Source of the DNA: Escherichia coli
GTDB lineage: Bacteria; Pseudomonadota; Gammaproteobacteria; Enterobacterales; Enterobacteriaceae
NCBI RefSeq assembly: GCF_002854065.1
Contig: NZ_CP024147.1
Strand: one strand, 5' to 3'
DNA: 64,000 nucleotides
Part shown: in pieces, positions 1 through 64,000 of the stretch
How positions within the stretch are numbered: the first letter of the stretch is position 1
How the letters are laid out: every line of letters begins with the position of its first letter
Program-made: the position numbers and the translations under genes
Notes under the pieces: generated by a model
Database searches by the model: none
What the model was told of the DNA's origin: nothing
What the model saw: the letters and a program-made list of their open reading frames with translations, nothing else

Positions 1-282
1 ACCACGCTGATACATTTCGATCACGATATCACAACCGCCTACCAGCTCGCCGTCAACCCACAGTTGCGGGAAGGTCGGCCAGTTAGCATATTTCGGCAGT
101 TCCGCACGAATGTCCGGATTCTGCAGAATATCAACATAGGCAAAACGTTCGCCACATGCGGCAAGCGCCTGGACTGCCTGGGCAGAGAAACCGCAGCTCG
201 GCAGTTTCGGTGAACCTTTCATGTACAGCAGGATCGGGTTTTCAGCAATCTGGCGTTGGATTTTTTCGATAGTGGTGCTCAT
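1..282 (-). CDS. grxD: Monothiol glutaredoxin Grx4, N-terminal 94 codons; the gene continues past the window start
   Basis: Reverse-strand translation from ATG (complement of 280-282) gives MSTTIEKIQRQIAENPILLYMKGSPKLPSCGFSAQAV... with the CGFS monothiol motif; the frame runs off the window edge. Confidence 0.9.
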   Translation of the reverse strand, partial: MSTTIEKIQRQIAENPILLYMKGSPKLPSCGFSAQAVQALAACGERFAYVDILQNPDIRAELPKYANWPTFPQLWVDGELVGGCDIVIEMYQRG

Positions 283-616
283 TGTCTTGCTTCCTCAAAC
301 TTCTTTACGGCAGTAATCTGACATTGTAGCGGGTCAGTGCGGCATCGGAAAATAACATTTTCATCACGCTTTTGCTATTTTATCCCTTTGCTCTATTTGT
401 TGCATTTCAAATGTTCGTTTCTTCCCTGATGCACGGCAAACTGGCGTATTTATGACCATTTTTAGCTTTCACTGCTGCATTTTTTTGCGCTCGCCAACGA
501 AACGTATTTTTTAACAATAAAAGCTATTAACTTTCTCTTCTTCTATGCATTAGAATCATCAAGTTTTGTAAATCAGACGCAGGCATGATAGACCTGCCTT
601 AACAGAGGGACGCTCA

Positions 617-1444
617 GTGGCGCGGATAAACCGTATTTCGATCACGCTCTGTGCTTTACTTTTTACCACCCTGCCTTTAACGCCTATGGCCCATGCTTCA
701 AAGCAAGCCAGGGAGAGTTCTGCTACCACTCATATCACCAAAAAAGCAGATAAAAAGAAAAGCACGGCAACCACCAAAAAGACCCAGAAAGCCAGCCAGA
801 AAACAGCGAAAAAAGCCGCCAGTAAAAGTACGACCAAAAGCAAAACCGCTTCTTCCGTTAAAAAATCTTCCATTACCGCTTCTAAAAACGCCAAAACTCG
901 CAGCAAACATACCGTCAATAAAACGGCCTCAGCCAGCTTTACCGAAAAGTGTACCAAACGTAAGGGCTATAAATCGCATTGTGTGAAAGTCAAAAATGCA
1001 GCGTCAGGAACCCTTGCCGACGCACACAAAGCGAAGGTGCAAAAAGCCACAAAAGTGGCAATGAATAAACTGATGCAGCAAATTGGTAAGCCATATCGTT
1101 GGGGTGGCAGCTCACCGCGTACCGGTTTTGATTGCAGCGGCCTGGTTTATTACGCTTATAAAGATTTGGTGAAAATTCGTATTCCGCGTACGGCGAATGA
1201 AATGTATCACCTGCGTGATGCAGCGCCAATCGAACGTAGTGAACTGAAAAACGGCGACCTGGTCTTTTTCCGTACTCAGGGACGCGGTACAGCCGATCAT
1301 GTCGGCGTATATGTCGGCAACGGCAAGTTTATTCAGTCACCGCGTACGGGTCAGGAAATTCAAATCACTTCTCTCAGTGAAGACTACTGGCAGCGCCACT
1401 ATGTTGGCGCTCGCCGGGTAATGACCCCAAAAACACTTCGCTAA
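617..1444 (+). CDS. mepH: NlpC/P60-family peptidoglycan DD-endopeptidase with signal peptide and Lys/Ser/Thr-rich linker
   Basis: 275-aa ORF with N-terminal signal peptide (LCALLFTTLPLTPMAHA) and C-terminal NlpC/P60 motifs (GFDCSGLVYYAY ... ADHVGVYVG); sits between grxD and sodB. Confidence 0.85.
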   Translation: MARINRISITLCALLFTTLPLTPMAHASKQARESSATTHITKKADKKKSTATTKKTQKASQKTAKKAASKSTTKSKTASSVKKSSITASKNAKTRSKHTVNKTASASFTEKCTKRKGYKSHCVKVKNAASGTLADAHKAKVQKATKVAMNKLMQQIGKPYRWGGSSPRTGFDCSGLVYYAYKDLVKIRIPRTANEMYHLRDAAPIERSELKNGDLVFFRTQGRGTADHVGVYVGNGKFIQSPRTGQEIQITSLSEDYWQRHYVGARRVMTPKTLR

Positions 1445-1450
1445 AACTTT

Positions 1451-1488
1451 ACCCTGTTGTTACGGCAACAGGGTAAGTTCATCTTTTG
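1451..1488 (+). terminator. Putative intrinsic terminator downstream of mepH
   Basis: Inverted repeat ACCCTGTTG / CAACAGGGT with a T-rich tract a few bases downstream. Confidence 0.4.
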
Positions 1489-1571
1489 TCTCACCTTTTA
1501 ATTTGCTACCCTATCCATACGCACAATAAGGCTATTGTACGTATGCAAATTAATAATAAAGGAGAGTAGCA

Positions 1572-2153
1572 ATGTCATTCGAATTACCTGCACTACCATA
1601 TGCTAAAGATGCTCTGGCACCGCACATTTCTGCGGAAACTATCGAGTATCACTACGGCAAGCATCATCAGACTTATGTCACTAACCTGAACAACCTGATT
1701 AAAGGTACCGCGTTTGAAGGTAAATCACTGGAAGAGATTATTCGCAGCTCTGAAGGTGGCGTATTCAACAACGCAGCTCAGGTCTGGAACCATACTTTCT
1801 ACTGGAACTGCCTGGCACCGAACGCCGGTGGCGAACCGACTGGAAAAGTCGCTGAAGCTATCGCCGCATCTTTTGGCAGCTTTGCCGATTTCAAAGCTCA
1901 GTTTACTGATGCAGCGATCAAAAACTTTGGTTCTGGCTGGACCTGGCTGGTGAAAAACAGCGATGGCAAACTGGCTATCGTTTCAACCTCTAACGCGGGT
2001 ACTCCACTGACCACCGATGCGACTCCGCTGCTGACCGTTGATGTCTGGGAACACGCATATTACATCGATTATCGCAATGCACGTCCTGGCTATCTGGAGC
2101 ACTTCTGGGCGCTGGTGAACTGGGAATTCGTAGCGAAAAATCTCGCTGCATAA
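1572..2153 (+). CDS. sodB: Iron superoxide dismutase
   Basis: 193-aa [39 protein letters not shown]... with Fe/Mn-SOD signature DVWEHAYY. Confidence 0.97.
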
Positions 2154-2265
2154 TAACTGATGGCAAATGCAGCATTGCCTGATGCGCTTCGCTTACCATG
2201 CCAACGCGGATGAGGCGTTAACAGCGCATTCGGCAAGATAAATCGCACGTTGTCAGCAACTGTAA

Positions 2266-2296
2266 CGCAGAAGGTTATCCTTCTGCGTTTTTGTTT
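2266..2296 (+). terminator. Intrinsic terminator of sodB
   Basis: Perfect stem CGCAGAAGG / CCTTCTGCG with TTAT loop, followed by TTTTTGTTT. Confidence 0.75.
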
Positions 2297-2298
2297 AA

Positions 2299-3468
2299 TT
2301 AGCTGTTAGCAACGCAAACTGTTTCAGGTTGTTTTCTGGCTGACATAAACACCAGCAATAATGCCAGTCCCGCGACAATCGCCCCCATCACCGGCACAAA
2401 GCTGTATCCCAGCCCAGCGGAAATTACCGCACCACCAGCGGCTGCTCCCAGCGCATTTCCAAGATTAAAGGCACCAATATTGACTGATGAAGACAGACCT
2501 GGCGCTTCACTGGCGACACGCATCACGCGCATCTGTAACGGCGGTACGACCGCAAAGGTTGCAGCGCCCCACACCACCATGCTAATAGCTGCGCCGAACT
2601 CATTGCGGGCCAGGAACGGGATTGCCAGCATAATCACCATCAGCAGCAACAAAAAGCCTTTCAACGTGCCGTTAACTGAACGATCTGCCAGTTTGCCGCC
2701 GAGATAGTTACCGATAGAGAATCCGACACCAATCAGCACCAGCATTGCCGTGACGAACACCGGTGTTGCGTGGGTAATACTTTGCAGTACCGGAGAGATA
2801 TAGGTGTAGAGAGTAAACATTGCACCAGCTCCCAGTACCGTCGTCAGCAATGCAGACAGCACCTGCGGACGCATTAATACCGCCAGCTCTTTTTTCACTT
2901 CAGGTCGTGCCCCTGCACCACCTTTAGGTAATGAGAAGAACAGACTTACCATTGAAATCACTCCCAGCCCCGCCGTTGCCAGAAATGACATCCGCCAGCC
3001 GATGGTTTCACCCAACCAGGTCGCCGCCGGCACGCCACCGATATTTGCCAGGGTTAACCCCATAAACATAGTGGCAACTGCGCTGGCCTGTTTATGTTTT
3101 GGCACCACGCTTGCAGCCACGACTGAACCCAAACCAAAAAATGCTCCATGATTCAGGCTGGTCAAAATGCGTGAAAGCATCAGGGTCATATAATCCGGCG
3201 CGATGGCGGAAAGTACGTTGCCGAGCGTGAAAATTGCCATCAGGAAAATCAACGCACTGCGGCGGGCACGATGAGAAAGTAGAAGCGTCATCAGCGGCGC
3301 GCCAACCATTACGCCAACTGCATAGGCACTGATTAACATTCCGGCAGCGGGAATCGAGACATCCACACCGCGCGCAATGACGGGCAACAAGCCCATTGGC
3401 GAGAACTCCGTTGTCCCGATACCAAACGCGCCAATCGCCAGCGCCAGCAACGGATAGTTAATTTTCAT
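2299..3468 (-). CDS. ydhP: MFS-family transporter
   Basis: 389-aa polytopic membrane ORF; gene order sodB-ydhP-purR. Confidence 0.85.
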   Translation of the reverse strand: MKINYPLLALAIGAFGIGTTEFSPMGLLPVIARGVDVSIPAAGMLISAYAVGVMVGAPLMTLLLSHRARRSALIFLMAIFTLGNVLSAIAPDYMTLMLSRILTSLNHGAFFGLGSVVAASVVPKHKQASAVATMFMGLTLANIGGVPAATWLGETIGWRMSFLATAGLGVISMVSLFFSLPKGGAGARPEVKKELAVLMRPQVLSALLTTVLGAGAMFTLYTYISPVLQSITHATPVFVTAMLVLIGVGFSIGNYLGGKLADRSVNGTLKGFLLLLMVIMLAIPFLARNEFGAAISMVVWGAATFAVVPPLQMRVMRVASEAPGLSSSVNIGAFNLGNALGAAAGGAVISAGLGYSFVPVMGAIVAGLALLLVFMSARKQPETVCVANS

Positions 3469-3632
3469 GCCTTATCTCCACCTCTTCGCGTCATTACGCG
3501 ATATTCATTAAAGTGGCGAAAGCATGCAGCAATCACAAAAAAATGAAAATAACAAAAAGAGAAAACACTTTTGCCATTTTGCTAACAAACAGGAAGGAGA
3601 TGCGAGGGAGAACGCGCTCCCTCGAGAGGAAA

Positions 3633-3722
3633 TCAGTGCAGCGCGGCAGTCAAACCCACGGCTACGATCAAACCGAGGACGATAATCGTTGTTACCAGTG
3701 AAAATTTAAGGTCGGTGCTCAT
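3633..3722 (-). CDS. ynhF: 29-aa single-helix small membrane protein
   Basis: Hand translation of the minus strand: ATG (complement 3720-3722) ... MSTDLKFSLVTTIIVLGLIVAVGLTAALH, stop at 3633-3635; AAGGAG Shine-Dalgarno 8 nt upstream. Too short for the ORF track. Confidence 0.7.
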   Translation of the reverse strand: MSTDLKFSLVTTIIVLGLIVAVGLTAALH

Positions 3723-3960
3723 CAAGTTTTCTCCTTTTTTATTACCACACAAAAAGTGATATTACGCATTTTTACACACTGTGATGAAAAAATCTCCCGT
3801 CATTTATAATGATAAGTGTTTTTACCACTTCCCCTTTTCGTCAAGATCGGCCAAAATTCCACGCTTACACTATTTGCGTACTGGCCATTGACCCCTTCCT
3901 GACGCTCCGTGTCGTTTTTCCGGCGTACCGCAACACTTTTGTTGTGCGTAAGGTGTGTAA

Positions 3961-3976
3961 AGGCAAACGTTTACCT
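3961..3976. promoter_or_regulatory. PurR operator O1 (PUR box) in the purR leader
   Basis: AGGCAAACGTTTACCT fits the PUR-box consensus ACGCAAACGTTTTCNT; 45 bp upstream of the purR start. Confidence 0.7.
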
Positions 3977-4020
3977 TGCGATTTTGCAGGAGCTGAAGTT
4001 AGGGTCTGGAGTGAAATGGA

Positions 4021-5046
4021 ATGGCAACAATAAAAGATGTAGCGAAACGAGCAAACGTTTCCACTACAACTGTGTCACACGTGATCAACAAAACACGTTT
4101 CGTCGCTGAAGAAACGCGCAACGCCGTGTGGGCAGCGATTAAAGAATTACACTACTCCCCTAGCGCGGTGGCGCGTAGCCTGAAGGTTAACCACACCAAG
4201 TCTATCGGTTTGCTGGCGACCAGCAGCGAAGCGGCCTATTTTGCCGAGATCATTGAAGCAGTTGAAAAAAATTGCTTCCAGAAAGGTTACACCCTGATTC
4301 TGGGCAATGCGTGGAATAATCTTGAGAAACAGCGGGCTTATCTGTCGATGATGGCGCAAAAACGCGTCGATGGTCTGCTGGTAATGTGTTCTGAGTACCC
4401 AGAGCCGTTGCTGGCGATGCTGGAAGAGTATCGCCATATCCCAATGGTGGTGATGGACTGGGGTGAAGCAAAAGCTGACTTCACCGATGCGGTCATTGAT
4501 AACGCGTTCGAAGGCGGCTACATGGCCGGGCGTTATCTGATAGAACGCGGCCATCGCGAAATCGGCGTTATCCCCGGCCCGCTGGAACGTAACACCGGCG
4601 CAGGCCGCCTTGCCGGTTTTATGAAGGCGATGGAAGAAGCGATGATCAAGGTGCCGGAAAGCTGGATTGTGCAGGGTGATTTTGAACCTGAATCCGGTTA
4701 TCGCGCCATGCAGCAAATCCTGTCGCAGCCGCATCGCCCTACTGCCGTCTTCTGTGGTGGCGATATCATGGCAATGGGCGCACTTTGTGCTGCTGATGAA
4801 ATGGGGCTGCGCGTCCCGCAGGATGTTTCGCTGATCGGTTATGATAACGTGCGCAACGCCCGCTATTTTACGCCGGCGCTGACCACGATCCATCAGCCAA
4901 AAGACTCGCTGGGTGAAACAGCGTTCAACATGCTGTTGGATCGTATCGTCAACAAACGTGAAGAACCGCAGTCCATTGAAGTGCATCCGCGCTTGATTGA
5001 ACGCCGCTCCGTGGCTGACGGCCCGTTCCGCGACTATCGTCGTTAA
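4021..5046 (+). CDS. purR: Purine repressor, LacI family
   Basis: 341-aa [39 protein letters not shown]... with LacI-type HTH. Confidence 0.97.
4049..4064. promoter_or_regulatory. PurR operator O2 inside the purR coding region
   Basis: GAGCAAACGTTTCCAC carries the GCAAACGTTT core, 88 bp downstream of O1, matching the known two-operator autoregulation layout. Confidence 0.6.
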
Positions 5047-5975
5047 TCACCCGTTGCGGGAGTCTCTTCCGGCTCCCGCAGCCACTCCTTATTCAGCGTC
5101 TCACTATCGCCGAGATACTCAAGCAACCAGGTTAACGCAGGCGACATATCATTTTGCTGCCATGTCAGACAACATGCCGAATCCGGAAAGGGGTTTTCCA
5201 GTTCTAATGCTACCCACTTCCCCTCATTAAGCCACGGTTTGGCGAAATGTGTTGGCACCATCCCTATGCATAATCCTGCCGAGATACAGGTTGCCGATGA
5301 TTCCCAGTCAGGCACGACAAGTCTTTTTTGGTTATCCAGCAACCAGGTAATACGCTTAGGTAGCGTTCGCGAGGTGTCTTCGCGCACCAACGACGGCCAG
5401 TTGCGCAACGTATCATCGCTGAACGGGCCATCCATCAACGCCAGCGGGTGATGGCTGGCAACAACGCAACTCCAGCTTAGCATCCCCATATCCCGGAAGG
5501 CATAACGACCGCCTACCGGAATCGCGCGTGTTGCGCCAATCGCCAGTTCCACGCGCCCGTCGGAAAGCGCATCCCAGACACCGTTGAACACTTCCTGAAA
5601 GACAAGAAGTTCGACATCATCAAAATGGCGATAAAAATCAACGATCATCTGCCGTGTACGTTCTGGCCTGACAATATTATCCACTGCAATAGCTAACTGA
5701 CCACGCCAGCCGTTCGCTATCTGCTGACATTGCTGGCGGGTGATCTGCATTTTTTTGACAACAGAGCGACCTTCTTTGAGAAACCACGCCCCGGCAGCGG
5801 TCAGTTCCACATCACGGTGACGTCGTTCAAACAGCGGCACCGCCAGCCACTCTTCCAGCTGACGTACGGTATAGCTGACCGCAGAAGGAACGCGATGCAA
5901 CTCCTGGGCTGCGGCACTAAAACTACCATTACGCGCTACCGCATCAACAACTTCGAGTGAATATTCTGACCACAT
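5043..5975 (-). CDS. punR: LysR-family transcriptional regulator
   Basis: 310-aa ORF with N-terminal LysR HTH ([27 protein letters not shown]); divergent from the punC transporter gene. Confidence 0.8.
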
Positions 5976-6087
5976 AGTCTGCCTGCAAAATTTTTGAAAC
6001 CAGTCATCAAATATTACCGTTTCACAACACTAATTTCACTCCCTACACTTTGCGGCGGTGTTTAATTGAGAGATTTAGAGAATATAC

Positions 6088-7299
6088 ATGCAACCTGGGA
6101 AAAGATTTTTAGTCTGGCTGGCGGGTTTGAGCGTACTCGGTTTTCTGGCAACCGATATGTATCTGCCTGCTTTCGCCGCCATACAGGCCGATCTGCAAAC
6201 GCCTGCGTCTGCTGTTAGTGCCAGCCTTAGTCTGTTCCTTGCCGGTTTTGCCGCAGCCCAGCTTCTGTGGGGGCCGCTTTCCGACCGTTATGGTCGTAAA
6301 CCGGTATTATTAATCGGCCTGACAATTTTTGCGTTAGGTAGTCTGGGGATGCTGTGGGTAGAAAACGCCGCTATGCTGCTGGTATTGCGTTTTGTACAAG
6401 CTGTGGGTGTCTGCGCCGCGGCGGTTATCTGGCAAGCGTTAGTGACGGATTATTATCCTTCACAGAAAGTTAACCGAATTTTTGCGACCATCATGCCGCT
6501 GGTGGGTCTATCTCCGGCCCTGGCTCCTCTGTTAGGAAGCTGGCTGCTGGTCCATTTTTCCTGGCAGGCGATTTTCGCCACCCTTTTTGCCATTACCGTG
6601 GTGCTGATTCTGCCTATTTTCTGGCTCAAACCCACGACGAAGGCCCGTAACAATAGTCAGGATGGTCTGACCTTTACCGACCTGCTACGTTCTAAAACCT
6701 ATCGCGGCAACGTGCTGATATACGCGGCCTGTTCAGCCAGTTTTTTTGCATGGCTGACCGGTTCACCGTTCATCCTTAGTGAAATGGGCTACAGCCCGGC
6801 AGTTATTGGTTTAAGTTATGTCCCGCAAACTATCGCGTTTCTGATTGGTGGTTATGGCTGTCGCGCCGCGCTGCAGAAATGGCAAGGCAAGCAGTTATTA
6901 CCGTGGTTGCTGGTGCTGTTTGCTGTCAGCGTCATTGCGACCTGGGCTGCGGGCTTCATTAGCCATGTGTCGCTGGTCGAAATCCTGATCCCATTCTGTG
7001 TGATGGCGATTGCCAATGGCGCGATCTACCCTATTGTTGTCGCCCAGGCGCTGCGTCCCTTCCCACACGCAACTGGTCGCGCCGCAGCGTTGCAGAACAC
7101 TCTACAACTGGGTCTGTGCTTCCTCGCAAGTCTGGTAGTTTCCTGGCTGATCAGTATCAGCACGCCATTGCTCACCACCACCAGCGTGATGTTATCAACA
7201 GTAGTGCTGGTCGCGCTGGGTTACATGATGCAACGTTGTGAAGAAGTTGGCTGCCAGAATCATGGCAATGCCGAAGTCGCTCATAGCGAATCACACTGA
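6088..7299 (+). CDS. punC: MFS transporter (purine nucleoside exporter)
   Basis: 403-aa polytopic membrane ORF, divergently paired with the LysR regulator. Confidence 0.8.
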
Positions 7300-7589
7300 T
7301 CTATATCGATATACTTATACTTAGGCTGCTAACAAAATTTTGTTGTATGATTGAAATTAGCGGCCTATACTAATTTCGAGTTGTTAAAGCTACGATAAAT
7401 ATTATGTTTTTACGGGGACAGGATCGTTCCCGACTCACTATGGATGGTCATTTCGGCAAGGGTTCCTCCTTTCCCTCTGTTCTACGTCGGATTATAGACT
7501 CGCGGTTTTTTCTGCGAGATTTCTCACAAAGCCCAAAAAGCGTCTACGCTGTTTTAAGGTTCTGATCACCGACCAGTGATGGAGAAACT

Positions 7590-8738
7590 ATGAGTTCATC
7601 GTGTATAGAAGAAGTCAGTGTACCGGATGACAACTGGTACCGTATCGCCAACGAATTACTTAGCCGTGCCGGTATAGCCATTAACGGTTCTGCCCCGGCG
7701 GATATTCGTGTGAAAAACCCCGATTTTTTTAAACGCGTTCTGCAAGAAGGCTCTTTGGGGTTAGGCGAAAGTTATATGGATGGCTGGTGGGAATGTGACC
7801 GACTGGATATGTTTTTTAGCAAAGTCTTACGCGCAGGTCTCGAGAACCAACTCCCCCATCATTTCAAAGACACGCTGCGTATTGCCGGCGCTCGTCTCTT
7901 CAATCTGCAGAGTAAAAAACGTGCCTGGATAGTCGGCAAAGAGCATTATGATTTGGGTAATGACTTGTTCAGCCGCATGCTTGATCCCTTCATGCAATAT
8001 TCCTGCGCTTACTGGAAAGATGCCGATAATCTGGAATCTGCCCAGCAGGCGAAGCTCAAAATGATTTGTGAAAAATTGCAGTTAAAACCAGGGATGCGCG
8101 TACTGGATATTGGCTGCGGCTGGGGCGGACTGGCGCACTACATGGCGTCTAATTATGACGTAAGCGTGGTTGGCGTCACCATTTCTGCCGAACAGCAAAA
8201 AATGGCTCAGGAACGCTGTGAAGGCCTGGATGTCACCATTTTGCTGCAAGATTATCGTGACCTGAACGACCAGTTTGATCGTATTGTTTCTGTGGGGATG
8301 TTCGAGCACGTCGGACCGAAAAATTACGATACCTATTTTGCGGTGGTGGATCGTAATTTGAAACCGGAAGGTATATTCCTGCTCCATACTATCGGTTCGA
8401 AAAAAACCGATCTGAATGTTGATCCCTGGATTAACAAATATATTTTTCCGAACGGTTGCCTGCCCTCTGTACGCCAGATTGCTCAATCCAGCGAACCCCA
8501 CTTTGTGATGGAAGACTGGCATAACTTCGGTGCTGATTACGATACTACGTTGATGGCGTGGTATGAACGATTCCTCGCCGCATGGCCAGAAATTGCGGAT
8601 AACTACAGTGAACGCTTTAAACGAATGTTTACCTATTATCTGAATGCCTGCGCAGGTGCTTTCCGCGCCCGTGATATTCAGCTCTGGCAGGTGGTGTTCT
8701 CACGCGGTGTTGAAAACGGCCTTCGAGTCGCTCGCTAA
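7590..8738 (+). CDS. cfa: Cyclopropane-fatty-acyl-phospholipid synthase
   Basis: 382-aa ORF with SAM-methyltransferase motif VLDIGCGWGGLA. Confidence 0.93.
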   Translation: MSSSCIEEVSVPDDNWYRIANELLSRAGIAINGSAPADIRVKNPDFFKRVLQEGSLGLGESYMDGWWECDRLDMFFSKVLRAGLENQLPHHFKDTLRIAGARLFNLQSKKRAWIVGKEHYDLGNDLFSRMLDPFMQYSCAYWKDADNLESAQQAKLKMICEKLQLKPGMRVLDIGCGWGGLAHYMASNYDVSVVGVTISAEQQKMAQERCEGLDVTILLQDYRDLNDQFDRIVSVGMFEHVGPKNYDTYFAVVDRNLKPEGIFLLHTIGSKKTDLNVDPWINKYIFPNGCLPSVRQIAQSSEPHFVMEDWHNFGADYDTTLMAWYERFLAAWPEIADNYSERFKRMFTYYLNACAGAFRARDIQLWQVVFSRGVENGLRVAR

Positions 8739-8748
8739 AGGCTATTCT

Positions 8749-8775
8749 ATCGCCCCCGCTCAGGGGGCGATTTCA
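8749..8775. terminator. Hairpin between convergent cfa and ribC, possible bidirectional terminator
   Basis: Perfect stem ATCGCCCCC / GGGGGCGAT with 5-nt loop; flanking T tracts are short. Confidence 0.45.
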
Positions 8776-8777
8776 GA

Positions 8778-9419
8778 TCAGGCTTCTGTACCTGGTTGAT
8801 TCATGGCATTTTCTCGTGCCGCCAGCACACGTTCTACCGTATCTACCACTGCCTGAGTTTGTGGATCGATTTCAATGTTGACGCGTGCGCCAAGTTTTTT
8901 CTTCCCAAGAGTCGTGCGTTCCAGTGTTTCCGGAATTAAATGGACGCAAAAACGCGTTGGCGTGACTTCGCCGACGGTCAGGCTAATACCGTCGATGCCA
9001 ATAAATCCTTTGTACAGGATATATTTCATCAACTGACTATCCTGGACTTTAAACCAGATCTGGCGATTATTTTCCGAGGTTAATATTTTCGCCACTTCAG
9101 CGGTGGTCATAATATGACCTGACATTAAGTGTCCGCCAATTTCATCACTGAATTTCGCCGCACGCTCAACGTTTACCCAATCCCCCACTTTTAAATCGCC
9201 AAGATTGGTAATGCGTAACGTTTCTTTCATCAGGTCAAAACTGACATGGTTGCCGTTAATTTCCGTCACGGTCAGGCAGCAACCGTTATGCGCCACGGAC
9301 GCACCGGTTTCCAGGCCGTCCAGCATGTGGTCGGGTAACTCCACCACATGCGTACGAAAATTTGGTTTCTCGTCAATCGACACCAGTTTTGCGGTGCCCT
9401 GTACAATCCCCGTAAACAT
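8778..9419 (-). CDS. ribC: Riboflavin synthase alpha subunit
   Basis: 213-aa [32 protein letters not shown]... with the duplicated lumazine-binding fold. Confidence 0.92.
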
Positions 9420-9612
9420 ACTTACAACTCCTGAAATCAGTTAAGACATTCTGTTCAGCACAATAGCAGGTGGCAAACGCCCTTACCAGTGAAGGGGTAA
9501 GAATGACTATTTTTTCACTGGAGAATTAATAAATCCTCGCTACAATAGACTGAATTTCCCCTGCTTCTTCTTTTTGCTGCCCATTCAGGCGGCTTTTTAG
9601 TCTCTCATATAA

Positions 9613-11007
<1,395 letters not shown>

Positions 11008-11016
11008 TAAAGACAA

Positions 11017-11050
11017 GGCGCAACCTTCACGGGTTGCGCCTGTATTTTTA
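11017..11050. terminator. Bidirectional intrinsic terminator between convergent mdtK and ydhQ
   Basis: Stem GGCGCAACC / GGTTGCGCC with T-rich runs on both strands. Confidence 0.65.
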
Positions 11051-12304
11051 CGCAGGCTGGAGCGTTGCGCCAATCCCGTCTTCGTCTGGCTGTAGTTTCA
11101 GTGCATTACACAGAGTTTGCCGACTGGCATCTGTTATCTCAACGCGTATATCCCCGGTAACTTCCCCTTTCACATTGATGAAGTCAGGTGAAATTTCTTT
11201 CGCACTGGTTTGCAGGCAAATCGCTCCCTCTCCGCGCAGGCGTTTCACTTTCAGTTGCACATGCGTTGCCGCACCAGTGATCAGCCACAGTTTTCCGCCA
11301 TTCAGATTGATGTTACCAATACTGAAAGTGACACTGTCACCTTTTACCGTACTGCCGTCGAGAATCAATACACCGCCCTGCTGTACAGTAATCGTTGATT
11401 GTTGCAGATCTGCGCCATAGCCAATAATCATTGAAGCGCCGTCCAGTAATGCAACACTCCCGGTCAGTTCAACCGGTGCGCGATCTTCCTCTACGACAAA
11501 ATTTTCGTCCGCGCTGGTGGGTGACAACAGGATCACTGTTCCACCTTGTATTACCGCATTTTCCAGCGTACCGGCATGCACTTCAGCCCGACCACCCACA
11601 TTAACGGACAGGTTTTGCGTCTTACCGGAACTGTAGAGCTGAAGACCATCCGTCCCCAGACGATAGATGGCTCCATTCTCAACAATAGTGTCAGAGTCTT
11701 CACCACCGAGATTATTCATGGTGCCACCAGCAAGCAACGTATCATTGGCTTTCCCCGCCAGCATAAAAACGCCGCCCTGATTAATCTCACAATTGCTGGC
11801 TTCCCCACCTGGATACACCAACAATTCACCACCTTCATCTACCACGACCGCTGAGGTTGTCCCATTGACCAACAGGCCGCCCTCTTGATCGAGAATAATT
11901 TTTTCCGCGCGATGGCCTTCCAGTACACGCAGGTTGCCGCCATTTTCCAGCAACAAACCGCAGGCATAACCTTTATCAACGCTGAATTCACCTTCGGGAT
12001 GGCGGCCATTAACCGTAGCGAGCGTAGAGAGACTAATTGCGCCTCCCTCGGACTGAACAATATCTGTGGCAATGGCACCGTCGCTGACCGATAGCGTGCC
12101 ATTGTTATCGTACTGTGTGCATTTGGCGATCCCACCGGTTGCCACTTTCAACCAGCCAGCCCCCGTGACCACGGTATTTTCGGCTCTTCCGCCAGCTTCA
12201 ACAATCAACTCGCCTTCAGTAAGTTGCGTCGCGCCAATGACCTCGCCGGTCTTAACAATTTGCACATTCCCGTCGCTCATCAAGTTTTTCGCATCAGATC
12301 CCAT
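11048..12304 (-). CDS. ydhQ: AIDA-type beta-helical repeat protein (adhesin-related) with no obvious signal peptide or beta-barrel
   Basis: 418-aa ORF with Gly-rich motifs recurring about every 19-20 residues (AGGRAENTVVTG, EGGLLVNGT, QGGVFMLAG, QGGVLILDG, NGGKLWLITG). Confidence 0.8.
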   Translation of the reverse strand: MGSDAKNLMSDGNVQIVKTGEVIGATQLTEGELIVEAGGRAENTVVTGAGWLKVATGGIAKCTQYDNNGTLSVSDGAIATDIVQSEGGAISLSTLATVNGRHPEGEFSVDKGYACGLLLENGGNLRVLEGHRAEKIILDQEGGLLVNGTTSAVVVDEGGELLVYPGGEASNCEINQGGVFMLAGKANDTLLAGGTMNNLGGEDSDTIVENGAIYRLGTDGLQLYSSGKTQNLSVNVGGRAEVHAGTLENAVIQGGTVILLSPTSADENFVVEEDRAPVELTGSVALLDGASMIIGYGADLQQSTITVQQGGVLILDGSTVKGDSVTFSIGNINLNGGKLWLITGAATHVQLKVKRLRGEGAICLQTSAKEISPDFINVKGEVTGDIRVEITDASRQTLCNALKLQPDEDGIGATLQPA

Positions 12305-12556
12305 GATTTATTCCTTTGCTGCATCTGTGTGCCTTTATTGCTACCTAAGTGTAAAGGCTACGGAGGATTTATCCACGACAGATTTGAGATGGTGGCAAAC
12401 AACTCTGTTTAAACTCTGATACACGAATTATTGGGTTGTATCAGATGTAAATGCGATCCTGAATAAAAATCGCCCTTGCAAATCAACAAAATATAGCCAA
12501 TTTGCTTAAAAGCTCTGCAAACGGTCGAAATAGCGCAGAAAATTACGTTTTGCCTC

Positions 12557-12585
12557 TTGCCACCTTCCCACTCTGCCGCTAATAT
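12557..12585 (+). promoter_or_regulatory. Putative sigma70 promoter for the valV-valW tRNA operon
   Basis: TTGCCA, 17-bp spacer, TAATAT, then GC-rich discriminator TCGTCCCC about 25 bp before the first tRNA; A/T-rich tract upstream. Confidence 0.45.
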
Positions 12586-12611
12586 TCGTCCCCGTTGTCA
12601 CCTACAACGTT

Positions 12612-12688
12612 GCGTTCATAGCTCAGTTGGTTAGAGCACCACCTTGACATGGTGGGGGTCGTTGGTTCGAGTCCAATTGAACGCACCA
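12612..12688 (+). tRNA. valV: tRNA-Val (anticodon GAC)
   Basis: 77-nt cloverleaf: acceptor GCGTTCA/TGAACGC, D-arm GCTCAGTTGGTTAGAGC, anticodon loop CTTGACATGG, T-arm GGTTCGAGTCC, 3' CCA. Confidence 0.95.
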
Positions 12689-12692
12689 TCCT

Positions 12693-12769
12693 GCGTCCGT
12701 AGCTCAGTTGGTTAGAGCACCACCTTGACATGGTGGGGGTCGGTGGTTCGAGTCCACTCGGACGCACCA
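12693..12769 (+). tRNA. valW: tRNA-Val (anticodon GAC), second copy
   Basis: 77-nt cloverleaf identical in core to valV but with acceptor stem GCGTCCG/CGGACGC; 4-nt spacer between the copies. Confidence 0.95.
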
Positions 12770-12800
12770 GATTTTCTTAATCTGGTCTTCTCCTTTTTCC
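12766..12800 (+). terminator. Intrinsic terminator after valW
   Basis: Stem ACCAGAT / ATCTGGT followed by CTTCTCCTTTTTCCC. Confidence 0.6.
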
Positions 12801-12876
12801 CTCTGCTTCTTCTCTGTATCCAATACGTTAAAAGATTTACACTGTCTTCGTATGCGTTATCAGAAGGAGAATCGCT

Positions 12877-13182
12877 ATGGCAACTTTGTTACAACTTCAT
12901 TTTGCTTTTAATGGCCCATTTGGCGACGCAATGGCTGAGCAGCTTAAACCACTTGCTGAGTCGATTAATCAGGAACCTGGTTTTCTGTGGAAGGTATGGA
13001 CAGAAAGTGAAAAGAACCACGAAGCCGGCGGGATCTACCTTTTCACTGATGAAAAAAGCGCCCTTGCCTATCTGGAAAAACACACTGCCCGACTGAAAAA
13101 TCTCGGCGTTGAGGAAGTTGTCGCCAAAGTTTTCGATGTCAATGAGCCACTGAGTCAAATCAATCAGGCAAAACTCGCCTGA
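12877..13182 (+). CDS. ydhR: Small conserved protein of unknown function
   Basis: 101-aa ORF with RBS GAAGGAG 6 nt before the ATG; position after the tRNA-Val pair. Confidence 0.8.
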
Positions 13183-13194
13183 CAGAATTTAATC

Positions 13195-13220
13195 AAGGGC
13201 GGTTAGCGCCCTTTTCATCC
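13195..13220 (+). terminator. Weak putative terminator after ydhR
   Basis: Short stem GGGCG / CGCCC followed by TTTTCATCC. Confidence 0.35.
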
Positions 13221-13307
13221 CTGTCTGAAATTTCTCAAATTCTAAAAATCTCAACCAAACTTATCTGATAACACTAAATTCGAAAGAATGCGTACAGGTA
13301 AGTAACA

Positions 13308-14912
13308 ATGAAAAAAATTGCTATTGTGGGTGCCGGGCCTACGGGGATCTACACCTTATTCTCGCTTCTACAGCAACAAACTCCACTTTCTATTTCTATC
13401 TTCGAGCAGGCTGGCGAGGCCGGTGTCGGGATGCCATACAGTGATGAGGAAAACTCAAAAATGATGCTGGCAAATATTGCCAGTATTGAAATACCACCGA
13501 TTTATTGTACGTATCTCGAATGGCTACAAAAGCAAGAAGCCAGCCATCTCCAGCGTTATGGCGTTAAAAAAGAAACCTTGCACGATCGTCATTTTTTACC
13601 GCGAATTCTGCTGGGCGAATATTTCCGCGATCAATTTTTACGATTAGTAGACCAGGCACGAAAGCAAAAATTTGCAGTGGCTGTTTATGAATCATGCCAG
13701 GTTACCGATCTGCAAATTACAAATGCTGGCGTCATGCTCGCTACAAATCAGGATTTACCCAGCGAGACGTTTGATTTAGCGGTGATTGCCACGGGTCACG
13801 TCTGGCCTGATGAAGAAGAAGCAACCCGAACGAATTTTCCCAGCCCGTGGTCAGGCCTGCTGGAAGCAAAGGTCGATGCGTGTAACGTGGGTATTATGGG
13901 AACATCCTTGAGCGGACTGGATGCGGCAATGGCAGTGGCTATTCAGCATGGTTCGTTCATTGAAGATGATAAACAACACGTCGTTTTTCACCGCGATAAC
14001 GCAAGTGAAAAGCTAAATATCACGTTGATGTCGCGCACGGGTATTTTACCCGAAGCCGATTTCTATTGCCCTATTCCCTACGAGCCCTTACACATCGTCA
14101 CCGATCAGGCATTAAATGCTGAGATTCAAAAAGGCGAATATGGCCTTTTGGATCGGGTATTTAGATTGATAGTAGAGGAAATCAAGTTTGCTGATCCAGA
14201 CTGGAGCCAACGCATAGCCTTAGAGAGCCTGAATGTCGATTCCTTTGCTCAAGCCTGGTTTGCCGAGCGCAAACAACGCGACCCATTTGACTGGGCAGAA
14301 AAAAATCTCCAAGAAGTCGAACACAATAAACGAGAAAAACATACTGTTCCCTGGCGTTATGTCATTCTGCGCCTGCATGAAGCAGTACAGGAAATTGTTC
14401 CACATCTGAATGAACACGACCATAAACGGTTCAGTAAAGGCCTTGCCCGGGTTTTCATAGATAATTATGCCGCAATCCCTTCAGAGTCTATTCGTCGGCT
14501 GCTGGCCTTACGTGAAGCGGGAATCATTCATATTCTCGCTCTCGGTGAAGACTACAAAATGGAAATTAACGAGTCGCGCACCGTCCTGAAAACGGAAGAC
14601 AACAGCTACTCGTTTGACGTTTTTATTGATGCCCGCGGGCAGCGTCCGCTTAAAGTGAAAGATATTCCTTTCCCTGGACTACGCGAACAATTACAGAAAA
14701 CAGGGGATGAAATCCCTGATGTTGGTGAAGATTATACGTTACAGCAACCCGAAGATATTCGTGGGCGCGTAGCGTTCGGCGCGTTGCCCTGGTTAATGCA
14801 CGACCAGCCTTTCGTTCAGGGACTTACGGCATGTGCAGAAATTGGTGAGGCGATGGCTCGGGCGGTCGTAAAACCTGCATCCCGTGCTCGTCGGCGTCTT
14901 TCGTTTGATTAA
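13308..14912 (+). CDS. ydhS: FAD/NAD(P)-binding protein of unknown function
   Basis: 534-aa ORF with N-terminal dinucleotide-binding motif IAIVGAGPTG. Confidence 0.8.
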   Translation: MKKIAIVGAGPTGIYTLFSLLQQQTPLSISIFEQAGEAGVGMPYSDEENSKMMLANIASIEIPPIYCTYLEWLQKQEASHLQRYGVKKETLHDRHFLPRILLGEYFRDQFLRLVDQARKQKFAVAVYESCQVTDLQITNAGVMLATNQDLPSETFDLAVIATGHVWPDEEEATRTNFPSPWSGLLEAKVDACNVGIMGTSLSGLDAAMAVAIQHGSFIEDDKQHVVFHRDNASEKLNITLMSRTGILPEADFYCPIPYEPLHIVTDQALNAEIQKGEYGLLDRVFRLIVEEIKFADPDWSQRIALESLNVDSFAQAWFAERKQRDPFDWAEKNLQEVEHNKREKHTVPWRYVILRLHEAVQEIVPHLNEHDHKRFSKGLARVFIDNYAAIPSESIRRLLALREAGIIHILALGEDYKMEINESRTVLKTEDNSYSFDVFIDARGQRPLKVKDIPFPGLREQLQKTGDEIPDVGEDYTLQQPEDIRGRVAFGALPWLMHDQPFVQGLTACAEIGEAMARAVVKPASRARRRLSFD

Positions 14913-14923
14913 AGGTAAAGCTA

Positions 14924-15736
14924 TCAGCACTCAACAAACTGATGCTGTTCATTAAGACGATAGCGGACTCCGGCTCGAATATTGTTTTCACCTTCAATGG
15001 CGACGGCGAAACGAACTCTTTCGCCGTCATGATATGCCAGTGCGGCGCTTCCTCCTGGCCCGAGAATAATTGAGTCGACCACGCCCGTGCTCACTACCGT
15101 TGAATTTTCACCGCTGGCAATGATGTGTACATTGTCGCCGCTGTTGACAATTTTGGCGTTTGCGCCAAAGCTGGCGATTTGCACCAGGTCACCATTACTG
15201 GCGACATGACATCGTTCACCCAATGTACAAACGCGTACTCGCATTCCGGTATTCGCAATCCGACTGCTATCTCCAGCGCTGCTTATCCGCGAAGAATTGC
15301 CGGTTACAGCAACCCGTGCGCGCTCACCGGAGCTGCCAATGTGACTGTTAAAGCCGACACTTCCAATCCGCACGCTATAACCCATACTGGCAATTTGTAC
15401 AGCATACCCAGCGGTTGCGATTCTGGCGTTATCCTCACAACAGCCGATGCGAGCATGATCGTCGCTGCGGGCAAACTGACTGCAAAATGCTCTCTCTCCG
15501 GGATCTGTGGCCAGTTTTTGCATAGAGGAAACTTCCTGATGCGCGAAGTTTTCATCCGCCAGCCATTTTTTCCACGCATACTCAACAAGACTCTCCGCCC
15601 AGTCCGTATATCCTTCCTCAATCAGTGCATGATGAATATCAGCATAACTACCGCCGCGCGGGAAATGGCGCAGGAACCAGCGATACATCACCGCTCCGAT
15701 ACGCCATTCTCGCAGGTCTGCTCGTGTAATGATCAT
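14924..15736 (-). CDS. ydhT: Nonapeptide-repeat protein, last gene of the ydhYVWXUT operon
   Basis: 270-aa ORF; residues about 102-218 are at least 13 tandem 9-residue units (YAVQIASMG, YSVRIGSVG, FNSHIGSSG, ...). Confidence 0.8.
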   Translation of the reverse strand: MIITRADLREWRIGAVMYRWFLRHFPRGGSYADIHHALIEEGYTDWAESLVEYAWKKWLADENFAHQEVSSMQKLATDPGERAFCSQFARSDDHARIGCCEDNARIATAGYAVQIASMGYSVRIGSVGFNSHIGSSGERARVAVTGNSSRISSAGDSSRIANTGMRVRVCTLGERCHVASNGDLVQIASFGANAKIVNSGDNVHIIASGENSTVVSTGVVDSIILGPGGSAALAYHDGERVRFAVAIEGENNIRAGVRYRLNEQHQFVEC

Positions 15737-15739
15737 TCG

Positions 15740-16525
15740 TTAGTGCCGGTGATAGCCATCGACCATGCTTTTAAAGGTTTCGTGTGGCGTACGCCCCGTG
15801 GTGCAAAGATAAAGATGACCGAAGATAAAAAAGAGGCTTATAAATGCCAGAGCAAAATGCGCCTGCAATAACCAGTATCTTACGCCAGGAAACACATCTC
15901 CCACGGCTTGCGGATAGAGACACAGCAGCCCCGTCAATAGTAACAACGGCAGCAATCCATACATGACACCAACATAGGCAACCTGCTGTAAGGGATTAAA
16001 TTTAGACTGGGTTGTTGCCGGGAAAGGATGTTCTTCCCCCTGCATAATGCCAAACAAATAAAATCGCGTTTGTTTTGCCGCCCGCTCCAGCCAACCCTGA
16101 CGACGAATGCGATAGTGGTGGCCATTACCCCCAACGGCATTGATCAGAACAAAGCCGTGCCAGCATGCCAGTAACAAAAATCCGCAAACTTCATGCACCG
16201 CAACCAGACTTTTAACCGCAGTTGCGCCCACCAGCGCAAAGTGATTTATCAGCCCACTTGCCAGCAACAATACAAAGAGTAACGCATTCGACCAGTGCCA
16301 TAATCTGACCGCTTTGCTGTAAAGATAAATCTTCTCACCATGATCGGTGGCTGATTTCTTCACGCCACGAGCACGAAGCAAGGCGTGCAGCCCCAGCACC
16401 AACCACATCCCAACCAGCAATACTCCGGCAATGATCAACCACACCGGCCAAAATTCGGGAGTGAACTGTGGCACATAGTTCGCTAACTGGCTCTGAAACT
16501 GTTCAGCATGTTGCGACGGGTTCAT
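15740..16525 (-). CDS. ydhU: PhsC/NrfD-like integral membrane cytochrome b-type subunit
   Basis: 261-aa polytopic ORF with conserved His in helices; 4-nt overlap with ydhX. Confidence 0.8.
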   Translation of the reverse strand: MNPSQHAEQFQSQLANYVPQFTPEFWPVWLIIAGVLLVGMWLVLGLHALLRARGVKKSATDHGEKIYLYSKAVRLWHWSNALLFVLLLASGLINHFALVGATAVKSLVAVHEVCGFLLLACWHGFVLINAVGGNGHHYRIRRQGWLERAAKQTRFYLFGIMQGEEHPFPATTQSKFNPLQQVAYVGVMYGLLPLLLLTGLLCLYPQAVGDVFPGVRYWLLQAHFALAFISLFFIFGHLYLCTTGRTPHETFKSMVDGYHRH

Positions 16526-17190
16526 ACATTTTCCTTTTTAATCAAATGTTGACCGAACCGGCGATACAGATGCGGTTTCCCGGCACCAGGTAGCTGATAT
16601 TGATAGTATTTATTATCCTGCAACCACACCTGAATTTCTGGGCTATCTTCGCGACCAAAGATCAATGCGTGTTCCGGGCAGGCGCTGACGCAAATGGGCG
16701 GAAAGCCTTTTGCCAGTCGGGACTCAGCGCAGAAATCACATTTATCTGCCACTTTAGTGACAGGGTTAAGGTAGCGAACCTGGTACGGACAAGCGCCAAT
16801 GCAATAACTGCAGCCGATGCACTGCGATTTTTCTACCCGCACGATCCCCTGCTCATCACGCCACGACGCCCCTGTCGGGCATACGTCGATGCACGGAGCA
16901 TCTTCGCAGTGCTGACATGACTGGCGAAAAAAGTGATACTGCGTTTCGTTGTCGTTATCGGTGACTGGAATGTGTGCTATCGATAAACGGCTTCCCTGAG
17001 CGGGGACGTGGTTAGTTTTACGGCATGCGCGGGCGCAAATATTACAGCCATTGCACCGTGACTCGTCATGAATCATGGCATACCGAACTTCCTTTTCTTG
17101 CCTCGTGTTCGCTAACAGAGAAGACGCAGAACCAGTAAAAAAGATTACTGTTCCCATCCCCAGAACAAATTTGCGTCGAGTGAAGGACAT
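16522..17190 (-). CDS. ydhX: Tat-exported 4Fe-4S ferredoxin-like subunit
   Basis: 222 aa from the internal Met (MSFTRRKFVLGMGTVIFFTGSASSLLA, twin-arginine signal); multiple CxxCxxCxxxCP clusters. The ORF-track start at 17241 is an unsupported extension. Confidence 0.8.
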   Translation of the reverse strand: MSFTRRKFVLGMGTVIFFTGSASSLLANTRQEKEVRYAMIHDESRCNGCNICARACRKTNHVPAQGSRLSIAHIPVTDNDNETQYHFFRQSCQHCEDAPCIDVCPTGASWRDEQGIVRVEKSQCIGCSYCIGACPYQVRYLNPVTKVADKCDFCAESRLAKGFPPICVSACPEHALIFGREDSPEIQVWLQDNKYYQYQLPGAGKPHLYRRFGQHLIKKENV

Positions 17191-17253
17191 CTGATTATCC
17201 CCTAATGCAGTGGCTGCAACTGTCCACCCTATCCATGACATCTCCCTGAAATT

Positions 17254-17901
17254 TCAGGGGTTCTGAAACTGCTCTACCTCGAACCATTCGCATAAGCCAT
17301 AAGCCTTGCCATAGGTCATAAATCGCTCGCTAAACAAGTACAACACCGCCGTCGATGACTCCACCTGCCGTATATCGGCATATTCAGGTGCAACATCCAT
17401 CGCGGCGATCGCGGCTTCAATCTGCGCTTCCTGGAAGTAATATGGCGCTTGCATCAGCATGGCGACTTTGTAAGGACGAGGATACGTCTGGCACTCAAAA
17501 CGAACGGCGTGTGCAATGGCGCGACAAATGTCCTGCTCCACAACTTGCAAAGACATCGCCGCGTAGTTTTCACTCATGGCCTGCGTTGAGTAATAGTAAT
17601 CATCCTGACTTCCCGTCATACAAGCGATATCCGCGTAGTCTCCGTTCTGCTTAATGCTTTCCAGCAAAACTGACAGTTCCTCTTCTGCAACTGAATAGGG
17701 TGGCGAGAGAAACACGGCGCGCGCCACCAGCTGCCCAGCCACAGAATGCTGGCGAATGAACTCTGCCAGGATTTCAGCCGGTTCTGGTTCGGTTACCGTA
17801 TCAACGGGGTGACGCATCCCCTGCAACCATTGCCGCTTCGCCTCGTCAACTTCGCTGACTTTCGCTAACGGCAATTCATCCTGATGGTTCATCTTACCCA
17901 T
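17254..17901 (-). CDS. ydhW: Operon protein of unknown function (possible maturation/chaperone factor)
   Basis: 215-aa ORF between ydhX and ydhV on the same strand. Confidence 0.75.
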   Translation of the reverse strand: MGKMNHQDELPLAKVSEVDEAKRQWLQGMRHPVDTVTEPEPAEILAEFIRQHSVAGQLVARAVFLSPPYSVAEEELSVLLESIKQNGDYADIACMTGSQDDYYYSTQAMSENYAAMSLQVVEQDICRAIAHAVRFECQTYPRPYKVAMLMQAPYYFQEAQIEAAIAAMDVAPEYADIRQVESSTAVLYLFSERFMTYGKAYGLCEWFEVEQFQNP

Positions 17902-17904
17902 TCC

Positions 17905-20091
<2,187 letters not shown>

Positions 20092-20504
20092 TCACCGCAT
20101 AACACACATTTCGAGGATTTTTTACTTTCGGTATTTACGGTGGCCATCATCCACGGGCATGCCGTAGTACAGGCGCTACAGCCAATACAACGTTTATGAT
20201 CGACGGTAATACAGCCTTCTTTCTGCTGCCAGGTAATCGCACCAATCGGGCAGACGTTCATGCATTGCGGCTCTTTGCATTGACGGCAGGTGTCCGCGGT
20301 ATAGTTGAGATCGCCATACAGGCCGCCGCCAGAGCCAACCCCGTTGTCGCCAAAGAAATAATTGCGATGGATTTTGATACGGGAGAAGAATGTCCCTACT
20401 GAGCCATCGTTGAAGTTGGTACAAGAGATTTCACAGCGGTGGCAACCCGTGCATCGCGCTCGCTGGGTCACCAGCTCCCCTTTGGGTGTATTTATCAACC
20501 CTAC

Positions 20505-20512
20505 TGTGCCGC
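20505..20512. repeat. IS1 target-site duplication, left copy (TGTGCCGC)
   Basis: Identical 8-mer immediately flanks both IS1 ends (20505-20512 and 21281-21288). Confidence 0.85.
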
Positions 20513-20567
20513 GGTGATGCTGCCAACTTACTGATTTAGTGTATGATGGTGTTTTTGAGGTGCTCCA

Positions 20568-20843
20568 GTGGCTTCTGTTTCTATCAGCTGTCCCTCCTGT
20601 TCAGCTACTGACGGGGTGGTGCGTAACGGCAAAAGCACTGCCGGACATCAGCGCTATCTCTGCTCTCACTGCCGTAAAACATGGCAACTGCAGTTCACTT
20701 ACACCGCTTCTCAACCCGGTACGCACCAGAAAATCATTGATATGGCCATGAATGGCGTTGGATGCCGGGCAACCGCCCGCATTATGGGCGTTGGCCTCAA
20801 CACGATTTTCCGCCATTTAAAAAACTCAGGCCGCAGTCGGTAA
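20568..20843 (+). CDS. insA: IS1 InsA (transposition repressor / N-terminal part of InsAB' transposase)
   Basis: 91-aa [46 protein letters not shown]... with zinc-finger-like Cys pairs. Confidence 0.95.
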
Positions 20844-21265
20844 CCTCGCGCATACAGCCGGGCAGTGACGTCATCGTCTGCGCGGAAATGGACGAACAGT
20901 GGGGATACGTCGGGGCTAAATCGCGCCAGCGCTGGCTGTTTTACGCGTATGACAGGCTCCGGAAGACGGTTGTTGCGCACGTATTCGGTGAACGCACTAT
21001 GGCGACGCTGGGGCGTCTTATGAGCCTGCTGTCACCCTTTGACGTGGTGATATGGATGACGGATGGCTGGCCGCTGTATGAATCCCGCCTGAAGGGAAAG
21101 CTGCACGTAATCAGCAAGCGATATACGCAGCGAATTGAGCGGCATAACCTGAATCTGAGGCAGCACCTGGCACGGCTGGGACGGAAGTCGCTGTCGTTCT
21201 CAAAATCGGTGGAGCTGCATGACAAAGTCATCGGGCATTATCTGAACATAAAACACTATCAATAA
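20762..21265 (+). CDS. insB: IS1 InsB (catalytic part of InsAB' transposase, made by -1 frameshift)
   Basis: 167-aa [19 protein letters not shown]...HYLNIKHYQ in the -1 frame relative to insA. Confidence 0.95.
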
Positions 21266-21280
21266 GTTGGAGTCATTACC

Positions 21281-21288
21281 TGTGCCGC
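21281..21288. repeat. IS1 target-site duplication, right copy (TGTGCCGC)
   Basis: Matches 20505-20512 exactly. Confidence 0.85.
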
Positions 21289-21631
21289 TATCAATATCTT
21301 CCTGTTTGCAACCCAAAAGTGACAGTAACGCAGGGGCAATTGTTAGACCAGCAAGGCCTTTTCCTGATATACGCAAGAATTCTAATCGCGTTAAGCCAAT
21401 ATCTAATAGTGGACGATCAACCGGGTTCATTTATTTCGCATCCTCTTCGCAAACACAGTGCTGACAATTCAGCAGCCTGATATTAAGCATTCAACTAATA
21501 CGCTGCTGACTCTGTCCTCAACACCAGATATTTTCCCTAACCCGATAGTGTATGAGAAAAGATTTAACGCCGATAAACTAATCCTTTATGGTTAGGAGAA
21601 AAAATAATGTGGTTATTCTGGGCTCTTAACA

Positions 21632-21645
21632 TTGATCATTATCAA
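21632..21645. promoter_or_regulatory. Consensus FNR site upstream of ydhY
   Basis: TTGATCATTATCAA is a perfect match to TTGAT-N4-ATCAA, in the AT-rich region about 200 bp upstream of the ydhY start. Confidence 0.6.
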
Positions 21646-21885
21646 TTAAAATTACAAAGCAAGAAATTATAAGTGAACTGATATTTATTATCATTTGAAA
21701 TGAATTTAACTTAAGCGACAATTATTTGTGACGGTCATTGCAGAAAATAAAAATAATATTATCGTTATAAATTAAAACACATATCGAAATTCGTATAATT
21801 TCAGCAGTTGTTATTTAGAATGATTAACTGGACCGCAACTGAAGCAAGAATATCAGGATGAAGCTTATCGCCTCATCCTGAATGG

Positions 21886-22095
21886 TCATTTTACCAGTGC
21901 GTTAATGACGGTTTCCATCGCCTGCTTTTCCAGCTCACTGCGCTGAATGCGTTTATTGGCTAATGCTGTACGTAATACGCCTGCGATAACAATATGCTTT
22001 GGTTCCTGCCCCAGATCGCGCATTTCCAGCACAACTTTACCGACAACTCTGCACATTTCTCGGTACAGTTCATCCTCTTTTGTCCGATTTCCCAT
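21886..22095 (-). CDS. fumD: Small fumarase D
   Basis: 69-aa ORF MGNRTKEDELYREMCRVVGKVVLEMRDLGQEPKHIVIAGVLRTALANKR...; position between ydhY and pykF. Confidence 0.8.
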   Translation of the reverse strand: MGNRTKEDELYREMCRVVGKVVLEMRDLGQEPKHIVIAGVLRTALANKRIQRSELEKQAMETVINALVK

Positions 22096-22409
22096 TCTTT
22101 ATACCTATTTATCATGCCAACTATCAGCATATATCAATCTAACCAATTAAACAAAAATCAAACAAAATCAGACAAATAACGCGATAAATTATTTTAACTG
22201 TAGCAATTGAGCGATGATGTATTTATACACCGGATGAACTTTCGCTTATCCTCACAGTGACAACCCCGGCACCAGACGTTGCGCAAACAGCGAAGTTTTT
22301 GCGTAACCTTTTCCCTGGAACGTTAAATCTTTGATAACAATTTATTGTCTAACAAGTTGTATATTTTTTGAAACGCTGTTTTTGTTTTCCTTTTGGATTA
22401 ATTTCAGCG

Positions 22410-22446
22410 TATAATGCGCGCCAATTGACTCTTGAATGGTTTCAGC
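22410..22446 (+). promoter_or_regulatory. Putative pykF promoter -10 (TATAAT) with downstream Cra-like operator
   Basis: TATAAT at 22410-22415; TGAATGGTTTCAGC at 22433-22446 resembles the Cra half-sites TGAAAC/GTTTCA. Confidence 0.4.
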
Positions 22447-22651
22447 ACTTTGGACTGTAGAACTCAACGACTCAAAAACAGGCACTCACGTTGGGCTGAG
22501 ACACAAGCACACATTCCTCTGCACGCTTTTTCGATGTCACCTATCCTTAGAGCGAGGCACCACCACTTTCGTAATACCGGATTCGCTTTCCGGCAGTGCG
22601 CCCAGAAAGCAAGTTTCTCCCATCCTTCTCAACTTAAAGACTAAGACTGTC

Positions 22652-24064
22652 ATGAAAAAGACCAAAATTGTTTGCACCATCGGACCGAAAACCGAATCTG
22701 AAGAGATGTTAGCTAAAATGCTGGACGCTGGCATGAACGTTATGCGTCTGAACTTCTCTCATGGTGACTATGCAGAACACGGTCAGCGCATTCAGAATCT
22801 GCGCAACGTGATGAGCAAAACTGGTAAAACCGCCGCTATCCTGCTTGATACCAAAGGTCCGGAAATCCGCACCATGAAACTGGAAGGCGGTAACGACGTT
22901 TCTCTGAAAGCTGGTCAGACCTTTACTTTCACCACTGATAAATCTGTTATCGGCAACAGCGAAATGGTTGCGGTAACGTATGAAGGTTTCACTACTGACC
23001 TGTCTGTTGGCAACACCGTACTGGTTGACGATGGTCTGATCGGTATGGAAGTTACTGCCATTGAAGGTAACAAAGTTATCTGTAAAGTGCTGAACAACGG
23101 CGACCTGGGTGAAAACAAAGGTGTGAACCTGCCTGGCGTTTCCATTGCCCTGCCAGCACTGGCTGAAAAAGACAAACAGGACCTGATCTTTGGTTGCGAA
23201 CAAGGCGTAGACTTTGTTGCTGCTTCCTTTATTCGTAAGCGTTCTGACGTTATCGAAATCCGTGAGCACCTGAAAGCGCACGGCGGCGAAAACATCCACA
23301 TCATCTCCAAAATCGAAAACCAGGAAGGCCTCAACAACTTCGACGAAATCCTCGAAGCCTCTGACGGCATCATGGTTGCGCGTGGCGACCTGGGTGTAGA
23401 AATCCCGGTAGAAGAAGTTATCTTCGCCCAGAAGATGATGATCGAAAAATGTATCCGTGCACGTAAAGTCGTTATCACTGCGACCCAGATGCTGGATTCC
23501 ATGATCAAAAACCCACGCCCGACTCGCGCAGAAGCCGGTGACGTTGCAAACGCCATCCTCGACGGTACTGACGCAGTGATGCTGTCTGGTGAATCCGCAA
23601 AAGGTAAATACCCGCTGGAAGCGGTTTCTATCATGGCGACCATCTGCGAACGTACCGACCGCGTGATGAACAGCCGTCTCGAGTTCAACAATGACAACCG
23701 TAAACTACGCATTACCGAAGCGGTATGCCGTGGTGCCGTTGAAACTGCTGAAAAACTGGATGCTCCGCTGATCGTGGTTGCTACCCAGGGCGGTAAATCT
23801 GCTCGCGCAGTACGTAAATACTTCCCGGATGCCACCATCCTGGCACTGACCACTAACGAAAAAACGGCTCATCAGTTGGTACTGAGCAAAGGCGTTGTGC
23901 CGCAGCTGGTTAAAGAGATCACTTCTACTGATGATTTCTACCGTCTGGGTAAAGAACTGGCTCTGCAGAGCGGTCTGGCACACAAAGGTGACGTTGTAGT
24001 TATGGTTTCTGGTGCACTGGTACCGAGCGGCACTACTAACACCGCATCTGTTCACGTCCTGTAA
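22652..24064 (+). CDS. pykF: Pyruvate kinase I
   Basis: 470 aa from [44 protein letters not shown]...; the ORF-track start at 22436 is an in-frame upstream extension with no stop. Confidence 0.97.
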
Positions 24065-24094
24065 TATTGCTTTTGTGAATTAATTTGTATATCG

Positions 24095-24120
24095 AAGCGC
24101 CCTGATGGGCGCTTTTTTTA
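24095..24120 (+). terminator. Intrinsic terminator of pykF
   Basis: Stem AAGCGCCC / GGGCGCTT with TGAT loop, followed by T7. Confidence 0.75.
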
Positions 24121-24300
24121 TTTAATCGATAACCAGAAGCAATAAAAAATCAAATCGGATTTCACTATATAATCTCACTTTATCTAAGATGAATCCGATG
24201 GAAGCATCCTGTTTTCTCTCAATTTTTTTATCTAAAACCCAGCGTTCGATGCTTCTTTGAGCGAACGATCAAAAATAAGTGCCTTCCCATCAAAAAAATA

Positions 24301-24330
24301 TTCTCAACATAAAAAACTTTGTGTAATACT
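24301..24330 (+). promoter_or_regulatory. Putative lpp promoter
   Basis: TTCTCA ... GTAATACT with 17-18 bp spacing, about 45 bp upstream of the lpp start; A-rich tract between. Confidence 0.4.
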
Positions 24331-24362
24331 TGTAACGCTACATGGAGATTAACTCAATCTAG

Positions 24363-24611
<249 letters not shown>

Positions 24612-24627
24612 TAGTACCTGTGAAGTG

Positions 24628-24658
24628 AAAAATGGCGCACATTGTGCGCCATTTTTTT
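24628..24658 (+). terminator. Intrinsic terminator of lpp
   Basis: Stem GGCGCAC / GTGCGCC followed by T7. Confidence 0.8.
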
Positions 24659-24673
24659 GTCTGCTATTTACCA

Positions 24674-25678
24674 CTACTGCGTCGCGCGTAACATATTCCC
24701 TTGCTCTGGTTCGCCATTCTGCGCTGACTCTACTGAAGGCGCATTGCTGGCTGTGGGAGTTGCTCCACTGCTCACCGCAACCGGATACCCTGCCCGACGA
24801 TACAACGCTTTATCGACTAACTTCTGATCTACAGCCTTATTGTCTTTAAATTGCGTAAAGCCTGCTGGCAGTGTGTATGGCATTGTCTGAACGTTCTGCT
24901 GTTCTTCTGCCGATAGTGGTCGATGTACTTCAACATAACGCATCCCGTTAGGCTCCACGGAATATTTCACCGGTTCGTTGATCACTTTCACCGGCGTTCC
25001 CGTCCGCACGCTGGAGAACAAGGCTTTAATATCCGGTGCATTCATGCGAATACACCCTGAACTAACGCGCAAACCGACGCTGTCCGGCGCACTGGTGCCA
25101 TGAATGAGGTATTCGCCATTACCATGCGCGAGGCGCAGTGCGTAACGTCCTAGTGGATTATTTGGCCCGGCAGGGACGACTGGCGGTAATTTAATGCCAC
25201 GCTCCAGCGAACGCTGACGAATGCCTGCCGTAGGCGTCCAGGTTGGGTTAGGGATTTTCTGCCCAACACGCGTTTCCATCACCGGCGTTTCCAGCCCCTG
25301 CAAACCAATACCAATCGGATAAACCTGCACGATATTTTCTCCCGGCGGATAATAATAAAGGCGCAGCTCTGCAAGGTTAACGATAATCCCCTGACGCGGC
25401 GCATCAGGTAATAACAGTTGCGAAGGAATAGTTATCGTCGTACCGGGTTTTGGCACCGGGGCGATAGTGTTATTGGCTTCAAGGATCAACATTGCCGCAG
25501 TATCAAAACGTCGGGCGATGGCCTGAAGGTTTTTATCCCCTTCCTGCACCGTATACGTTTGATTTTGCCCAACCAGTCGGCTTCCGGTTGGTGGTAGCGG
25601 ATAATCAACTGCCCAGGCAGCCTGGATGGCGCTAAAAGCGCCGATAAGCGTGAGTGTAAGCAAAGACGCGCGTTTCAT
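24674..25678 (-). CDS. ldtE: L,D-transpeptidase (YkuD domain, N-terminal signal peptide)
   Basis: 334-aa ORF with signal peptide and YkuD catalytic motif [20 protein letters not shown]. Confidence 0.85.
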
Positions 25679-25826
25679 TGTAAACCTCCTGTATTTGCCG
25701 GAGACTCACGCTGAAACGTCGGATGGCGCTTATGTTCACCTGAAACCGAAACACTCCTGTGCAGGTCAGTGTAAACATTGACCATCCGGCAATGTGAGCC
25801 AACCGGATGAAAGCTGTCCCTTTAGT

Positions 25827-26243
25827 TTAGCTAAGTGCAGCGGCTTTGGCGCGAATTGCGCGAATCATCGCTTCCAGACCTTGTGAACGAGATGGGGTGA
25901 GATGTTGGGTGAGCGCCATTTTTTCAAACCACGGACGCACATCGAAATTGACAATATCCTGCGGCATCATCTGATCGTAGAGAATAAAGACGACCGCAAT
26001 AAGCCCTTTCACAATCGCCGCATCGCTGTCGCCCTGCAATTCAATAATTCCCTGCGCATTCTGGCGCATGACAATCCACACCTGACTCTGGCAGCCCTGA
26101 ATGCTATTTTGTGGGCTTCTGTCTTCGTCGCGTAATTCTGGCAGACGCTGGCCCAGCTCAATAATGTAGAGATATTTCTCTTCCCAGTTGGCGCAGCGTA
26201 AAAAATTACGCAGCAATTTTTCTTTATCCGGCAATACAGCCAT
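25827..26243 (-). CDS. sufE: Cysteine desulfuration protein SufE
   Basis: 138-aa ORF, last gene of the co-directional suf cluster. Confidence 0.9.
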
Positions 26244-26255
26244 AGTGCCTCCCTG

Positions 26256-27476
26256 TTATCCCAGCAGACGGTGAATACGTTGTAATCCGGTCACCAGACG
26301 ATCCACTTCTTCATGGGTGTTATACATGGCCAGCGACGCCCGACACATCGCAGGGACGTTGTAATAGGCCATTAATGGCATAGCGCAGTGATGTCCGGTA
26401 CGCACAGCAATGCCGTAATTATCGAGAAAACTGCCAACATCATAGGCGTGGTGTTTACCGAGATTAAAAGCAATAACGCCAAGCCTGTTTTGTGGGCCAT
26501 AGAGAGTGAGATCCGGTACAGATTCCAGCTGTGATAGCGCGTAATGCATCAGATTCTGTTCATACTCGGCTATGTTATTAAGCCCCAGCGCCGAAACATA
26601 CTCCAGCGCCGCGCCAAGACCAATGATGCCCCCGGTATTGGGTGTACCGGCTTCAAACCGCCATGGTGCTTTGGTCCAGGTAGTGCCTTCACTCAGGCTG
26701 ACGGTGGCGATCATAGAACCGCCCCCTTCCCACGGCGGCATCTCCTGCAACAAGGCTTCTTTCACATAAAGAATGCCAATTCCGGTGGGGCCATACAGTT
26801 TATGCCCGGAGAACACGTAAAAGTCGCAATCCAGCGCCTGAACATCCACCGGATGATGCATCACCGCCTGAGCGCCATCCACCAGCACTTTTGCGCCATG
26901 CTGGTGCGCAAGCGTGATCATTTCCGCCAGTGGATTTTCTGTGCCAAGCACGTTGGAGACATGAGTAATTGCCAGCAGGCGAGTTTTCTCATCAAACAGC
27001 GTAGGCAGCGTCTCCAGTTGCAACGTACCGTCGGGATTGAGCGGGATCACACGCAGCTCTGCGCCAACGCGTGCGCAAAGCATCTGCCAGGGAACAATGT
27101 TAGCGTGGTGCTCCATCTGACTTATGATGATGTTATCGCCCGCCCGCACGTTGCTGTTGCCCCAGCTATTGGCGACCAGATTGATCCCTTCCGTCGTGCC
27201 GCGGACGAACACCAGCTCTTCTGCCGAACGGGCATTAATCAACAGCGATGCCCGCTTGCGCACGTTCTCCATTTTCTCGGTCGCCTGGGCGCTTAAGGTA
27301 TGAATACCACGATGCACCGCCGCGTAGCCATGACGATAAAACTCGGCCTCGGCGTCAATCACCTGGCTCGGTTTCTGCGCACTGGCGGCGCTGTCGAGAT
27401 AAGCCAGCGGCAAACCGTTTACCTCACGCGAAAGCACCGGAAAGTCGGCCCGCACTTTGTCGACGGAAAAAGTCAT
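26256..27476 (-). CDS. sufS: Cysteine desulfurase SufS (PLP-dependent)
   Basis: 406-aa ORF with class-V aminotransferase features ([13 protein letters not shown], active-site Cys in RTGHHCA). Confidence 0.93.
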
Positions 27477-28744
27477 CTTGCACCTCCTGGCAGCCGTTGA
27501 CCGATTCGGGCCAGCACCTGCTGTTTAAGCCCCTCATCACGCAGTGCTTCCGTCAGTTCGGCAGCAAAGGCGTAAATGATCATCTGCTGGGCATCCTGCT
27601 GATTGATCCCGCGCGAGCGCAGATAGAACATCTGTTCATCATCAATACGCCCCACCGTCGCGCCGTGGCTGCATTTCACATCATCTGCATAGATTTCCAG
27701 CTGCGGTTTCGTATCCACTTCCGCCAGTTTGCCCATCAGCAGATTATTGTTGGTCATCTGACCATCCGTTTTGATGGCGTGCTGCGCGACGTTGATCAAA
27801 CCGTTAAATACCGCGCGGCCTTTGTCGCTGACGATAGTTTTGTGCAACTGTCGGCTGTTACAAAAACCTTTATTGTGTTCCAGCCAGGTACGGGTATCAC
27901 ACACCTCGTTTTTCACCGGCATCGCCAGGCTATTGATCCGCAACATGCTGTTTTCGCCATTGAGTTGCGTACTGGTGTTGTGTCGTAACACTGCGCCACC
28001 CAGCAGGAAACTGTGGCTAAATGCGGTGGCATCGTCAGCCAGCAACAAATCGTTATGGGCAAAGTGGTGACTGAGCGGGTTTTCAAACGCCAGCTTGATA
28101 TGCTGCAAGTGGGCATTCGCTGCGACGTTGATAGTGAACCGTGCCCCGGTAAAATGACGAGCATCATTAAGGCTGACAAAATGTTCGATCACCGTTGCTT
28201 CGGCACCTTCCGCCAGATCCAGATGATGTCGGTAATGGGCAGTGTTCACCTCTTCACCTGCCACGCCCTGGGTGATATGCATTAACAGCAATGGCTTTGC
28301 CGGCCGTTGACCGCGCTTCACGGCGATATGCGTCACGCTTTGTGCCAGGCTTTCCGTCAAATGCAGAAACACTTCCGCCTGAATAGCGTCGGGTAACCCC
28401 TGACGGTCGTCGTTAATGCTCACTTCATATCCGCTGCCTTCAGTTGCATCGCTCAGCGCAGGCACGTAACGTCCATCGACAAACACCAGCCGCACGGCGT
28501 CTAACGTTAACGCTAAGGCATCACGCTGCTGTGGGGATATCTCCCCCGCAATGCTGACAAACTGGCTATTGGTCAGCCCTTCCAGCGGCGTATATTTCCA
28601 GTTTTCATGTTTACGTGTCGGCAGTCCGGTACGCAGCAATTGTTGTAAATGCTGTTGTGCTTGCGGGGAACGTTTCACCCCTTCAGCTTCAAACAAATGA
28701 TGCCACTGTTGCAGTGCGTTACTGCTGTTCGGTAAGCCAGCCAT
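27473..28744 (-). CDS. sufD: Fe-S cluster assembly protein SufD
   Basis: 423-aa ORF; 4-nt overlap with sufS and 26-nt overlap with sufC. Confidence 0.9.
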
Positions 28745-29465
28745 AACCCTGCTCCTCCAGTTGTTTGACCAACGTGAAATCGCCGGATTTCACAATTCGT
28801 CCCTGATATAGCACATGGACGTAATCAGGCTTGATGTAGTCGAGAATGCGTTGGTAGTGCGTAACAATGATGAATGAGCGCTTGCCGTCACGCAGCGAGT
28901 TCACGCCATCGGCAACCACTTTTAATGCGTCAATATCCAGCCCGGAGTCCGATTCATCAAGAATGCATAACCCCGGTTCCAGCACCGCCATTTGCAGAAT
29001 ATCGTTGCGCTTTTTCTCGCCGCCGGAAAAGCCAACGTTTACCGAACGGGTTAATAAATCTTCCGGCATCTTCAGGAGAGCGATTTTCTCTTCCATCAAA
29101 TCCTGAAAATCAAAGCGGTCGAGCGTTTCCTGGCCGCGATAGCTGCGCACCGCATTAAGTGCCGTTTGCAGGAAAAACTGGTTACTGACACCTGGAATCT
29201 CCACCGGATACTGGAAGGCCATAAAGATGCCTTCGCCTGCACGATCTTCCGGCGACAGTGCAAGCAAATCTTTGCCTTTGAACTCAACCGTGCCGCCCGT
29301 CACTTCATAATCTTCTCGCCCGGCAAGCGTTGCCGATAAGGTACTTTTGCCCGAACCGTTTGGCCCCATAATGGCGTGAACTTCGCCGGGACGAACGTCG
29401 AGGCTTAATCCACGCAGGATAGTTTTATCTTCCACGCTGACGTGTAAATCTTTAATACTTAACAT
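28719..29465 (-). CDS. sufC: Fe-S cluster assembly ATPase SufC
   Basis: 248-aa ORF with Walker A GPNGSGKST and ABC signature. Confidence 0.95.
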   Translation of the reverse strand: MLSIKDLHVSVEDKTILRGLSLDVRPGEVHAIMGPNGSGKSTLSATLAGREDYEVTGGTVEFKGKDLLALSPEDRAGEGIFMAFQYPVEIPGVSNQFFLQTALNAVRSYRGQETLDRFDFQDLMEEKIALLKMPEDLLTRSVNVGFSGGEKKRNDILQMAVLEPGLCILDESDSGLDIDALKVVADGVNSLRDGKRSFIIVTHYQRILDYIKPDYVHVLYQGRIVKSGDFTLVKQLEEQGYGWLTEQQ

Positions 29466-29474
29466 GTTTATTCC

Positions 29475-30962
29475 TTATCCGACGCTGTGTTCAAGACTGA
29501 TGGCGAGGAGTTTTTGTGCTTCAACGGCAAATTCCAGCGGCAGTTCTGAGAACACGTCTTTGCAGAAACCGTTAACAATCATCGAGATGGCGTCTTCTTC
29601 GCTGATCCCGCGTTGCAGGCAGTAAAACAGTTGATCTTCACCAATACGTGATGTCGTTGCCTCGTGCTCCAGTTGTGCGCTGTTATTGCGACATTCGACA
29701 TACGGGAAGGTATGCGCCCCACAATTAGCGCCAATCAGCATTGAGTCGCACTGAGTGAAATTGCGCGCATTGGTTGCCGTCGGCATGATTTTCACTAAGC
29801 CGCGATAACTGTTCTGACTATGTCCGGCAGAGATCCCTTTCGAGATAATGGTCGATTTGGTGTTTTTACCGATGTGGATCATCTTGGTGCCGGTATCAGC
29901 TTGCTGATGACCGCTGGTCAGCGCCACTGAGTAAAACTCACCAATGGAGTTATCGCCGCGCAAAATGCAGCTGGGATATTTCCACGTAATCGCTGACCCG
30001 GTTTCTGATTGCGTCCATGACATTTTGCTGTTTTTGCCTTCGCACAAAGCACGCTTGGTGACGAAGTTGAGAATACCGCCGGTGTTGTTATCGCCAGGGA
30101 ACCAGTTTTGTACCGTGGAATATTTCACCTCGGCGTTTTTATGGATGATGACTTCCACCACTGCCGCGTGCAACTGATAGCTGTCACGCACCGGAGCGGA
30201 ACAGCCTTCAATGTAGCTGACGTAGCTGTCTTCGTCGGCCACCAGAATGGTGCGCTCAAACTGCCCGGTTTTTTCCGCGTTAATGCGAAAATAGGTGGAA
30301 AGTTCCATCGGGCAGCGCACGCCTTTAGGCACATAAATAAACGTACCGTCAGAGGCTACCGCCGCATTAAGCGCGGCAAAGAAGTTGTCATTCCCCGGCA
30401 CCACGGTGCCGAGATATTTACGCACCAGTTCCGGGTGATCGTGGATCGCCTCACCAAAGGAACAGAAAATAATTCCCTGCTCCGCCAGTTTTTCGCGATA
30501 AGTAGTGGCAACCGAAACTGAGTCGAAAATGGCATCCACCGCCACCTCTTTGCCTTCCCGCACGGGAACGCCCAACTGCTCAAACGCCGCCTCCACCTCT
30601 TTACTTAAAAAGGCGTTCGCGCCAGTTTGCTGCACCGCGCCAGGTTCAGACGCGCAAGTGTCGTCACAATTACCGCACGATGGTGCTGAGTAGTAGCTGT
30701 AATCCTGATAATTCAGCTTGTCGTAGTGCGCTTTCAACCAGTGCGGTTCTTCCATCTCCAGCCATGCGCGATAGGCGTTTAGACGAAACTCCAGCATCCA
30801 CTCCGGCTCATTACGCTTCGCCGAAATTGCGCGCACCACCTCTTCGTTTATCCCCTTTGCCAGCTCATCGGTGGCTAACTGGGTGAAGAATCCTTCTTTA
30901 TAATTCAGCGGGCCGCCGGTCCAGGTTTTGACATCATCAGTTGCTTCAGTATTACGAGACAT
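29475..30962 (-). CDS. sufB: Fe-S cluster scaffold SufB
   Basis: 495 aa from [24 protein letters not shown]...; the ORF-track start at 31001 adds 13 residues that overlap the sufA 3' end. Confidence 0.93.
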
Positions 30963-30970
30963 AGTACCGC

Positions 30971-31339
30971 CTATACCCCAAAGCTTTCGCCACAGCCACA
31001 TTCATTCTGGGCTTTAGGGTTGTGAAATTTGAATATCTGATTAAGTCCTTCACGAACGAAATCGACTTCCGTGCCATCAATAAACGGCATCGCTTGCAGC
31101 GGGACAAACAGCTTCGCGCCGTCGTGTTCAAACAGCAGATCGTCTTTGTCCGGCTCGCTAACACTGTCGAGCACATAGCCAAAGCCCGCGCAGCCCGTTT
31201 GCTTCACACCTAAGCGCACGCCGACCATACCTGGCTGCTTTGCCACCAGCTCGCGGATGTGGACAGCGGCTGCGGGTGTCAGCGTTAAGCCTTGCCAGGC
31301 GAAATCCTGTGGATTAAAGGTTCCTGAATGCATGTCCAT
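30971..31339 (-). CDS. sufA: Fe-S cluster A-type carrier SufA
   Basis: 122-aa ORF with C-terminal CGCGESF motif; first gene of the sufABCDSE operon. Confidence 0.93.
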
Positions 31340-31383
31340 CGATTTACCTCACTTCATCGCTTTCAGCGTATAACAGCATGTTA

Positions 31384-31402
31384 GTGATAATGATTATCAG
31401 TT
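31384..31402. promoter_or_regulatory. Fur box in the suf promoter
   Basis: GTGATAATGATTATCAGTT matches the Fur consensus GATAATGATAATCATTATC; about 45-60 bp upstream of the sufA start. Confidence 0.65.
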
Positions 31403-31516
31403 CAACCCAGCAAACGCAGGGGCTTTACCGTAAAACATGCTTTTTGCCTGCTTTTAATAAGCATAGACCCTGATGTGTGGGTTAACAGGCACGCTAAGAA
31501 TTAGGTATCTCATTGT

Positions 31517-31536
31517 TAGATAATGATTATTATCTA
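31517..31536. promoter_or_regulatory. Second Fur-box-like inverted repeat in the distal suf control region
   Basis: TAGATAATGATTATTATCTA: 7-bp arms TAGATAA / TTATCTA around GATAAT-like hexamers, about 180-200 bp upstream of sufA. Confidence 0.35.
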
Positions 31537-31621
31537 AGGAGCATTAAGGCTGTGATGAAAAAGAAAAAGTTGTATTGAAAATGACTATTTAAGAGATAGG
31601 TAAAAAAGTGCAGCGTTCAGA

Positions 31622-31690
31622 AATAAGAAAACCCTTAAGTCTGTGCGACACAGGCTTAAGGGTTTCTACCCCATCCGGCGCTTATCTCCG
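31622..31690 (-). ncRNA. rydB: Probable small RNA RydB
   Basis: Minus-strand 17-bp hairpin (31629-31665, one A-C mismatch) followed by UUUUCUUAUUU, at the sufA-ydiH position where RydB is annotated in K-12; the 5' end is estimated. Confidence 0.4.
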
Positions 31691-31887
31691 GCACTCTCAG
31701 TGGCTTAGCTCTTGAAGGGGCGATAAGAATAATCTCATAAAGCTAACCCGCCGTTTTAACACAAACTGCGATTAGTATTATTTTTGAACAATATCAGGCG
31801 GGTAGATAAGCAGTATTAAGAAGGTCATCGAACCTGGACGGAGGTTAATCCAGGTCGATTTGGCGAACTTGCGGCATTAAGTCAGGA

Positions 31888-32076
31888 TCAATGCACGCCC
31901 AGACGCCAGGCAAAGTAGATTTCTTCTTTTAATTCAGCAGAAGAGAGAGTAAGCAGGTCAGCAAATTCAAGTTCTAGTTGTTTCAGACGTTTAAGATATT
32001 GGGCAGGTGAAAGATTGCTCTGGTCACGGCGTAAAAATTCAATGGCCAGCTGGGTGGGATCAAGTTGAGTAGACAT
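31888..32076 (-). CDS. ydiH: Small protein of unknown function
   Basis: 62 aa from MSTQLDPTQLAIEFLRRDQSNLSPAQYLKRL... with AGGA RBS; the ORF-track extension to 32157 lacks an RBS. Confidence 0.7.
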   Translation of the reverse strand: MSTQLDPTQLAIEFLRRDQSNLSPAQYLKRLKQLELEFADLLTLSSAELKEEIYFAWRLGVH

Positions 32077-32175
32077 AGCATCCTCGCTTTTAGACAAGAC
32101 CTGCACAGTATACCACCGTTTACTGTGCAGATAATGACCAAAAGCAATATGCGTCACACTTTTCTGGTGACAACG

Positions 32176-32586
32176 TCACAAAATGGCGGTCGTCAATCGT
32201 GACGAACAGCACAAACGCCCTTTCTCATCGAAGATTTCAATCTGCCAGACCTGGTGACGCGAACCGAGATGCAACGGTTTGCATACGCCGCGCACCCGCC
32301 CTTCTCGTGCCGAGCGGACATGGTTAGCATTGATTTCCAGACCAACCACTTTTTGCTCACCTTCGGTACATAAATAACCGGCAACGGAACCGATACTTTC
32401 GGCCAGTACCACGGATGCACCTCCATGTAGCAACCCGAAAAGCTGCTTTGTCCGCGAGTCTACTGGCATTGTCGCTTCAAGGGTGTCATCACCAATATGT
32501 TCAAAGCGAATATCCAGTAACCCCACCATGTTTCCTTCACCCATGGCATTCAGTGCTTCCAGGGTGATTTTTCGTTTCCATATCAT
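32176..32586 (-). CDS. menI: Hotdog-fold 1,4-dihydroxy-2-naphthoyl-CoA thioesterase
   Basis: 136-aa ORF with PaaI/YdiI-type motif HGGASVVLAESIGS. Confidence 0.85.
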   Translation of the reverse strand: MIWKRKITLEALNAMGEGNMVGLLDIRFEHIGDDTLEATMPVDSRTKQLFGLLHGGASVVLAESIGSVAGYLCTEGEQKVVGLEINANHVRSAREGRVRGVCKPLHLGSRHQVWQIEIFDEKGRLCCSSRLTTAIL

Positions 32587-35500
32587 TTAATAATCTCCAG
32601 TAAAGCCTGCACAGGATGGCGTACCCCCGTGCCTTCAACCCGTTTGACCTGACTACGGCAGGAATATCCGGTCGCCAGACAGCGGTTACGCGGCAGTCGC
32701 TGCATAGCCTGATGCCAGGATAACTCATAGATCCCGAGCGAATTTTTATGGTTTTTCGCTTCATGTCCGTAAGTCCCTGCCATGCCGCAGCAACCCACGC
32801 TGACATTTTCCAGTTTCGCGCCAAAACGGGCAAATATCGCGGCCCATTGTGCTGGCGCACCCGGCAAGGCGGTAACTTCGGTACAGTGACCAAAGAAATA
32901 CCATGATTCACCGCTGACTGTAGCCACTGGCTGTGACTCAAGTGCGCTTGCCAGCCATTCATTCGCCAGTAAGACGTTAAACTCGCCACGTTCCTCGCCC
33001 AGTGCCAGTTTATATTCATCGCGATAACAAAGTACCAGCGCCGGATCGACGCCTACCATTGGCATACCCAGCTTCGCCATACGGTTGAGGAAATCCGCCG
33101 TCTTTTTCGCCGTCTTCGCAAAACGATTAAGAAAACCTTTAATATGCTGGGCTTTGCCATTTGGCGAAAATGGCAGTAACACAGGCTGGAAACCTAATTT
33201 TTCGACCAGACGGACAAAATCCGCCACCACTTGCGCATCGTAATAGCTGGTAAAGGGGTCCTGCACCACCAACACCGTGCGCGCTTTCTGCTCTGCATTG
33301 AGAGCTTCAAGCTGTTCCAGCGTCATGTTTGCCGAGCGATGCCCCACCATTTGTTGTTGTAGCGAGGGGACCGACAGCAGCGGCAAATCAACCATGCCGA
33401 TATGTTTTTCCGAGAGTTTGCGCATCAGCGGCTGGTTAATGAAGAAGTTAAAGGTTTTCGGCGCGCGTGCCATCAGCGGTGCGTAGCTCTCGACCGTAGC
33501 GACGAGGTGGTCGCGCAGCGGACGTAAATAACGGGTGTGATAGAGCTGCAGGAAACGAGAGCGAAACTCCGGCACATCAATTTTGATGGGGCACTGGGTC
33601 GAACAAGCTTTACAGGCCAGACAGCCCGACATCGCCTCTTTGACTTCGTGTGAGAAGTCATATTCGCCTTTATTCGCATGCCAGCTATTGCGCGTGCGGG
33701 CAATTAACGTCCGCAAACTGACGCCGGATTCAGGCAGTTCTTGTTCCAGTTTGAGTGGATCAACGCCGCGATCCGCCAACAAACGCAGCCATTCACGCAC
33801 CAGCGTTGCGCGCCCTTTCGGTGAATGAATCCGGTTCTGGGTGATCTTCATCGACGGACACATCGGACTACGGGCATCAAAGTTGAAGCATAAACCGTTG
33901 CCGTTACACTCCATCGCACCGCGCCACTGCTGGCGTACCGCAATGGGGATCTGCCGATCGAATGTACCGCGCTTCACCGCGTCCACTTTCATCATCGGCG
34001 CATCGAGACCTTCTGGCGGGCAAATCTTCCCTGGGTTGAGTCGGTTATGCGGGTCAAATGCCGCTTTCACTTTGCGCAGTTCTGCAAAAAGTTCCTCACC
34101 GAAAAACGCCGGGCTGTATTCAGCGCGAAAACCTTTGCCGTGCTCGCCCCACAACAAACCACCGTATTTCGCAGTCAGCGCCACCACGTCATCAGAAATT
34201 TGCTTCATCAAAATCTCTTGTTGCGGATCGCACATATCCAGTGCCGGACGGACGTGCAACACCCCAGCATCGACATGACCAAACATGCCATAACTTAAGC
34301 CGTGGCTGTCGAGCAGCGCGCGAAATTCAGCAATATAATCGGCCAGATGTTCCGGCGGTACGCAGGTATCCTCAGCAAACGGAATTGGCTTAGCGGCACC
34401 TTTGGCATTGCCAAGCAGACCAACGGCTTTTTTGCGCATTGCATAGATACGTTCAACCCCCGCCAGCTCACGGCACACCTGCCAGCCGATGACACCTGCT
34501 TGATGACTGGCGATCAGCTCATCCAACCGCGCACAGAGTGCATTTACCCGCTCATCAATCAGCGCCTCATCATCACCAGCAAATTCCACAATGTTCAGCC
34601 CGAGCATCTCTTGGTCAGGCACATCGGTAATCAACTCGCTGACGGAATGCCAGACAATATCTTCCCGCGCCAGATTCAGCACTTTTGAGTCCACCGTCTC
34701 TACCGAAAGCGCCCGCGCCTCAACCATAAACGGCGCGTTACGCAGCGCAGAGTCAAAAGAGTCATATTTGACGTTCACCAGACGGCGCACTTTAGGCAAG
34801 CGCGTAATATCCAGCCGCGCTTCGGTAATAAAGGCCAGCGTCCCTTCTGAACCCGTCAGAATGCGCGTCAGGTCGAACTCGGTCATCTCATCGTTAAAGA
34901 CATGACGCAGATCGTAACCGGTAAGAAAGCGGTTAAGTTTGGGGAAGTTGTCGATAATTAACTGGCGTTGCTGACGGCAACGTTGATAAACCGTGTTATA
35001 AATTCGCCCGATTGCGGTATTGGTTTTACCCAGCGTTTCCGCCAGTTCGACGGGTAAAGGTTGCGTATCGAGAATATCGCCCCCCAACAACACCGCGCGT
35101 ACGCCAAGTACGTGATCTGACGTTTTGCCATAGACCAGCGATCCCTGACCGGATGCATCGGTATTGATCATCCCGCCGAGCGTTGCCCGGTTGCTGGTCG
35201 AAAGTTCTGGTGCAAAAAAGTAGCCGAACGGTTTCAGGTACTGATTGAGTTGGTCTTTTATCACCCCGGCCTCAACGCGCACCCAGCCCTCTTCAGGGTT
35301 AATTTCGATGATGCGGTTCATATGGCGGGACATATCAACAATAATCCCCTGGTTGAGCGCCTGACCGTTAGTGCCGGTGCCGCCGCCGCGGGGGGTAAAG
35401 ATCAGCGATGAATAGCGTTCCTGCGCGGCAAGACGGGCGATCAGCGCCACATCTGCGGTTGAACGCGGAAATACCACCGCATCGGGGAGAAGTTGGTAAA

Positions 35501-35639
35501 TACTGTTGTCGGTCGACATTGTCAGACGATCGGCATAACTTGTCGCCGTATCGCCGGTAAAACCTTGTTGCTCCAGCTCTTGCAAAAAATTAAGCACCAG
35601 TTGAACGACTCCGGGTGCCTGGGAAATCTGTGGAATCAT
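32583..35639 (-). CDS. ydiJ: Large FAD-linked oxidase / Fe-S oxidoreductase fusion (D-2-hydroxyglutarate dehydrogenase-like)
   Basis: 1018 aa from MIPQISQAPGVVQLV...; N-terminal FAD-binding PCMH domain, C-terminal CxxCxxC clusters. ORF-track start at 35711 is an unsupported extension. Confidence 0.85.
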   Translation of the reverse strand: MIPQISQAPGVVQLVLNFLQELEQQGFTGDTATSYADRLTMSTDNSIYQLLPDAVVFPRSTADVALIARLAAQERYSSLIFTPRGGGTGTNGQALNQGIIVDMSRHMNRIIEINPEEGWVRVEAGVIKDQLNQYLKPFGYFFAPELSTSNRATLGGMINTDASGQGSLVYGKTSDHVLGVRAVLLGGDILDTQPLPVELAETLGKTNTAIGRIYNTVYQRCRQQRQLIIDNFPKLNRFLTGYDLRHVFNDEMTEFDLTRILTGSEGTLAFITEARLDITRLPKVRRLVNVKYDSFDSALRNAPFMVEARALSVETVDSKVLNLAREDIVWHSVSELITDVPDQEMLGLNIVEFAGDDEALIDERVNALCARLDELIASHQAGVIGWQVCRELAGVERIYAMRKKAVGLLGNAKGAAKPIPFAEDTCVPPEHLADYIAEFRALLDSHGLSYGMFGHVDAGVLHVRPALDMCDPQQEILMKQISDDVVALTAKYGGLLWGEHGKGFRAEYSPAFFGEELFAELRKVKAAFDPHNRLNPGKICPPEGLDAPMMKVDAVKRGTFDRQIPIAVRQQWRGAMECNGNGLCFNFDARSPMCPSMKITQNRIHSPKGRATLVREWLRLLADRGVDPLKLEQELPESGVSLRTLIARTRNSWHANKGEYDFSHEVKEAMSGCLACKACSTQCPIKIDVPEFRSRFLQLYHTRYLRPLRDHLVATVESYAPLMARAPKTFNFFINQPLMRKLSEKHIGMVDLPLLSVPSLQQQMVGHRSANMTLEQLEALNAEQKARTVLVVQDPFTSYYDAQVVADFVRLVEKLGFQPVLLPFSPNGKAQHIKGFLNRFAKTAKKTADFLNRMAKLGMPMVGVDPALVLCYRDEYKLALGEERGEFNVLLANEWLASALESQPVATVSGESWYFFGHCTEVTALPGAPAQWAAIFARFGAKLENVSVGCCGMAGTYGHEAKNHKNSLGIYELSWHQAMQRLPRNRCLATGYSCRSQVKRVEGTGVRHPVQALLEIIK

Positions 35640-35740
35640 TATATTGACCCTTTCCTGCGGTCTGTGATGTAGGTCGATACACTGTTCTTTCAGGCGGCTG
35701 CAATAGCGCACAGAAAGGTGATGTTTATTTACTCTATGGA

Positions 35741-35858
35741 TTTCGAGTTGCAGGAAGGCGGCAAGCGAGTGAACTCCAGGAGCTTACAACAGTAAGTAAC
35801 TGGGGTGAACGAACGTAGCCGCAGCATATGCAACTTGAAATACGACGAGTAAATCGTT
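35741..35858. repeat. ERIC (IRU) enterobacterial repetitive intergenic element
   Basis: GTGAACTCCAGGAGCTTACAACAGTAAGTAACTGGGGTGAACGAACGTAGCCGCAGCATATGCAACTTGAAATACGACGAGTA closely matches the ERIC consensus; boundaries approximate. Confidence 0.55.
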
Positions 35859-36027
35859 TGCGTGTTGCCTGAGTTGTTGTACCACATTTTTTTCTAACAC
35901 GCCCATCAGAATTAAGGGCAGAATCGGCCTGTTAAAAACCGCTGAAATTGCTCATCATTATGCAGGTGAGTTTCGCGTGTTCACGTCGCGTCGACGATTT
36001 GACGCACAAAAAAGGTGAAAAGTAGTT

Positions 36028-37140
36028 ATGGTAAATGTTCGTCAGCCCAGGGATGTCGCACAAATTCTGCTTTCGGTGCTGTTTTTAGCCATCATGATTG
36101 TGGCATGTCTGTGGATTGTTCAACCCTTTATTCTCGGCTTTGCATGGGCCGGTACGGTGGTTATCGCCACCTGGCCGGTATTGTTACGTTTGCAAAAGAT
36201 CATGTTTGGCCGCCGCTCTCTCGCCGTTCTGGTTATGACGCTGTTATTAGTGATGGTGTTTATCATCCCTATTGCTTTGCTGGTTAACAGTATCGTCGAC
36301 GGCAGCGGCCCGCTTATTAAAGCCATTTCCAGCGGTGACATGACGTTACCCGATCTGGCGTGGCTTAATACCATTCCGGTGATTGGCGCGAAGCTGTATG
36401 CAGGCTGGCACAACTTGCTGGATATGGGGGGGACGGCGATCATGGCGAAAGTCCGCCCTTATATTGGTACCACCACCACCTGGTTCGTTGGGCAAGCGGC
36501 GCATATCGGGCGCTTTATGGTGCATTGTGCGCTGATGCTTCTCTTCAGTGCCCTGCTGTACTGGCGCGGTGAACAGGTGGCACAAGGCATTCGCCATTTT
36601 GCAACCCGTCTGGCAGGCGTTCGCGGAGATGCCGCCGTGCTGCTGGCGGCACAGGCTATCCGCGCGGTGGCGCTGGGTGTGGTGGTGACGGCGTTAGTAC
36701 AGGCAGTGCTTGGCGGTATCGGCCTCGCCGTATCCGGCGTACCTTATGCAACGTTGCTAACGGTGTTAATGATCCTCTCCTGCCTTGTCCAGCTTGGCCC
36801 GTTGCCGGTACTGATTCCGGCGATTATCTGGCTCTACTGGACCGGCGATACCACCTGGGGAACGGTATTGTTAGTGTGGAGCGGTGTGGTTGGCACGCTG
36901 GATAACGTCATCCGCCCAATGTTAATTCGCATGGGTGCCGATTTACCGCTGATCCTGATCCTCTCTGGCGTTATTGGTGGTTTGATTGCTTTCGGGATGA
37001 TCGGTCTGTTTATTGGTCCGGTTCTGTTAGCCGTTTCCTGGCGTCTGTTTGCCGCGTGGGTGGAAGAAGTCCCGCCGCCGACGGACCAACCGGAAGAAAT
37101 TCTCGAAGAACTTGGCGAAATCGAGAAACCGAATAAGTAA
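36028..37140 (+). CDS. ydiK: AI-2E (UPF0118) family membrane transporter
   Basis: 370-aa polytopic ORF with acidic C-terminal tail. Confidence 0.85.
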   Translation: MVNVRQPRDVAQILLSVLFLAIMIVACLWIVQPFILGFAWAGTVVIATWPVLLRLQKIMFGRRSLAVLVMTLLLVMVFIIPIALLVNSIVDGSGPLIKAISSGDMTLPDLAWLNTIPVIGAKLYAGWHNLLDMGGTAIMAKVRPYIGTTTTWFVGQAAHIGRFMVHCALMLLFSALLYWRGEQVAQGIRHFATRLAGVRGDAAVLLAAQAIRAVALGVVVTALVQAVLGGIGLAVSGVPYATLLTVLMILSCLVQLGPLPVLIPAIIWLYWTGDTTWGTVLLVWSGVVGTLDNVIRPMLIRMGADLPLILILSGVIGGLIAFGMIGLFIGPVLLAVSWRLFAAWVEEVPPPTDQPEEILEELGEIEKPNK

Positions 37141-37146
37141 TTTCTC

Positions 37147-37175
37147 ATCAGGCGGCTCTGCCGCCTGATTGTTAA
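37147..37175 (+). terminator. Hairpin after ydiK (weak terminator)
   Basis: Stem ATCAGGCGG / CCGCCTGAT, but little T-tract downstream. Confidence 0.35.
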
Positions 37176-37325
37176 CCACCGCTAATTGATATTTGCTTGC
37201 TCTTCCCCATATTTTCCTGCTTACCGCCATTCAGCTGGTAGTACCTGTCGCAAATTCTTTACAGTTTTTAAACTAATGAGACGAATCTGATCGACGCAAA
37301 AAGTCCGTATGCCTACTATTAGCTC

Positions 37326-37430
37326 ACGGTTATAAATCAACATATTGATTTATAAGCATGGAAATCCCCTGAGTGAAACAACGAATTGCTGTGTGTAGTC
37401 TTTGCCCATCTCCCACGATGGGCTTTTTTT
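37326..37430 (+). ncRNA. rprA: RprA small regulatory RNA
   Basis: Sequence ACGGTTATAAATCAACATATTGATTTATAAGCATGGAAATCCCCTGAGTGAAACAACGAATTGCTGTGTGTAGTCTTTGCCCATCTCCCACGATGGGCTTTTTTT matches RprA as I recall it, including the terminator hairpin and U-tail. Confidence 0.88.
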
Positions 37431-37568
37431 TAACATTTTTCCGCTTCGCTACCTCGCCCCTCACTCTTTCCAATAATGTTGCACAAGATACTGTGACTCT
37501 CTTCAAGCCGTCAGCAGGCTGATAATGTTATTTATATTTTATTGTTTATTTCATGCAGCCATTACACG

Positions 37569-37925
37569 ATGAACGCTTATGAACTCCAGGCACTCCGCCA
37601 TATTTTTGCCATGACTATTGATGAATGCGCGACCTGGATTGCCCAGACCGGTGACAGTGAAAGCTGGCGTCAGTGGGAAAATGGCAAATGCGCCATTCCT
37701 GATCGTGTAGTCGAGCAACTGTTGGCTATGCGTCAGCAACGAAAAAAACATCTTCATGCCATTATAGAGAAAATAAATAACCGCATCGGCAACAACACCA
37801 TGCGTTTTTTCCCCGACTTAACCGCGTTTCAACGTGTCTACCCGGATGGCAATTTTATTGACTGGAAGATCTATCAATCGGTAGCCGCTGAATTATATGC
37901 ACACGATCTGGAGCGGCTTTGTTAA
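37569..37925 (+). CDS. ydiL: Small protein of unknown function (DUF1870)
   Basis: 118 aa from MNAYELQALRHIFAMTIDECATWIAQ...; the ORF-track start at 37542 is an extension. Confidence 0.75.
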   Translation: MNAYELQALRHIFAMTIDECATWIAQTGDSESWRQWENGKCAIPDRVVEQLLAMRQQRKKHLHAIIEKINNRIGNNTMRFFPDLTAFQRVYPDGNFIDWKIYQSVAAELYAHDLERLC

Positions 37926-38024
37926 TTTCTCCACAAAAAGGAATTGTCGTTGTTACAACAATAATGAACGGATACTGACACAAAATCGCTACACTTTTTA
38001 AAGCACCTTTGCTAAGTAGAACCT

Positions 38025-39239
38025 ATGAAAAATCCCTATTACCCTACCGCACTTGGGTTGTATTTTAATTACCTGGTGCATGGTATGGGCGTCATTTTGA
38101 TGAGCCTGAATATGGCCTCGCTGGAGACACTTTGGCAGACTAATGCCGCGGGTGTCTCGATAGTTATCTCATCGCTGGGCATTGGTCGATTAAGTGTCTT
38201 GCTTTTTGCAGGATTATTATCCGATCGCTTTGGTCGCCGCCCTTTTATCATGCTCGGGATGTGCTGCTATATGGCCTTCTTTTTTGGCATCCTGCAGACC
38301 AATAACATCATTATTGCTTATGTTTTTGGCTTTCTGGCGGGAATGGCAAACAGTTTTCTCGATGCAGGCACTTATCCCAGTTTGATGGAAGCTTTTCCAC
38401 GCTCACCTGGGACAGCCAATATTTTAATTAAAGCATTTGTTTCCAGCGGACAATTTTTATTACCGCTAATCATTAGCCTGTTAGTGTGGGCTGAACTGTG
38501 GTTCGGTTGGTCCTTTATGATTGCTGCAGGCATTATGTTTATTAACGCTCTGTTTTTATACCGTTGTACGTTCCCACCCCATCCGGGTCGTCGCTTACCT
38601 GTCATAAAGAAAACCACCAGCTCTACGGAACATCGCTGTTCAATTATCGATTTAGCCAGTTATACCTTATATGGCTATATCTCAATGGCAACGTTTTATC
38701 TGGTTAGCCAGTGGCTGGCACAGTACGGACAATTTGTTGCAGGCATGTCATACACTATGTCGATCAAACTACTTAGTATCTACACCGTGGGTTCGCTGCT
38801 TTGTGTATTTATTACCGCTCCACTCATTCGTAATACCGTTCGCCCAACAACATTACTGATGCTGTACACCTTTATCTCATTTATTGCTCTGTTTACCGTC
38901 TGCCTGCATCCCACATTTTATGTGGTGATAATATTTGCTTTTGTCATTGGTTTTACCTCTGCTGGAGGTGTTGTGCAAATTGGCCTGACGTTAATGGCTG
39001 AACGTTTCCCCTACGCTAAAGGTAAAGCTACAGGTATCTATTACAGTGCGGGCAGTATTGCGACCTTTACTATTCCGTTGATTACGGCTCATCTGTCCCA
39101 AAGAAGTATTGCCGATATTATGTGGTTCGATACCGCCATCGCTGCCATCGGCTTTTTACTGGCACTGTTTATCGGCTTACGCAGCCGCAAAAAAACGCGG
39201 CATCACTCGCTAAAGGAAAATGTCGCTCCGGGTGGGTAA
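38025..39239 (+). CDS. ydiM: MFS transporter
   Basis: 404-aa 12-helix membrane ORF. Confidence 0.8.
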   Translation: MKNPYYPTALGLYFNYLVHGMGVILMSLNMASLETLWQTNAAGVSIVISSLGIGRLSVLLFAGLLSDRFGRRPFIMLGMCCYMAFFFGILQTNNIIIAYVFGFLAGMANSFLDAGTYPSLMEAFPRSPGTANILIKAFVSSGQFLLPLIISLLVWAELWFGWSFMIAAGIMFINALFLYRCTFPPHPGRRLPVIKKTTSSTEHRCSIIDLASYTLYGYISMATFYLVSQWLAQYGQFVAGMSYTMSIKLLSIYTVGSLLCVFITAPLIRNTVRPTTLLMLYTFISFIALFTVCLHPTFYVVIIFAFVIGFTSAGGVVQIGLTLMAERFPYAKGKATGIYYSAGSIATFTIPLITAHLSQRSIADIMWFDTAIAAIGFLLALFIGLRSRKKTRHHSLKENVAPGG

Positions 39240-39465
39240 TGCAATATTCTTTTCAGGTCATGCAAGATCTTACGGATAAATAACTCTTTCTGCGCTAACT
39301 AAGGAAAATCGCGATCAAAAACAAACTATGACATGCAATATTCCTGGAAACATAAACTTTATGCCATGTACCCAGGGAAAATCATCTTCAGTATAGTAAT
39401 TATGTAAACCGTCGGAGAACAATACGTACGGTAACGAAATAATCTTTCAGCAAGGAGCTGTGAAA

Positions 39466-40731
39466 ATGTCTCAAAATAAGGCTTTCAGCACGCCATTTAT
39501 CCTGGCTGTTCTTTGTATTTACTTCAGCTACTTCCTGCACGGCATTAGTGTTATTACGCTTGCCCAAAATATGTCATCTCTGGCGGAAAAGTTTTCCACT
39601 GACAACGCGGGCATTGCCTACTTAATTTCCGGTATCGGTTTGGGGCGATTGATCAGTATTTTATTCTTCGGTGTGATCTCCGATAAGTTTGGTCGTCGGG
39701 CGGTGATATTAATGGCAGTAATAATGTATCTGCTATTCTTCTTTGGTATTCCCGCTTGCCCGAATTTAACTCTCGCCTACGGTCTGGCAGTGTGCGTAGG
39801 TATCGCTAACTCAGCGCTGGATACGGGTGGCTACCCCGCGCTCATGGAATGCTTTCCGAAAGCCTCTGGTTCGGCGGTCATACTGGTTAAAGCGATGGTG
39901 TCATTCGGGCAAATGTTCTACCCAATGCTGGTGAGCTATATGTTGCTCAATAATATCTGGTACGGCTATGGGCTGATTATTCCGGGTATTCTGTTTGTAC
40001 TGATCACGCTGATGCTGTTGAAAAGCAAATTCCCCAGCCAGTTGGTGGACGCCAGCGTAGCTAATGAATTACCGCAAATGAACAGCAAACCGTTAGTCTG
40101 GCTGGAAGGTGTTTCATCGGTACTGTTCGGTGTAGTCGCATTCTCGACCTTTTATGTGATTGTGGTGTGGATGCCCAAATATGCGATGGCTTTTGCTGGT
40201 ATGTCAGAAGCTGAGGCATTAAAAACCATCTCTTATTACAGTATGGGCTCGTTGGTCTGTGTCTTTATTTTTGCCGCACTACTGAAAAAAATGGTCCGGC
40301 CCATCTGGGCTAATGTATTTAACTCTGCACTGGCAACAATAACAGCAGCCATTATCTACCTGTACCCTTCTCCACTGGTGTGTAATGCCGGCGCCTTTGT
40401 TATCGGTTTCTCAGCAGCTGGCGGCATTTTACAGCTCGGTGTTTCGGTCATGTCAGAGTTTTTCCCAAAAAGCAAAGCCAAAGTCACCAGTATTTATATG
40501 ATGATGGGTGGACTGGCTAACTTTGTTATTCCGCTGATTACCGGTTATCTGTCGAACATCGGCCTGCAATATATCATTGTTCTCGATTTTACTTTCGCGC
40601 TGCTGGCCCTGATTACCGCAATTATTGTTTTTATCCGCTATTACCGCGTTTTTATTATTCCTGAGAATGATGTGCGGTTTGGCGAGCGCAAATTTAGCAC
40701 CCGGTTAAACACAATTAAGCATAGAGGTTAA
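39466..40731 (+). CDS. ydiN: MFS transporter
   Basis: 421 aa from ATG at 39466 (AAGGAG 8 nt upstream); paralogous to ydiM. The GTG at 39460 is too close to the RBS. Confidence 0.8.
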
Positions 40732-40742
40732 AGGAGTTAATT

Positions 40743-41609
40743 ATGGATGTTACCGCAAAATACGAATTGATTGGGTTGATGGCTTATCCTATCCGCCACA
40801 GTTTATCGCCTGAAATGCAGAATAAAGCCTTAGAAAAAGCGGGATTGCCATTTACCTATATGGCCTTCGAAGTGGATAACGATAGCTTTCCCGGAGCAAT
40901 TGAAGGATTAAAAGCTCTAAAAATGCGCGGAACTGGTGTATCAATGCCGAACAAACAACTGGCGTGTGAATATGTTGATGAATTAACGCCAGCAGCCAAA
41001 CTGGTGGGTGCCATCAACACCATCGTTAATGATGATGGCTACCTGCGCGGCTATAACACCGACGGCACGGGCCATATTCGCGCCATTAAAGAGAGCGGTT
41101 TTGATATCAAAGGCAAAACAATGGTGCTGTTAGGGGCCGGAGGTGCCTCAACGGCGATTGGCGCGCAGGGGGCAATTGAAGGTTTAAAAGAAATTAAACT
41201 CTTTAACCGTCGGGATGAGTTCTTCGATAAAGCCCTCGCCTTCGCGCAGCGGGTTAACGAAAACACCGATTGTGTCGTCACGGTTACCGATCTCGCCGAT
41301 CAGCAAGCCTTTGCTGAAGCCCTGGCTTTCGCCGACATTTTAACCAATGGCACAAAAGTGGGTATGAACCCCCTTGAGAATGAATCATTGGTTAATGATA
41401 TCAGTCTGTTACATCCGGGACTGCTGGTCACTGAATGCGTGTATAACCCGCATATGACGAAGTTATTGCAGCAGGCGCAACAAGCTGGTTGCAAAACGAT
41501 TGATGGATACGGCATGTTGTTGTGGCAAGGGGCTGAACAGTTCACGTTATGGACTGGCAAAGATTTCCCTCTGGAATATGTTAAACAGGTCATGGGGTTC
41601 GGTGCCTGA
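40743..41609 (+). CDS. ydiB: Quinate/shikimate 5-dehydrogenase (NAD(P)-dependent)
   Basis: 288-aa ORF with shikimate-dehydrogenase fold motifs ([13 protein letters not shown] Rossmann). Confidence 0.88.
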
Positions 41610-41639
41610 CAGGCTGACCGCGTGCAGAAAGGGTAAAAA

Positions 41640-42398
41640 ATGAAAACCGTAACTGTAAAAGATCTCGTCATTGGTGCGGGCGCACCTAAAATCATCGTCT
41701 CGCTGATGGCGAAAGATATCGCCCGCGTGAAATCCGAAGCTCTCGCCTATCGTGAAGCGGACTTTGATATTCTGGAATGGCGTGTGGACCACTTTGCCGA
41801 CCTCTCCAATGTGGAGTCTGTCATGGCGGCAGCAAAAATTCTCCGTGAAACCATGCCAGAAAAACCGCTGCTGTTTACCTTCCGCAGTGCCAAAGAAGGC
41901 GGCGAGCAGGCGATTTCCACCGAGGCTTATATTGCACTCAATCGTGCAGCCATCGACAGCGGCCTGGTTGATATGATCGATCTGGAGTTATTTACCGGCG
42001 ATGATCAGGTTAAAGAAACCGTCGCCTACGCCCACGCGCATGATGTGAAAGTTGTCATGTCCAACCATGACTTCCATAAAACGCCGGAAGCCGAAGAAAT
42101 CATTGCCCGTCTGCGCAAAATGCAATCCTTCGACGCCGATATTCCTAAGATTGCGCTGATGCCGCAAAGTACCAGCGATGTGCTGACGTTGCTTGCCGCG
42201 ACCCTGGAGATGCAGGAGCAGTATGCCGATCGTCCAATCATCACGATGTCAATGGCAAAAACTGGCGTAATTTCTCGTCTGGCTGGTGAAGTATTTGGCT
42301 CGGCGGCAACTTTTGGTGCGGTAAAAAAAGCCTCTGCGCCAGGGCAAATCTCGGTAAATGATTTGCGCACAGTATTAACTATTTTACATCAGGCATAA
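41640..42398 (+). CDS. aroD: 3-dehydroquinate dehydratase type I
   Basis: 252-aa [55 protein letters not shown]... Confidence 0.93.
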
Positions 42399-42543
42399 GC
42401 AATAATATTTCGGCGGGAATATCCTCCCCCGCCGAACTAAAAAAAATATATTCAACCGTATTTAATAAAAATATTTCGTGAGTCTCTGTGCGCTAATTAT
42501 CCATCTGGCGTAGGGAAAATCACACCTGAATCAGGAATTAACA

Positions 42544-44139
42544 ATGAAACCTGTAAAACCACCTCGTATTAATGGACGAGTGCCGGTCCTGTCGGCACAG
42601 GAAGCGGTGAATTATATTCCCGACGAAGCAACACTTTGTGTGTTAGGCGCTGGCGGCGGTATTCTGGAAGCCACCACGTTAATTACTGCTCTTGCTGATA
42701 AATATAAACAGACTCAAACGCCACGTAATTTATCGATTATTAGTCCAACAGGGCTTGGCGATCGCGCCGACCGTGGTATTAGTCCGCTGGCGCAAGAAGG
42801 TCTGGTTAAATGGGCATTATGCGGTCACTGGGGACAATCGCCGCGTATTTCTGATCTCGCAGAACAAAATAAAATTATTGCTTATAACTATCCACAAGGT
42901 GTACTTACACAAACCTTACGCGCCGCCGCAGCCCACCAGCCTGGTATTATTAGTGATATTGGCATCGGGACATTTGTCGATCCACGCCAGCAAGGCGGCA
43001 AACTGAATGAAGTCACTAAAGAAGACCTGATTAAACTGGTCGAGTTTGATAACAAAGAATATCTCTATTACAAAGCGATTGCGCCAGATATCGCCTTCAT
43101 TCGCGCTACCACCTGCGACAGCGAAGGCTACGCCACTTTTGAAGATGAGGTGATGTATCTCGACGCATTGGTTATTGCCCAGGCGGTGCACAATAACGGC
43201 GGTATTGTGATGATGCAGGTGCAGAAAATGGTTAAGAAAGCCACGCTGCATCCTAAATCTGTCCGTATTCCGGGTTATCTGGTGGATATTGTGGTGGTCG
43301 ATCCGGATCAAACCCAACTGTATGGCGGTGCACCGGTTAACCGCTTTATTTCTGGTGACTTCACCCTTGATGACAGTACCAAACTTAGCCTGCCCCTAAA
43401 CCAACGTAAATTAGTTGCGCGGCGCGCATTATTCGAAATGCGTAAAGGCGCGGTGGGGAATGTCGGCGTCGGTATTGCTGACGGCATTGGCCTGGTCGCT
43501 CGGGAAGAAGGTTGTGCTGATGACTTTATTCTGACGGTAGAAACAGGTCCGATTGGCGGAATTACTTCACAGGGTATCGCCTTTGGCGCGAACGTGAATA
43601 CCCGCGCCATTCTGGATATGACGTCCCAGTTTGATTTTTATCACGGTGGTGGTCTGGATGTTTGTTATTTGAGTTTTGCTGAAGTCGACCAGCACGGTAA
43701 CGTCGGTGTGCATAAATTCAATGGTAAAATCATGGGCACTGGTGGATTTATTGATATCAGTGCCACTTCGAAGAAAATCGTTTTCTGCGGCACATTAACT
43801 GCGGGCAGTTTAAACACAGAAATTACCGACGGCAAATTAAATATCGTCCAGGAAGGACGGGTGAAGAAATTTATTCGGGAACTACCGGAAATTACTTTCA
43901 GCGGAAAAATCGCTCTCGAGCGAGGGCTGGATGTTCGTTATATCACTGAGCGCGCAGTATTCACGCTGAAAGAAGACGGCCTGCATTTAATCGAAATCGC
44001 CCCTGGCGTCGATTTACAAAAAGATATTCTCGACAAAATGGATTTCACCCCAGTAATTTCGCCAGAACTCAAACTGATGGACGAAAGATTATTTATCGAT
44101 GCGGCGATGGGTTTTGTCCTGCCTGAAGCGGCTCATTAA
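42544..44139 (+). CDS. ydiF: Fused alpha/beta family-I CoA-transferase
   Basis: 531-aa ORF with CoA-transferase glutamate-site region; immediately upstream of ydiO. Confidence 0.85.
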   Translation: MKPVKPPRINGRVPVLSAQEAVNYIPDEATLCVLGAGGGILEATTLITALADKYKQTQTPRNLSIISPTGLGDRADRGISPLAQEGLVKWALCGHWGQSPRISDLAEQNKIIAYNYPQGVLTQTLRAAAAHQPGIISDIGIGTFVDPRQQGGKLNEVTKEDLIKLVEFDNKEYLYYKAIAPDIAFIRATTCDSEGYATFEDEVMYLDALVIAQAVHNNGGIVMMQVQKMVKKATLHPKSVRIPGYLVDIVVVDPDQTQLYGGAPVNRFISGDFTLDDSTKLSLPLNQRKLVARRALFEMRKGAVGNVGVGIADGIGLVAREEGCADDFILTVETGPIGGITSQGIAFGANVNTRAILDMTSQFDFYHGGGLDVCYLSFAEVDQHGNVGVHKFNGKIMGTGGFIDISATSKKIVFCGTLTAGSLNTEITDGKLNIVQEGRVKKFIRELPEITFSGKIALERGLDVRYITERAVFTLKEDGLHLIEIAPGVDLQKDILDKMDFTPVISPELKLMDERLFIDAAMGFVLPEAAH

Positions 44140-44152
44140 CAGGAGTATCACG

Positions 44153-45304
44153 ATGGATTTTTCTTTAACTGAAGAACAAGAACTGCTGCTGGCCAGTATT
44201 CGCGAACTGATTACGACTAACTTTCCGGAAGAGTATTTCCGCACCTGCGATCAAAACGGGACATACCCGCGTGAATTTATGCGGGCACTGGCGGATAACG
44301 GTATTTCCATGCTTGGCGTGCCGGAAGAATTTGGTGGTATCCCTGCGGATTACGTCACCCAGATGCTGGCGCTGATGGAAGTGTCAAAATGCGGTGCTCC
44401 GGCATTTTTGATCACCAACGGTCAATGTATTCACAGTATGCGCCGTTTCGGTTCTGCAGAGCAGCTACGTAAAACGGCAGAAAGCACCCTGGAAACCGGC
44501 GACCCCGCCTATGCCCTGGCGTTGACGGAACCAGGTGCTGGCTCAGATAACAACAGCGCCACTACCACTTACACGCGTAAAAACGGCAAGGTTTACATCA
44601 ACGGACAGAAAACTTTTATTACCGGTGCGAAAGAGTACCCGTATATGCTGGTGCTGGCGCGCGATCCTGAACCGAAAGATCCCAAAAAAGCCTTCACCCT
44701 GTGGTGGGTCGACTCCAGTAAGCCCGGCATTAAGATTAACCCGCTGCATAAAATCGGCTGGCATATGCTCAGCACCTGCGAAGTCTATCTCGACAACGTG
44801 GAAGTTGAAGAGAGCGACATGGTGGGCGAAGAAGGAATGGGTTTCCTCAATGTGATGTACAACTTTGAGATGGAGCGCCTGATCAACGCCGCGCGCAGCA
44901 CCGGCTTTGCCGAGTGTGCCTTTGAAGATGCCGCCCGCTATGCCAACCAACGTATCGCTTTTGGTAAACCCATTGGTCATAACCAGATGATCCAGGAAAA
45001 ACTGGCGCTGATGGCGATTAAGATCGACAACATGCGCAACATGGTGCTGAAAGTAGCATGGCAAGCCGATCAGCATCAGTCACTGCGCACCAGCGCGGCG
45101 CTGGCAAAACTGTATTGCGCACGTACCGCAATGGAAGTCATTGATGATGCGATTCAAATCATGGGCGGTCTGGGCTATACCGATGAAGCGCGCGTCTCCC
45201 GCTTCTGGCGTGATGTCCGTTGTGAACGTATTGGCGGCGGTACAGACGAAATTATGATTTACGTAGCAGGTCGGCAAATCCTGAAAGACTATCAGAACAA
45301 ATAA
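44153..45304 (+). CDS. ydiO: Acyl-CoA dehydrogenase family protein
   Basis: 383 aa from MDFSLTEEQELLLASIRELI... (AGGAG RBS at 44141-44145); ACAD fold motifs. Confidence 0.85.
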   Translation: MDFSLTEEQELLLASIRELITTNFPEEYFRTCDQNGTYPREFMRALADNGISMLGVPEEFGGIPADYVTQMLALMEVSKCGAPAFLITNGQCIHSMRRFGSAEQLRKTAESTLETGDPAYALALTEPGAGSDNNSATTTYTRKNGKVYINGQKTFITGAKEYPYMLVLARDPEPKDPKKAFTLWWVDSSKPGIKINPLHKIGWHMLSTCEVYLDNVEVEESDMVGEEGMGFLNVMYNFEMERLINAARSTGFAECAFEDAARYANQRIAFGKPIGHNQMIQEKLALMAIKIDNMRNMVLKVAWQADQHQSLRTSAALAKLYCARTAMEVIDDAIQIMGGLGYTDEARVSRFWRDVRCERIGGGTDEIMIYVAGRQILKDYQNK

Positions 45305-45346
45305 TCTGCAGGCGGCGCAGCTTCTTAACAAACTGCGCCGCCAGAT

Positions 45347-46258
45347 TTACCCGGCAAGACTTACCGGTTGAGGAAATTCAGATAAGATTTCTTGTTCCGC
45401 AAAACAGTTTTTAAATTGCCTGCGGTAATCGCTGGGCGAACAACCGACATGGCGCAAAAACAGTTTGGCAAAGTGATCGACATTTTCATAACCCACACGC
45501 CAGGAGATCTCTGCCTGTGATAATTCAGTATTAGTGAGTAACCATTTCGCTTCCGTCATACGCCGTTGAATAACATAGTTAATAGGGGAAATACGATACT
45601 CTTTGGTAAATTCATGGCAAATATAACTGACGCTGGCACGAAATTTTTTCGATAACTGTTCTAAAGTGATTTTTTCGCGATAATTATTATTTAGATAGAA
45701 AAGAATATCTTTTATCAGAACATCTTTTTTAATATACCCCTGCTCCGAACGATAAGCATTTTTAAAGTTTTCGTAGTAAAGAATTGCTAATGTATAGGCA
45801 AATGCATCCCATAACGAAGATGTTTGGCTATTTTTACTTTGCGGCAAAATCACACTTAGCTCATTAAATAAGGTTTTAATGACTTCTTTTCCCTGCCCCG
45901 CGGCAATTACCGGACAAGAATGCGGTTGCAGTAGATGATTTTCCTCAGCCCCCTGAAACTGAAAGCCGTACAGCGCACAGGTACACGTCGTTGCCGGATC
46001 GTTAACGTCAGAGGCCACCGCATGCAGCCTGCCGCGTTCTATCACCACTATATCATCTGCATGCGCGACATATAACGAAGAATCGATGGTAAACCTTGCC
46101 ACCCCTTTCTTGACGTAAATCAGCTCGGTTTCATTGTCATGAACGTGATGTCCAGACTCCCATTTTGGATCATCGCTAAATGCAAAACGTGAAAGCCGTG
46201 GCGTTTTACCAGCGACAAACAGCGTTTCACTGGCATTATCAAAACAGCGTTGATACAT
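45347..46258 (-). CDS. ydiP: AraC-family transcriptional regulator
   Basis: 303-aa ORF with C-terminal AraC HTH; divergent from ydiQ. Confidence 0.8.
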   Translation of the reverse strand: MYQRCFDNASETLFVAGKTPRLSRFAFSDDPKWESGHHVHDNETELIYVKKGVARFTIDSSLYVAHADDIVVIERGRLHAVASDVNDPATTCTCALYGFQFQGAEENHLLQPHSCPVIAAGQGKEVIKTLFNELSVILPQSKNSQTSSLWDAFAYTLAILYYENFKNAYRSEQGYIKKDVLIKDILFYLNNNYREKITLEQLSKKFRASVSYICHEFTKEYRISPINYVIQRRMTEAKWLLTNTELSQAEISWRVGYENVDHFAKLFLRHVGCSPSDYRRQFKNCFAEQEILSEFPQPVSLAG

Positions 46259-46573
46259 GACAACCTCCCTATTCCATGAGCAAGCAAAAACAATATATGC
46301 CGGATAAAATACGGCGTGTATTGCGGTTATACAACCGCGTTTAGCGAGAGCTAAACAAGATTATTTACACTGAATGCAAGATTGTACGGTCATGGAATAA
46401 CTATATTGCCGCAAATTGCACTTTTGTTTTAGCGATCGCATTTTTTTTGCAAGATTGTTGGCAAGGAAAACAGCTTGCTCCGTCGAAAACCCCGCACCGC
46501 TATCGCACACTATTTTCAGGCCATTTTTACCTTCCATCGGAGATGGTTCCGTATGCGACTCACAGGAGAAATC

Positions 46574-47338
46574 ATGAAAATAATAACCTGCTTTAAGCTG
46601 GTGCCTGAAGAACAGGACATTGTTGTCACTCCAGAATACACCCTGAATTTCGACAATGCCGACGCCAAAATCAGCCAGTTCGATCTCAATGCCATTGAAG
46701 CTGCAAGCCAGCTTGCAACAGATGACGATGAGATAGCCGCGCTGACCGTTGGCGGCTCATTGTTGCAGAACTCGAAAGTGCGCAAAGACGTGCTATCCCG
46801 CGGGCCGCACAGCCTGTATATGGTGCAGGATGCACAACTTGAGCATGCACTGCCTCTCGATACCGCAAAAGCGCTGGCGGCAGCAGTTGAAAAGATCGGC
46901 TTCGATTTACTGATCTTTGGTGAAGGTTCCGGCGACCTTTATGCCCAGCAGGTTGGCTTGCTGGTCGGAGAAATTCTGCAACTTCCGGTGATTAATGCAG
47001 TGAGTGCTATTCAGCGTCAGGGCAATACACTGGTGATTGAACGCACGCTTGAAGATGACGTTGAAGTTATTGAACTCTCTGTTCCAGCCGTGCTCTGCGT
47101 CACCTCCGATATTAACGTGCCACGCATTCCTTCGATGAAAGCCATTCTCGGCGCGGGTAAAAAACCGGTAAATCAGTGGCAGGCAAGTGATATTGGCTGG
47201 AGCCAGAGCGCACCACTTGCTGAACTGACCGGCATTCGCGTACCGCCGCAAACAGAACGTAAGCACATCATTCTCGATAACGATTCGCCGGAGGCCATTG
47301 CCGAGCTGGCGGAACATCTGAAGAAAGCCCTGAACTGA
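46574..47338 (+). CDS. ydiQ: Electron-transfer flavoprotein beta subunit (FixA-like)
   Basis: 254 aa from MKIITCFKLVPEEQDIVV... (AGGAG RBS at 46565-46569); the ORF-track start at 46475 is an extension. Confidence 0.85.
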   Translation: MKIITCFKLVPEEQDIVVTPEYTLNFDNADAKISQFDLNAIEAASQLATDDDEIAALTVGGSLLQNSKVRKDVLSRGPHSLYMVQDAQLEHALPLDTAKALAAAVEKIGFDLLIFGEGSGDLYAQQVGLLVGEILQLPVINAVSAIQRQGNTLVIERTLEDDVEVIELSVPAVLCVTSDINVPRIPSMKAILGAGKKPVNQWQASDIGWSQSAPLAELTGIRVPPQTERKHIILDNDSPEAIAELAEHLKKALN

Positions 47339-47357
47339 AGCCTACGGAGAAGAAACG

Positions 47358-48296
47358 ATGAGTCAATTAAACAGCGTCTGGGTCTTTAGCGATAATCCTG
47401 AACGTTATGCTGAACTGTTTGGCGGCGCTCAGCAATGGGGCCAACAGGTGTATGCCATTGTACAAAATACCGACCAGGTGCAGACAGTTATGCCTTATGG
47501 TCCAAAATGTATTTATGTTCTTGAGCAAAACGACGCGCTGCAACGCACTGAAAATTACGCCGAAAGCATTGCTGCTCTGCTGAAAGATAAACACCCCGCT
47601 ATGTTGCTACTGGCCGCGACGAAACGTGGTAAAGCTCCGGCAGCACGGTTAAGTGTGCAACTGAATGCGGCGCTGGTGAACGATGCCACGGCGGTGGATA
47701 TTGTCGATGGTCACATTTGCGCCGAACACCGGATGTATGGCGGGTTAGCGTTCGCTCAGGAAAAGATCAACAGCTCGCTAGCGATCATTACCCTTGCACC
47801 CGGTGTTCAGGAACCGTGCACCAGTGATACCTCTCATCAGTGCCCGACAGAAACGGTACCTTATGTTGCTCCGCGTCATGAAATTCTCTGTCGCGAGCGC
47901 CGTGCGAAAGCGGCAAGCAGCGTGGACCTGAGCAAAGCAAAACGTGTGGTTGGCGTCGGTCGTGGTCTGGCAGCGCAGGATGACCTGAAAATGGTCCACG
48001 AACTGGCGGCGGTGCTGAATGCTGAAGTCGGCTGTTCACGTCCAATTGCCGAAGGCGAGAACTGGATGGAGCGTGAACGTTATATCGGTGTCTCCGGCGT
48101 GTTGCTGAAATCCGATCTCTACCTGACGCTGGGGATCTCCGGGCAGATCCAACATATGGTTGGCGGCAACGGCGCAAAAGTGATTGTCGCCATCAATAAA
48201 GATAAAAATGCGCCAATCTTCAACTATGCCGACTACGGTCTGGTGGGCGATATCTACAAAGTCGTCCCTACCCTGATTAGCCAGTTGAGCCGCTAA
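47358..48296 (+). CDS. ydiR: Electron-transfer flavoprotein alpha subunit (FixB-like)
   Basis: 312-aa ORF with ETF-alpha FAD-binding C-terminal domain. Confidence 0.85.
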   Translation: MSQLNSVWVFSDNPERYAELFGGAQQWGQQVYAIVQNTDQVQTVMPYGPKCIYVLEQNDALQRTENYAESIAALLKDKHPAMLLLAATKRGKAPAARLSVQLNAALVNDATAVDIVDGHICAEHRMYGGLAFAQEKINSSLAIITLAPGVQEPCTSDTSHQCPTETVPYVAPRHEILCRERRAKAASSVDLSKAKRVVGVGRGLAAQDDLKMVHELAAVLNAEVGCSRPIAEGENWMERERYIGVSGVLLKSDLYLTLGISGQIQHMVGGNGAKVIVAINKDKNAPIFNYADYGLVGDIYKVVPTLISQLSR

Positions 48297-48351
48297 TTCC
48301 CCTTTCAACCACATCTCCCGCTGTAAACGCAGCGGGAAGGGAGCATAACGC

Positions 48352-49641
48352 ATGTCGGATGACAAATTTGATGCCATTGTGGTCGGTGCGGGCGTTGCTG
48401 GTAGCGTTGCCGCACTGGTCATGGCACGAGCCGGGCTGGATGTCCTGGTGATAGAACGCGGCGACAGTGCCGGATGTAAAAACATGACCGGCGGGCGTCT
48501 TTATGCCCACACACTTGAAGAGATTATTCCAGGCTTTGCAGCATCAGCGCCGGTAGAACGCAAGGTCACACGCGAGAAAATCTCCTTCTTAACCGAAGAG
48601 AGCGCCGTTACCCTCGATTTTCACCGCGAGCAACCAGATGTTCCGCAACACGCATCTTATACCGTATTGCGTAATCGTCTGGACCCGTGGTTGATGGAAC
48701 ATGCCGAGCAGGCGGGCGCACAGTTTATCCCGGGAGTTCGCGTCGATGCGCTGGTTCGTGAAGGAAACAAGGTCACTGGCGTCCAGGCTGGGGATGATAT
48801 TCTCGAAGCGAATGTGGTGATTCTGGCTGATGGCGTTAACTCGATGCTTGGCCGTTCGCTGGGAATGGTTCCCGCTTCCGATCCGCATCATTACGCTGTT
48901 GGTGTTAAAGAGGTTATTGGCCTCACACCAGAACAGATCAACGATCGCTTTAATATTACGGGCGAGGAAGGTGCCGCCTGGCTGTTTGCCGGTTCCCCTT
49001 CTGACGGCCTGATGGGTGGCGGATTCCTCTATACCAATAAGGATTCCATATCGTTGGGGCTGGTTTGTGGATTGGGTGATATCGCCCATGCGCAAAAAAG
49101 CGTGCCGCAAATGCTGGAAGATTTTAAACAACACCCCGCCATTCGCCCGCTGATTAGCGGCGGCAAGTTGCTTGAATATTCCGCGCATATGGTGCCGGAA
49201 GGCGGTCTGGCAATGGTGCCGCAACTGGTTAACGAGGGCGTGATGATCGTTGGTGACGCCGCAGGCTTCTGCCTGAATTTGGGTTTTACGGTCCGCGGCA
49301 TGGATTTAGCCATTGCATCGGCTCAGGCTGCCGCCACAACGGTGATCGCCGCCAAAGAACGCGCGGATTTCTCCGCCAGCAGTCTTGCGCAATACAAACG
49401 TGAGCTGGAACAAAGTTGTGTTATGCGCGATATGCAGCATTTTCGCAAGATCCCGACGCTGATGGAAAATCCGCGCCTGTTTAGTCAGTATCCGCGCATG
49501 GTCGCCGACATCATGAACGATATGTTCACCATTGACGGCAAACCAAACCAGCCGGTACGCAAAATGATCATGGGACACGCGAAGAAAATTGGGCTGATCA
49601 ACTTGCTGAAAGATGGCATTAAGGGAGCAACCGCGCTATGA
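48352..49641 (+). CDS. ydiS: ETF:quinone oxidoreductase-like FAD flavoprotein (FixC-like)
   Basis: 429-aa ORF with N-terminal GxGxxG (VVGAGVAGSVAA). Confidence 0.85.
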   Translation: MSDDKFDAIVVGAGVAGSVAALVMARAGLDVLVIERGDSAGCKNMTGGRLYAHTLEEIIPGFAASAPVERKVTREKISFLTEESAVTLDFHREQPDVPQHASYTVLRNRLDPWLMEHAEQAGAQFIPGVRVDALVREGNKVTGVQAGDDILEANVVILADGVNSMLGRSLGMVPASDPHHYAVGVKEVIGLTPEQINDRFNITGEEGAAWLFAGSPSDGLMGGGFLYTNKDSISLGLVCGLGDIAHAQKSVPQMLEDFKQHPAIRPLISGGKLLEYSAHMVPEGGLAMVPQLVNEGVMIVGDAAGFCLNLGFTVRGMDLAIASAQAAATTVIAAKERADFSASSLAQYKRELEQSCVMRDMQHFRKIPTLMENPRLFSQYPRMVADIMNDMFTIDGKPNQPVRKMIMGHAKKIGLINLLKDGIKGATAL

Positions 49642-49931
49642 GCCAGAACGCTACGGTTAACGTCGACATCAAATTAGGCGTCAATAAATTCCATGTTGAT
49701 GAGGGCCACCCGCATATCATTTTGGCGGCAAATCCCGATATCAATGAATTCCGTAAATTAATGAAAGCCTGCCCTGCCGGACTTTATAAGCAGGATGATG
49801 CCGGCAACATTCATTTTGATTCCGCCGGTTGTCTGGAGTGCGGCACCTGTCGGGTGCTGTGCGGTAACACTATTCTCGAACAGTGGCAATATCCCGCAGG
49901 CACCTTCGGTATTGATTTTCGCTACGGCTAA
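49638..49931 (+). CDS. ydiT: Ferredoxin-like protein (FixX-like)
   Basis: 97-aa ORF with Cys cluster CPAGLY...CLECGTCRVLC; 4-nt overlap with ydiS. Confidence 0.85.
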   Translation: MSQNATVNVDIKLGVNKFHVDEGHPHIILAANPDINEFRKLMKACPAGLYKQDDAGNIHFDSAGCLECGTCRVLCGNTILEQWQYPAGTFGIDFRYG

Positions 49932-51253
49932 TCATGCATCCCACAGGCCCGCATCTCGGGCCTGATGTTCTGTTTCGAGAGTCCAAAATGAAAGTGACAT
50001 TAACGTTTAACGAACAACGTCGTGCGGCGTATCGTCAGCAAGGGCTATGGGGCGATGCTTCGCTGGCCGATTACTGGCAGCAGACCGCTCGTGCGATGCC
50101 AGACAAAATTGCCGTGGTCGATAATCATGGAGCATCGTACACCTATAGCGCGCTCGATCACGCCGCGAGCTGTCTGGCAAACTGGATGTTAGCGAAGGGT
50201 ATTGAATCAGGCGATCGCATCGCATTTCAACTGCCAGGCTGGTGTGAATTTACCGTTATCTATCTTGCCTGCCTGAAAATCGGTGCGGTTTCCGTACCGC
50301 TGTTGCCTTCCTGGCGGGAAGCAGAACTGGTATGGGTGCTTAATAAGTGTCAGGCAAAAATGTTCTTTGCACCGACGTTGTTTAAACAAACGCGTCCGGT
50401 AGATTTAATCCTGCCGCTGCAAAATCAGCTTCCACAACTACAACAAATTGTCGGCGTGGACAAACTGGCTCCCGCCACCTCTTCCCTCTCATTAAGTCAG
50501 ATTATCGCCGACAATACCCCACTGACCACGGCGATAACGACCCACGGCGATGAATTAGCCGCGGTGCTGTTTACCTCCGGAACCGAGGGCCTGCCAAAGG
50601 GCGTGATGCTTACGCATAACAATATTCTCGCCAGTGAGCGGGCTTATTGCGCGCGGCTGAATCTGACCTGGCAGGATGTCTTTATGATGCCTGCGCCACT
50701 CGGCCACGCAACGGGCTTTCTGCATGGCGTAACAGCACCATTTTTGATTGGTGCTCGCAGCGTGTTGTTAGATATTTTCACTCCTGATGCGTGTCTCGCG
50801 CTGCTTGAGCAGCAGCGTTGCACCTGTATGCTCGGCGCAACGCCGTTTGTCTATGATCTTTTGAATTTACTAGAGAAACAACCCGCAGACCTTTCAGCGC
50901 TGCGCTTCTTTCTTTGCGGCGGTACCACAATCCCCAAAAAAGTGGCGCGTGAATGCCAGCAGCGCGGCATTAAATTATTAAGTGTTTATGGTTCCACAGA
51001 AAGTTCGCCGCATGCGGTGGTGAATCTCGATGATCCTTTGTCGCGCTTTATGCACACCGATGGTTACGCTGCCGCAGGTGTAGAGATTAAAGTGGTCGAT
51101 GACGCACGCAAGACCTTACCGCCAGGTTGCGAAGGTGAAGAAGCCTCGCGTGGCCCCAATGTGTTTATGGGGTATTTTGATGAACCTGAATTAACCGCCC
51201 GAGCCCTGGATGAAGAAGGCTGGTATTACAGCGGCGATCTCTGCCGTATGGAT

Positions 51254-51262
51254 GAAGCTGGC
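51254..51262. repeat. IS1 target-site duplication, left copy (GAAGCTGGC)
   Basis: Identical 9-mer at 51254-51262 and 52031-52039 flanking the IS1. Confidence 0.9.
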
Positions 51263-51317
51263 GGTGATGCTGCCAACTTACTGATTTAGTGTATGATGGT
51301 GTTTTTGAGGTGCTCCA

Positions 51318-51593
51318 GTGGCTTCTGTTTCTATCAGCTGTCCCTCCTGTTCAGCTACTGACGGGGTGGTGCGTAACGGCAAAAGCACTGCCGGACATCA
51401 GCGCTATCTCTGCTCTCACTGCCGTAAAACATGGCAACTGCAGTTCACTTACACCGCTTCTCAACCCGGTACGCACCAGAAAATCATTGATATGGCCATG
51501 AATGGCGTTGGATGCCGGGCAACCGCCCGCATTATGGGCGTTGGCCTCAACACGATTTTCCGCCATTTAAAAAACTCAGGCCGCAGTCGGTAA
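51318..51593 (+). CDS. insA: IS1 InsA
   Basis: 91-aa ORF identical to the copy A InsA. Confidence 0.95.
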
Positions 51594-52015
51594 CCTCGCG
51601 CATACAGCCGGGCAGTGACGTCATCGTCTGCGCGGAAATGGACGAACAGTGGGGATACGTCGGGGCTAAATCGCGCCAGCGCTGGCTGTTTTACGCGTAT
51701 GACAGGCTCCGGAAGACGGTTGTTGCGCACGTATTCGGTGAACGCACTATGGCGACGCTGGGGCGTCTTATGAGCCTGCTGTCACCCTTTGACGTGGTGA
51801 TATGGATGACGGATGGCTGGCCGCTGTATGAATCCCGCCTGAAGGGAAAGCTGCACGTAATCAGCAAGCGATATACGCAGCGAATTGAGCGGCATAACCT
51901 GAATCTGAGGCAGCACCTGGCACGGCTGGGACGGAAGTCGCTGTCGTTCTCAAAATCGGTGGAGCTGCATGACAAAGTCATCGGGCATTATCTGAACATA
52001 AAACACTATCAATAA
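51512..52015 (+). CDS. insB: IS1 InsB
   Basis: 167-aa ORF identical to the copy A InsB. Confidence 0.95.
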
Positions 52016-52030
52016 GTTGGAGTCATTACC

Positions 52031-52039
52031 GAAGCTGGC
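52031..52039. repeat. IS1 target-site duplication, right copy (GAAGCTGGC)
   Basis: Matches 51254-51262 exactly. Confidence 0.9.
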
Positions 52040-52436
52040 TATATAAAAATAACCGGGCGCAAGAAAGATATTATTGTCCGCGGCGGCGAAAATATTAGCA
52101 GCCGTGAAGTGGAAGATATTTTATTACAGCATCCTAAAATTCACGATGCTTGTGTGGTTGCAATGCCCGATGAACGCTTAGGTGAACGTTCATGCGCTTA
52201 TGTCGTGCTGAAAGCACCGCATCATTCATTATCGCTGGAAGATGTAGTGGCTTTTTTTAGCCGTAAACGGGTCGCAAAATATAAATACCCTGAACATATC
52301 GTGGTAATCGAAAAACTACCGCGCACTGCCTCAGGTAAAATACAAAAGTTTTTGTTAAGAAAAGATATTATGCGGCGATTAACGCAGGATGTCTGTGAAG
52401 AGATTGAATAAGTTTCATCTTCGGGGGTCACATAAC

Positions 52437-52477
52437 CCCGGCGACAAAACGCCGCCGGGTATTTATTTTATTTCTTC
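52437..52477 (+). terminator. Putative intrinsic terminator after fadK, overlapping the ppsA stop
   Basis: Stem CCCGGCG / CGCCGGG followed by TATTTATTTTATTTCTT. Confidence 0.5.
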
Positions 52478-54846
52478 AGTTCAGCCAGGCTTAACCAGGT
52501 TTGCACCACGGTGTCCGGATTCAGAGACAGGCTATCGATCCCCTCTTCCATCAACCATGCGGCAAAATCTTCGTGGTCGGACGGACCCTGACCGCAAATC
52601 CCGACATATTTGCCCTGTTTCTTCGCGGCACGAATCGCCATCGACAGCAGTGCTTTCACCGCATCGTTGCGCTCATCGAACAATTCAGACACCACGCCGG
52701 AGTCACGATCCAGACCGAGCGCCAGCTGCGTCATATCGTTTGAGCCAATTGAGAAGCCGTCGAAATATTCGAGGAACTGCTCGGCCAGCAAGGCGTTGGA
52801 CGGGATTTCACACATCATGATGATTTTCAGCCCGTTCTCACCACGCTTCAGCCCCTGACGCGCCAGTTCCTCAACCACCGCTTTCGCCTGATCTACGGTA
52901 CGCACGAACGGGATCATGATCTCAACGTTGGTCAGCCCCATGTCGTTGCGCACACGTTTCACTGCTTCGCACTCCAGCGCGAAACAGTCGCGGAAGCTGT
53001 CGGAAACATAGCGGCCCGCGCCACGGAAGCCGAGCATCGGGTTCTCTTCATCTGGCTCGTAACGCTCACCACCGACCAGGTTGGCATATTCGTTCGATTT
53101 AAAATCAGAGAGCCGGACAATGACGCGCTTCGGATAAAACGCGGCACCCAGCGTCGCGATCCCTTCAGTCAGACGACCAACGTAAAATTCACGCGGAGAA
53201 TCAAAACCTTTCATCATCTCGCGGATTTCGTTTTGCAACTGCGGTTCCTGATCGTCAAACTCAAGCAGTGCGCGTGGGTGGACGCCAATCATACGGTTGA
53301 TGATAAATTCCAGACGCGCAAGTCCCACGCCTTCGTTCGGCAGACAGGCGAAGTCGAAAGCTCGGTCCGGGTTACCGACGTTCATCATCACTTTCAACGG
53401 CAGATCCGGCATCGTTTCTACGCTGGAGCTTTTCACGCTAAATTCCAGCAACTCCGCATAGACGTAACCGGTATCACCTTCGGCACAAGAAACAGTGACG
53501 TTCTCACCGTCTTTCATCCGTTCTGTTGCATCACCACAGCCCACTACCGCCGGAATGCCCAGTTCACGAGCGATGATCGCCGCGTGACAGGTACGACCGC
53601 CACGGTTGGTGACGATGGCAGATGCTTTCTTCATGATCGGTTCCCAGTCCGGGTCGGTCATGTCAGTGACCAGCACGTCACCAGGTTCGATGCGGTTCAT
53701 TTCGCTGATGTCATGGATGACTTTCACCGGACCCGCACCGATGCGATGACCGATAGCACGGCCTTCGGCGATAATCTTACCCTGTGAATGCAGCGTATAA
53801 CGCTCCATGACCTGACCGCGTGAGCGCACGGTTTCCGGACGCGCCTGCACAATGAACAGTTTGCCGGTGTGGCCATCTTTCGCCCACTCAATATCCATCG
53901 GGCGACCGTAGTGTTTCTCAATTTGTACGGCCTGTTTTGCCAGTTCCTGCACTTCTTCGTTGGTCAGCGAGAAGATGTCACGCTGTTCCTGCGGTACGTC
54001 TTCGATTTTAACCTGCTTGCCGTGCTCCTGGGTCGGCGCGTAAACCATGCGGATTTTTTTCGACCCCATGGTGCGGCGCACGATAGCCGGGCGATTCGCC
54101 GCCAGTGTCGGTTTATGCACGTAAAACTCATCCGGGTTAACCGCACCCTGCACGACCATCTCACCAAGGCCCCATGCGGAAGTGATAAACACCACCTGGT
54201 CAAAGCCGGATTCGGTATCAATGGAGAACATCACGCCAGATGATGCGAGGTCAGAGCGCACCATCCGTTGAACACCAGCGGAGAGCGCCACACCACGGTG
54301 ATCGTAACCCTGGTGCACACGATAAGAGATGGCGCGATCGTTAAACAGAGAAGCAAATACATGTTTCACTGCCACGAGAACGGCGTCAAAACCCTGAACG
54401 TTGAGGAAGGTTTCCTGCTGACCGGCAAAAGAAGCGTCCGGCATATCTTCTGCGGTGGCGGAGGAGCGCACCGCAAAAGAGGCGTTTTCGTCATCGGCGG
54501 AAAGCTGTGCATAGGCTTCGCGGATGGCGTTTTCCAGCTCAGGCTGGAAGGGAGTGTCGATAATCCACTGGCGGATTTGCGTGCCCGCTTTCGCAAGCTG
54601 AGTAACATCGTCAATATCCGTTTTATCCAGCAGTTCATAAATGCGCTGGTTTACGCCGCTTTGGTCCAGAAACTGGTTAAACGCGTCGGCGGTTGTGGCG
54701 AAACCATTCGGAACGGAAACACCCATTCCGGAAAGGTTAGTAATCATTTCACCCAGGGAGGCATTTTTGCCCCCAACCCTGTCTACATCATTCATGCCGA
54801 GTTGGTTATACCAAAGCACCAGCGGTGACGAGCCATTGTTGGACAT
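52468..54846 (-). CDS. ppsA: Phosphoenolpyruvate synthase
   Basis: 792-aa [37 protein letters not shown]... with PEP-utilising phosphohistidine domain. Confidence 0.96.
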
Positions 54847-54933
54847 CGAACAATCCTTTTGTGATAAATGAACGGTTTGAGAAACACATTTCTGCGCATT
54901 TATCTTTGCATATTTAACCGGATGAAAAAAACG

Positions 54934-54948
54934 GTGAATCGTTCAAGC
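54934..54948. promoter_or_regulatory. Putative Cra activator site upstream of ppsA
   Basis: GTGAATCGTTCAAGC has a good TGAATC left half-site, about 90 bp upstream of the ppsA start. Confidence 0.4.
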
Positions 54949-55178
54949 AAATATATTTTTTTACTTTTTAAGACTGATCCCAGCGTTGCGCAAACCTGCT
55001 CTCTTCGACAATTTCCACATAAACCATCGGTATAAACGAAACCATAAAAATGAAATGCTGTTTTCATAAAAAATAAAATTGAAGGTTCATTTTATAAACC
55101 AGACATAACGTTCTACGCTTCTGTGCGTTTTTAATTTATGCTTTCATAGAATTATGTCTGCATCACGGGAAGAACAAA

Positions 55179-56012
55179 ATGGATAATGCTGTTGATCGCC
55201 ACGTTTTTTATATTTCTGATGGTACGGCAATAACTGCGGAGGTATTAGGACACGCAGTAATGTCACAATTTCCCGTCACTATCAGCAGCATCACGCTGCC
55301 GTTTGTCGAAAATGAGAGCCGTGCACGGGCAGTGAAGGATCAGATTGACGCAATTTATCACCAGACAGGCGTGCGCCCGCTGGTCTTCTACTCCATCGTG
55401 TTGCCGGAGATTCGCGCCATCATCTTGCAAAGTGAAGGTTTTTGCCAGGATATCGTTCAGGCGCTGGTTGCCCCGCTACAACAAGAGATGAAACTGGATC
55501 CAACGCCGATTGCTCATCGTACCCATGGCCTTAACCCTAATAATCTCAATAAATATGATGCGCGCATTGCGGCGATTGATTACACCCTCGCCCACGATGA
55601 CGGCATTTCGTTGCGCAATCTGGACCAGGCTCAGGTGATCCTGCTCGGTGTTTCTCGCTGTGGTAAAACCCCCACCAGTCTGTATCTGGCAATGCAGTTT
55701 GGTATCCGCGCGGCAAACTACCCCTTTATTGCCGACGATATGGATAATCTGGTGCTACCCGCGTCGCTCAAACCGCTTCAGCATAAATTGTTCGGCCTGA
55801 CTATCGACCCGGAACGTCTGGCGGCGATTCGCGAGGAACGTCGGGAGAACAGTCGCTATGCCTCGCTTCGTCAGTGCAGGATGGAAGTCGCGGAAGTGGA
55901 AGCCTTGTACCGTAAAAATCAGATCCCGTGGATTAACAGTACCAATTATTCGGTAGAAGAGATTGCCACCAAGATCCTCGATATCATGGGCCTTAGTCGC
56001 CGAATGTACTAG
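55179..56012 (+). CDS. ppsR: PEP synthase regulatory protein (bifunctional kinase/pyrophosphorylase)
   Basis: 277-aa ORF with P-loop-like [11 protein letters not shown]; divergent from ppsA. Confidence 0.9.
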
Positions 56013-56025
56013 AGAACTAGTGCAT
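56006..56025. promoter_or_regulatory. TrpR operator of aroH
   Basis: GTACTAGAGAACTAGTGCAT matches the Trp-repressor operator half-sites CTAG-N4-CTAG; overlaps the ppsR stop codon. Confidence 0.7.
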
Positions 56026-56168
56026 TAGCTTATTTTTTTGTTATCATGCTAACCACCCGGCGAGGTGTGACACACCTCGCACTTGAAATCAGCAGCGATT
56101 GGTTTATCGTGATGCGCATCACTTCCCGGCAGTCCTGCCGTAGAAGCAACAAATTTCTGAGACTTGTA

Positions 56169-57215
56169 ATGAACAGAACTGACGAACTCCGTACTGCGCG
56201 TATTGAGAGCCTGGTAACGCCCGCCGAACTCGCGCTACGGTATCCCGTAACGCCTGGAGTCGCCACCCATGTCACCGACTCCCGCCGCAGAATTGAAAAA
56301 ATACTGAATGGTGAAGATAAGCGACTGTTGGTCATTATTGGCCCCTGCTCGATCCACGATCTCACCGCTGCAATGGAGTACGCCACCCGTCTGCAGTCGC
56401 TGCGCAACCAGTACCAGTCACGGCTGGAAATCGTAATGCGCACCTATTTTGAAAAACCACGAACTGTTGTCGGCTGGAAAGGACTAATCTCCGATCCAGA
56501 TTTAAACGGCAGCTATCGGGTAAATCACGGTCTGGAGCTGGCGCGCAAATTACTTTTACAGGTAAATGAGCTGGGCGTCCCAACCGCGACCGAGTTCCTC
56601 GATATGGTGACCGGTCAGTTTATTGCTGATTTAATCAGTTGGGGCGCGATTGGCGCACGTACTACCGAAAGTCAGATCCACCGTGAAATGGCTTCGGCAC
56701 TCTCCTGTCCGGTAGGTTTTAAAAATGGTACCGATGGCAACACGCGGATTGCTGTGGATGCTATCCGCGCAGCCCGCGCCAGCCATATGTTCCTCTCGCC
56801 AGACAAAAATGGTCAGATGACCATCTATCAGACCAGCGGCAACCCGTATGGCCACATTATTATGCGTGGCGGCAAAAAACCGAATTATCATGCCGATGAT
56901 ATCGCCGCAGCCTGCGATACGCTGCACGAGTTTGATTTACCTGAACATCTGGTGGTGGATTTCAGCCACGGTAACTGCCAGAAGCAGCACCGTCGCCAGT
57001 TAGAAGTTTGTGAGGATATTTGTCAGCAAATTCGCAATGGCTCTACGGCGATTGCTGGAATTATGGCGGAAAGTTTCCTGCGCGAAGGAACGCAAAAAAT
57101 CGTCGGCAGTCAGCCGCTCACTTACGGTCAATCCATTACCGACCCGTGTCTGGGCTGGGAAGATACCGAACGCCTGGTCGAAAAACTCGCCTCTGCGGTA
57201 GATACCCGCTTCTGA
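56169..57215 (+). CDS. aroH: Tryptophan-sensitive DAHP synthase
   Basis: 348 aa from MNRTDELRTARIESLVTPAELALRYP...; the ORF-track start at 56046 runs through the operator region. Confidence 0.95.
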   Translation: MNRTDELRTARIESLVTPAELALRYPVTPGVATHVTDSRRRIEKILNGEDKRLLVIIGPCSIHDLTAAMEYATRLQSLRNQYQSRLEIVMRTYFEKPRTVVGWKGLISDPDLNGSYRVNHGLELARKLLLQVNELGVPTATEFLDMVTGQFIADLISWGAIGARTTESQIHREMASALSCPVGFKNGTDGNTRIAVDAIRAARASHMFLSPDKNGQMTIYQTSGNPYGHIIMRGGKKPNYHADDIAAACDTLHEFDLPEHLVVDFSHGNCQKQHRRQLEVCEDICQQIRNGSTAIAGIMAESFLREGTQKIVGSQPLTYGQSITDPCLGWEDTERLVEKLASAVDTRF

Positions 57216-57304
57216 ATGCGTGCCCATTCCTGACGGGATGGGCATTTCTGCGCAACTTGTTGTCTTCTCAACACATTACTGCTTGCTCTGGTCAGCCATA
57301 ATAT

Positions 57305-57323
57305 TGATAATAAGAATCATTGT
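57305..57323. promoter_or_regulatory. Fur-box-like site upstream of ydiE
   Basis: TGATAATAAGAATCATTGT resembles the Fur consensus; 24 bp upstream of the ydiE start. Confidence 0.5.
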
Positions 57324-57346
57324 TATATCAATTATTATTAATTTTT

Positions 57347-57538
57347 ATGCGTTATACGGATAGCAGAAAACTCACGCCTGAAACGGATGCCAATCACAAG
57401 ACCGCTTCCCCGCAGCCTATTCGGCGAATTTCCAGCCAGACACTGTTAGGTCCGGATGGCAAACTGATTATCGATCATGACGGGCAAGAATATCTGCTCC
57501 GTAAAACTCAGGCTGGCAAGCTGCTGTTGACCAAGTAG
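57347..57538 (+). CDS. ydiE: HemP-family small protein
   Basis: 63 aa from [28 protein letters not shown]...; the ORF-track start at 57320 lies inside the putative Fur box. Confidence 0.75.
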
Positions 57539-57541
57539 CCT

Positions 57542-59017
<1,476 letters not shown>

Positions 59018-59040
59018 TTAAACACCAGCAAACAGGAGGG

Positions 59041-59754
59041 TTATCGCTGAACCAACGTCGTTATCTGATTTATAGGAACGGCAGGCCACAGGCATCCCTG
59101 GAGAGCATGGAAATCGAAGGGGGTAATCTGTGCCAATATTTCTGCCGTATCAATGCCCCCCGCGATGATGCAATTGCAACAAGGGGAAATTTGCGCCTGG
59201 ATCGCACGAATAAACGGTTCGAAGGAGCGGTGCGTGATTTGTTGCTGAATAAAACTTTTATCCAGCATGACGCGGGTGAAAAGACCATCAAAAACCGCTT
59301 TCATTGTGCTATTGCCTGCTCCCAAATTACCTAACACAAGGGGATACACTTGCGATAAGGATAAAAGACCGCGATTATCTTTTCCTTCATTGAGATGCGG
59401 GTAATTCTCATTAATCAACAGTTCAATAAACGGATATTTTAATAGTTCGCCTGCGTAATTATCCCTGTCTAATAATAATGTAGCCACTTGTGGCGTTAAA
59501 TTAAGCCAGGCAAAGAGTTTATGTTGAATAAAAAAATGTTGGCATGATTTTAGTAATTCCAACTGCTCTGAAAATAATTGCCAATGTTGCTCCTCGGTAA
59601 GTTGCGCTATAACCCGACTCGTCGGGATACGCACCGTGCCATCTTCACTGGAGAAATGGGTAATTAACTCAACGCCGACAAGGACTTGCTGGTTATCTCT
59701 TATCGGCAGGAAATAGCAATCAGAATGATAAAGATTCTCCAAAAAAATCTTCAT
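59041..59754 (-). CDS. ydiV: Degenerate EAL-domain anti-FlhD4C2 factor
   Basis: 237-aa ORF; position between selO and nlpC. Confidence 0.8.
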   Translation of the reverse strand: MKIFLENLYHSDCYFLPIRDNQQVLVGVELITHFSSEDGTVRIPTSRVIAQLTEEQHWQLFSEQLELLKSCQHFFIQHKLFAWLNLTPQVATLLLDRDNYAGELLKYPFIELLINENYPHLNEGKDNRGLLSLSQVYPLVLGNLGAGNSTMKAVFDGLFTRVMLDKSFIQQQITHRSFEPFIRAIQAQISPCCNCIIAGGIDTAEILAQITPFDFHALQGCLWPAVPINQITTLVQR

Positions 59755-60000
59755 GGTAACCGTCCCTCTCGAAGGATGTTTTTCAGTATCCGGCTAAAAG
59801 GGATGAGGCCATAAGACATAACAATTACAGAAGGAGTAACTTTCATTTGTTCCATGTTAACCACTTTTTCAGGGGTCCTTTTTTTAGATTATCCTGATTA
59901 TAAACGAATAATCCATTTACGGAATTTTTGTCTGCAAAATACTACTGTATTCTGGAGTAAATGGACGGCGATGTATCATCGCCGTCCAATTTTCGACATA

Positions 60001-60465
60001 CTAGATTCGTCTCGCCTGCCAGAAATTTTTCTGCCAATAGACATTATCAAGTGAGGAACGCATCACTCCCTTGCTGGTAGAGGCGTGGATAAATTGGTTG
60101 TTGGTATCGTAAATACCTACATGCAAACCATTTTGTCCGGAACCCGTTTTGAAAAAGACCAGGTCACCAGGCAGCAACTCGTCTTTATCAATTTGCGTGC
60201 CGATAGAGGCTTGTTCTTTGGTTTCTCGGGGCAGCTGCAAATCGAAACGATCGCGCATCGTCACAACCACAAATCCCGAACAGTCCACACCGCGCCGCGT
60301 CATGCCACCATAACGATACGGCGTGCCATGCCAGCTTTGTAGCTGGTCGTTCAAACCGGCAATAACGGTAATCGAATCAGAAAGTCTGGCATTTGGCGGC
60401 GGTGCTTTATGGTGGCTACACCCGGCCAGAAACAGTGCTGTGATCAAAATAAGGCAGAAACGCAT
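60001..60465 (-). CDS. nlpC: NlpC/P60-family lipoprotein
   Basis: 154-aa ORF with lipobox LAGC and Cys-His peptidase motifs (VDCSGFVV ... LHVGIY). Confidence 0.9.
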   Translation of the reverse strand: MRFCLILITALFLAGCSHHKAPPPNARLSDSITVIAGLNDQLQSWHGTPYRYGGMTRRGVDCSGFVVVTMRDRFDLQLPRETKEQASIGTQIDKDELLPGDLVFFKTGSGQNGLHVGIYDTNNQFIHASTSKGVMRSSLDNVYWQKNFWQARRI

Positions 60466-60542
60466 TCCGTACGGTTCCTCTGTTTTTTATTCTTGCATTA
60501 ATTTAGCGTCGTAATTACCCGATTTTCAAGATACTAATGAAA

Positions 60543-61292
60543 TCAGATGGTCGAAATCAGCATTCTGTGACCTTCGATATCCAGACGGCGAAAATTCATC
60601 CCATAGGCCTGCGCCAGATTTGGCGGCGTGAGCACCTCTTCTCTGCGTCCACTGGCCAGCATTTTTCCACCTTTTAGCAACCACGCCCGATGCGCATGAC
60701 GCAATGTGTGGTTGAGATCGTGACTGCTCATCACAATCGCCAGTCCTTGCTGACACAGCGCGCTCAGAATTTTGTCTAACGCACTTTGTTGCGCAACATC
60801 AAGACTGTTCATCGGCTCATCAAGAAGCAGCAATTGGCCTGCGGGATTGGCTTGTGGTGTGATTTGCAGCACCACCGCAGCAAGACGTACGCGTTGCCAT
60901 TCACCGCCGGAAAGTTGATTGGTGCTACGTCCGAGTTTGTCATCAAGAGCCAGCGCCCCTGCGACATCATTCAGTAGTTCGGTACGCGTTTTATCGTGCT
61001 GATGCAGTGTCAGGTAGTGCCAGACCGGCATTGCAAACGGCGGCGTCTGCTGTTGTGAAAGATAGGCGCGATGCAGCGCGAGTTTTGTTGCGGACCATGC
61101 TTCCAGTGGTTGCCCCGCGAACTGAATGCTTCCCTTACCGCTGGTCATTCCGGCCATTCGCGCCAGTAAGGTACTCTTACCCGCGCCATTCGGCCCCACC
61201 AGGTGCAGGATCTCCCCAGCCCGAACCTCGCCAGAAAGCGGCCCCAGGCGGGTAGATTCCGCAACATCCTGTAACTGCATCACAATAGACAT
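60543..61292 (-). CDS. btuD: Vitamin B12 ABC importer ATPase
   Basis: 249-aa ORF with Walker [10 protein letters not shown] and LSGGEWQR signature. Confidence 0.93.
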
Positions 61293-61843
61293 TATTTTGC
61301 CAACGCCAGTTTAATGCTTTCCATCACAATGGGATCTTCCGGCGTCATATCCGGGGAAAAACGCTGGATGACCAATCCGTCCCTGCCAACTAAAAATTTC
61401 TCAAAATTCCATAAAATATCATCAGGGTACAGCGGTGCACGACCTTTGCTGACCATACGGGCATAGAATCCGCTCTCTTCCGGCGCGACTGCGGTCGGCG
61501 CTGCGGCAATCAATTTTTGATACAGCGGATGGCGTCCTTCGCCATTAACTTCAATCTTACTGAACATCGGGAACGTCACCCCCCATGTGGTGGTACAGTA
61601 AGTTTTAATCTCTTCATCGCTGCCCGGTTCTTGTTCCAGAAACTGGTTGCACGGGAATCCCAGCACCACAAAACCTCGATCGGCCCAGGCTTTCTGAATA
61701 TTCTCCAACTGCTCATATTGCGGCGTTAAGCCACACTTTGAGGCGACATTGACAATCAACAGCACATTACCGGCGTACTTCTCCAGCGTGGTCACTTCAC
61801 CGTCGATATCTTTCACTACGGTCGTCAGAATGGAATCTTGCAT
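61292..61843 (-). CDS. btuE: Glutathione-peroxidase homologue
   Basis: 183-aa ORF with GPx motifs ([17 protein letters not shown]); 1-nt overlap with btuD. Confidence 0.92.
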
Positions 61844-61905
61844 CGTTTCTCCTGGGTGTGGTCAGTAAAAATCTTAGCTTTTAATCATAGACCGTCTTTT
61901 TGCGG

Positions 61906-62886
61906 CTAACGTCCTGCTTTTAACAATAACCAGATAAACACCGGCGCACCCAACGTTGCGGTGACCACGCCAATAGGCAGCTCTGCGGCAGCTAATGCCA
62001 GGCGCGCTACAATATCGGCCAGCAGCAATGCGCTCGCCCCTGCCAGCGCGCAGCCGGGAAGTAATACGCGATGATCGGTTAAACCACACAACCGAATAAT
62101 ATGTGGGATCACCAGACCAATAAAGCCGATAGCACCCGCCAGCGCCACACTGACGCCAACCATCCAGCCGGTCGCTGCCACCAGCACATTGCGCCAGAAC
62201 CACAGGGGTAAACCCAGTTGCCGCGCCGAGATCTCGCCAAGTGCTAACATATTCATCGGCCTGGACTGACAACAGATCCACAACAACACGGGGATCAATG
62301 CCAGCATCAGCCAGCTTTGCCGCCAGTCTACGCCGCCAAAACCGCCCATCATCCAGTACATCAGCTGACGTAAATCAACGGAGGTGGAAAAGTAGATAGC
62401 CCACGTCATTAGTGCGCTACAGATAATCCCTAATGCAACGCCAGCCAGCAATAACCGACTGGTCGAAAGATGACGACGGGCGAAACGTAAGAGTATTAAA
62501 GTGATGATAAGCGCGCCAGCAATCGCACACAGCCCTAGCGCCCAGTTGGGGAGTTGCCCTTGCCCAAGCAATACCGCGGCGATAAGCCCCACGCCTGCGC
62601 CGTTAGAGACGCCAAGTAGTCCAGGTTCTGCCAGAGGATTTTCAAACAACGCCTGCATTACAGCGCCGGATATAGCCAGCGCCGCACCAACCAGCAATAC
62701 AGCCAGCGTACGTGGCAGGCGAATTTGCCAGACGAACAGTTCGCCACGAGGAGAAAACCAGTCACCTGGCGAAATCCATTGTTCACCGGCGCAAAGGCTT
62801 AAGAGAAGCGCCAGCAGCATCAAAACTGACAGGCATAATAACCAGCGAATATTTTGTCGCTGTTGTTGGCGGGCAAGTGTCAGCAT
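61906..62886 (-). CDS. btuC: Vitamin B12 ABC importer permease
   Basis: 326-aa polytopic ORF of the FecCD permease family. Confidence 0.92.
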
Positions 62887-62945
62887 GGTATCCGTTCTGC
62901 TGAAGTGTCATGGCGTTGATTTTACGGTGACTCTTCGACAGTGAA

Positions 62946-62975
62946 AAGAAAAAAGGCCGCAGAGCGGCCTTTTTA
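62946..62975. terminator. Bidirectional intrinsic terminator downstream of ihfA
   Basis: Stem GGCCGC / GCGGCC flanked by an A-run upstream and T-run downstream. Confidence 0.6.
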
Positions 62976-62986
62976 GTTAGATCAGA

Positions 62987-63286
62987 TTACTCGTCTTTGG
63001 GCGAAGCGTTTTCGACCCGGCTTTTTAACTTCTGCCCGGGTCTGAAGGTCACCACGCGCCGTGCTGTAATGGGAATATCCTCGCCCGTTTTCGGGTTACG
63101 TCCCGGGCGTTGATTCTTATCACGCAGATCGAAGTTACCAAAACCAGAGAGTTTCACCTGTTCGCCGTTTTCCAGAGCGCGACGGATCTCTTCGAAAAAC
63201 AGTTCAACCAGTTCTTTGGCATCCCGCTTGCTAAGCCCAAGCTTATCAAACAGATATTCTGACATTTCAGCTTTTGTAAGCGCCAT
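62987..63286 (-). CDS. ihfA: Integration host factor alpha subunit
   Basis: 99-aa [55 protein letters not shown]... Confidence 0.97.
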
Positions 63287-63290
63287 AGGT

Positions 63291-64000
<710 letters not shown>

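What the first reader, a model, noticed from the sequence alone, without database searches (positions are those of the whole stretch)
14924..21645. ydhYVWXUT: a poorly characterised respiratory-type oxidoreductase module, probably silenced here
The cluster has the parts of a periplasm-facing redox complex: a tungsten/molybdenum-pterin aldehyde:ferredoxin oxidoreductase homologue (YdhV), two poly-ferredoxins (YdhY, and YdhX with a twin-arginine signal), a PhsC/NrfD-like membrane subunit (YdhU), and YdhW and YdhT of unknown role, with a perfect FNR site upstream. Its substrate is not established as far as I know. The genes are tightly packed (3-nt gaps, one 4-nt overlap), consistent with one transcript.
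Basis: partly seen in the sequence, partly recalled or inferred. Interest (0 to 1): 0.5.

Follow-up and report, generated by a model that had tools for sequence, protein, structure and literature searches.

The report
Known ydhYVWXUT operon broken by IS1
This is the already described E. coli ydhYVWXUT operon, which encodes a membrane-linked molybdenum enzyme whose substrate is still unknown; in this strain a recent IS1 insertion has split its first gene, so the copy is ordinary and probably dead.

Summary
Window 14924-21645 (minus strand) is the E. coli ydhYVWXUT operon. Five genes (ydhV, W, X, U, T) are intact, each 1-5 residues from K-12. A perfect FNR box sits at 21632-21645. ydhY is split after codon 50 by a 768-bp IS1 (20513-21280) with an 8-bp target duplication. 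E. coli CUWW06 carries the same DNA without the IS1 (3 differences in 9.7 kb), so the insertion is recent and strain-specific.

- YdhU is a PhsC/FdnI-type cytochrome b, not NrfD-like.
- YdhV is published as a bis-Mo-MPT enzyme with a Cys ligand, close to benzoyl-CoA reductase BamB. A relative oxidised none of 46 aldehydes.
- FNR control is already published.

Everything central is known, and the substrate is still unknown in a June 2026 paper.

Small additions from 84 loci:
- YdhY-YdhV-YdhW is the conserved core.
- YdhW models as two tandem winged-helix domains, so it is a candidate chaperone.
- Enterobacterial YdhY always has RL or RQ where relatives have the twin arginine (44 versus 38 loci), exactly where YdhX/YdhU are present.

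Verdict: already known, low interest.

The parts
21632..21645 (.). FNR box TTGAT-N4-ATCAA, centre 21638.5
   Evidence: Only perfect match in the window, 0.16 expected. Half-sites are conserved in K-12 and Citrobacter. Published as a class II FNR site at -42.5 (PMC3688515).
21604..21609 (-). -10-like hexamer CATTAT; the inferred transcription start is near 21596
   Evidence: Position inferred from the FNR centre minus 42.5. The block is conserved in K-12 and Citrobacter. Not measured here.
21579..21594 (.). Candidate NarL/NarP 7-2-7 site (TAACCATAAAGGATTA on the minus strand), about +2 to +17
   Evidence: Two mismatches to TACYYMT-N2-AKRRGTA. It lies in the best-conserved block of the leader. 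The pattern is not enriched window-wide (27 found, 31 expected), so this is a lead only. It fits the NarL/NarP regulation named in the title of Partridge 2008.
21431..21596 (-). 5' leader of about 166 nt
   Evidence: No Rfam family matches. Folding z-score is -1.8, not significant.
21281..21430 (-). ydhY 5' fragment: codons 1-50, covering the signal-like region up to just past Cys41
   Evidence: It reads into IS1 and would give a 76-aa product that stops at 21200-21202.
20513..21280 (+). IS1, 768 bp, with terminal inverted repeats, insA, an A6C frameshift site and insB; transcribed opposite to the operon
   Evidence: Identical to the second IS1 copy at 51263-52030.
20505..20512 (.). Target-site duplication TGTGCCGC; the second copy is at 21281-21288
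   Evidence: K-12 and CUWW06 carry a single copy at the empty site.
20028..20512 (-). ydhY 3' fragment: the ferredoxin domain with four CxxCxxCxxxC motifs, now lacking promoter, start codon and signal
17905..20007 (-). ydhV, 700 aa, catalytic subunit of the AOR/WOR family; intact
   Evidence: Pfam AFOR_N 1.6e-67 and AFOR_C 1e-47. CxxCxxxC at 307-314 aligns with the cluster cysteines of P. furiosus AOR. Cys336 and D372xxG375 are invariant in 7 relatives. One residue differs from K-12.
17254..17901 (-). ydhW, 215 aa, acidic cytoplasmic protein; intact
   Evidence: NCBIfam YdhW equivalog. AF2 model at pLDDT 92 shows two tandem winged-helix domains. pI 4.5. Found next to ydhV relatives in 82 of 84 loci.
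16522..17190 (-). ydhX, 222 aa, NrfC-like ferredoxin with four [4Fe-4S] motifs and a TRRKF twin-arginine signal; intact
15740..16525 (-). ydhU, 261 aa, PhsC-type b cytochrome with 5 hydrophobic segments; intact
   Evidence: Pfam PF01292 at 1.5e-30. NCBIfam PhsC equivalog at 457 bits. Histidines invariant across 45 homologues include H77, H95, H111, H223 and H237, which lie in or beside the hydrophobic segments.
14924..15736 (-). ydhT, 270 aa; intact; role unknown
   Evidence: NCBIfam YdhT equivalog. AF2 model at pLDDT 85 shows an N-terminal helical domain plus a beta-solenoid built of 9-residue repeats. Only generic beta-helix fold matches. Found only in Enterobacterales.

Best explanation
The region is the E. 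coli ydhYVWXUT operon, a known FNR-activated operon for a quinone-linked molybdopterin oxidoreductase of unknown substrate. In this strain a recent IS1 insertion has knocked it out.

Shown:
- Gene identities and the integrity of ydhV, W, X, U and T.
- The FNR box.
- IS1 at codon 50 of ydhY with an 8-bp duplication.
- An otherwise near-identical strain has the empty site.

Inferred working of the intact system:
- YdhV (Mo-bis-MPT plus one [4Fe-4S]) pairs with YdhY (four [4Fe-4S], signal-like N-terminus ending in a conserved Gly-Cys).
- The pair is matured in the cytoplasm, probably escorted by YdhW.
- It is exported folded by Tat to the outer face of the inner membrane.
- There it is wired through YdhX (Tat-exported, four [4Fe-4S]) to YdhU, a PhsC-type b cytochrome that exchanges electrons with menaquinol.
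- By analogy with thiosulfate reductase PhsABC, and given the BamB-like Cys-ligated active site, the likelier direction is reduction of a low-potential periplasmic acceptor.

Inferred effect of the lesion:
- The IS1 separates the YdhY signal region from its ferredoxin domain.
- It leaves about 1.2 kb of untranslated RNA before ydhV.
- YdhY is therefore lost, and transcription of ydhVWXUT from the FNR promoter should be strongly reduced by polarity.
For: Identity:
- The DNA matches the ydh locus in E. coli genomes. 5409 of 5426 complete genomes cover at least 80% of the 5.6-kb operon body.
- NCBIfam equivalogs are hit for all six proteins, with Pfam support.

Lesion:
- IS1 boundaries, duplication and exact restoration of YdhY on excision.
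- CUWW06 differs at 3 of 9724 positions once the IS1 is removed, and has an intact ydhY.
- The truncated product is 76 aa, followed by 1192 untranslated nt before the ydhV ATG.

Regulation:
- A unique perfect FNR box.
- Published FNR site at -42.5 with ChIP and expression support (PMC3688515).

Cofactor:
- YdhV binds redox-active bis-Mo-MPT (PMC9103625, PMC13328260).
- It has a Cys336 ligand and is close to BamB (PMC12096430). The cysteine is invariant here.

Topology and wiring:
- TRRKF signal on YdhX.
- YdhY homologues elsewhere carry (S/T)RRxFL and sit beside TatA genes.
- The YdhY n-region is positively charged and the stretch after Cys41 is acidic.
- YdhU belongs to PF01292 and has invariant histidines in or beside its hydrophobic segments.

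YdhW as a core partner:
- Present in 82 of 84 loci.
- No signal peptide and pI 4.5.
- No Moco chaperone for YdhV is known (PMC9103625).
Against: - No expression data exist for this strain. IS1 polarity is textbook knowledge, not measured here, and low read-through or an internal promoter cannot be excluded.
- Enterobacterial YdhY has RL, not RR, in its signal-like motif, so its own Tat competence is doubtful and the export route is open.
- The direction of electron flow is not fixed by regulation: hydrogenase 2 is also anaerobically induced.
- The chaperone role of YdhW rests on synteny and fold only. Its fold is not that of the TorD/DmsD chaperones.
- YdhT has no assignable role.
- Purified YdhV has never shown activity (PMC9103625).
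Confidence: 0.85

Rival explanations
1. Transmembrane-conduit model. In Enterobacterales the YdhV-YdhY dimer stays on the cytoplasmic face, held by the uncleaved N-terminal segment of YdhY. Periplasmic YdhX and the b cytochrome YdhU carry electrons across the membrane, as in DsrMKJOP-type complexes. The substrate would then be cytoplasmic.
For: - YdhY lacks the twin arginine in all 44 loci that carry YdhX/YdhU (43 RL, 1 RQ). All 38 motif-bearing YdhY homologues elsewhere keep RR.
- YdhX also scores as DsrO-like, 137 bits.
- The YdhY N-terminal region is unusually well conserved for a signal peptide.
Against: - The charge distribution (positive n-region, acidic stretch after Cys41) predicts N-in/C-out, which puts the ferredoxin domain outside.
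- The hydrophobic core is only about 15 residues.
- A periplasmic YdhX with no catalytic partner of its own would be odd.
- The RL/RR split may reflect a single evolutionary event, because the loci with YdhX/YdhU form essentially one clade.
- Published predictions place the E. coli complex in the periplasm (PMC4257093, PMC13328260).
Confidence: 0.15
2. The operon is not silenced. ydhVWXUT are still transcribed by read-through or from a promoter in or near IS1, and YdhV works without YdhY.
For: - The five downstream genes carry no lesions.
- IS elements sometimes create outward promoters (general knowledge).
- YdhV alone can be made and loaded with cofactor when over-expressed (PMC9103625).
Against: - YdhY is the conserved small subunit next to YdhV in nearly every locus: 82 of 84, and one of the two exceptions (L024) holds only 543 bases upstream of the ydhV match.
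- No promoter-like site on the operon strand was found between the IS1 and ydhV.
- 1.2 kb of untranslated RNA invites Rho termination.
- The intact downstream genes are explained by the recency of the insertion.
Confidence: 0.08
3. As the database name says, YdhV is an aldehyde:ferredoxin oxidoreductase, and the complex oxidises periplasmic aldehydes to reduce quinone.
For: - Strong AFOR_N and AFOR_C domain matches.
- The best solved relatives by sequence are aldehyde and formaldehyde oxidoreductases.
Against: - The YdhV clade has a Cys metal ligand and lacks the second-shell residues conserved in aldehyde-oxidising members (PMC12096430).
- The clade-41 enzyme of Cetobacterium somerae oxidised none of 46 aldehydes (PMC13328260).
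- No activity has been found for YdhV (PMC9103625). Both preparations lacked partner subunits, so this evidence is not decisive.
Confidence: 0.1

Closest known systems
E. coli K-12 ydhYVWXUT (b1674-b1669)
   Same: Same six genes, order, lengths, spacing and FNR box. Each of the five intact proteins differs from K-12 by 1-5 residues, and the restored YdhY by one.
   Different: ydhY is split by IS1 in the window. There is also a one-base difference in the FNR spacer and a 1-nt indel in the leader.
Class V WOR / clade 41, e.g. Cetobacterium somerae CsWOR41 L-S-W with FdhD and Tat genes downstream (PMC13328260)
   Same: The same core trio of ferredoxin, YdhV-like and YdhW-like genes. Cetobacterium loci L063-L066 appear in my set.
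   Different: No YdhX, YdhU or YdhT. The small subunit keeps a canonical RR signal. FdhD and TatA are in the cluster. The metal preference is W rather than Mo (PMC13328260).
Thiosulfate reductase PhsABC (Salmonella)
   Same: YdhU is named as the PhsC cytochrome b equivalog. The layout is the same: catalytic pterin subunit, four-cluster ferredoxin and b-type cytochrome.
   Different: The catalytic subunit is an AOR-family bis-MPT enzyme, not a bis-MGD DMSO-reductase-family enzyme. There are two ferredoxins in series instead of one. YdhX is closer to NrfC (248 bits) than to any PhsB model.
[quoted passage not shown]
   Same: AOR family, with a Cys ligand to the metal and no aldehyde-type second shell (PMC12096430). 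Sequence match 3e-44.
   Different: BamB is cytoplasmic, W-dependent and part of a soluble electron-bifurcating complex. Only the N-terminal domain aligns confidently by sequence.
IS1 polar insertions (the classical gal and lac cases)
   Same: A 768-bp IS1 with an 8-9-bp target duplication inside the first gene of an operon.
   Different: Nothing unusual. The polarity is assumed from established knowledge, not measured here.

Membership tests
E. coli ydhYVWXUT operon | Six genes in the order Y-V-W-X-U-T, each matching its equivalog | tested here: met
   NCBIfam equivalogs above cut-off for all six. Synteny with K-12.
E. coli ydhYVWXUT operon | Class II FNR site upstream of ydhY | tested here: met
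   Perfect TTGAT-N4-ATCAA at 21632-21645, aligned with the K-12 site. FNR dependence itself is taken from PMC3688515, not tested here.
E. coli ydhYVWXUT operon | All six reading frames intact | tested here: not met
   ydhY is split by IS1; the other five are intact. It is a member, but a disrupted allele.
AOR/WOR family (YdhV) | AFOR_N plus AFOR_C domains | tested here: met
   1.6e-67 and 1e-47.
AOR/WOR family (YdhV) | CxxCxxxC...C ligands of the [4Fe-4S] cluster | tested here: met
   C307, C310 and C314 align with the cluster cysteines of P. furiosus AOR. The fourth ligand is presumed to be the invariant C558; that assignment is inferred.
AOR/WOR family (YdhV) | Binds a bis-pterin metal cofactor | not testable with these tools
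   Shown for K-12 YdhV, which differs by one residue (D523N), in Reschke 2019 as reported in PMC9103625. The DxxGL motif at 372-376 is present.
YdhV/BamB subclade | Cysteine ligand to the metal (Cys336) | tested here: met
   N334-T335-C336 is invariant in 7 relatives down to 49% identity. Its role as a ligand is taken from PMC12096430.
Aldehyde-oxidising AORs (sensu stricto) | Conserved second-shell residues and aldehyde oxidation activity | not tested
   The C-terminal domain aligned too poorly to solved AORs to score these residues. The literature says they are absent, and a clade member oxidised none of 46 aldehydes (PMC12096430, PMC13328260).
PhsC / FdnI / HyaC b-type cytochromes (YdhU) | PF01292 domain with conserved histidines in the membrane helices | tested here: met
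   PF01292 at 1.5e-30. Five hydrophobic segments; invariant H77, H95, H111, H223 and H237 lie in or beside them. Haem binding itself was not tested.
   No NrfD hit in Pfam or NCBIfam.
Tat substrates (YdhX) | (S/T)RRxFLK motif followed by a hydrophobic stretch | tested here: met
   MSFTRRKFVLGMGTVIFF, conserved in Citrobacter, Limnobaculum and L016.
Tat substrates (YdhY) | Twin arginine in the motif | tested here: not met
   TRLEFLR here. RL or RQ in 44 of 44 loci with YdhX/YdhU, against RR in 38 of 38 elsewhere. Export may still occur by hitch-hiking.
IS1 | 768 bp, about 23-bp imperfect terminal inverted repeats, insA-insB with an A6C frameshift site, 8-9-bp target duplication | tested here: met
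TorD/DmsD-type redox enzyme maturation proteins (YdhW) | All-helical TorD-like fold | tested here: not met

The most novel reading that the evidence does not exclude
When Enterobacterales added the YdhX/YdhU quinol module to the ancestral YdhY-YdhV-YdhW enzyme, YdhY lost its twin arginine (RR to RL) but kept a strongly conserved signal-like segment ending in Gly-Cys. Either the whole YdhV-YdhY-YdhX unit is now exported on YdhX's single Tat signal, with the YdhY N-terminus acting only as an anchor, or the catalytic dimer was moved to the cytoplasmic face. In both cases YdhW, a tandem winged-helix protein, would be a new fold of dedicated escort or chaperone. Its omission would explain why every purified YdhV-type enzyme so far has been inactive.
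Probability: 0.3. Interest if true: 0.45.

Novelty: already known. Interest (0 to 1): 0.2.

Why it matters
As submitted, the finding re-describes a published operon. [quoted passage not shown] The finding adds one strain-specific IS1 knockout, which matters only as an example of ongoing gene loss.

The real open question is what this enzyme does. It is carried by nearly every E. coli, and its WOR clade is reported as the most abundant in the human gut microbiome (PMC13328260). The window does not make that question more testable.

The comparative by-products give modest, concrete guidance for whoever next tries to purify an active holoenzyme. These are YdhW as a constant partner, FdhD in the clusters that lack the membrane module, and the RL-versus-RR split in YdhY.

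Tried and rejected
- Pfam-A on YdhT and YdhW gave nothing significant. The newer families PF27195 and PF27264 exist only as precomputed labels.
- Sequence and profile searches of YdhW and YdhT against the PDB gave no hits.
- The Rfam scan of the operon and leader found no family. The leader fold is not significant.
- The profile-to-PDB alignment of YdhV covered the N-terminal domain and the cluster motif, but not enough of the C-terminal domain to score second-shell residues.
- The NarL 7-2-7 pattern is not enriched in the window. Only one conserved, well-placed site is worth noting.
The YdhV alignment was used instead.
- Partridge 2008 is not held in the library. A literature search for IS1 polarity gave nothing directly usable.
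- I first suspected a Shigella origin from the IS1 load. I dropped this because E. coli CUWW06 is near-identical.

Full report
**What is there**

The six long minus-strand ORFs between 14924 and 21430 match the ydh locus in 5,424 of 5,426 complete E. coli genomes. In 5,409 of them a single place covers at least 80% of the 5.6-kb operon body. Against K-12 MG1655, ydhT, ydhU, ydhX, ydhW and ydhV have identical lengths, no internal stops and 1-5 amino-acid differences each. All six products hit their NCBIfam equivalogs above the curated cut-offs.

Gene spacing:

| Junction | Spacing |
|---|---|
| ydhY-ydhV | 20 nt |
| ydhV-ydhW | 3 nt |
| ydhW-ydhX | 63 nt |
| ydhX-ydhU | 4-nt overlap |
| ydhU-ydhT | 3 nt |

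The FNR box TTGATcattATCAA at 21632-21645 is the only perfect match in the 64 kb, with 0.16 expected by chance. It aligns with the K-12 and Citrobacter sites. Its centre is 208.5 nt upstream of the ydhY ATG at 21430. With the published position of -42.5 (PMC3688515), the start falls near 21596 and the leader is about 166 nt.

**The lesion**

ydhY is interrupted after codon 50 by a complete 768-bp IS1 at 20513-21280. Its insA and insB lie on the plus strand, opposite to the operon. It is flanked by the 8-bp direct repeat TGTGCCGC. Deleting the IS1 and one repeat restores a 208-aa YdhY with one residue different from K-12.

E. coli CUWW06 has the same region without the IS1. After in-silico excision it shows 3 differences in 9,724 bp, and its ydhY is annotated intact. 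The insertion is therefore recent and, within that collection, private to the window's strain.

STEC388 has an IS1 one base away, with a 9-bp duplication and 11 sequence differences in the element. That is an independent hit in the same orientation. Other strains carry:
- IS1 in ydhV;
- IS1 in the ydhY-fumD spacer;
- IS1-bounded deletions of the locus.

About 19 of 5,426 genomes have an IS1 in or next to ydhY. Loss is recurrent but rare.

**Consequence (inferred)**

The 5' fragment would give a 76-residue peptide: the YdhY signal-like segment plus 26 IS1-encoded residues, stopping at 21200-21202. About 1.19 kb of untranslated RNA follows before the ydhV start. IS1 insertions are classically polar in either orientation (established knowledge, not tested here). 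No promoter-like site on the operon strand lies between the IS1 and ydhV. Even with read-through, the small subunit that accompanies YdhV in nearly every locus examined is gone.

**What the intact system is**

- *YdhV.* It carries AFOR_N and AFOR_C domains. Its CxxCxxxC motif (307-314) aligns with the cluster cysteines of P. furiosus AOR. Cys336 and D372xxG375 are invariant. The literature shows that it binds a redox-active bis-Mo-MPT cofactor, prefers Mo to W, and has never shown activity when purified alone (PMC9103625, PMC13328260). Cys336 ligates the metal, and the clade sits next to BamB and lacks the aldehyde-type second shell (PMC12096430).
- *YdhY and YdhX.* Each has four CxxCxxCxxxC motifs. 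YdhX is most like NrfC and has a canonical TRRKF signal.
- *YdhU.* It is a PF01292 cytochrome b, named as the PhsC equivalog. It has five hydrophobic segments and invariant histidines in or beside them. It is not NrfD-like.
- *YdhW.* It has no significant Pfam-A match. A pLDDT-92 model shows a disordered acidic tail and two tandem winged-helix domains, pI 4.5.
- *YdhT.* It models as a helical domain plus a beta-solenoid of 9-residue repeats. It has only generic fold matches and a narrow distribution.

**Comparative genomics**

I analysed 84 loci: 80 from species-representative genomes that encode YdhV relatives, three metagenomic loci, and the repaired window.

| Feature | Y-V-W-X-U-(T) layout (45 loci) | Other loci (39) |
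|---|---|---|
| Taxa | Enterobacterales, plus one Telmatospirillum MAG that lacks ydhT | Firmicutes, Cetobacterium and others |
| YdhX, YdhU, YdhT | X and U in 45; T in 43 | none |
| FdhD | 0 | 20 |
| TatA | 0 | 29 |
| YdhW | 45 | 37 |

The second layout matches the three-gene CsWOR41 operon with FdhD and Tat genes described in PMC13328260. YdhW therefore accompanies YdhV in 82 of 84 loci.

The signal motif of YdhY is (S/T)RRxFL in all 38 motif-bearing homologues outside the enterobacterial layout. It is RL (43) or RQ (1), never RR, in all 44 where YdhX and YdhU are present. All 44 keep a Gly-Cys after the hydrophobic stretch. The enterobacterial group is essentially one clade, so this may be a single event rather than a statistical association. 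I did not find this RL/RR split mentioned in the papers I read.

**Mechanism**

My best reading is a periplasm-facing, menaquinone-linked enzyme. YdhV and YdhY are matured in the cytoplasm, with YdhW as the likely escort, and exported folded by Tat. In Enterobacterales they may ride on YdhX's signal. They are then wired through YdhX to the YdhU haems.

The PhsC-type cytochrome and the BamB-like active site favour reduction of a low-potential acceptor, but the direction is not established.

The main rival keeps YdhV-YdhY on the cytoplasmic face, with YdhX and YdhU as a transmembrane wire. The charge distribution around the YdhY hydrophobic segment argues against it.

The 'aldehyde oxidoreductase' label is poorly supported. 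A clade member oxidised none of 46 aldehydes (PMC13328260).

**Verdict**

The locus is already known, and the only window-specific feature is an ordinary, recent IS1 knockout. Interest is low. The by-products on YdhW and the RL motif are modest leads.

Noticed in passing
window 51263-52030: A second IS1, identical in sequence and orientation to the one in ydhY, splits fadK (medium-chain acyl-CoA ligase). It has a 9-bp duplication GAAGCTGGC. A few E. coli genomes have an IS1 at or near this site.
   Followed up: partly
window 21679-21695 (minus strand): AATGATAATAAATATCA resembles a Fur box and is conserved in Citrobacter. It overlaps a good sigma-70-like promoter on the operon strand, ATGATA-17-TATAAT at 21694-21666, upstream of the FNR box. 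This fits the published Fur ChIP peak and Fur regulation of ydhYVWXUT in CFT073 (PMC7157518).
   Followed up: partly
window 21431-21596 and L014 3760-4085: The leader of about 166 nt has blocks nearly identical between E. coli and Citrobacter, for example CCTAACCaTAAAGGATTAGTTTA and TTGTCAGCAC. No Rfam family matches and there is no significant fold. One block is a candidate NarL/NarP 7-2-7 site.
   Followed up: partly
ydhY in L021-L062, L064 and L088 versus L008-L012, L063 and L065-L100: YdhY has RL or RQ in place of the twin arginine in all 44 loci that also encode YdhX and YdhU, and RR in all 38 motif-bearing homologues elsewhere. The Gly-Cys after the hydrophobic stretch is kept in all 44.
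   Followed up: yes
E. coli loci L001, L004, L018, L019, L020: The ydhY-ydhV region is hit repeatedly and independently by IS1 in different strains: one base from the window's site, in ydhV, in the promoter spacer, and as IS1-bounded deletions.
   Followed up: partly
window 15125-15871 (+ strand): A 248-codon ORF runs antisense to ydhT. It lies opposite the region that encodes the 9-residue repeats, so it is most likely a by-product of the repeats rather than a gene.
   Followed up: no
window 21853-21881 (minus strand): A strong terminator-like hairpin (12 pairs, then a T-rich tail) lies just downstream of fumD. It would insulate the ydhY promoter from fumD read-through.
   Followed up: no
L012 9614-10768; L010 6026-6802; 20 of 39 loci without YdhX/YdhU: An FdhD-type sulfurtransferase gene follows the YdhW-like gene in many loci. 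This hints that the YdhV-type cofactor needs a sulfido ligand. E. coli has fdhD elsewhere on the chromosome. The same point is made for Cetobacterium in PMC13328260.
   Followed up: partly

Follow-up and report, generated by a model that had tools for sequence, protein, structure and literature searches.

The DNA analysed here (the window) is a stretch of 64,000 nucleotides from Escherichia coli (assembly GCF_002854065.1, contig NZ_CP024147.1), which contains on its minus strand the gene ydhT (14924..15736) encoding 270 amino acids followed by a stop codon. The gene was identified from the ORF list, from the annotation in E. coli genomes and from the NCBIfam model PRK09946 (NF007410, "protein YdhT"), of which positions 1-269 match residues 2-270 of the protein with 488.8 bits (E = 4.4e-147); the curated cut-off of the model being 300 bits, the full-length score places the protein within the family. 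All close homologues of YdhT carry PF27195 (YdhT_N) in precomputed annotation. Of 5426 complete E. coli genomes, 5417 contain the gene and annotate it as ydhT. The allele of the window shares at least 99% DNA identity with only 25 of these 5417 genomes and 95-99% with the remainder, which points to a minority lineage of E. coli as the source of the window. A gene for YdhT (97.8% amino-acid identity) is also found at 18751-19560 of CP025887.1, an unannotated 23-kb INPHARED record named "Escherichia phage 503046", which probably represents misfiled chromosomal DNA and not a phage-borne ydhT. Some mentions of "ydhT" in the literature were set aside, as they refer to an unrelated mannanase of B. 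subtilis or are typing errors for YTHDF or yhdT.

ydhT is the last gene of ydhYVWXUT and begins 3 nt past the stop codon of ydhU. Upstream of it, all on the minus strand, lie ydhU (15740-16525; cytochrome b), ydhX (16522-17241; an Fe-S protein in whose translation the twin-arginine motif MSFTRRKFVLG can be read), ydhW (17254-17901) and ydhV (17905 to about 20010; aldehyde ferredoxin oxidoreductase family), all four assigned from their ORFs and NCBIfam matches. The first gene of the operon, ydhY, is interrupted by an IS1 element of 768 bp with InsA and InsB ORFs (20513-21280), which leaves fragments at 20028-20512 and 21289-21430 and is flanked by a target duplication of 8-9 bp, (c)tgtgccgc. 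A query spanning the IS1 junction was covered to at least 80% in no more than 31 of the 5426 E. coli genomes. In this strain the insertion cuts ydhV-W-X-U-T off from the promoter of the operon, and ydhT may here not even be expressed together with the enzyme.

The initial annotation had read residues 102-218 of YdhT as at least 13 tandem nonapeptides with a hydrophobic residue at position 5 and glycine at position 9. These residues correspond exactly to 15083..15433 (minus strand), and the same thirteen nonamers were recovered in the same register: DNARIATAG, YAVQIASMG, YSVRIGSVG, FNSHIGSSG, ERARVAVTG, NSSRISSAG, DSSRIANTG, MRVRVCTLG, ERCHVASNG, DLVQIASFG, ANAKIVNSG, DNVHIIASG and ENSTVVSTG. 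Their consensus is [DEYN]-x-[VSA]-[RHQK]-[IV]-[AG]-[ST]-x-G. Position 5 is Ile (nine units) or Val (four units) and position 9 is Gly throughout; given the composition of the protein, the chance of finding Gly at all 13 register sites is about 2e-15. Position 4 is Arg, His, Gln or Lys in 12 of the 13 units and position 1 is Asp, Glu or Asn in eight; Ala or Gly predominates at position 6, and Ser, Thr or Asn at position 7. When the BLOSUM62 autocorrelation of YdhT was compared with that of residue shuffles, z values of 12.1, 10.0, 9.4 and 9.1 were obtained at lags 9, 18, 27 and 36, and of 1 or less at all remaining lags, so that the periodicity clearly withstood the test against chance. A search for a super-period of 18 or 27 residues found that these four lags score alike and that lag 54 of the DNA lies only slightly above lag 27. 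In the alignment of orthologues, indels comprise whole units, namely an insertion of 18 residues in one protein (P0037) and an indel of 45 residues in another (P0036).

The 27-bp period that had also been claimed for the DNA exists, with a lag-27 identity of 0.44 as compared to 0.29 in codon shuffles (z = 6.4), but it contains nothing beyond the protein repeat: shuffling of synonymous codons gives an expectation of 0.443, from which the observed value does not deviate (z = 0.1). The repeat units average 44% identity at the DNA level, and Tandem Repeats Finder found no 27-bp array in ydhT or in one orthologue. The 27-bp period is thus a mere consequence of the protein repeat. The divergence of the units, the missing array and the lack of any excess over the synonymous shuffle indicate that the repeat array is ancient and has been held at the protein level.

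On the plus strand an ORF of 248 codons plus stop (15125..15871) covers residues 1-204 of ydhT together with the 3′ end of ydhU. It had been considered spurious and its length had been ascribed to the periodic DNA; frame analysis and codon counts bear out the former but not the latter. The ORF is a shadow in the antisense frame that is codon-aligned with both ydhT and ydhU, where stop codons can arise only from sense TTA, CTA and TCA. The frame is open because none of these codons occurs in ydhT residues 1-211; for serine, 19 of the 26 codons of the whole gene are AGY. Of the 249 codon positions of the ORF, 146 lie outside the 13 canonical repeats. Shadow frames of equal or greater length are found elsewhere in the window, and in four orthologous ydhT genes the frame is broken by 2, 3, 4 and 18 stops. 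In a gene of Edwardsiella phage GF-2 (see below), where the DNA is truly periodic, the same antisense frame is interrupted by a stop at every ninth codon. Downstream, ydhS (plus strand) and ydhT (minus strand) are convergent with 11 bp between their stop codons (14910-14926). The pair is among the candidates for an "excludon", in which convergent transcripts overlap (PMC12288877), which makes genuine antisense transcription across the 3′ end of ydhT plausible, though the ORF is spurious.

An AlphaFold2 model of YdhT, built with an alignment of 23 orthologous sequences, has a mean pLDDT of 87.3, with block means of 86-97 in the repeat region and 92-97 in the C-terminal part. It predicts four helices within residues 1-76, disorder in a linker at 71-84, then fifteen short strands about 9 residues apart from residue 87 to 216, and a β domain at 220-270. 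The helices (5-11, 15-24, 31-40 and 44-76) make up the N-terminal head (residues 1-76; 15509..15736), which corresponds to YdhT_N (PF27195), a label that orthologues and phage relatives of YdhT bear in precomputed annotation. Residues invariant in the head among the aligned orthologues include W11, R19, W20, F21, F25, P26, G28 and G29. The head is followed by a flexible, poorly conserved linker (residues 77-83 approximately; 15488..15508), which cannot be aligned among orthologues; the segment with a pLDDT below 50 (residues 71-84) is variable in length among them.

Between the linker and the thirteen canonical units, residues 84-101 (15434..15487) can be listed in register as two degenerate units, FCSQFARSD (84-92) and DHARIGCCE (93-101). 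Strands predicted at 87-90 and 96-99 keep the spacing of 9 residues. Since both degenerate units carry an in-register predicted strand, "at least 13" is right for the sequence and fifteen is the structural count in the model. The predicted rod is followed by a C-terminal cap domain (residues 219-270; 14927..15082), delimited by column conservation, by phrog_27197, which covers this domain alone, and by predicted strands (220-225, 230-236, 241-247, 258-261 and 267-269; pLDDT 92-97). The cap is the best-conserved part of the protein family-wide: at each of G226, G229, D237, R242, G249, E250, I253 and Y259, the residue is retained by at least 80% of 57 diverse relatives.

That the repeats form a β-solenoid, as the initial annotation had supposed, is borne out by the prediction, in which there is one strand per 9 residues; the strands would be parallel and stacked by a repeating coil, and the model has structural matches among solved solenoids. 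The solved structures compared with the model included the BF0245 adhesin, SufB, SufD, the RTX blocks of CyaA and the C-terminal domain of CAP, and the best superposing partners were narrow solenoids. In a Foldseek search of the PDB nothing was significant (best E = 0.25), which means that the likeness to solved folds is one of general architecture only. Sequence searches of the PDB with YdhT and with the orthologue profile likewise found nothing significant; the best match was the RTX domain of CyaA, in the 9-residue register, with E = 0.098. A Pfam scan of YdhT at E ≤ 1 returned no repeat family but only two sub-threshold chance matches (MSSS and DUF6876). Pentapeptide repeats and the hexapeptide repeats of left-handed β-helices were discarded, as YdhT has z values of -1.1 and 0.1 at lags 5 and 6 and no Pfam match to either. 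We regard the repeats and the predicted solenoid fold as highly probable.

The closest known parallel is the β-roll of RTX proteins (HemolysinCabind; e.g., CyaA), which like YdhT consists of tandem nonapeptides, each contributing a short strand and a Gly-containing turn. RTX blocks of CyaA superpose on the YdhT model over 113-155 residues at 2.7-3.5 Å. A coil of the RTX roll is made up of two nonapeptides, i.e., 18 residues. Because this arrangement is that of the RTX roll and narrow solenoids superpose best, 18 residues per coil are also rather likely in YdhT, a figure taken from the RTX likeness rather than from coordinates; repeat numbers in the relatives of YdhT are both odd and even, from 8 to 28. 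Unlike RTX proteins, which are secreted by type I systems, YdhT is apparently cytoplasmic and has its own conserved C-terminal cap and N-terminal head, and none of its 13 units contains GGxGxD, nor was there a HemolysinCabind match at E ≤ 1. Other resemblances are more distant. Region IV of MpAFP (PDB 3p4g), a Ca2+-dependent β-helical antifreeze protein, is only 10% identical to YdhT over the aligned residues, with nothing to indicate homology; the region has calcium-bound repeats of 19 residues and is part of an extracellular adhesin. The β-helix core of SufB and SufD, the scaffold of Fe-S cluster assembly, has no sequence similarity to YdhT and scores no better than unrelated solenoids; unlike SufB/SufD, the YdhT family has no conserved Cys/His cluster ligands and no partner ATPase. 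CsgA resembles YdhT at the level of the fold only. YdhT is thus best described as a predicted nonapeptide β-solenoid without the RTX calcium motif, a variation in sequence on a known architecture.

When 1.84 billion representative proteins were searched with a YdhT profile, 1020 clusters matched at E ≤ 1e-3, 409 of them at E ≤ 1e-10. Many of the clusters match only the rod and the cap (profile positions 85-269 approximately) behind other N-terminal domains. DUF7666 (Pfam PF24703) is the head in 62 of 116 sampled relatives; further heads are a DarG-like macro domain, a phage domain of the A1S_2505 type and, weakly and below the Pfam threshold, a PcfJ-like domain. Macro domains of the DarG-like kind are of the ADP-ribosyl glycohydrolase type. 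In P0067 (residues 13-150) and P0070 (residues 19-129) a DarG-like macro or A1S_2505-type domain precedes DUF7666, solenoid and cap. As read from their sequences, such fusions hint that rod and cap may serve as a carrier for effector heads. Pfam, in the local copy as well as in the newer precomputed annotation, has no model over rod or cap and covers the heads only (YdhT_N, DUF7666). PADLOC matched neither YdhT nor most of its relatives, the sole match being the DarG-like macro head of P0067. A Cys or His motif conserved across the family was found neither in the orthologue alignment nor among 57 relatives.

The phage proteins with DUF7666 heads (PHROGs 4433, 18079, 14105 and 27197) are homologues of the YdhT rod and cap with E values of 1e-20 to 1e-81, and we hold the homology of YdhT with this phage family to be highly probable. 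Edwardsiella phage GF-2 gp55, P0053 and P0062 share the YdhT_N head as well. In BFVD there were 13 structural matches to the YdhT model at E ≤ 1e-3, with a probability of 1.0 and TM-scores of up to 0.6. Matches were found in 10 genuine phage records, and also in PHROG families 4433, 27197 and 18079. In GF-2, gp55 (6001-7047), a full-length homologue of YdhT, comes directly after the gene of an N-like antiterminator; in phiKX1, phiKX1_180 adjoins an antirepressor gene, and metagenomic relatives lie beside genes for RecT, DNA methylase, YqaJ/RusA or terminase. All seven phage-type relatives examined, five in metagenome or draft assemblies and two in phage genomes, are located in early or accessory phage regions. 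The family as a whole is mostly carried by phages.

The phage relatives, all of them uncharacterised, differ from YdhT in that their heads are mostly other domains and in that their repeats are near-perfect (e.g., SGDDSRLAA and SGYGAQIGS) and variable in number. Tandem Repeats Finder, applied to two phage genes, detected a 27-bp array of 20.9 copies with 89% matches in that of GF-2 gp55 and one of 10.4 copies with 92% matches in a gene of the DUF7666 type. In an evolution experiment with Serratia symbiotica the YdhT-like gene "ydhT_1" (1413 nt) lost exactly 54 bp, the length of two units (PMC12505973), as fits slippage of 27-bp repeats by whole units.

Other readings of the repeats were weighed against this background. 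Were the rod a metal-binding β-roll of the RTX or MpAFP kind, with Asp, Asn or Glu after the glycine binding Ca2+-type ions in the turns, this would account for the identical period of 9 residues, for CyaA being the only PDB sequence match and in register, for a sub-threshold RTX_toxin match of GF-2 gp55 and for the acidic or amide residue at position 1 of eight units. The sequence matches are, however, non-significant, the calcium motif is absent from every unit, AlphaFold2 predicts the fold confidently without ions, and YdhT lacks a secretion signal and presumably resides in the cytoplasm, with its very low free Ca2+; we consider calcium binding very improbable. Hardly less improbable is that the solenoid self-associates or polymerises in the manner of bactofilin or curli, forming filaments or dimers that display the variable heads. 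β-Solenoids with exposed edges do tend to polymerise, and the conserved cap with its charged invariant residues could be an interface for oligomerisation; a dedicated cap domain, on the other hand, normally blocks end-to-end growth, and neither Bactofilin (PF04519) nor the curlin repeat was matched by YdhT at E ≤ 1 or by 116 relatives at E ≤ 1e-3. The idea that the periodicity is an artefact of composition or the region collagen-like draws on the richness in Gly, Ser and Ala, on spurious matches of relatives with perfect repeats to Pfam Collagen and Scl, all below the curated cut-offs, and on the annotation of GF-2 gp55 as "putative collagen-like protein". This label is an artefact of Gly at every 9th residue. 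In collagen Gly would recur at every 3rd, and at lag 3 YdhT has a z value of -0.9. Together with the autocorrelation against composition-preserving shuffles, and with a prediction of strands instead of a polyproline-type helix, the register of the glycines refutes the artefact, to which we assign practically no weight.

How such a fold functions in a redox operon had been called undescribed by the initial annotation, and no description of the repeats, fold or function of YdhT was found in the searchable literature. In all five operon-type proteins examined, E. coli YdhT and its homologues P0047, P0048, P0050 and P0051 from four further lineages, the gene holds the last position in ydhYVWX(U)T, the start often overlapping or abutting the preceding gene. 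The four homologues are 34-46% identical to E. coli YdhT, and the flanks of their operons differ (nap operon, glgP, AbiE and others). The Ydh-type (class V WOR) cluster of Cetobacterium somerae comprises only three genes (PMC13328260), which indicates that YdhT is not a core subunit of the enzyme. By inspection and hydropathy, YdhT has no transmembrane segment (maximum hydropathy 1.23), no twin-arginine motif and no signal peptide; lacking the first two, it is presumably cytoplasmic. A redox or cofactor role appears unlikely from the sequences, as there is no family-wide Cys/His motif.

We propose that YdhT is a soluble cytoplasmic protein in which a helical head is joined by a flexible linker to a rigid solenoid rod of about 15 units closed by the cap. 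Each unit would form a strand of four residues (mostly positions 4-7) and a turn of five residues hinged on Gly 9; with two units per coil, as in RTX β-rolls, the rod would have about 7-8 coils. As judged from strand alternation, Ile/Val 5 would presumably face the core, and the Arg, His, Gln and Lys residues at position 4 would then line up as exposed ladders along the flat faces. The array is old and frozen, its units diverged in DNA and each conserved position for position among orthologues. One lineage of the family, in Enterobacterales and other Gammaproteobacteria, would have become fixed as the final gene of ydhYVWX(U)T, and YdhT would work on the oxidoreductase either within the cytoplasm or from the cytoplasmic side of the membrane. 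For this account as a whole, from head, rod and cap to phage family, operon lineage and accessory role, we see a slightly better than even chance. Only tentatively, and well short of that, do we suggest a non-catalytic scaffold, adaptor or assembly factor of the oxidoreductase, a role to which YdhT without signal peptide, transmembrane segment or cofactor motif, YdhX with its Tat signal and the tight coupling of ydhT to the operon all point.

Not much less probable, though still unlikely, is that YdhT derives from a phage gene, domesticated or merely hitch-hiking at the 3′ end of the operon, that has nothing to do with the oxidoreductase. It might then serve phage exclusion or anti-defence, or act on some conserved target in the cell, as the phage relatives presumably do. 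Outside the operon, its closest relatives are early genes of phages, which argues for an ancestral function unrelated to redox enzymes: full-length homologues with head, rod and cap in early regions (GF-2 gp55, phiKX1_180), the metagenomic relatives next to RecT, DNA methylase and terminase genes, and the DarG-like macro heads all fit such an origin. Machine learning, moreover, placed ydhT among the gene clusters predicting infection by one phage, a weak and correlative indication (PMC12579225). A mere hitch-hiker would hardly have kept the last place in five of five operons despite differing neighbours, with its start overlapping or abutting the preceding gene; the repeats of the operon-type proteins are also frozen, with each unit conserved, which sets them apart from the phage arrays, and PADLOC found no defence system for YdhT. 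An accessory role at the oxidoreductase remains our preferred reading. A further scenario we offer as quite speculative. YdhT would be the domesticated, fixed-length form of a very large phage family of the type head - nonapeptide solenoid - conserved cap, in which slippage by 27 bp shifts the length of the rod and heads are swapped (DUF7666, YdhT_N, DarG-like macro, possibly PcfJ-like). In phages this new kind of scaffold would present early effectors, such as anti-defence enzymes, to a conserved cellular target recognised by the cap, and one copy would have been recruited by Gammaproteobacteria to help, in the cytoplasm, with the assembly or tethering of a molybdenum/tungsten oxidoreductase that depends on Tat.

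Nothing is overturned by these results, as the formation of a solenoid by such repeats is their expected behaviour. ydhT is one of the E. coli genes still without an assigned function, and the Mo/W enzyme of its operon (class V WOR, with Mo-bisMPT YdhV) is without a known substrate. A head-rod-cap solenoid without cofactor motif, encoded by the last gene of the operon and with abundant relatives in the early regions of phages, offers concrete handles for experiments. A model of rod and cap, which occur in more than 1000 clusters, would annotate many phage proteins that are now "hypothetical" or misnamed "collagen-like".

Follow-up and report, generated by a model that had tools for sequence, protein, structure and literature searches.

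The ydh operon and the IS1 element within ydhY

The DNA analysed here, referred to as the window, is a 64,000-bp stretch of contig NZ_CP024147.1 from the Escherichia coli assembly GCF_002854065.1. It is collinear with positions 1733821-1796266 of the K-12 MG1655 chromosome at 98.5-99.0% identity, and two IS1 copies are the only interruptions of this collinearity. Fifty-seven of the 59 K-12 proteins are full length and free of stops in the window (grxD is cut by the window edge), and the only split genes are ydhY and fadK. The mepH gene (617-1441, + strand) exhibits an in-frame length difference of four codons from its K-12 counterpart, with 98.2% identity and no stops.

The ydhY gene is located on the - strand and is followed on the same strand by ydhV, ydhW, ydhX, ydhU and ydhT, the whole set lying between ydhS and fumD. 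This order was obtained by tblastn with the K-12 proteins and by collinearity with K-12, and it bears out the first-pass annotation, which had named ydhY as the first gene of a ydhYVWXUT operon. The five genes following ydhY occupy 14924-20007, and none of them is shortened or carries a stop or a frameshift. The ydhYVWXUT genes are described as one FNR-activated operon with an FNR site at -42.5, and the FNR-dependent promoter that precedes ydhY is the only one documented (PMC3688515). Partridge et al. 2008 is the reference cited for ydhYVWXUT in PMC3688515 and PMC10845959. A predicted FNR box is found in the ydhY promoter region of the window at 21632-21645 (TTGATCATTATCAA, a perfect match to the pattern TTGATNNNNATCAA). 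This box is the only perfect one in the 64-kb window, and it lies intact upstream of the insertion.

The coding sequence of ydhY is interrupted by a complete IS1 of the IS1B/C type, which was read directly from the sequence at 20513-21280 (768 bp). The element is on the + strand and is thus antisense to ydhY. Its left inverted repeat (IRL, GGTGATGCTGCCAACTTACTGAT) spans 20513-20535 and its right inverted repeat (IRR) spans 21258-21280, where the end of the element is the reverse complement of GGTAATGACTCCAACTTATTGAT. These two ends are the canonical IS1 inverted repeats and are complementary at 18 of 23 positions. A consensus IHF-type motif, TATCAATAAGTTG, is situated subterminally in the IRR at 21257-21269. 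The promoter scan identified a promoter-like site for insA (CTGCCA-16-TATGAT, 20520-20547, + strand), and the insA ORF of 91 codons (20568-20843, + strand) begins with a GTG start and is open. An A6C slippery motif at 20819-20825 (+ strand) is the site of the -1 frameshift by which the InsAB' transposase is made, and the insB' reading frame (20762-21265, + strand, 167 codons as listed) is also open. The 232-aa product of the -1 fusion scored 243.8 bits against the NCBIfam model NF033558 'IS1 family transposase', which has a cut-off of 100.

A copy in strain CUWW06 that PGAP labels 'IS1-like element IS1B family transposase, programmed frameshift' has the same sequence as the ydhY element over all 768 bp (100% identity), and other annotated IS1A and IS1B copies differ from the ydhY element by 1-11 mismatches. 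All of the defining features of IS1 that were tested are present, and the element is IS1 itself and not a variant. The intact ORFs and ends, together with the two identical copies in the window, suggest that this copy may be active in transposition.

The IS1 is flanked by an exact 8-bp direct repeat, TGTGCCGC. The left copy of this target-site duplication is located at 20505-20512, corresponding to ydhY nt 143-150 as read on the - strand, and the right copy at 21281-21288. The 8-mer is present once in IS-free genomes, where its flanks are contiguous over 792 bp (thousands of genomes). One further occurrence is found on the same strand of the 64-kb window, and the chance of an 8-bp match at a fixed position is 1/65,536. 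Longer repeats of 9, 10, 11 and 12 bp were checked at the junctions and none of them fits, which sets the duplication at 8 bp. A 9-bp duplication was considered and rejected, as it would need an IS1 of 767 bp, and the identical copy in fadK measures 768 bp and has a clean duplication of 9 bp. Target duplications of either 8 or 9 bp are documented for IS1 (PMC12428005). The complete 768-bp element, the exact repeat on either side of it and its orientation antisense to the operon agree with what the first-pass annotation had reported.

Fragments of ydhY and predicted polarity on the operon

The IS1 splits ydhY after codon 50. When the element and one copy of the repeat are deleted in silico, a 208-codon ORF is restored in frame, with a product identical to K-12 YdhY (b1674) at 207 of 208 residues. 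The rebuilt protein matches the NCBIfam model NF007382 (YdhY-type ferredoxin-like protein) along its entire length, positions 1-208 of 208, at 432.9 bits against a cut-off of 213. The 5' fragment is an ORF at 21430-21200 on the - strand, in which codons 1-50 of ydhY (21430-21281) are followed by 26 IS1-encoded codons and a stop. It encodes a 76-aa fusion, and its 50 YdhY residues are identical to those of K-12. The 3' fragment (20028-20512, - strand, with the aligned part at 20510-20031) carries native residues 49-208 with one substitution and contains the whole Fe-S domain.

The point of interruption, the restored 208-codon frame and the 26-residue IS-encoded tail had all been described correctly at the outset. 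The further statement that the 3' fragment has only a TTG as potential start stood in part. The TTG is present at 20498, but it is not the sole candidate, since an in-frame GTG follows nine codons later at 20471. This GTG is preceded by the Shine-Dalgarno-like sequence AAAGGGGAG and lies ahead of the first Cys cluster. Some YdhY consisting of the leaderless domain could be produced from it if transcripts get through.

The Fe-S domain of the rebuilt YdhY extends over residues ~61-202. Over residues 64-202 it aligns with the Fe-S subunit (8c0z_C) of the aldehyde oxidoreductase from Aromatoleum and with further four-cluster ferredoxin subunits, and Pfam Fer4 families match residues 116-199. Within the first 50 residues, the sole alignment is to the leader part of the models for the Tat-exported relatives TtrB and DsrO. 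The insertion is therefore placed where it cuts a signal-peptide-like leader from the entire predicted redox domain, and owing to this separation ydhY is considered a null allele. As a separate observation, the N-terminus (21430-21281, - strand) is Tat-leader-like, although TRLEFLR replaces the twin arginine, and residues 1-50 end in the lipobox-like LLSLLGC.

Under anaerobic conditions, FNR-driven transcription would still begin upstream of ydhY and would enter IS1 at its right end, antisense to insA. The ribosome would halt 26 codons into IS1. Translation of the 5' fragment ends at 21200, leaving ~690 nt of untranslated antisense IS1 RNA, and this RNA is C-rich and G-poor at ~21230-20930 (C 30-36%, G 21-26%). 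RNA that is rich in C and poor in G has the composition favoured by Rho. Rho would be expected to terminate transcription within this long untranslated stretch, and the intact ydhV, ydhW, ydhX, ydhU and ydhT would then not be expressed. Strong polarity through Rho, in either orientation, is a classical property of IS1, and therefore loss of YdhY with little or no expression of ydhV to ydhT is the most likely outcome. The promoter scan found no site above threshold pointing from IS1 toward ydhV. Polarity on ydhVWXUT, the presumed targets, is thus inferred from base composition and from classical knowledge of IS1, and it is a reasonable reading given the intact upstream FNR promoter, the untranslated C-rich RNA, the lack of an outward promoter above the scan threshold and the known polarity of the element.

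Disruption of ydhY could instead be accompanied by incomplete polarity, with read-through or a hybrid promoter supplying low, FNR-independent expression of the 3' part of ydhY and of ydhVWXUT. A candidate for such a promoter was noticed by eye at the left junction on the - strand, where TTGGCA in the IRL is separated by a 17-bp spacer from TAGGGT in ydhY. However, it matches at only 8 of 12 positions, which is below the scan threshold, and the scan did not report it. The in-frame GTG and its upstream AAAGGGGAG would offer a start for translation, yet a YdhY begun there would be without the N-terminal 59 residues. The downstream genes are all intact, as residual expression would predict, though a recent event predicts likewise. 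The established strong polarity of IS1 in both orientations also argues against appreciable expression, and incomplete polarity is regarded as unlikely. Loss of YdhY with silencing of the downstream genes is the preferred reading.

Age and distribution of the insertion

The nearest genome is that of strain CUWW06 (NZ_CP182139.1), which exhibits 99.96-100% identity to the window, with 10 substitutions over ~32 kb. The ydhY gene of CUWW06 is intact and annotated. Because a near-identical genome has an intact ydhY, the insertion in the window is recent and lineage-specific. A Shigella origin, suggested by the presence of two IS1 copies within 64 kb, was also considered and was rejected, since all genes except ydhY and fadK are intact and an E. 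coli of 99.96-100% identity exists; the window is not a decaying region of the Shigella kind.

The second IS1 is located in fadK at 51263-52030 (+ strand) and splits this gene after ~codon 443. It is flanked by a 9-bp duplication, GAAGCTGGC, at 51254-51262 and 52031-52039. The fadK copy is 100% identical to the ydhY copy, has the same orientation and lies ~30 kb from it. Its right junction is common to CUWW06 and the window. As CUWW06 shares only the fadK insertion, this insertion is the older of the two, and the one in ydhY is younger and specific to a sub-lineage.

Several further observations concern the fadK copy. Strains CUWW06 and 100416 have the right junction of the fadK IS1 in common, with 100% identity. 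In CUWW06 the fadK IS1 is joined directly to ydiF, and ~7.2 kb corresponding to window positions 44089-51262 is absent. The genes lost in CUWW06 are the 3' end of ydiF, ydiO, ydiP, ydiQ, ydiR, ydiS, ydiT and the 5' part of fadK. This loss looks like an IS1-adjacent deletion in a sister lineage, with the window keeping the undeleted state. The two identical direct IS1 copies of the window (20513-52030) bracket ~30 kb that includes pykF, lpp, ldtE, the suf operon, ydiJ, aroD and others. Recombination between the two copies could readily delete or duplicate the bracketed DNA, or the whole could move as a composite element; neither kind of event was in evidence.

The first-pass annotation had proposed a search of other genomes for IS1 at the ydhY site. 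None of 5,426 complete RefSeq E. coli genomes has both junctions of the window, whether one or the other orientation of the IS serves as query, and the full-coverage hits of the survey are IS1 copies at other positions. The search did return nearby independent IS1 insertions in three lineages, which are described in the next section. No metagenome contig was found in which IS1 in either orientation ends within 24 bp of TATCAATATCTTCC, an outcome to be expected of short-read assemblies, which break at IS copies. A literature search on ydhY and IS1 returned nothing related, the sole return being a paper on an avibactam-resistant mutant with a large deletion.

When the 76-aa fusion ORF was searched for as an exact match, a single Logan contig (SRR23253413, 1065 bp) emerged, which encodes the identical ORF and has the same right junction. 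The IS1 of this contig differs at 7 positions, the flank has one SNP and the left junction is unassembled. The different IS1 variant and the SNP in the flank indicate that the contig is probably from another strain. The contig may record a fifth independent insertion at the identical base pair, or it may come from a related strain, and it was left out of the statistics on recurrence given below because its left junction is missing.

The Logan contig also bears on whether the ydhY IS1 could be an assembly artefact, in which a copy of the repeat was misplaced by the assembler. IS1 is multicopy in related genomes (at least 40 matching pieces per record), and such repeats can be misplaced. Against this, an element of exactly 768 bp with a perfect 8-bp duplication of a sequence that is single in IS-free genomes is the signature of transposition and not of a mis-join, and the right junction recurs in the assembly of an independent public read set. 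An artefact is thus considered highly improbable, and the insertion is treated as genuine.

Recurrence of IS1 at the target site and comparison with known systems

The catalogue of insertions near ydhY was drawn from complete RefSeq E. coli genomes. Sixteen records, covering most of the copies located by two surveys of IS1 near ydhY, were fetched and 11 were mapped onto IS-free sequence, with records H67-H71 from the reverse-orientation survey left out. The IS1 of the window is on the + strand, with its duplication at ydhY nt 143-150. In strain VG12A2 the duplication CTGTGCCGC covers ydhY nt 143-151 and the IS is on the - strand, and in STEC388 the duplication ACTGTGCCG covers nt 144-152 with the IS on the + strand. 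The C21 group, to which HZDC01 and two chicken-farm isolates (H12-H14) were added by identical hit statistics, has the duplication TATCAACCC at nt 154-162 (IS +). Three further insertions with the IS on the + strand are found in ES7 (CTAATAGTG, nt 20-28), 19KM1778 (TCACAGCGG, nt 216-224) and Res13 (CCCGATAGT, nt -118 to -110). The IS1 of MS15047 (IS +) is located at nt -118 and has no duplication, only the left junction being present and the right side deleted. More IS1 copies are found farther upstream, in fumD and in ydhV.

A by-eye count of the IS1 copies around ydhY, made with no correction for kinship, gave ~14 independent events with insA on the strand it occupies in the window and ~5 on the opposite strand. 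In MS15047, fumD is deleted on the far side of the IS1 and ydhV is annotated with an internal stop. In strain G47-1 the order is ydhR-IS1-ydhY, with ydhY truncated at its 3' end and ydhS through ydhV deleted, an IS1-linked loss.

Four independent insertions fall within the 20 bp of ydhY nt 143-162 (window 20493-20512 and 21281-21296). Three of the six other independent events lie within 12 bp of the site in the window (Monte Carlo p = 6e-4), and two of the six lie within 1 bp (Monte Carlo p = 2e-4); these values are conditioned on the window's own site and on 792 bp of query-covered flanks, and they refer to a small sample of six other events. The presence of independent IS1 insertions in three other lineages within 12 bp, two of them within 1 bp, points to a local IS1 hot spot.

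The target itself resembles the right end of IS1. The 9-nt sequence CTATCAATA at 21288-21296 (+ strand) overlaps the last base of the duplication and recurs without mismatch in the IHF-site region that lies subterminally in the IRR. Its extended form, TATCAATATCTTC, agrees with 12 of 13 positions of the IHF consensus WATCAANNNNTTR and is absent from the exact IHF matches because of the one position missed, while the corresponding subterminal part of the IS1 right end is a perfect match to WATCAANNNNTTR. The target is also bracketed by two TATCAA motifs. Hot spots for IS1 near IHF sites were described in the 1980s. Two papers cited in PMC11043490, Gamas 1987 and Prentki 1987, report by their titles that IHF binds the ends of IS1 and an IS1 insertion hot spot.

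The choice of site is probably non-random, judging by the recurrent IS1 hits in 20 bp and the adjoining 9-nt copy of the IS1 IHF-site sequence. The link to an IHF site would fit the known behaviour of IS1 and is put forward as a lead. A more specific proposal is that ydhY nt 143-162 is a genuine chromosomal hot spot positioned by the flanking TATCAA motifs, with the IHF-type site on one side and the second TATCAA on the other, giving recurrent knockout of the ydh operon. This proposal is held tentatively, as a possibility that falls somewhat short of an even chance.

As an alternative to a target preference of IS1, the recurrent hits could be due to selection in some niches that favours losing the ydh operon. 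This explanation draws on the ~20 independent IS1 insertions or IS1-linked deletions in or beside ydhY, ydhV and the promoter among the 5,426 genomes, on the loss of ydhS through part of ydhY in G47-1 and on the internal stop in ydhV of MS15047. Selection would, however, scatter insertions over the 5.5-kb operon, whereas four were seen in 20 bp and three of these in 2 bp. A rough estimate from ~11 IS1 places per genome in 5,426 genomes, made without correction for clonality, predicts ~20-30 copies in any 2-3 kb, so there is no obvious regional excess of IS1. The downstream genes in the window also exhibit no decay. Selection is accordingly considered improbable, and a target preference of IS1 is the favoured account of the recurrence. 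Overall, the locus is very probably best explained by a recent insertion of a functional-looking IS1 that leaves ydhY null, is expected to silence the downstream genes and occurred at a site that was probably not chosen at random.

Polar disruption of genes by IS1 is textbook biology that is already known, and the present case leaves current understanding unchanged. The specific features of the case are the allele, which none of the 5,426 complete E. coli genomes carries, its recent appearance as judged against CUWW06 and the recurrence of IS1 at the site. For annotation, ydhY of the present strain should be recorded as a pseudogene interrupted by IS1, and the aldehyde-oxidoreductase system encoded by ydhV should be assumed to be non-functional, though five of the six genes look intact. 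The present strain and a CUWW06-like strain with intact ydhY would form a near-isogenic pair, provided by nature, for testing what the ydh operon does. The local hot spot would be a small natural example of a target preference that was described decades ago on plasmids. If the hot spot is genuine, one and the same element would have inactivated the ydh oxidoreductase operon at this position several times, each time independently, in natural lineages of E. coli.

The rebuilt YdhY is comparable to the AorA-type polyferredoxin subunit of aldehyde:ferredoxin oxidoreductases, with the same Fe-S alignment, and ydhY lies directly upstream of ydhV, a homologue of AOR. In the present genome, ydhY is split, so the protein as such is not encoded. 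The arrangement also resembles the classical polar IS1 insertions in the gal and lac operons in its promoter-proximal site, early stop of translation and long untranslated RNA, and as in those cases ydhVWXUT has no known promoter of its own. It differs in that ydhYVWXUT is FNR-activated and anaerobic, and in that the polarity is here a prediction from sequence. With the IHF-linked IS1 hot spots of the pBR322 type (Gamas et al. 1987, Prentki et al. 1987), the ydhY target has in common the clustering of insertions within a few bp and an IHF-like sequence adjoining the target; in contrast to the pBR322 hot spot, the ydhY case rests on the comparison of four lineages, with the IHF site assigned by resemblance. 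The element belongs to the IS1 family and corresponds to the IS1B/IS1C type of E. coli K-12, having the same length, inverted repeats, insA/insB' frames and A6C site, and it is identical to that type. The ydhY duplication is 8 bp instead of the 9 bp that is more usual for IS1, and its location is new among the 5,426 RefSeq genomes.

Follow-up and report, generated by a model that had tools for sequence, protein, structure and literature searches.

The 455-bp spacer between fumD and ydhY in this Escherichia coli DNA is, with a probability of about 90%, the control region of the ydhYVWXUT operon, with inputs from FNR, NarL/NarP, Fur and H-NS, and is preceded by the terminator of fumD. It should be noted that the ydhY promoter is already characterised in the literature, where both its FNR site at -42.5 and its control by NarL/NarP, Fur and H-NS are described; the significance of the assignment is small beyond the correct annotation of this control region. 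What is picked out here is a conserved block in the middle of the leader and a possible interplay of Fur versus H-NS.

The window, i.e., the whole 64-kb stretch of DNA that was analysed, contains fumD at 21886-22095 on the minus strand and the ydhY start codon at 21430 on the same strand. The intergenic region is therefore 21431-21885, 455 bp, compared to 454 bp in K-12. With a GC content of 32.7%, versus 49.7% for the window as a whole, and as little as 23% in 21600-21799, it is AT-rich, as the sequence-only reading had described for this 455-bp spacer. The spacer belongs to the E. coli core genome: of 5426 complete E. coli genomes, 5422 contain it, with 100% identity to E. coli CUWW06 and 99.6-99.8% identity to O55:H7 and O157:H7 strains. 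Using a terminator scan, we found an intrinsic terminator of fumD at 21853-21881 (minus strand), in which a 12-bp stem and a 5-nt loop are followed by TATTCTT. It begins 5 bp past the fumD stop codon (21886), and its sequence is not kept in the Citrobacter alignment. An anaerobic sigma70 peak at 1753092 (U00096.2; Myers 2013 Table S1, PMC3688515) maps within fumD.

The operon itself is interrupted in this genome. A 768-bp IS1 lies in ydhY at 20513-21280 (plus strand), as identified by the insA and insB open reading frames, the intact allele of CUWW06 and the IS1 end sequence, and the target duplication (C)TGTGCCGC, 8-9 bp, is found on both flanks. The insertion point is about 150 bp into ydhY, downstream of the promoter, and leaves two ydhY fragments, 21200-21430 and 20028-20498. 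Since IS1 splits ydhY, the operon that the intact promoter drives is a disrupted one in this genome, and the insertion is probably polar on ydhVWXUT. The exact ydhY-IS1 junction had no single 100% match in 5426 complete E. coli genomes; in 7 of the 5426, we detected a site to which 80% or more of the junction query aligns, under an annotation of ferredoxin-like protein plus IS1. A second IS1 left end, identical to that at 20513, is located 30 kb away at 51263-51285, and the genome may be rich in IS1, whether as a Shigella-like strain or as one related to the O157/O55 lineage. Elsewhere in the window, the open reading frame 22436-24064 is pykF fused in frame with upstream sequence (22436-22640); RefSeq has a small protein, YnhH, directly upstream of pykF in K-12 and CUWW06. 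The sequence-only reading contained neither the IS1 in ydhY, nor the Fur box, nor the H-NS binding of the AT-rich tract that are discussed here.

The FNR box and the ydhY transcription start

The sequence TTGATCATTATCAA at 21632-21645 is the sole perfect match to TTGAT-N4-ATCAA in the window, with 0.16 matches expected. However, 16 of 100 shuffled windows contained at least one perfect match, and by count the box is just mildly unusual; it is significant because it is conserved across orthologous loci. On the sense strand the box reads TTGATAATGATCAA, and the assignment is supported by the motif scan, the orthologues and the tables of Myers 2013, with the box centre at -42.5. The distance to the ATG of ydhY is 202 bp from the near edge, 215 bp from the far edge and 208.5 bp from the centre, which agrees with the earlier estimate of an FNR site about 200 bp before ydhY. 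The N4 spacer is AATG here, versus AACG in K-12; the half-sites are unchanged, and N4 is not contacted.

Published K-12 data place FNR on this site. Table 1 of Myers 2013 (PMC3688515), citing Partridge 2008, lists ydhYVWXUT as directly FNR-activated (category 1) with a site at -42.5, a spacing that is given in that table solely for ydhY and fnrS. The predicted K-12 FNR site is TTGATCGTTATCAA at 1752702 (U00096.2; Tables S5/S6 of the same study), and the ydhY site is covered by two FNR ChIP peaks, 1752688 and 1752706 (U00096.2); thus, the FNR ChIP data that had been suggested as a check on the palindrome are in favor of it. In the same study (PMC3688515), ydhY is classed as "Activated" in the delta-fnr comparison (Table S8), the aerobic/anaerobic expression ratio of ydhY is 0.25 (Table S12), and the sigma70 ChIP-seq peak 1752642 goes up under anaerobic conditions, from 46.9 to 177.4. 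Another sigma70 ChIP-seq peak from anaerobic growth is reported at 1752666 (U00096.2; Table S1).

The FNR site is found at 1754678-1754691 in NC_000913.3 (U00096.3), an offset to U00096.2 of 1976 bp. Adding this offset to the sigma70 peak 1752666 gives 1754642, which corresponds to window position 21596 on the minus strand and coincides exactly with the FNR box centre (21638.5) minus 42.5. We therefore infer from the published K-12 data that the ydhY transcript starts at 21596 (minus strand). A mapped start incompatible with the FNR site had been named as the observation that would overturn the earlier reading; the published start is compatible with the site, given the box centre at -42.5. Our literature search for anaerobic dRNA-seq data did not bring up any published table of start sites that includes ydhY. 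The +1 base is C, which is uncommon as an initiating base. A -10 hexamer, CATTAT, then occupies 21604-21609 (minus strand; -13 to -8), its position following from the inferred start, and is invariant in an alignment of 21 Escherichia and Citrobacter sequences. No -35 hexamer was found at the ydhY promoter, which fails a two-hexamer sigma70 scan; this is expected for a class II activator-dependent promoter. Judged by its sequence and the published start, the ydhY promoter is class II and FNR-activated, as the box match, the spacing of about -41.5 (+/-1) and the -10 hexamer in the absence of a -35 hexamer are all found. In vitro, the ydhY promoter is also reported to prefer sigmaS.

Fur, NarL/NarP and H-NS inputs

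Scanning for the Fur 7-1-7 motif with no more than two mismatches, we detected 4 matches in 64 kb, versus 0.26 expected. One of these is the Fur box of the spacer at 21679-21693 (7-1-7 motif TGATATTTATTATCA, 13 of 14 positions; centre at about -90), the sequence of which is AATGATAATAAATATCA, scored against the 7-1-7 motif TGATAATNATTATCA. The only perfect match in the window, 31385-31399, is in the sufA promoter and served as a positive control. A second, two-mismatch copy is located at 31518-31532, also just upstream of sufA (30971-31339, minus strand); we take these motifs upstream of sufA to be the known Fur-controlled suf promoter. Another two-mismatch match is at 57305-57319. In the alignment of orthologous loci, the Fur box of the spacer is the best-conserved block upstream of the FNR box, Budviciaceae included.

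Expression data for strain CFT073 allow the direction of this control to be assessed. Under anaerobic conditions, the reported ydhY expression ratios are 0.072 for fur-/wt, 1.0 for ryhB-/wt and 0.109 for fur-ryhB-/wt, and a Fur ChIP-seq peak is reported near ydhY at 1910890, i.e., 274 bp upstream of the ydhY ATG and 17 bp off the centre of the Fur box. The mutant ratios and the ChIP peak together suggest that Fur acts on ydhY positively and independently of RyhB. The literature on ydhY and RyhB consists solely of papers reporting RyhB independence, and a Fur iModulon study includes ydhY and ydhV, without a direction of regulation.

Immediately downstream of the start, a motif scan and conservation point to a candidate NarL/NarP-type 7-2-7 inverted repeat, TAACCAT-AA-AGGATTA, at 21579-21594 (+3 to +18), with one mismatch per heptamer to TACYYMT. 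The pattern as such occurs in the window no more often than expected (3 matches at two mismatches versus 2.99); because this count is not above chance, it is the position and the conservation of the repeat that support it. The repeat is contained in a conserved block, CCTAACC(A/C)TAAAGGATTA, at +1 to +18. Its Citrobacter version is TAACCCT-AA-AGGATTA, and the corresponding sequences are TACCCCC-TT-AGAGGTA in Limnobaculum and TACCTCT-TT-GTTGGTA in Leminorella. Five loci of Citrobacter spp. have an insertion of about 20 bp just 3' of the 7-2-7 site; the insertion contains the repeat TACCCGTGTTTAGGGTA or TTCCTGTCTTGAGGGTA and resembles a second NarL-type operator with 7-3-7 spacing. The sequence-only reading had raised NarL/NarP sites as additional promoter elements, along with a scan for NarL heptamers, and the conserved repeat at +3 to +18 is in line with this suggestion. 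Both NarL and NarP are named as regulators of ydhY in the title of Partridge 2008 (Microbiology 154:608), and ydhY is not among the entries of the MotifAdjuster NarL site tables. The actual NarL/NarP footprints may be other than, or extra to, the candidate 7-2-7 site.

Upstream of the FNR box, an AT-rich tract at 21646-21840 (GC about 23-31%) is bound by H-NS according to the literature. It lies within one of the 78 "promoter islands" of Panyukov & Ozoline 2013 (PLoS One 8:e62601), island 1752593_318 (U00096.2; ydhY/ydhZ), which converts to 21523-21840 of the window and is H-NS-bound in all ChIP data sets of that study. In a SlyA study, ydhYV-T is an H-NS target that is up 2.5-fold upon SlyA over-production. 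The FNR ChIP signal at ydhY increases significantly, from 0.295 to 1.82, when hns and stpA are both deleted (Myers 2013, PMC3688515, Table S7). It should be noted that the H-NS data sets partly disagree: the ChIP-chip data of Myers 2013 (PMC3688515, Table S6) have neither an H-NS nor an IHF peak at the FNR site of ydhY, in contrast to three other data sets. The spacer contains 6 promoter-like sites, compared to 2.6 +/- 1.5 in shuffled sequences, a modest excess. Thus, the spacer is a "promoter island", being AT-rich, with an excess of promoter-like sites and with H-NS binding known from the literature.

Two moderately conserved blocks, TTTCG.T.T.T...TTTATAACGA and GTCACAAATAATTGT, lie at 21762-21789 and 21718-21732 (about -125 to -190), and neither matched the CRP, ArcA, IHF, FNR or Fur consensus. 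Sites for CRP, ArcA and IHF in the spacer were rejected, as the consensus matches are weak and unconserved; for example, the left half of the CRP-like site at 21727-21742 is poorly conserved.

Orthologous loci, the leader and alternative readings

A scan for YdhY relatives, taking one genome per species, gave 30 loci, which belong to Escherichia species, some 20 Citrobacter, Leminorella and Limnobaculum. At a distance of 162-248 bp from the ATG, a perfect FNR box was found in 26 of 26 Escherichia and Citrobacter loci that include the upstream DNA; in the three Budviciaceae, a one-mismatch box, TTGATAACGATCAC, is located 145-150 bp before the ATG. The conserved blocks are the Fur box, the FNR box, CATTAT, the 7-2-7 repeat, a mid-leader block and the Shine-Dalgarno region, while the remaining spacer is 40-60% conserved. 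The fumD-ydhY spacer of Citrobacter is 410-520 bp long, with a GC content of 33-40%. The three Budviciaceae loci (Leminorella, Limnobaculum) are without an upstream fumD, as is a second ydhY copy that we observed on a second contig of Citrobacter sp. NCU1. All of them keep the Fur-FNR-NarL module, which therefore belongs to the ydhY operon. This pattern is consistent with horizontal movement of the operon together with its control region. The new observation is that the operon is accompanied by the Fur-FNR-NarL module and a long leader in both Enterobacteriaceae and Budviciaceae, which favors the view that they form one integrated oxygen/nitrate/iron switch for an oxidoreductase.

Counted from the inferred start, the ydhY 5' untranslated leader is about 166 nt long (21431-21596, minus strand), and the orthologous box-to-ATG distances, 145-248 bp, imply leaders of 96-199 nt. 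A long 5' UTR was one of the two consequences that had been drawn earlier from the position of the palindrome, and a leader of this length agrees with it. Two parts of the leader are conserved. The mid-leader block ATCGGGTTAGGGAAAA at 21526-21548 (minus strand) forms a conservation peak of 0.82; in the alignment it reads ATCNGGTTAGGG, and it can pair either with the 5' end of the leader (CCUAACC, 7 bp) or with codons 2-4 of ydhY (8 bp). The region proximal to the Shine-Dalgarno sequence, 21431-21465 (minus strand), is nearly invariant, with a mean identity of 0.84-0.99 across genera; it contains GAGGA at 21441-21445, inside about 40 nearly invariant bases that end at the ATG. A terminator-like hairpin in the leader (21474-21459) was considered weak, having a 6-bp stem and a poor T run, and is unconserved in Citrobacter. 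We found no literature linking ydhY with CsrA.

Small open reading frames were rejected as well. The plus-strand mini-ORF 21608-21673 (21 codons, AGGAG-N8-ATG) reads ATG-TGA in K-12, and the minus-strand 19-codon upstream ORF that ends at the ydhY ATG (MLNIRLLNCQHCVCEEDAK) lacks its ATG in Citrobacter. Among the 33 distinct RefSeq records listed, of the 5422 matching genomes, no annotated gene lies under the spacer match. The earlier statement that no ORF with a ribosome-binding site is evident is thus essentially correct, the lone exception being the plus-strand mini-ORF.

The conserved mid-leader block raises the question of whether the long leader acts in cis as a regulatory RNA, in which the block AUCNGGUUAGGG pairs alternatively and adds a post-transcriptional layer to the promoter. 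A long leader is kept by all orthologues, both the mid-leader block and the 40 nt preceding the ATG are conserved, pairing in the two alternative helices of the block reaches 95% and 90%, a single compensatory change being present, and a 5-bp helix that closes the variable domain of the leader occurs with GC, GU and AU pair types. However, the pair counts of the helices are uninformative either way, because the paired columns are almost all invariant, and 15 of 21 sequences cannot form the central pair of the helix that involves the coding region. The single-sequence fold of the leader (z = -1.7) is no better than that of shuffled sequences, RNAalifold yields a weak consensus of -8.2 kcal/mol, to which covariation contributes -0.79, and an Rfam scan of 21000-22500 matched no family at E <= 1. 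In addition, much of the leader is missing in C. koseri and Budviciaceae, and the block might just as well act as a site in the DNA, since its antisense sequence, CCCTAACCCG, resembles a NarL heptamer. We consider a regulatory RNA in the leader unlikely.

Two other readings concern the palindrome itself, and both are less probable still. The FNR site could serve another promoter, either by repressing the minus-strand ATGATA-17-TATAAT (21694-21666), being located directly downstream of the start of that element, or by driving a plus-strand transcript antisense to fumD, for which TATAAG at 21668-21673 would sit at -13 to -8 of the start. The FNR box is symmetric, the minus-strand element, just upstream of the box, is a sigma70-like match at 10 of 12 positions, and the spacer, as a published "promoter island", offers many potential starts. 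Conversely, the upstream TTATAA element is confined to Escherichia, without conservation in Citrobacter, whereas the downstream CATTAT is invariant, the anaerobic sigma70 peak is at the downstream start, 21596, and the published expression data show that FNR activates ydhY-T; the plus-strand mini-ORF is not conserved. The chance that the site belongs to another promoter is therefore very small. The other reading, that the AT-rich spacer has no function, being mere filler or left over from a horizontal transfer, and that its FNR palindrome arose by chance, could appeal to the shuffled windows, 16% of which contain at least one perfect FNR match per 64 kb, and to the literature, where the ydhY operon is classed as horizontally acquired and H-NS-bound. 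It is contradicted by the published ChIP and expression data, and by the retention of the box, its spacing to the -10 hexamer and the flanking sites across two enterobacterial families, against 40-60% conservation in the rest of the spacer; on account of this conservation and of the ChIP data from the literature we regard it as refuted, with practically no probability left.

Proposed control of ydhY and comparison with known systems

As a control region of ydhYVWXUT, the spacer would work as follows. FNR, according to the published data, binds the palindrome at -42.5 and activates the class II promoter anaerobically, with a start near 21596. In the presence of nitrate or nitrite, phosphorylated NarL/NarP at +3 to +18 may block initiation, early elongation or promoter escape; the position and conservation of the repeat, together with the published names of the regulators, point to such a block. 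The Fur site at about -90 is likely to provide positive, RyhB-independent control by iron, as suggested by sequence, conservation, ChIP and RNA-seq. H-NS, as the published K-12 ChIP data suggest, would coat the AT-rich DNA around these sites and lower the occupancy by FNR, and we infer that Fur might counteract H-NS at ydhY, as at ftnA. A three-input gate, in which Fur displaces H-NS so that FNR can bind, while the mid-leader block switches its pairing to tune translation, is possible, although we advance it only tentatively. If it is true, iron sufficiency would license the anaerobic induction of this Fe-S-rich oxidoreductase.

The closest known system is the ydhYVWXUT promoter of E. coli K-12 (Partridge 2008; Myers 2013, PLoS Genet 9:e1003565), which is the same locus, with about 97% identity of the spacer. 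Compared to K-12, no change is seen in the FNR half-sites, -10 hexamer, 7-2-7 repeat, Fur box or leader; the differences are one N4 base, a few substitutions, a 1-bp indel and the ydhY gene, which is split by IS1 here.

The ydhY promoter also resembles those of dmsA and frdA, which are class II FNR promoters repressed by NarL/NarP. Shared features are an FNR box near -41.5/-42.5, the absence of a -35 hexamer, and NarL-type heptamers (candidate sites at ydhY) around or downstream of the start, for nitrate repression of an operon for an alternative anaerobic oxidoreductase. In contrast to dmsA and frdA, the box of ydhY is at -42.5 rather than at the usual -41.5, there is a single 7-2-7 pair at +3 to +18, and the leader is unusually long.

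With respect to iron, the likeness is to ftnA. Nandal et al. are said to have found in 2010 that Fe2+-Fur activates ftnA by reversing H-NS silencing, and ydhY shares with ftnA a positive, RyhB-independent dependence on Fur and a Fur site located upstream in H-NS-bound AT-rich DNA. However, ydhY has one Fur box rather than several, FNR is needed as well, and anti-silencing at ydhY is putative. Finally, the ydhY spacer is similar to the E. coli "promoter islands" in being AT-rich, dense in promoter-like sites and H-NS-bound; most promoter islands are reported to be transcriptionally silent, whereas the ydhY island contains a genuine regulated promoter.

What the first reader, a model, noticed from the sequence alone, without database searches (positions are those of the whole stretch)
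27473..28744. Overlapping start/stop codons across suf and neighbouring operons
sufS/sufD overlap by 4 nt and sufD/sufC by 26 nt; the same ATGA-type 4-nt overlaps occur at ydhU/ydhX, ydiS/ydiT and menI/ydiJ, and btuD/btuE share 1 nt. This is the usual signature of translational coupling, not anything novel.
Basis: seen in the sequence. Interest (0 to 1): 0.12.

Follow-up and report, generated by a model that had tools for sequence, protein, structure and literature searches.

The report
Ordinary start/stop overlaps in E. coli operons
The six gene overlaps are real but are the standard, already catalogued junctions of E. coli operons; only the 26-base sufC/sufD overlap is slightly unusual, because its start signal is built into conserved sufC codons in all enteric bacteria examined.

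Summary
The window is an E. coli chromosome segment (grxD to ihfA). Coordinates 27473-28744 (minus strand) are the sufD gene. All six claimed overlaps are present exactly as described:
- sufD>sufS, ATGA
- sufC>sufD, 26 nt
- ydhX>ydhU, ATGA
- ydiJ>menI, ATGA
- ydiS>ydiT, ATGA
- btuE>btuD, TAATG

The same distances are listed for K-12 in a published table (Huber 2023). The window is not enriched for tight junctions: 6 of 38 co-directional pairs lie within -8..+6, against 24% genome-wide.

The five short overlaps fit the usual termination-reinitiation signature. The -26 junction does not. Published measurements put re-initiation near zero at about -25, and Huber 2023 treated only -8..+10 as predictive.

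Across 80 sufC loci, -26 is fixed in 37 of 38 Enterobacterales and is -26/-23 in two Vibrio. Elsewhere the junction is -4, -1 or a short spacer. The sufD ATG lies in the SufC Tyr-Gly codons and its GGAGGAG in Leu-Glu-Glu codons. The synonymous sites there are frozen.

So sufD most likely starts from a hard-wired internal ribosome-binding site. Coupling itself was not tested. Verdict: confirmed, ordinary, already known.

The parts
27473..28744 (-). sufD coding sequence (423 aa); these are the coordinates of the finding
   Evidence: 100% identical to the annotated sufD of NZ_CP182139.1. Intact ATG...TGA ORF. Pfam SUFBD_core, E = 4e-75. Matches residues 1-423 of the PDB SufD chains 2zu0/5awf.
27473..27476 (-). 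ATGA: sufD stop (TGA) overlapping the sufS start (ATG), -4 junction
   Evidence: Sequence read directly. -4 in 27 and -1 in 7 of 37 Enterobacterales loci.
27483..27488 (-). AGGAGG Shine-Dalgarno sequence for sufS, inside the sufD 3' end
   Evidence: Duplex with the anti-SD of -11.1 to -11.6 kcal/mol, 6 nt from the ATG.
28719..28744 (-). 26-nt sufC/sufD overlap: the sufD ATG through the sufC TAA
   Evidence: -26 in 37 of 38 Enterobacterales species, and -26/-23 in 2 Vibrio. Present in 5,416 of 5,426 complete E. coli genomes. The synonymous sites of TAT GGC TGG CTT are invariant in 37 species.
28752..28758 (-). GGAGGAG Shine-Dalgarno sequence for sufD, embedded in the sufC Leu-Glu-Glu codons
   Evidence: -9.3 kcal/mol. 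GGAGG core kept in 33 of 38 loci and GAGG in all. Third-position entropy of the first GAG codon is 0.
28719..29465 (-). sufC coding sequence (248 aa), the upstream partner
   Evidence: Pfam ABC_tran.
26256..27476 (-). sufS coding sequence (406 aa), the downstream partner
   Evidence: Pfam Aminotran_5, E = 8e-160.
16522..16525 (-). ATGA: ydhX stop / ydhU (phsC) start
   Evidence: Weak SD AAGGA, -5.6 kcal/mol. Listed as -4 in the K-12 table.
32583..32586 (-). ATGA: ydiJ stop / menI start
   Evidence: SD GGAGA, -6.4 kcal/mol. The junction is -4 or -1 in most relatives with synteny and +14 to +51 in some.
49638..49641 (+). ATGA: ydiS stop / ydiT start
   Evidence: SD AAGGGAG, -7.6 kcal/mol.
61290..61294 (-). 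TAATG: btuE stop / btuD start sharing one base (61292)
   Evidence: No SD (-1.5 kcal/mol). An alternative ATG lies 12 nt downstream.

Best explanation
These are genuine, ordinary operon junctions of the E. coli chromosome.

Five of them place the downstream start on the upstream stop: sufD>sufS, ydhX>ydhU, ydiJ>menI and ydiS>ydiT at -4, and btuE>btuD at -1. A ribosome finishing the upstream gene can therefore restart on the spot (termination-reinitiation). It is helped by a Shine-Dalgarno sequence inside the upstream gene where one exists: strong for sufS; moderate for ydiT and menI; weak for ydhU; absent for btuD.

The sufC>sufD junction is different. The sufD ATG lies 26 nt before the sufC stop, inside the codons for the conserved SufC Tyr-Gly of the GYGWL motif. 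Its GGAGGAG lies in the Leu-Glu-Glu codons. This arrangement is fixed throughout the Enterobacterales sampled and in two Vibrio.

Most likely, sufD is translated mainly by fresh 30S binding at this hard-wired internal site. At most it gets modest help from ribosomes passing through sufC. This allows SufD output to differ from SufC output, as the SufBC2D complex needs.

What is shown: the geometry, the SD strengths, the conservation and the frozen synonymous sites. What is inferred: coupling at the short overlaps (by analogy with tested pairs) and de novo initiation at sufD (from published distance-dependence measurements).
For: Geometry and annotation:
- The geometry is confirmed, and the annotated starts are the first possible in-frame starts.
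- The same distances are listed in the K-12 table of Huber 2023.

Published background for the short overlaps:
- -4 and -1 are the commonest classes.
- Four of five native E. coli overlapping pairs tested were coupled, using only positions -99..+30.
- Reinitiation needs overlaps or very short gaps.

Conservation of the suf junctions:
- sufC>sufD is -26 in 37 of 38 Enterobacterales, and -17 in one reduced symbiont where only the sufC stop moved.
- It is -26/-23 in 2 Vibrio.
- In 40 more distant loci it is -4, -1, +1, +4 or a short spacer.
- sufD>sufS stays at -4 or -1 in 34 of 37 Enterobacterales, whereas sufB>sufC and sufS>sufE spacers drift from +9 to +200.

Selection on the sufD start site:
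- The wobble sites of the SufC codons Tyr, Gly and Leu in the overlap, and of the SD-core GAG, have zero entropy in 37 species.
- 15 of 16 equally conserved upstream codons vary by 0.2-1.9 bits (Fisher P = 0.004).
- Downstream of the overlap, codons 9-17 of sufD evolve by synonymous change, and the only nearby alternative start (TTG17) is CTG in many species.

Why -26 is a separate case:
- The re-initiation coefficient is 0.022 at -4 and 0.0072 at 0..+25. It falls by 0.0004 per nt beyond -10. Overlaps of 25 nt or more are advised to prevent re-initiation (summarised).
- Salmonella Ribo-seq reports that SufB/C/D stoichiometric production is set at the level of translation.
Against: - No experiment on any of these six junctions was found. 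Coupling is therefore an inference.
- One of five tested E. coli overlaps (bioBF) was not coupled.
- btuD has no SD. BtuE appears roughly ten-fold more abundant by mass fraction than BtuD, as I read the Mori 2021 tables. If coupling occurs there, it is inefficient or the start is elsewhere.
- The ydiJ>menI junction flips between -4, -1 and +14..+51 among relatives. Exact geometry is therefore not strongly held.
- For sufC/sufD, the E. coli junction RNA folds better than shuffles (z = -2.9). That leaves room for coupling by ribosome-assisted unfolding.
- The Tian & Salis numbers come from synthetic reporters, not from suf.
Confidence: 0.8

Rival explanations
1. All six junctions, including sufC/sufD, work the same way. 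The ribosome that terminates on the upstream gene re-initiates on the downstream one, scanning back 23 nt in the sufC/sufD case. This is classical translational coupling.
For: - The overlaps are real.
- Scanning models allow movement in both directions after termination.
- SufC and SufD are subunits of one complex, and short-distance pairs are 4.5-fold enriched for complex subunits.
- sufC/sufD is flagged 'CMPLX yes' in the K-12 table.
Against: - Measured re-initiation falls with longer overlap and is about nil near -25.
- Huber 2023 restricts the predictive range to -8..+10.
- A strong, conserved SD (-9.3 kcal/mol) at canonical spacing suffices for independent initiation.
- SufC:SufD is 2:1 in the complex, and in Salmonella the ratio is set at translation.
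Confidence: 0.15
2. The overlaps are neutral by-products of genome compaction and of how easily ATGA arises: a start codon supplies three of the four bases. Downstream genes initiate independently and no coupling is selected for.
For: - The review argues that the abundance of -4 likely reflects ease of evolution.
- The menI and sufS junctions flip among -4, -1 and short spacers between genera.
- Most downstream genes have their own SD.
- bioBF is an uncoupled overlap.
Against: - Four of five tested native E. coli overlaps are coupled.
- sufD>sufS stays within -4/-1 in 34 of 37 Enterobacterales, while the neighbouring spacers sufB>sufC and sufS>sufE drift widely.
- btuD has no SD, so it has no obvious independent route.
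- The frozen synonymous sites at the sufD start show selection on that site.
Confidence: 0.2
3. The overlaps are annotation artefacts. The true start codons lie downstream, and re-annotation would remove the overlaps.
For: - btuD has a second ATG 12 nt downstream, and neither ATG has an SD.
- fadK shows that K-12 and PGAP starts can disagree in this region.
Against: - For sufS, sufD, ydhU, menI and ydiT, no downstream in-frame start has a comparable SD.
- The sufD ATG and its SD are invariant across 38 species, with frozen wobble sites.
- Protein-level conservation starts at residue 1 in tblastn for SufD and SufS across Enterobacterales.
- PDB entries use the same N-termini. This shows only what was expressed, not the start used in vivo.
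Confidence: 0.03

Closest known systems
Native E. coli overlapping pairs shown to be coupled by termination-reinitiation (hyfH-hyfI, astD-astB, ydbH-ynbE, menD-menH; Huber et al. 2019 and 2023)
   Same: Co-directional operon genes with ATGA or TGATG-type stop/start overlap. The downstream SD usually lies inside the upstream gene. Same organism.
   Different: None of the six junctions in this window was among the pairs tested. btuE>btuD lacks an SD. sufC>sufD lies outside the -8..+10 range considered predictive.
Synthetic bicistronic operons with long overlaps (d = -11 to -25; Tian & Salis 2015)
   Same: The downstream start codon and SD are buried in the upstream coding sequence, 10-25 nt before its stop, as at sufC/sufD.
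   Different: These were reporter genes with designed sequences. sufC/sufD is a natural junction conserved across a bacterial order, with dual-coding constraint.
sufC>sufB/D and sufD>sufS junctions across prokaryotes (COG0396@COG0719 and COG0719@COG0520 in the Huber 2023 supplementary table)
   Same: The same gene pairs. As I read the columns, the typical distance is tight: median +2.6 (range -4 to 18) for 1,139 pairs and median -1 (range -4 to 25) for 713 pairs. This matches the 40 non-enterobacterial loci examined here.
   Different: The Enterobacterales/Vibrio lineage departs from this with a fixed -26 (or -23/-17) arrangement.
bioB-bioF of E. coli (an overlapping pair that is not coupled; Huber 2019)
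   Same: An overlap with an independent SD-driven start. This is the likely behaviour of sufD.
   Different: bioBF has a short overlap, whereas sufC/sufD has 26 nt. No experiment exists for suf.

Membership tests
Stop/start-overlap junction of the termination-reinitiation (translational coupling) type | Two adjacent genes on the same strand with no room for a terminator or promoter between them | tested here: met
   All six pairs are co-directional and overlapping. That they share one transcript is known for K-12 but was not tested here.
Stop/start-overlap junction of the termination-reinitiation (translational coupling) type | Distance within the range that supports reinitiation (-8 to about +10 nt; typically ATGA or TAATG/TGATG) | tested here: met
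   Met for sufD>sufS, ydhX>ydhU, ydiJ>menI and ydiS>ydiT (ATGA) and for btuE>btuD (TAATG). The range is as defined.
Stop/start-overlap junction of the termination-reinitiation (translational coupling) type | Same distance criterion, applied to sufC>sufD | tested here: not met
   The distance is -26. This is outside -8..+10. Re-initiation was measured as near zero at about -25.
Stop/start-overlap junction of the termination-reinitiation (translational coupling) type | Shine-Dalgarno motif for the downstream gene inside the 3' end of the upstream gene (usual but not obligatory) | tested here: met
   Duplex energies in kcal/mol: sufS -11.1, sufD -9.3, ydiT -7.6, menI -6.4, ydhU -5.6. Not met for btuD (-1.5).
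Stop/start-overlap junction of the termination-reinitiation (translational coupling) type | Translation of the downstream gene depends on translation of the upstream gene (premature-stop test) | not testable with these tools
   Needs reporter assays. No published data were found for these pairs.
RNA-unfolding type of translational coupling | A stable, conserved secondary structure that hides the downstream SD/AUG and is opened by ribosomes on the upstream gene | tested here: inconclusive
   - The sufC/sufD junction of this window folds with z = -2.9, with the SD and AUG partly paired.
- Across 38 species the mean z is -0.7, and only 9 are below -1.5.
- Covariation is weak and the consensus energy is -6.6 kcal/mol.
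- The other five junctions have z between -1.3 and +2.5.
E. coli sufABCDSE operon (SUF Fe-S cluster assembly system) | Gene order sufA-B-C-D-S-E with the corresponding protein families | tested here: met
   RefSeq annotation transferred at 99.8-100% identity. Pfam SUFBD_core, ABC_tran and Aminotran_5. PDB SufD chains match residues 1-423.

The most novel reading that the evidence does not exclude
The 26-nt sufC/sufD overlap is not a coupling device. It is an ancient initiation site, shared by Enterobacterales and Vibrio, written into the conserved GYGWL and LEE codons of SufC. It uncouples or tunes SufD synthesis to about half that of SufC, matching SufBC2D. As a side effect, it fixes the first four residues of SufD (MAGL) and the wobble bases of SufC.
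Probability: 0.25. Interest if true: 0.3.

Novelty: already known. Interest (0 to 1): 0.1.

Why it matters
It matters little. The overlaps are part of the standard E. coli annotation and of published genome-wide tables, and they illustrate textbook operon organisation.

The one useful refinement is that overlap length matters. A reader or pipeline that treats every overlap as a coupling signature would misclassify junctions such as sufC/sufD, where the start site sits too far upstream of the stop for efficient re-initiation.

The sufC/sufD case is a clean natural example of dual-coding constraint: frozen synonymous sites across an order. It could serve as a test bed for how subunit ratios (SufC2:SufD1) are set within an operon.

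Tried and rejected
- **Experimental data on these junctions.** I looked for ribosome-profiling, proteome or kasugamycin data.
  - The Li 2014 paper is not held.
  - The Mori 2021 tables are cut before the 'suf' rows and gave only BtuE/BtuD.
  - The supplements of the kasugamycin and operon-structure papers hold none of these genes.
  - No open paper discusses the sufC/sufD overlap.
- **A conserved inhibitory RNA structure at sufC/sufD.** The E. coli fold looked promising. It is not conserved in stability and shows little covariation. I did not adopt it as the mechanism.
- **A programmed frameshift making a SufC-SufD fusion.** sufD is in the +1 frame relative to sufC. Reading the 26-nt overlap (TAT GGC TGG CTT ACC GAA CAG CAG TAA), I see no X XXY YYZ slippery heptamer and no prfB-like CUU-UGA context. 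Rejected by inspection only.
- **Alternative starts.** A longer sufB ORF starting at 31001, which would overlap sufA by 31 nt, has no SD (-0.1 against -6.3 kcal/mol for the annotated ATG at 30962). Rejected.
- **Long antisense ORFs opposite sufD/sufS.** The ORFs at 27248-27988 and 26544-27296 (+) have no Pfam match. I treat them as mechanical ORFs.

Full report
**What the region is.** The window is an Escherichia coli chromosome segment. A 4-kb piece around the finding matches 5,423 of 5,426 complete E. coli genomes, with sufE, sufS, sufD, sufC and sufB annotated under the match. I transferred the RefSeq/PGAP annotation of three near-identical genomes to the window by blastn. Every CDS was checked for start codon, stop codon and intactness. 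The window runs from grxD to ihfA. The coordinates of the finding, 27473-28744 on the minus strand, are exactly the sufD coding sequence. That sequence is 100% identical to an annotated sufD, has the Pfam SUFBD_core domain, and matches residues 1-423 of the SufD chains in the PDB.

All junctions below are written upstream>downstream.

| Junction | Sequence | Coordinates | Strand |
|---|---|---|---|
| sufD>sufS | ATGA | 27473-27476 | - |
| sufC>sufD | 26 nt, ATGGCTGGCTTACCGAACAGCAGTAA | 28719-28744 | - |
| ydhX>ydhU (phsC) | ATGA | 16522-16525 | - |
| ydiJ>menI | ATGA | 32583-32586 | - |
| ydiS>ydiT | ATGA | 49638-49641 | + |
| btuE>btuD | TAATG, sharing base 61292 | 61290-61294 | - |

In each case the annotated start is the first in-frame ATG/GTG/TTG after the upstream in-frame stop. 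No downstream alternative has a comparable Shine-Dalgarno sequence. The one soft case is btuD, which has no SD (-1.5 kcal/mol) and a second ATG 12 nt downstream.

**Is it more than chance?**
- Against base composition, yes. Five of the 17 TGA stops in the window are preceded by AT (P = 0.003 for p = 1/16), and four of these open the next gene.
- Against the E. coli background, no. Six of 38 co-directional pairs lie within -8..+6 nt (16%). In K-12 the figure is 707 of 2,987 (24%).
- The six distances are listed one by one for K-12 in the supplementary gene-pair table of Huber et al. 2023: ydhX-ydhU -4, sufD-sufS -4, sufC-sufD -26, ydiJ-menI -4, ydiS-ydiT -4, btuE-btuD -1.

**The five short overlaps.**
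- -4 and -1 are the most frequent junction classes in bacteria and archaea.
- Huber et al. found that four of five native overlapping E. coli pairs were tightly coupled, using only positions -99..+30. One pair, bioBF, was not coupled.
- Reinitiation falls steeply once a gap is introduced.
- The downstream genes here carry SD motifs inside the upstream gene of graded strength, in kcal/mol: sufS AGGAGG -11, ydiT -7.6, menI -6.4, ydhU -5.6, btuD none.
- By analogy, coupling by termination-reinitiation is the likely consequence. No experiment on these particular pairs was found.
- Output need not be equimolar. In the Mori 2021 proteome tables, as I read the columns, BtuE is roughly ten-fold above BtuD or BtuD is undetected.

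**Junction geometry among relatives.**
- sufD>sufS is -4 in 27 and -1 in 7 of 37 Enterobacterales loci.
- The neighbouring sufB>sufC and sufS>sufE spacers drift between +9 and +200.
- ydiJ>menI is -4 or -1 in most genera that keep synteny, and +14 to +51 in some.

**The 26-nt overlap is a different object.**
- *Published distance dependence.* The review by Brown & Wade and the original work of Tian & Salis report that re-initiation declines as overlap grows beyond about 10 nt. The coefficient is 0.022 at -4 and 0.0072 at 0..+25, and it falls by 0.0004 per nt beyond -10. Overlaps of 25 nt or more are recommended to prevent re-initiation. Huber 2023 treated only -8..+10 as predictive.
- *Conservation.* I fetched 80 loci encoding SufC relatives from one genome per species and located sufB, C, D, S and E in each. 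The sufD start lies at -26 in 37 of 38 Enterobacterales, from Escherichia to Photorhabdus and Arsenophonus. It is -17 in a reduced Pantoea symbiont where only the sufC stop moved. It is -26 and -23 in two Vibrio. In the 40 more distant loci the junction is -4, -1, +1, +4 or a short spacer. That agrees with the COG-pair medians in the Huber supplementary table. The junction itself is present in 5,416 of 5,426 complete E. coli genomes.
- *Where the signals sit.* The ATG is formed by the SufC codons Tyr-Gly (TAT GGC) of the conserved C-terminal GYGWL motif. The SD GGAGGAG is formed by the codons Leu-Glu-Glu.

**Evidence that this start site is under selection.**
- Across 37 Enterobacterales, the SufC codons TAT GGC TGG CTT are invariant at every position, including the wobble bases of Tyr, Gly and Leu. 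The SD-core GAG is also invariant.
- In contrast, 15 of 16 upstream codons with equally conserved amino acids vary at the third position by 0.2-1.9 bits (Fisher P = 0.004). The comparison uses the same species, so shared ancestry is controlled internally.
- Downstream of the overlap, sufD codons 9-17 change mostly synonymously. The only nearby alternative start (TTG17) is CTG in many species.
- The 26-nt overlap is therefore real and old. It fixes SufD residues 1-4 (MAGL).

**How sufD is most likely translated.** A strong SD (-9.3 kcal/mol) at canonical spacing, together with the published distance dependence, points to mainly de novo 30S binding at an internal site rather than a stop/start hand-over.

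I tested the alternative that ribosomes on sufC open an inhibitory structure:
- In this window the junction RNA folds better than shuffles (z = -2.9, none of 200 shuffles as stable), with the SD and AUG partly paired.
- Across 38 species the mean z is only -0.7.
- Covariation is weak.

That mechanism is therefore neither supported as conserved nor excluded for E. coli.

SufC and SufD occur 2:1 in the SufBC2D scaffold. A Salmonella ribosome-profiling preprint states that SufBCD stoichiometric production is set mainly at translation. That fits a junction that lets the two rates differ. This link is inference.

**Comparison with what is known, and verdict.**
- The five short overlaps meet the sequence-level criteria of the termination-reinitiation class. 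The functional criterion could not be tested.
- sufC/sufD fails the distance criterion. It resembles the long-overlap synthetic constructs of Tian & Salis, or an uncoupled overlap such as bioBF.
- Nothing here is new in kind. The overlaps are in the standard annotation and in a published table.
- The order-wide conservation and frozen wobble sites at sufC/sufD are a small refinement that I did not find described.
Its only imprecision is calling the 26-nt overlap the usual coupling signature.

Interest 0.1; novelty: already known.

Noticed in passing
window 20513-21280 and 51263-52030: There are two identical (768/768) IS1 copies in the same orientation. One interrupts ydhY and is flanked by TGTGCCGC. 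The other interrupts fadK and has the 9-bp duplication GAAGCTGGC. They bracket about 30 kb that includes pykF, lpp and the whole suf operon. Recombination between them could delete that segment. Related strains carry IS1 at other sites nearby: in ydhV, between ydiO and ydiP, and next to ydiF.
   Followed up: partly
window 5043-5046: purR (+) and punR (-) converge and share their stop codons as TTAA.
   Followed up: partly
window 26000-30000: The suf segment is at least 99% identical to only 79 of 5,423 E. coli genomes and 95-99% identical to the rest. SufD of the GTDB reference E. coli is 96% identical to the window's SufD, and E. albertii SufD is 97% identical. sufD appears to be a rather polymorphic gene or haplotype.
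   Followed up: no
window 3630-4020(-), 12612-12766(+), 12731-12893(-), 31661-31721(-), 37326-37433(+), 62887-63045(-): Rfam matches above gathering score, in coordinate order: STnc550 (overlapping cydH); two tRNA-Val; HPnc0260 (antisense to the tRNA region); rydB (between sufA and ydiH); RprA; and STnc540 (between btuC and ihfA).
   Followed up: no
window 61292-61843 (btuE) and 60543-61292 (btuD): In the supplementary proteome tables of Mori 2021, BtuE is about 1.5-2.5e-4 and BtuD about 2e-5 or zero. I read the columns as mass fractions. btuD has no Shine-Dalgarno sequence and a second ATG at codon 5. A 1-nt overlap does not give equal output here.
   Followed up: partly
window 49931-49988 (ydiT to fadK): The K-12 table gives ydiT>fadK a distance of +2, whereas the PGAP start used here gives +56. 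This is a start-codon annotation disagreement for fadK, which is in any case interrupted by IS1 in this window.
   Followed up: no
window 21886-21889 (fumD stop): fumD also ends in ATGA, but no annotated gene starts there. It is the fifth of the five ATGA stops in the window.
   Followed up: no
window 27248-27988(+) and 26544-27296(+): There are long ORFs of 246 and 250 aa antisense to sufD and sufS. Neither has a Pfam match. They are probably mechanical ORFs.
   Followed up: partly
L045, L046, L049 (Thiotrichales/Thiomicrorhabdus), about 4 nt after the sufC stop: In these loci the best sufD start candidate is a TTG at +4 behind a GGGAGAG motif (-7.8 to -8.2 kcal/mol). L046 also has an ATG at -35 with a strong SD. 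The start choice there is unresolved.
   Followed up: no

Follow-up and report, generated by a model that had tools for sequence, protein, structure and literature searches.

The question raised by this locus is whether the promoter of the sufABCDSE operon of Escherichia coli is served by one Fur operator or by two. The suf promoter is a textbook example of the integration of iron (Fur), Fe-S status (IscR) and peroxide (OxyR together with IHF). According to reviews, activation by OxyR from its site far upstream of sufA depends on bending of the DNA by IHF, and close to the promoter Fur and IscR have overlapping sites for which they compete. The literature they summarise reports IHF occupancy and bending for K-12. 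The initial annotation of the window (the whole stretch of 64,000 nucleotides analysed) had placed one Fur box over the likely core promoter. It also described a second, Fur-like inverted repeat further upstream, which could be a second Fur site or part of the IHF/OxyR activation region. Both elements belong to the sufA-rydB locus of E. coli and lie in the 321-bp spacer between these two genes, which is the sufABCDSE control region (minus strand) in its standard E. coli form: the same DNA is found in 5421 of 5426 complete E. coli genomes, where it is annotated as sufA / ydiH, and over a 400-bp control region strain K-12 MG1655 differs from the window by one base. According to the list of open reading frames, sufB is also encoded on the minus strand near sufA. 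The genes bounding the control region and the parts of the predicted promoter are:

30971..31339, minus strand: sufA coding sequence, the first gene of sufABCDSE (open reading frame list; RefSeq annotation of identical E. coli DNA).
31661..31721, minus strand: rydB small RNA gene, which delimits the control region on its upstream side (Rfam RF00118, 81.6 bits; K-12 annotates rydB at the corresponding place).
31371, minus strand: predicted start (A) of sufA transcription, 32 nt ahead of the ATG, placed from the -10 and -35 hexamers.
31378..31383, minus strand: predicted -10 hexamer TAACAT, read from the sequence and invariant across 80 loci.
31400..31405, minus strand: predicted -35 hexamer TTGAAC, read from the sequence, with TTGAA conserved across genera.

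The predicted sufA promoter therefore reads TTGAAC, a 16-nt spacer, TAACAT, approximately 38 nt and the ATG. A promoter and terminator scan misses this accepted promoter, which matches at 8 of 12 positions only. The start site, like the occupancy of the region by Fur, IHF, OxyR and IscR, is inferred or taken from the literature; its placement at 31371 agrees with what we take to be the published start.

For comparison, SufA relatives were gathered with one genome per species, giving 80 enterobacterial loci with upstream DNA. Alignment of the DNA upstream of sufA showed five conserved blocks: the Fur box plus the -10 hexamer (block 1), CCCCTGC...GGGTTGAA beside the -35 hexamer (block 2), CAGGGTCTATGCTTAATAAAAG (block 3, 31473-31451), CATTAT-TATCAATGCATTG (block 4) and CCTATCTC-TAAATAG-CATTTTC-ATACA (block 5, 31599-31565).

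Likeness to Fur sites was scored with a symmetric matrix of 19 positions (total information 22 bits), built from the strongest site of each of the 17 clusters marked as footprinted or gel-shifted by Chen et al. 2007 (PMC2189734). Site coordinates were converted to the current MG1655 record and the DNA was fetched; fifteen of the seventeen fell exactly on the expected centre and the other two were 2 bp off. The leave-one-out scores of the training sites ranged from 16.7 to 29.0 bits, and footprinted Fur regions held out of the matrix scored 14.8 (fepB), 13.1 (fhuF2, low-affinity), 8.5 (tonB) and 4.8 bits (fur). A cut-off of 10 bits was used, as derived by Chen et al. from proven sites (PMC2189734). 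The matrix reproduced values of the same study: the proximal site of sufA scored 21.0 bits at -53 from the ATG (predicted there at 21.3 bits and position -53; PMC2189734), a site upstream of ydhY scored 20.7 bits (19.9 bits in Chen et al.), and the cluster just upstream of ydiE was recovered. The classical 19-bp Fur consensus, searched at up to three mismatches, matches the proximal site only and leaves the distal element unmatched, so a position matrix was needed to quantify the latter.

31383..31401, no strand assigned: proximal Fur operator, 19-mer AGTGATAATGATTATCAGT with a perfect 7-1-7 repeat at 31385-31399 (21.0 bits; 0 mismatches to TGATAATNATTATCA; inverted repeat).

In the proximal element we recognise the known Fur operator of sufA, a conserved site. 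The sequence GTGATAATGATTATCAG was found at 31384-31400, including the perfect 7-1-7 repeat TGATAAT-g-ATTATCA (TGATAATgATTATCA, 31385-31399), and the site is the top Fur-matrix match of the 64-kb window. It fills the 16-nt spacer between the predicted -35 and -10 hexamers. The box is kept in 79 of the 80 Enterobacteriaceae loci, with 0-2 mismatches to the 7-1-7 repeat and scores of 18-27 bits. Relative to the ATG it is centred at -53 to -56, or at -42/-43 in L070 and L072, for which the start codon is not certain. The element thus unites a match at the level of bound sites, overlap with the predicted core promoter and conservation in orthologous promoters, and together with the score and position of Chen et al. 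this bears out the Fur box that had been placed over the core promoter. When iron is sufficient, a Fur dimer on the perfect 7-1-7 repeat would occupy the -35/-10 spacer and there would block RNA polymerase as well as the adjacent IscR activator site. The exception among the 80 loci is that of Intestinirhabdus alba (L057), where the sole strong Fur box (27.6 bits) is located at -151 and none is found at -55; its position suggests a different gene start or an insertion.

31516..31537, no strand assigned: distal Fur-like element, a perfect 9-4-9 inverted repeat, TTAGATAAT-GATT-ATTATCTAA (inverted-repeat search; Fur matrix 14.0 bits).

Both elements were found where the initial annotation had located them, and their separation, put there at about 130 bp, measures 133 bp from centre to centre (31392 to 31525). 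The distal 20-mer TAGATAATGATTATTATCTA occupies 31517-31536 and occurs once in the window, against an expectation of 0 from shuffles. Its arms had been described as 7 nt long; they are in fact perfect over 9 nt (TTAGATAAT at 31516-31524 and ATTATCTAA at 31529-31537), with a 4-nt spacer. Perfect inverted repeats of at least 9 nt with a spacer of up to 10 nt occur in 2.2% of random 321-bp sequences of the same composition. The Fur matrix gives the element 14.0 bits when centred at 31525 and 6.8 bits in a second register at 31528, 3 bp off. The resemblance to a Fur box is real and not trivially a product of chance: the score of 14.0 bits ranks seventh among the approximately 64,000 positions of the window, and random 321-bp sequences matched in composition contain a site scoring 14 bits or more with a probability of 0.0015-0.0075.

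This resemblance is the part of the proposed second Fur site that holds. It would fit a genuine low-affinity, Escherichia-specific operator, at which Fur, under iron sufficiency, would exclude IHF, prevent the DNA bend and veto activation by OxyR; we regard such an operator as unlikely on the evidence given below. The distal score is below those of all 17 strong training sites, and at 14.0 bits (window) or 11.2 bits (K-12) it is within the range of the held-out footprinted sites and above the 10-bit threshold of Chen et al. (PMC2189734). The fhuF promoter provides a precedent, as it carries two separate Fur clusters of 22.3 and 14.6 bits, the weaker of which was weakly protected at 50 nM Fur (Chen et al., PMC2189734). 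A strong site of about 22 bits accompanied by a second one of about 13-15 bits tens of bp away is a likeness shared with suf, and fhuF shows that weak sites of this kind can be bound in vitro. The fhuF clusters, however, lie around the promoter and start with several walkers each, whereas the distal suf site lies 133 bp upstream of the proximal one and overlaps a predicted IHF site. A review reports that in a fur deletion strain H2O2 outdoes an iron chelator as inducer, which is compatible with a distal Fur operator and not specific to it.

The geometry of the element argues against binding by Fur. The canonical 19-bp Fur box GATAATGATAATCATTATC is said to have been read as a 7-1-7 repeat by Baichoo and Helmann 2002, and the proximal element is a perfect 7-1-7 repeat of 21 bits. 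The distal element, in contrast, matches the last 13 nt of the 19-mer at 12 of 13 positions and has five mismatches to the whole. Between its half-sites GATAAT and ATTATC lie 4 nt instead of 1, the wrong spacing for one dimer. Read as 7-1-7, it offers two registers 3 bp apart, with two and three mismatches, each of which pairs one good arm with one poor arm. Chen et al. read the box as 9-1-9 ('M9') and found that of Fur sites 3 bp apart one is strong and one weak, with no evidence of joint occupancy, and that real operators usually have partners at 6-bp spacing (PMC2189734). A scan with the Fur matrix found no partner site at +/-6 bp of the distal element, so that a second dimer would have no place there.

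Its position is equally unlike that of a Fur operator. The distal element lies at -145 to -166 from the predicted sufA start, away from the core promoter. Fur sites of E. coli are tightly clustered on promoter elements and upstream sites have been argued to be uncommon; moreover, the table of strong clusters gives sufA only the -53 site (Chen et al., PMC2189734). Neither half-site geometry nor position relative to the promoter thus upholds the proposed second Fur site. To our knowledge, the published K-12 footprints report one Fur site, which also counts against a distal operator.

The following elements were identified around the distal repeat and towards the promoter:

31506..31518, minus strand: predicted IHF core TAACAATGAGATA (7 of the 9 specified positions of WATCAANNNNTTR; position conserved).
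31560..31599, minus strand: OxyR-type block CCTATCTCTTAAATAGTCATTTTCAATACAAC (CTAT-N7-ATAG-N7-CAAT), conserved across genera, at -189 to -228 from the predicted start.
31406..31427, minus strand: conserved block AAAGCCCCTGC...GGG adjoining the -35 hexamer (column conservation; position of an IscR type-2 site).

The IHF core consensus WATCAANNNNTTR falls within block 4, at -180/-181 relative to the ATG. At the orthologous position this consensus has no mismatch in about half of the loci outside Escherichia and at most one in nearly all. The core lies between the OxyR-type block upstream and the IscR, Fur and promoter elements downstream. The distal repeat shares 3 nt with the upstream end of the core and runs 19 bp further upstream, and these 19 bp (31519-31537) hold only three G/C bases, as in the A/T-rich tract upstream of an IHF core; CATTAT is kept across genera. 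As in other IHF sites of the type seen at lambda H' (core WATCAANNNNTTR plus an upstream A/T-rich tract), the core has a fixed position, is A/T-rich upstream and stands between activator and promoter. It differs from them in that the Escherichia core has two mismatches and in that the arm forms a perfect palindrome, for which IHF has no requirement. At lambda H', approximately 35 bp are wrapped around IHF, with the core in the downstream part. If the same geometry applies here, as we assume, the wrapped segment would be approximately 31503-31537, with the whole palindrome inside it.

The OxyR-type block shows the CTAT-N7-ATAG-N7-CAAT phasing typical of OxyR sites. A strict four-element OxyR pattern at up to three mismatches has no match in the window, and the assignment of 31560-31599 to OxyR is putative, based on conservation, position and literature. 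The distal element is without ATAG/CTAT phasing and at least 22 bp away from this block. Hence, where the repeat had been proposed to belong to the IHF/OxyR region, the overlap of 3 nt with the core favours IHF, whereas the distance speaks against OxyR. A Fur-matrix match of 9.9 bits was also observed inside the OxyR-type block (31574-31592).

These elements agree with the known K-12 sufA promoter (Fur, IscR at ORE-III, IHF at ORE-II and OxyR at ORE-I): it is the same locus and the blocks line up. The promoter reportedly comprises ORE-I (OxyR, -236 to -197), ORE-II (IHF, -156 to -127) and ORE-III (-56 to -35), and the factor acting at ORE-III was later shown to be IscR. Once the start is set at 31371, the computed blocks fit these positions. 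The OxyR-type block presumably overlaps ORE-I, the predicted IHF core (-135 to -147) presumably sits in the middle of ORE-II, and 31406-31427 is presumably the published IscR type-2 site ORE-III, reportedly mapped by Lee et al. 2004 and Yeo et al. 2006. The three ORE positions are said to come from Lee, Yeo and Roe 2004, and the K-12 architecture as a whole reportedly from that work and from Outten, Djaman and Storz 2004, Yeo 2006 and Lee 2008. A review likewise places an IscR type-2 sequence within the -35 region of sufA.

We therefore read the distal element as the A/T-rich upstream arm of the known IHF site (ORE-II) and most likely not as an independent operator, with a probability of roughly 0.6. 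IHF would recognise the core at 31506-31518, wrap approximately 35 bp including the whole palindrome and bend the DNA, and the bend would let OxyR, about 200 bp upstream at 31560-31599, reach the promoter. The Fur-box look of the element is best explained as a lineage-specific by-product: an IHF flank of ATTAT followed by WATCAA would resemble half a Fur box, and where the unconstrained upstream flank of Escherichia reads GATAAT it would complete a palindrome. What counts against the IHF reading is that the Escherichia core has two mismatches and that the Fur score is at the level of weak operators and above the 10-bit cut-off (P<0.01).

Comparison of the 80 orthologous promoters showed that the distal element is not conserved as a Fur operator would be. 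At the orthologous place the Fur score is 7.1-14.0 bits in six Escherichia sequences, and outside Escherichia L050 (18.1) and L063 (11.0) are the only loci that attain 10 bits. In the other 72 loci the best upstream Fur score, among site starts scanned from -300 to -110 relative to the ATG, is -2.4 to 9.8 bits; a baseline above zero is no surprise, as ATTAT plus WATCAA already makes up half a Fur box. The proximal Fur, IscR, IHF and OxyR elements, unlike the distal site, are conserved outside Escherichia. Within the distal repeat the core-proximal arm CATTATC is kept between genera (column conservation 0.7-0.9), and the distal arm TAGATAA is poorly conserved between them (0.3-0.5). The distal arm varies even within Escherichia, reading TCCGATAAG in E. 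albertii, TTCGGTAAT in E. whittamii and TTTGATAAT in strain E1V33. On the side of a Fur operator, the six Escherichia sequences all keep 7-14 bits at the distal place while their IHF core is weakened compared with other genera.

The core is degenerate, with two mismatches (TAACAATGAGATA), in all six Escherichia sequences, and WATCAANNNNTTR is perfect at the same position in many loci of Citrobacter, Salmonella, Enterobacter and Klebsiella; in Escherichia a weaker core goes together with a more Fur-like flank. In L050 (Enterobacteriaceae bacterium UBA5654) a Fur-like 19-mer of 18.1 bits, AATATTATTTATTATCAAT, lies over a perfect IHF core at approximately -183 from the sufA ATG, apparently a second, independent instance of an IHF flank resembling a Fur site.

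31526, no strand assigned: frequent A/G polymorphism within the 4-nt spacer of the distal palindrome; A in the window and G in K-12 MG1655, the only K-12 difference in 400 bp.

The centre of the distal element is also polymorphic within E. coli. Counted as exact 61-mers, the A allele is present in 1977 of 5414 complete E. coli genomes (36%), O157:H7 strains included, and the G allele in 3259 (60%); the remaining 178 carry some other change in the 61-mer. A C at this position, seen in locus L002, had no exact 61-mer match in the 5414 genomes, and in effect the polymorphism comprises A and G only. With G, the distal Fur score drops by 2.8 bits, from 14.0 to 11.2, so that the window, which has A in the flank of the IHF site, is more Fur-like than K-12. 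Since E. albertii, E. whittamii and L006 carry the base of the window, A is probably ancestral, in which case the commoner allele in E. coli, G, would be the one that weakens the Fur match. Such a pattern would be expected of an A/T-rich flank under little base-specific constraint and not of a maintained operator.

Were the distal element a Fur operator all the same, its veto would add to the occlusion at the proximal box and the A/G difference at 31526 would tune the effect between strains, a possibility we hold to be doubtful. More improbable is an allele-dependent form of this proposal, in which an Escherichia-specific weak Fur operator lies in the DNA wrapped by IHF and iron-loaded Fur competes with IHF and so vetoes OxyR. 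If this were true, about one third of E. coli strains (those with A at 31526, including the window and O157:H7) would couple iron to peroxide induction more tightly than K-12. All published suf footprinting was reportedly done in K-12.

The palindrome could instead be a separate upstream promoter or the operator of another dimeric regulator, which we consider very unlikely. A perfect 9-4-9 repeat has a chance of approximately 0.02, and the promoter scan found a -10 hexamer GATAAT (31534-31529) with a -35 hexamer ATCACA on the minus strand, matching at 9 of 12 positions. A genomic SELEX peak of a minor-sigma holoenzyme has also been mapped to the sufA-rydB spacer, at K-12 v2 position 1762570, near window position 31499 (PMC5493296). 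However, the scan gave two promoter-like sites where shuffles would give 1.4, the upstream arm varies even among Escherichia species, and comparison by eye with the consensus sequences of ArgR, Zur, NsrR, Fis and Lrp, a weak test, gave no match. A role at the RNA level was considered and set aside, as the hairpin would consist almost entirely of A-U pairs and its sequence precedes the transcription start. Looping by Fur between the two sites was likewise set aside as unlikely: 133 bp correspond to approximately 12.7 helical turns, which puts the sites out of phase, and the IHF bend lies between them.

With the distal element read as the arm of ORE-II, the feature is already known biology: known parts of the suf promoter are re-identified and the picture of the promoter is unchanged. 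As the flank of this IHF site is as Fur-like as some footprinted weak operators, matrix-based scans for the Fur regulon will flag it. The A/G polymorphism, which separates K-12 from about a third of sequenced E. coli, provides a cheap natural test of the role of the flank in IHF or Fur binding.

One further conserved block lies between the promoter and the IHF site:

31451..31473, minus strand: conserved block CAGGGTCTATGCTTATTAAAAG without a matched element (conservation approximately 0.9-1.0 in 75 non-Escherichia loci).

In the 75 non-Escherichia loci this block, CAGGGTCTATGCTTA(A/T)TAAAAG, equals the Fur box and the -10 hexamer in conservation. It is situated approximately 80-102 bp upstream of the predicted start. 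We take it to lie outside the Fur, IscR, IHF and OxyR elements. It reads as an extended -10 element of the sigmaS type (KCTAYRCTTAA), TCTATGCTTAA in most genera and TCTATGCTTAT in E. coli. In Salmonella an RpoS ChIP peak, without an RpoD peak, has been found upstream of sufABCDSE (PMC11548764), and the minor-sigma SELEX peak near 31499 (PMC5493296) is a second hint from the literature. An imperfect inverted repeat, ATGCTTTTT / AATAAGCAT (31437-31464; 9 nt, 89% complementary, 10-nt spacer), overlaps the block, and its right-hand arm is not conserved outside Escherichia.

At the other end of the control region, an inverted repeat with 12-nt arms, CTTAAGTCTGTG / CACAGGCTTAAG, extended by GGG/CCC, is located at 31634-31660. 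On the minus strand it lies directly downstream of rydB and is followed by TTTTCTTATTT, and it is shared by Escherichia and part of Citrobacter. This repeat looks like a rydB terminator that would insulate the suf control region, but it was not among the calls of the terminator scan.

Elsewhere in the window, the Fur matrix matched a site of 20.7 bits at 21677-21695, approximately 250 bp upstream of ydhY, and a cluster of 9.2-15.4 bits at 57303-57342, just upstream of ydiE, both of which are in the list of Chen et al. 2007 (PMC2189734). A match of 16.5 bits at 59724-59742 lies, by collinearity with K-12, approximately 20 nt inside the 5' end of rflP (ydiV).
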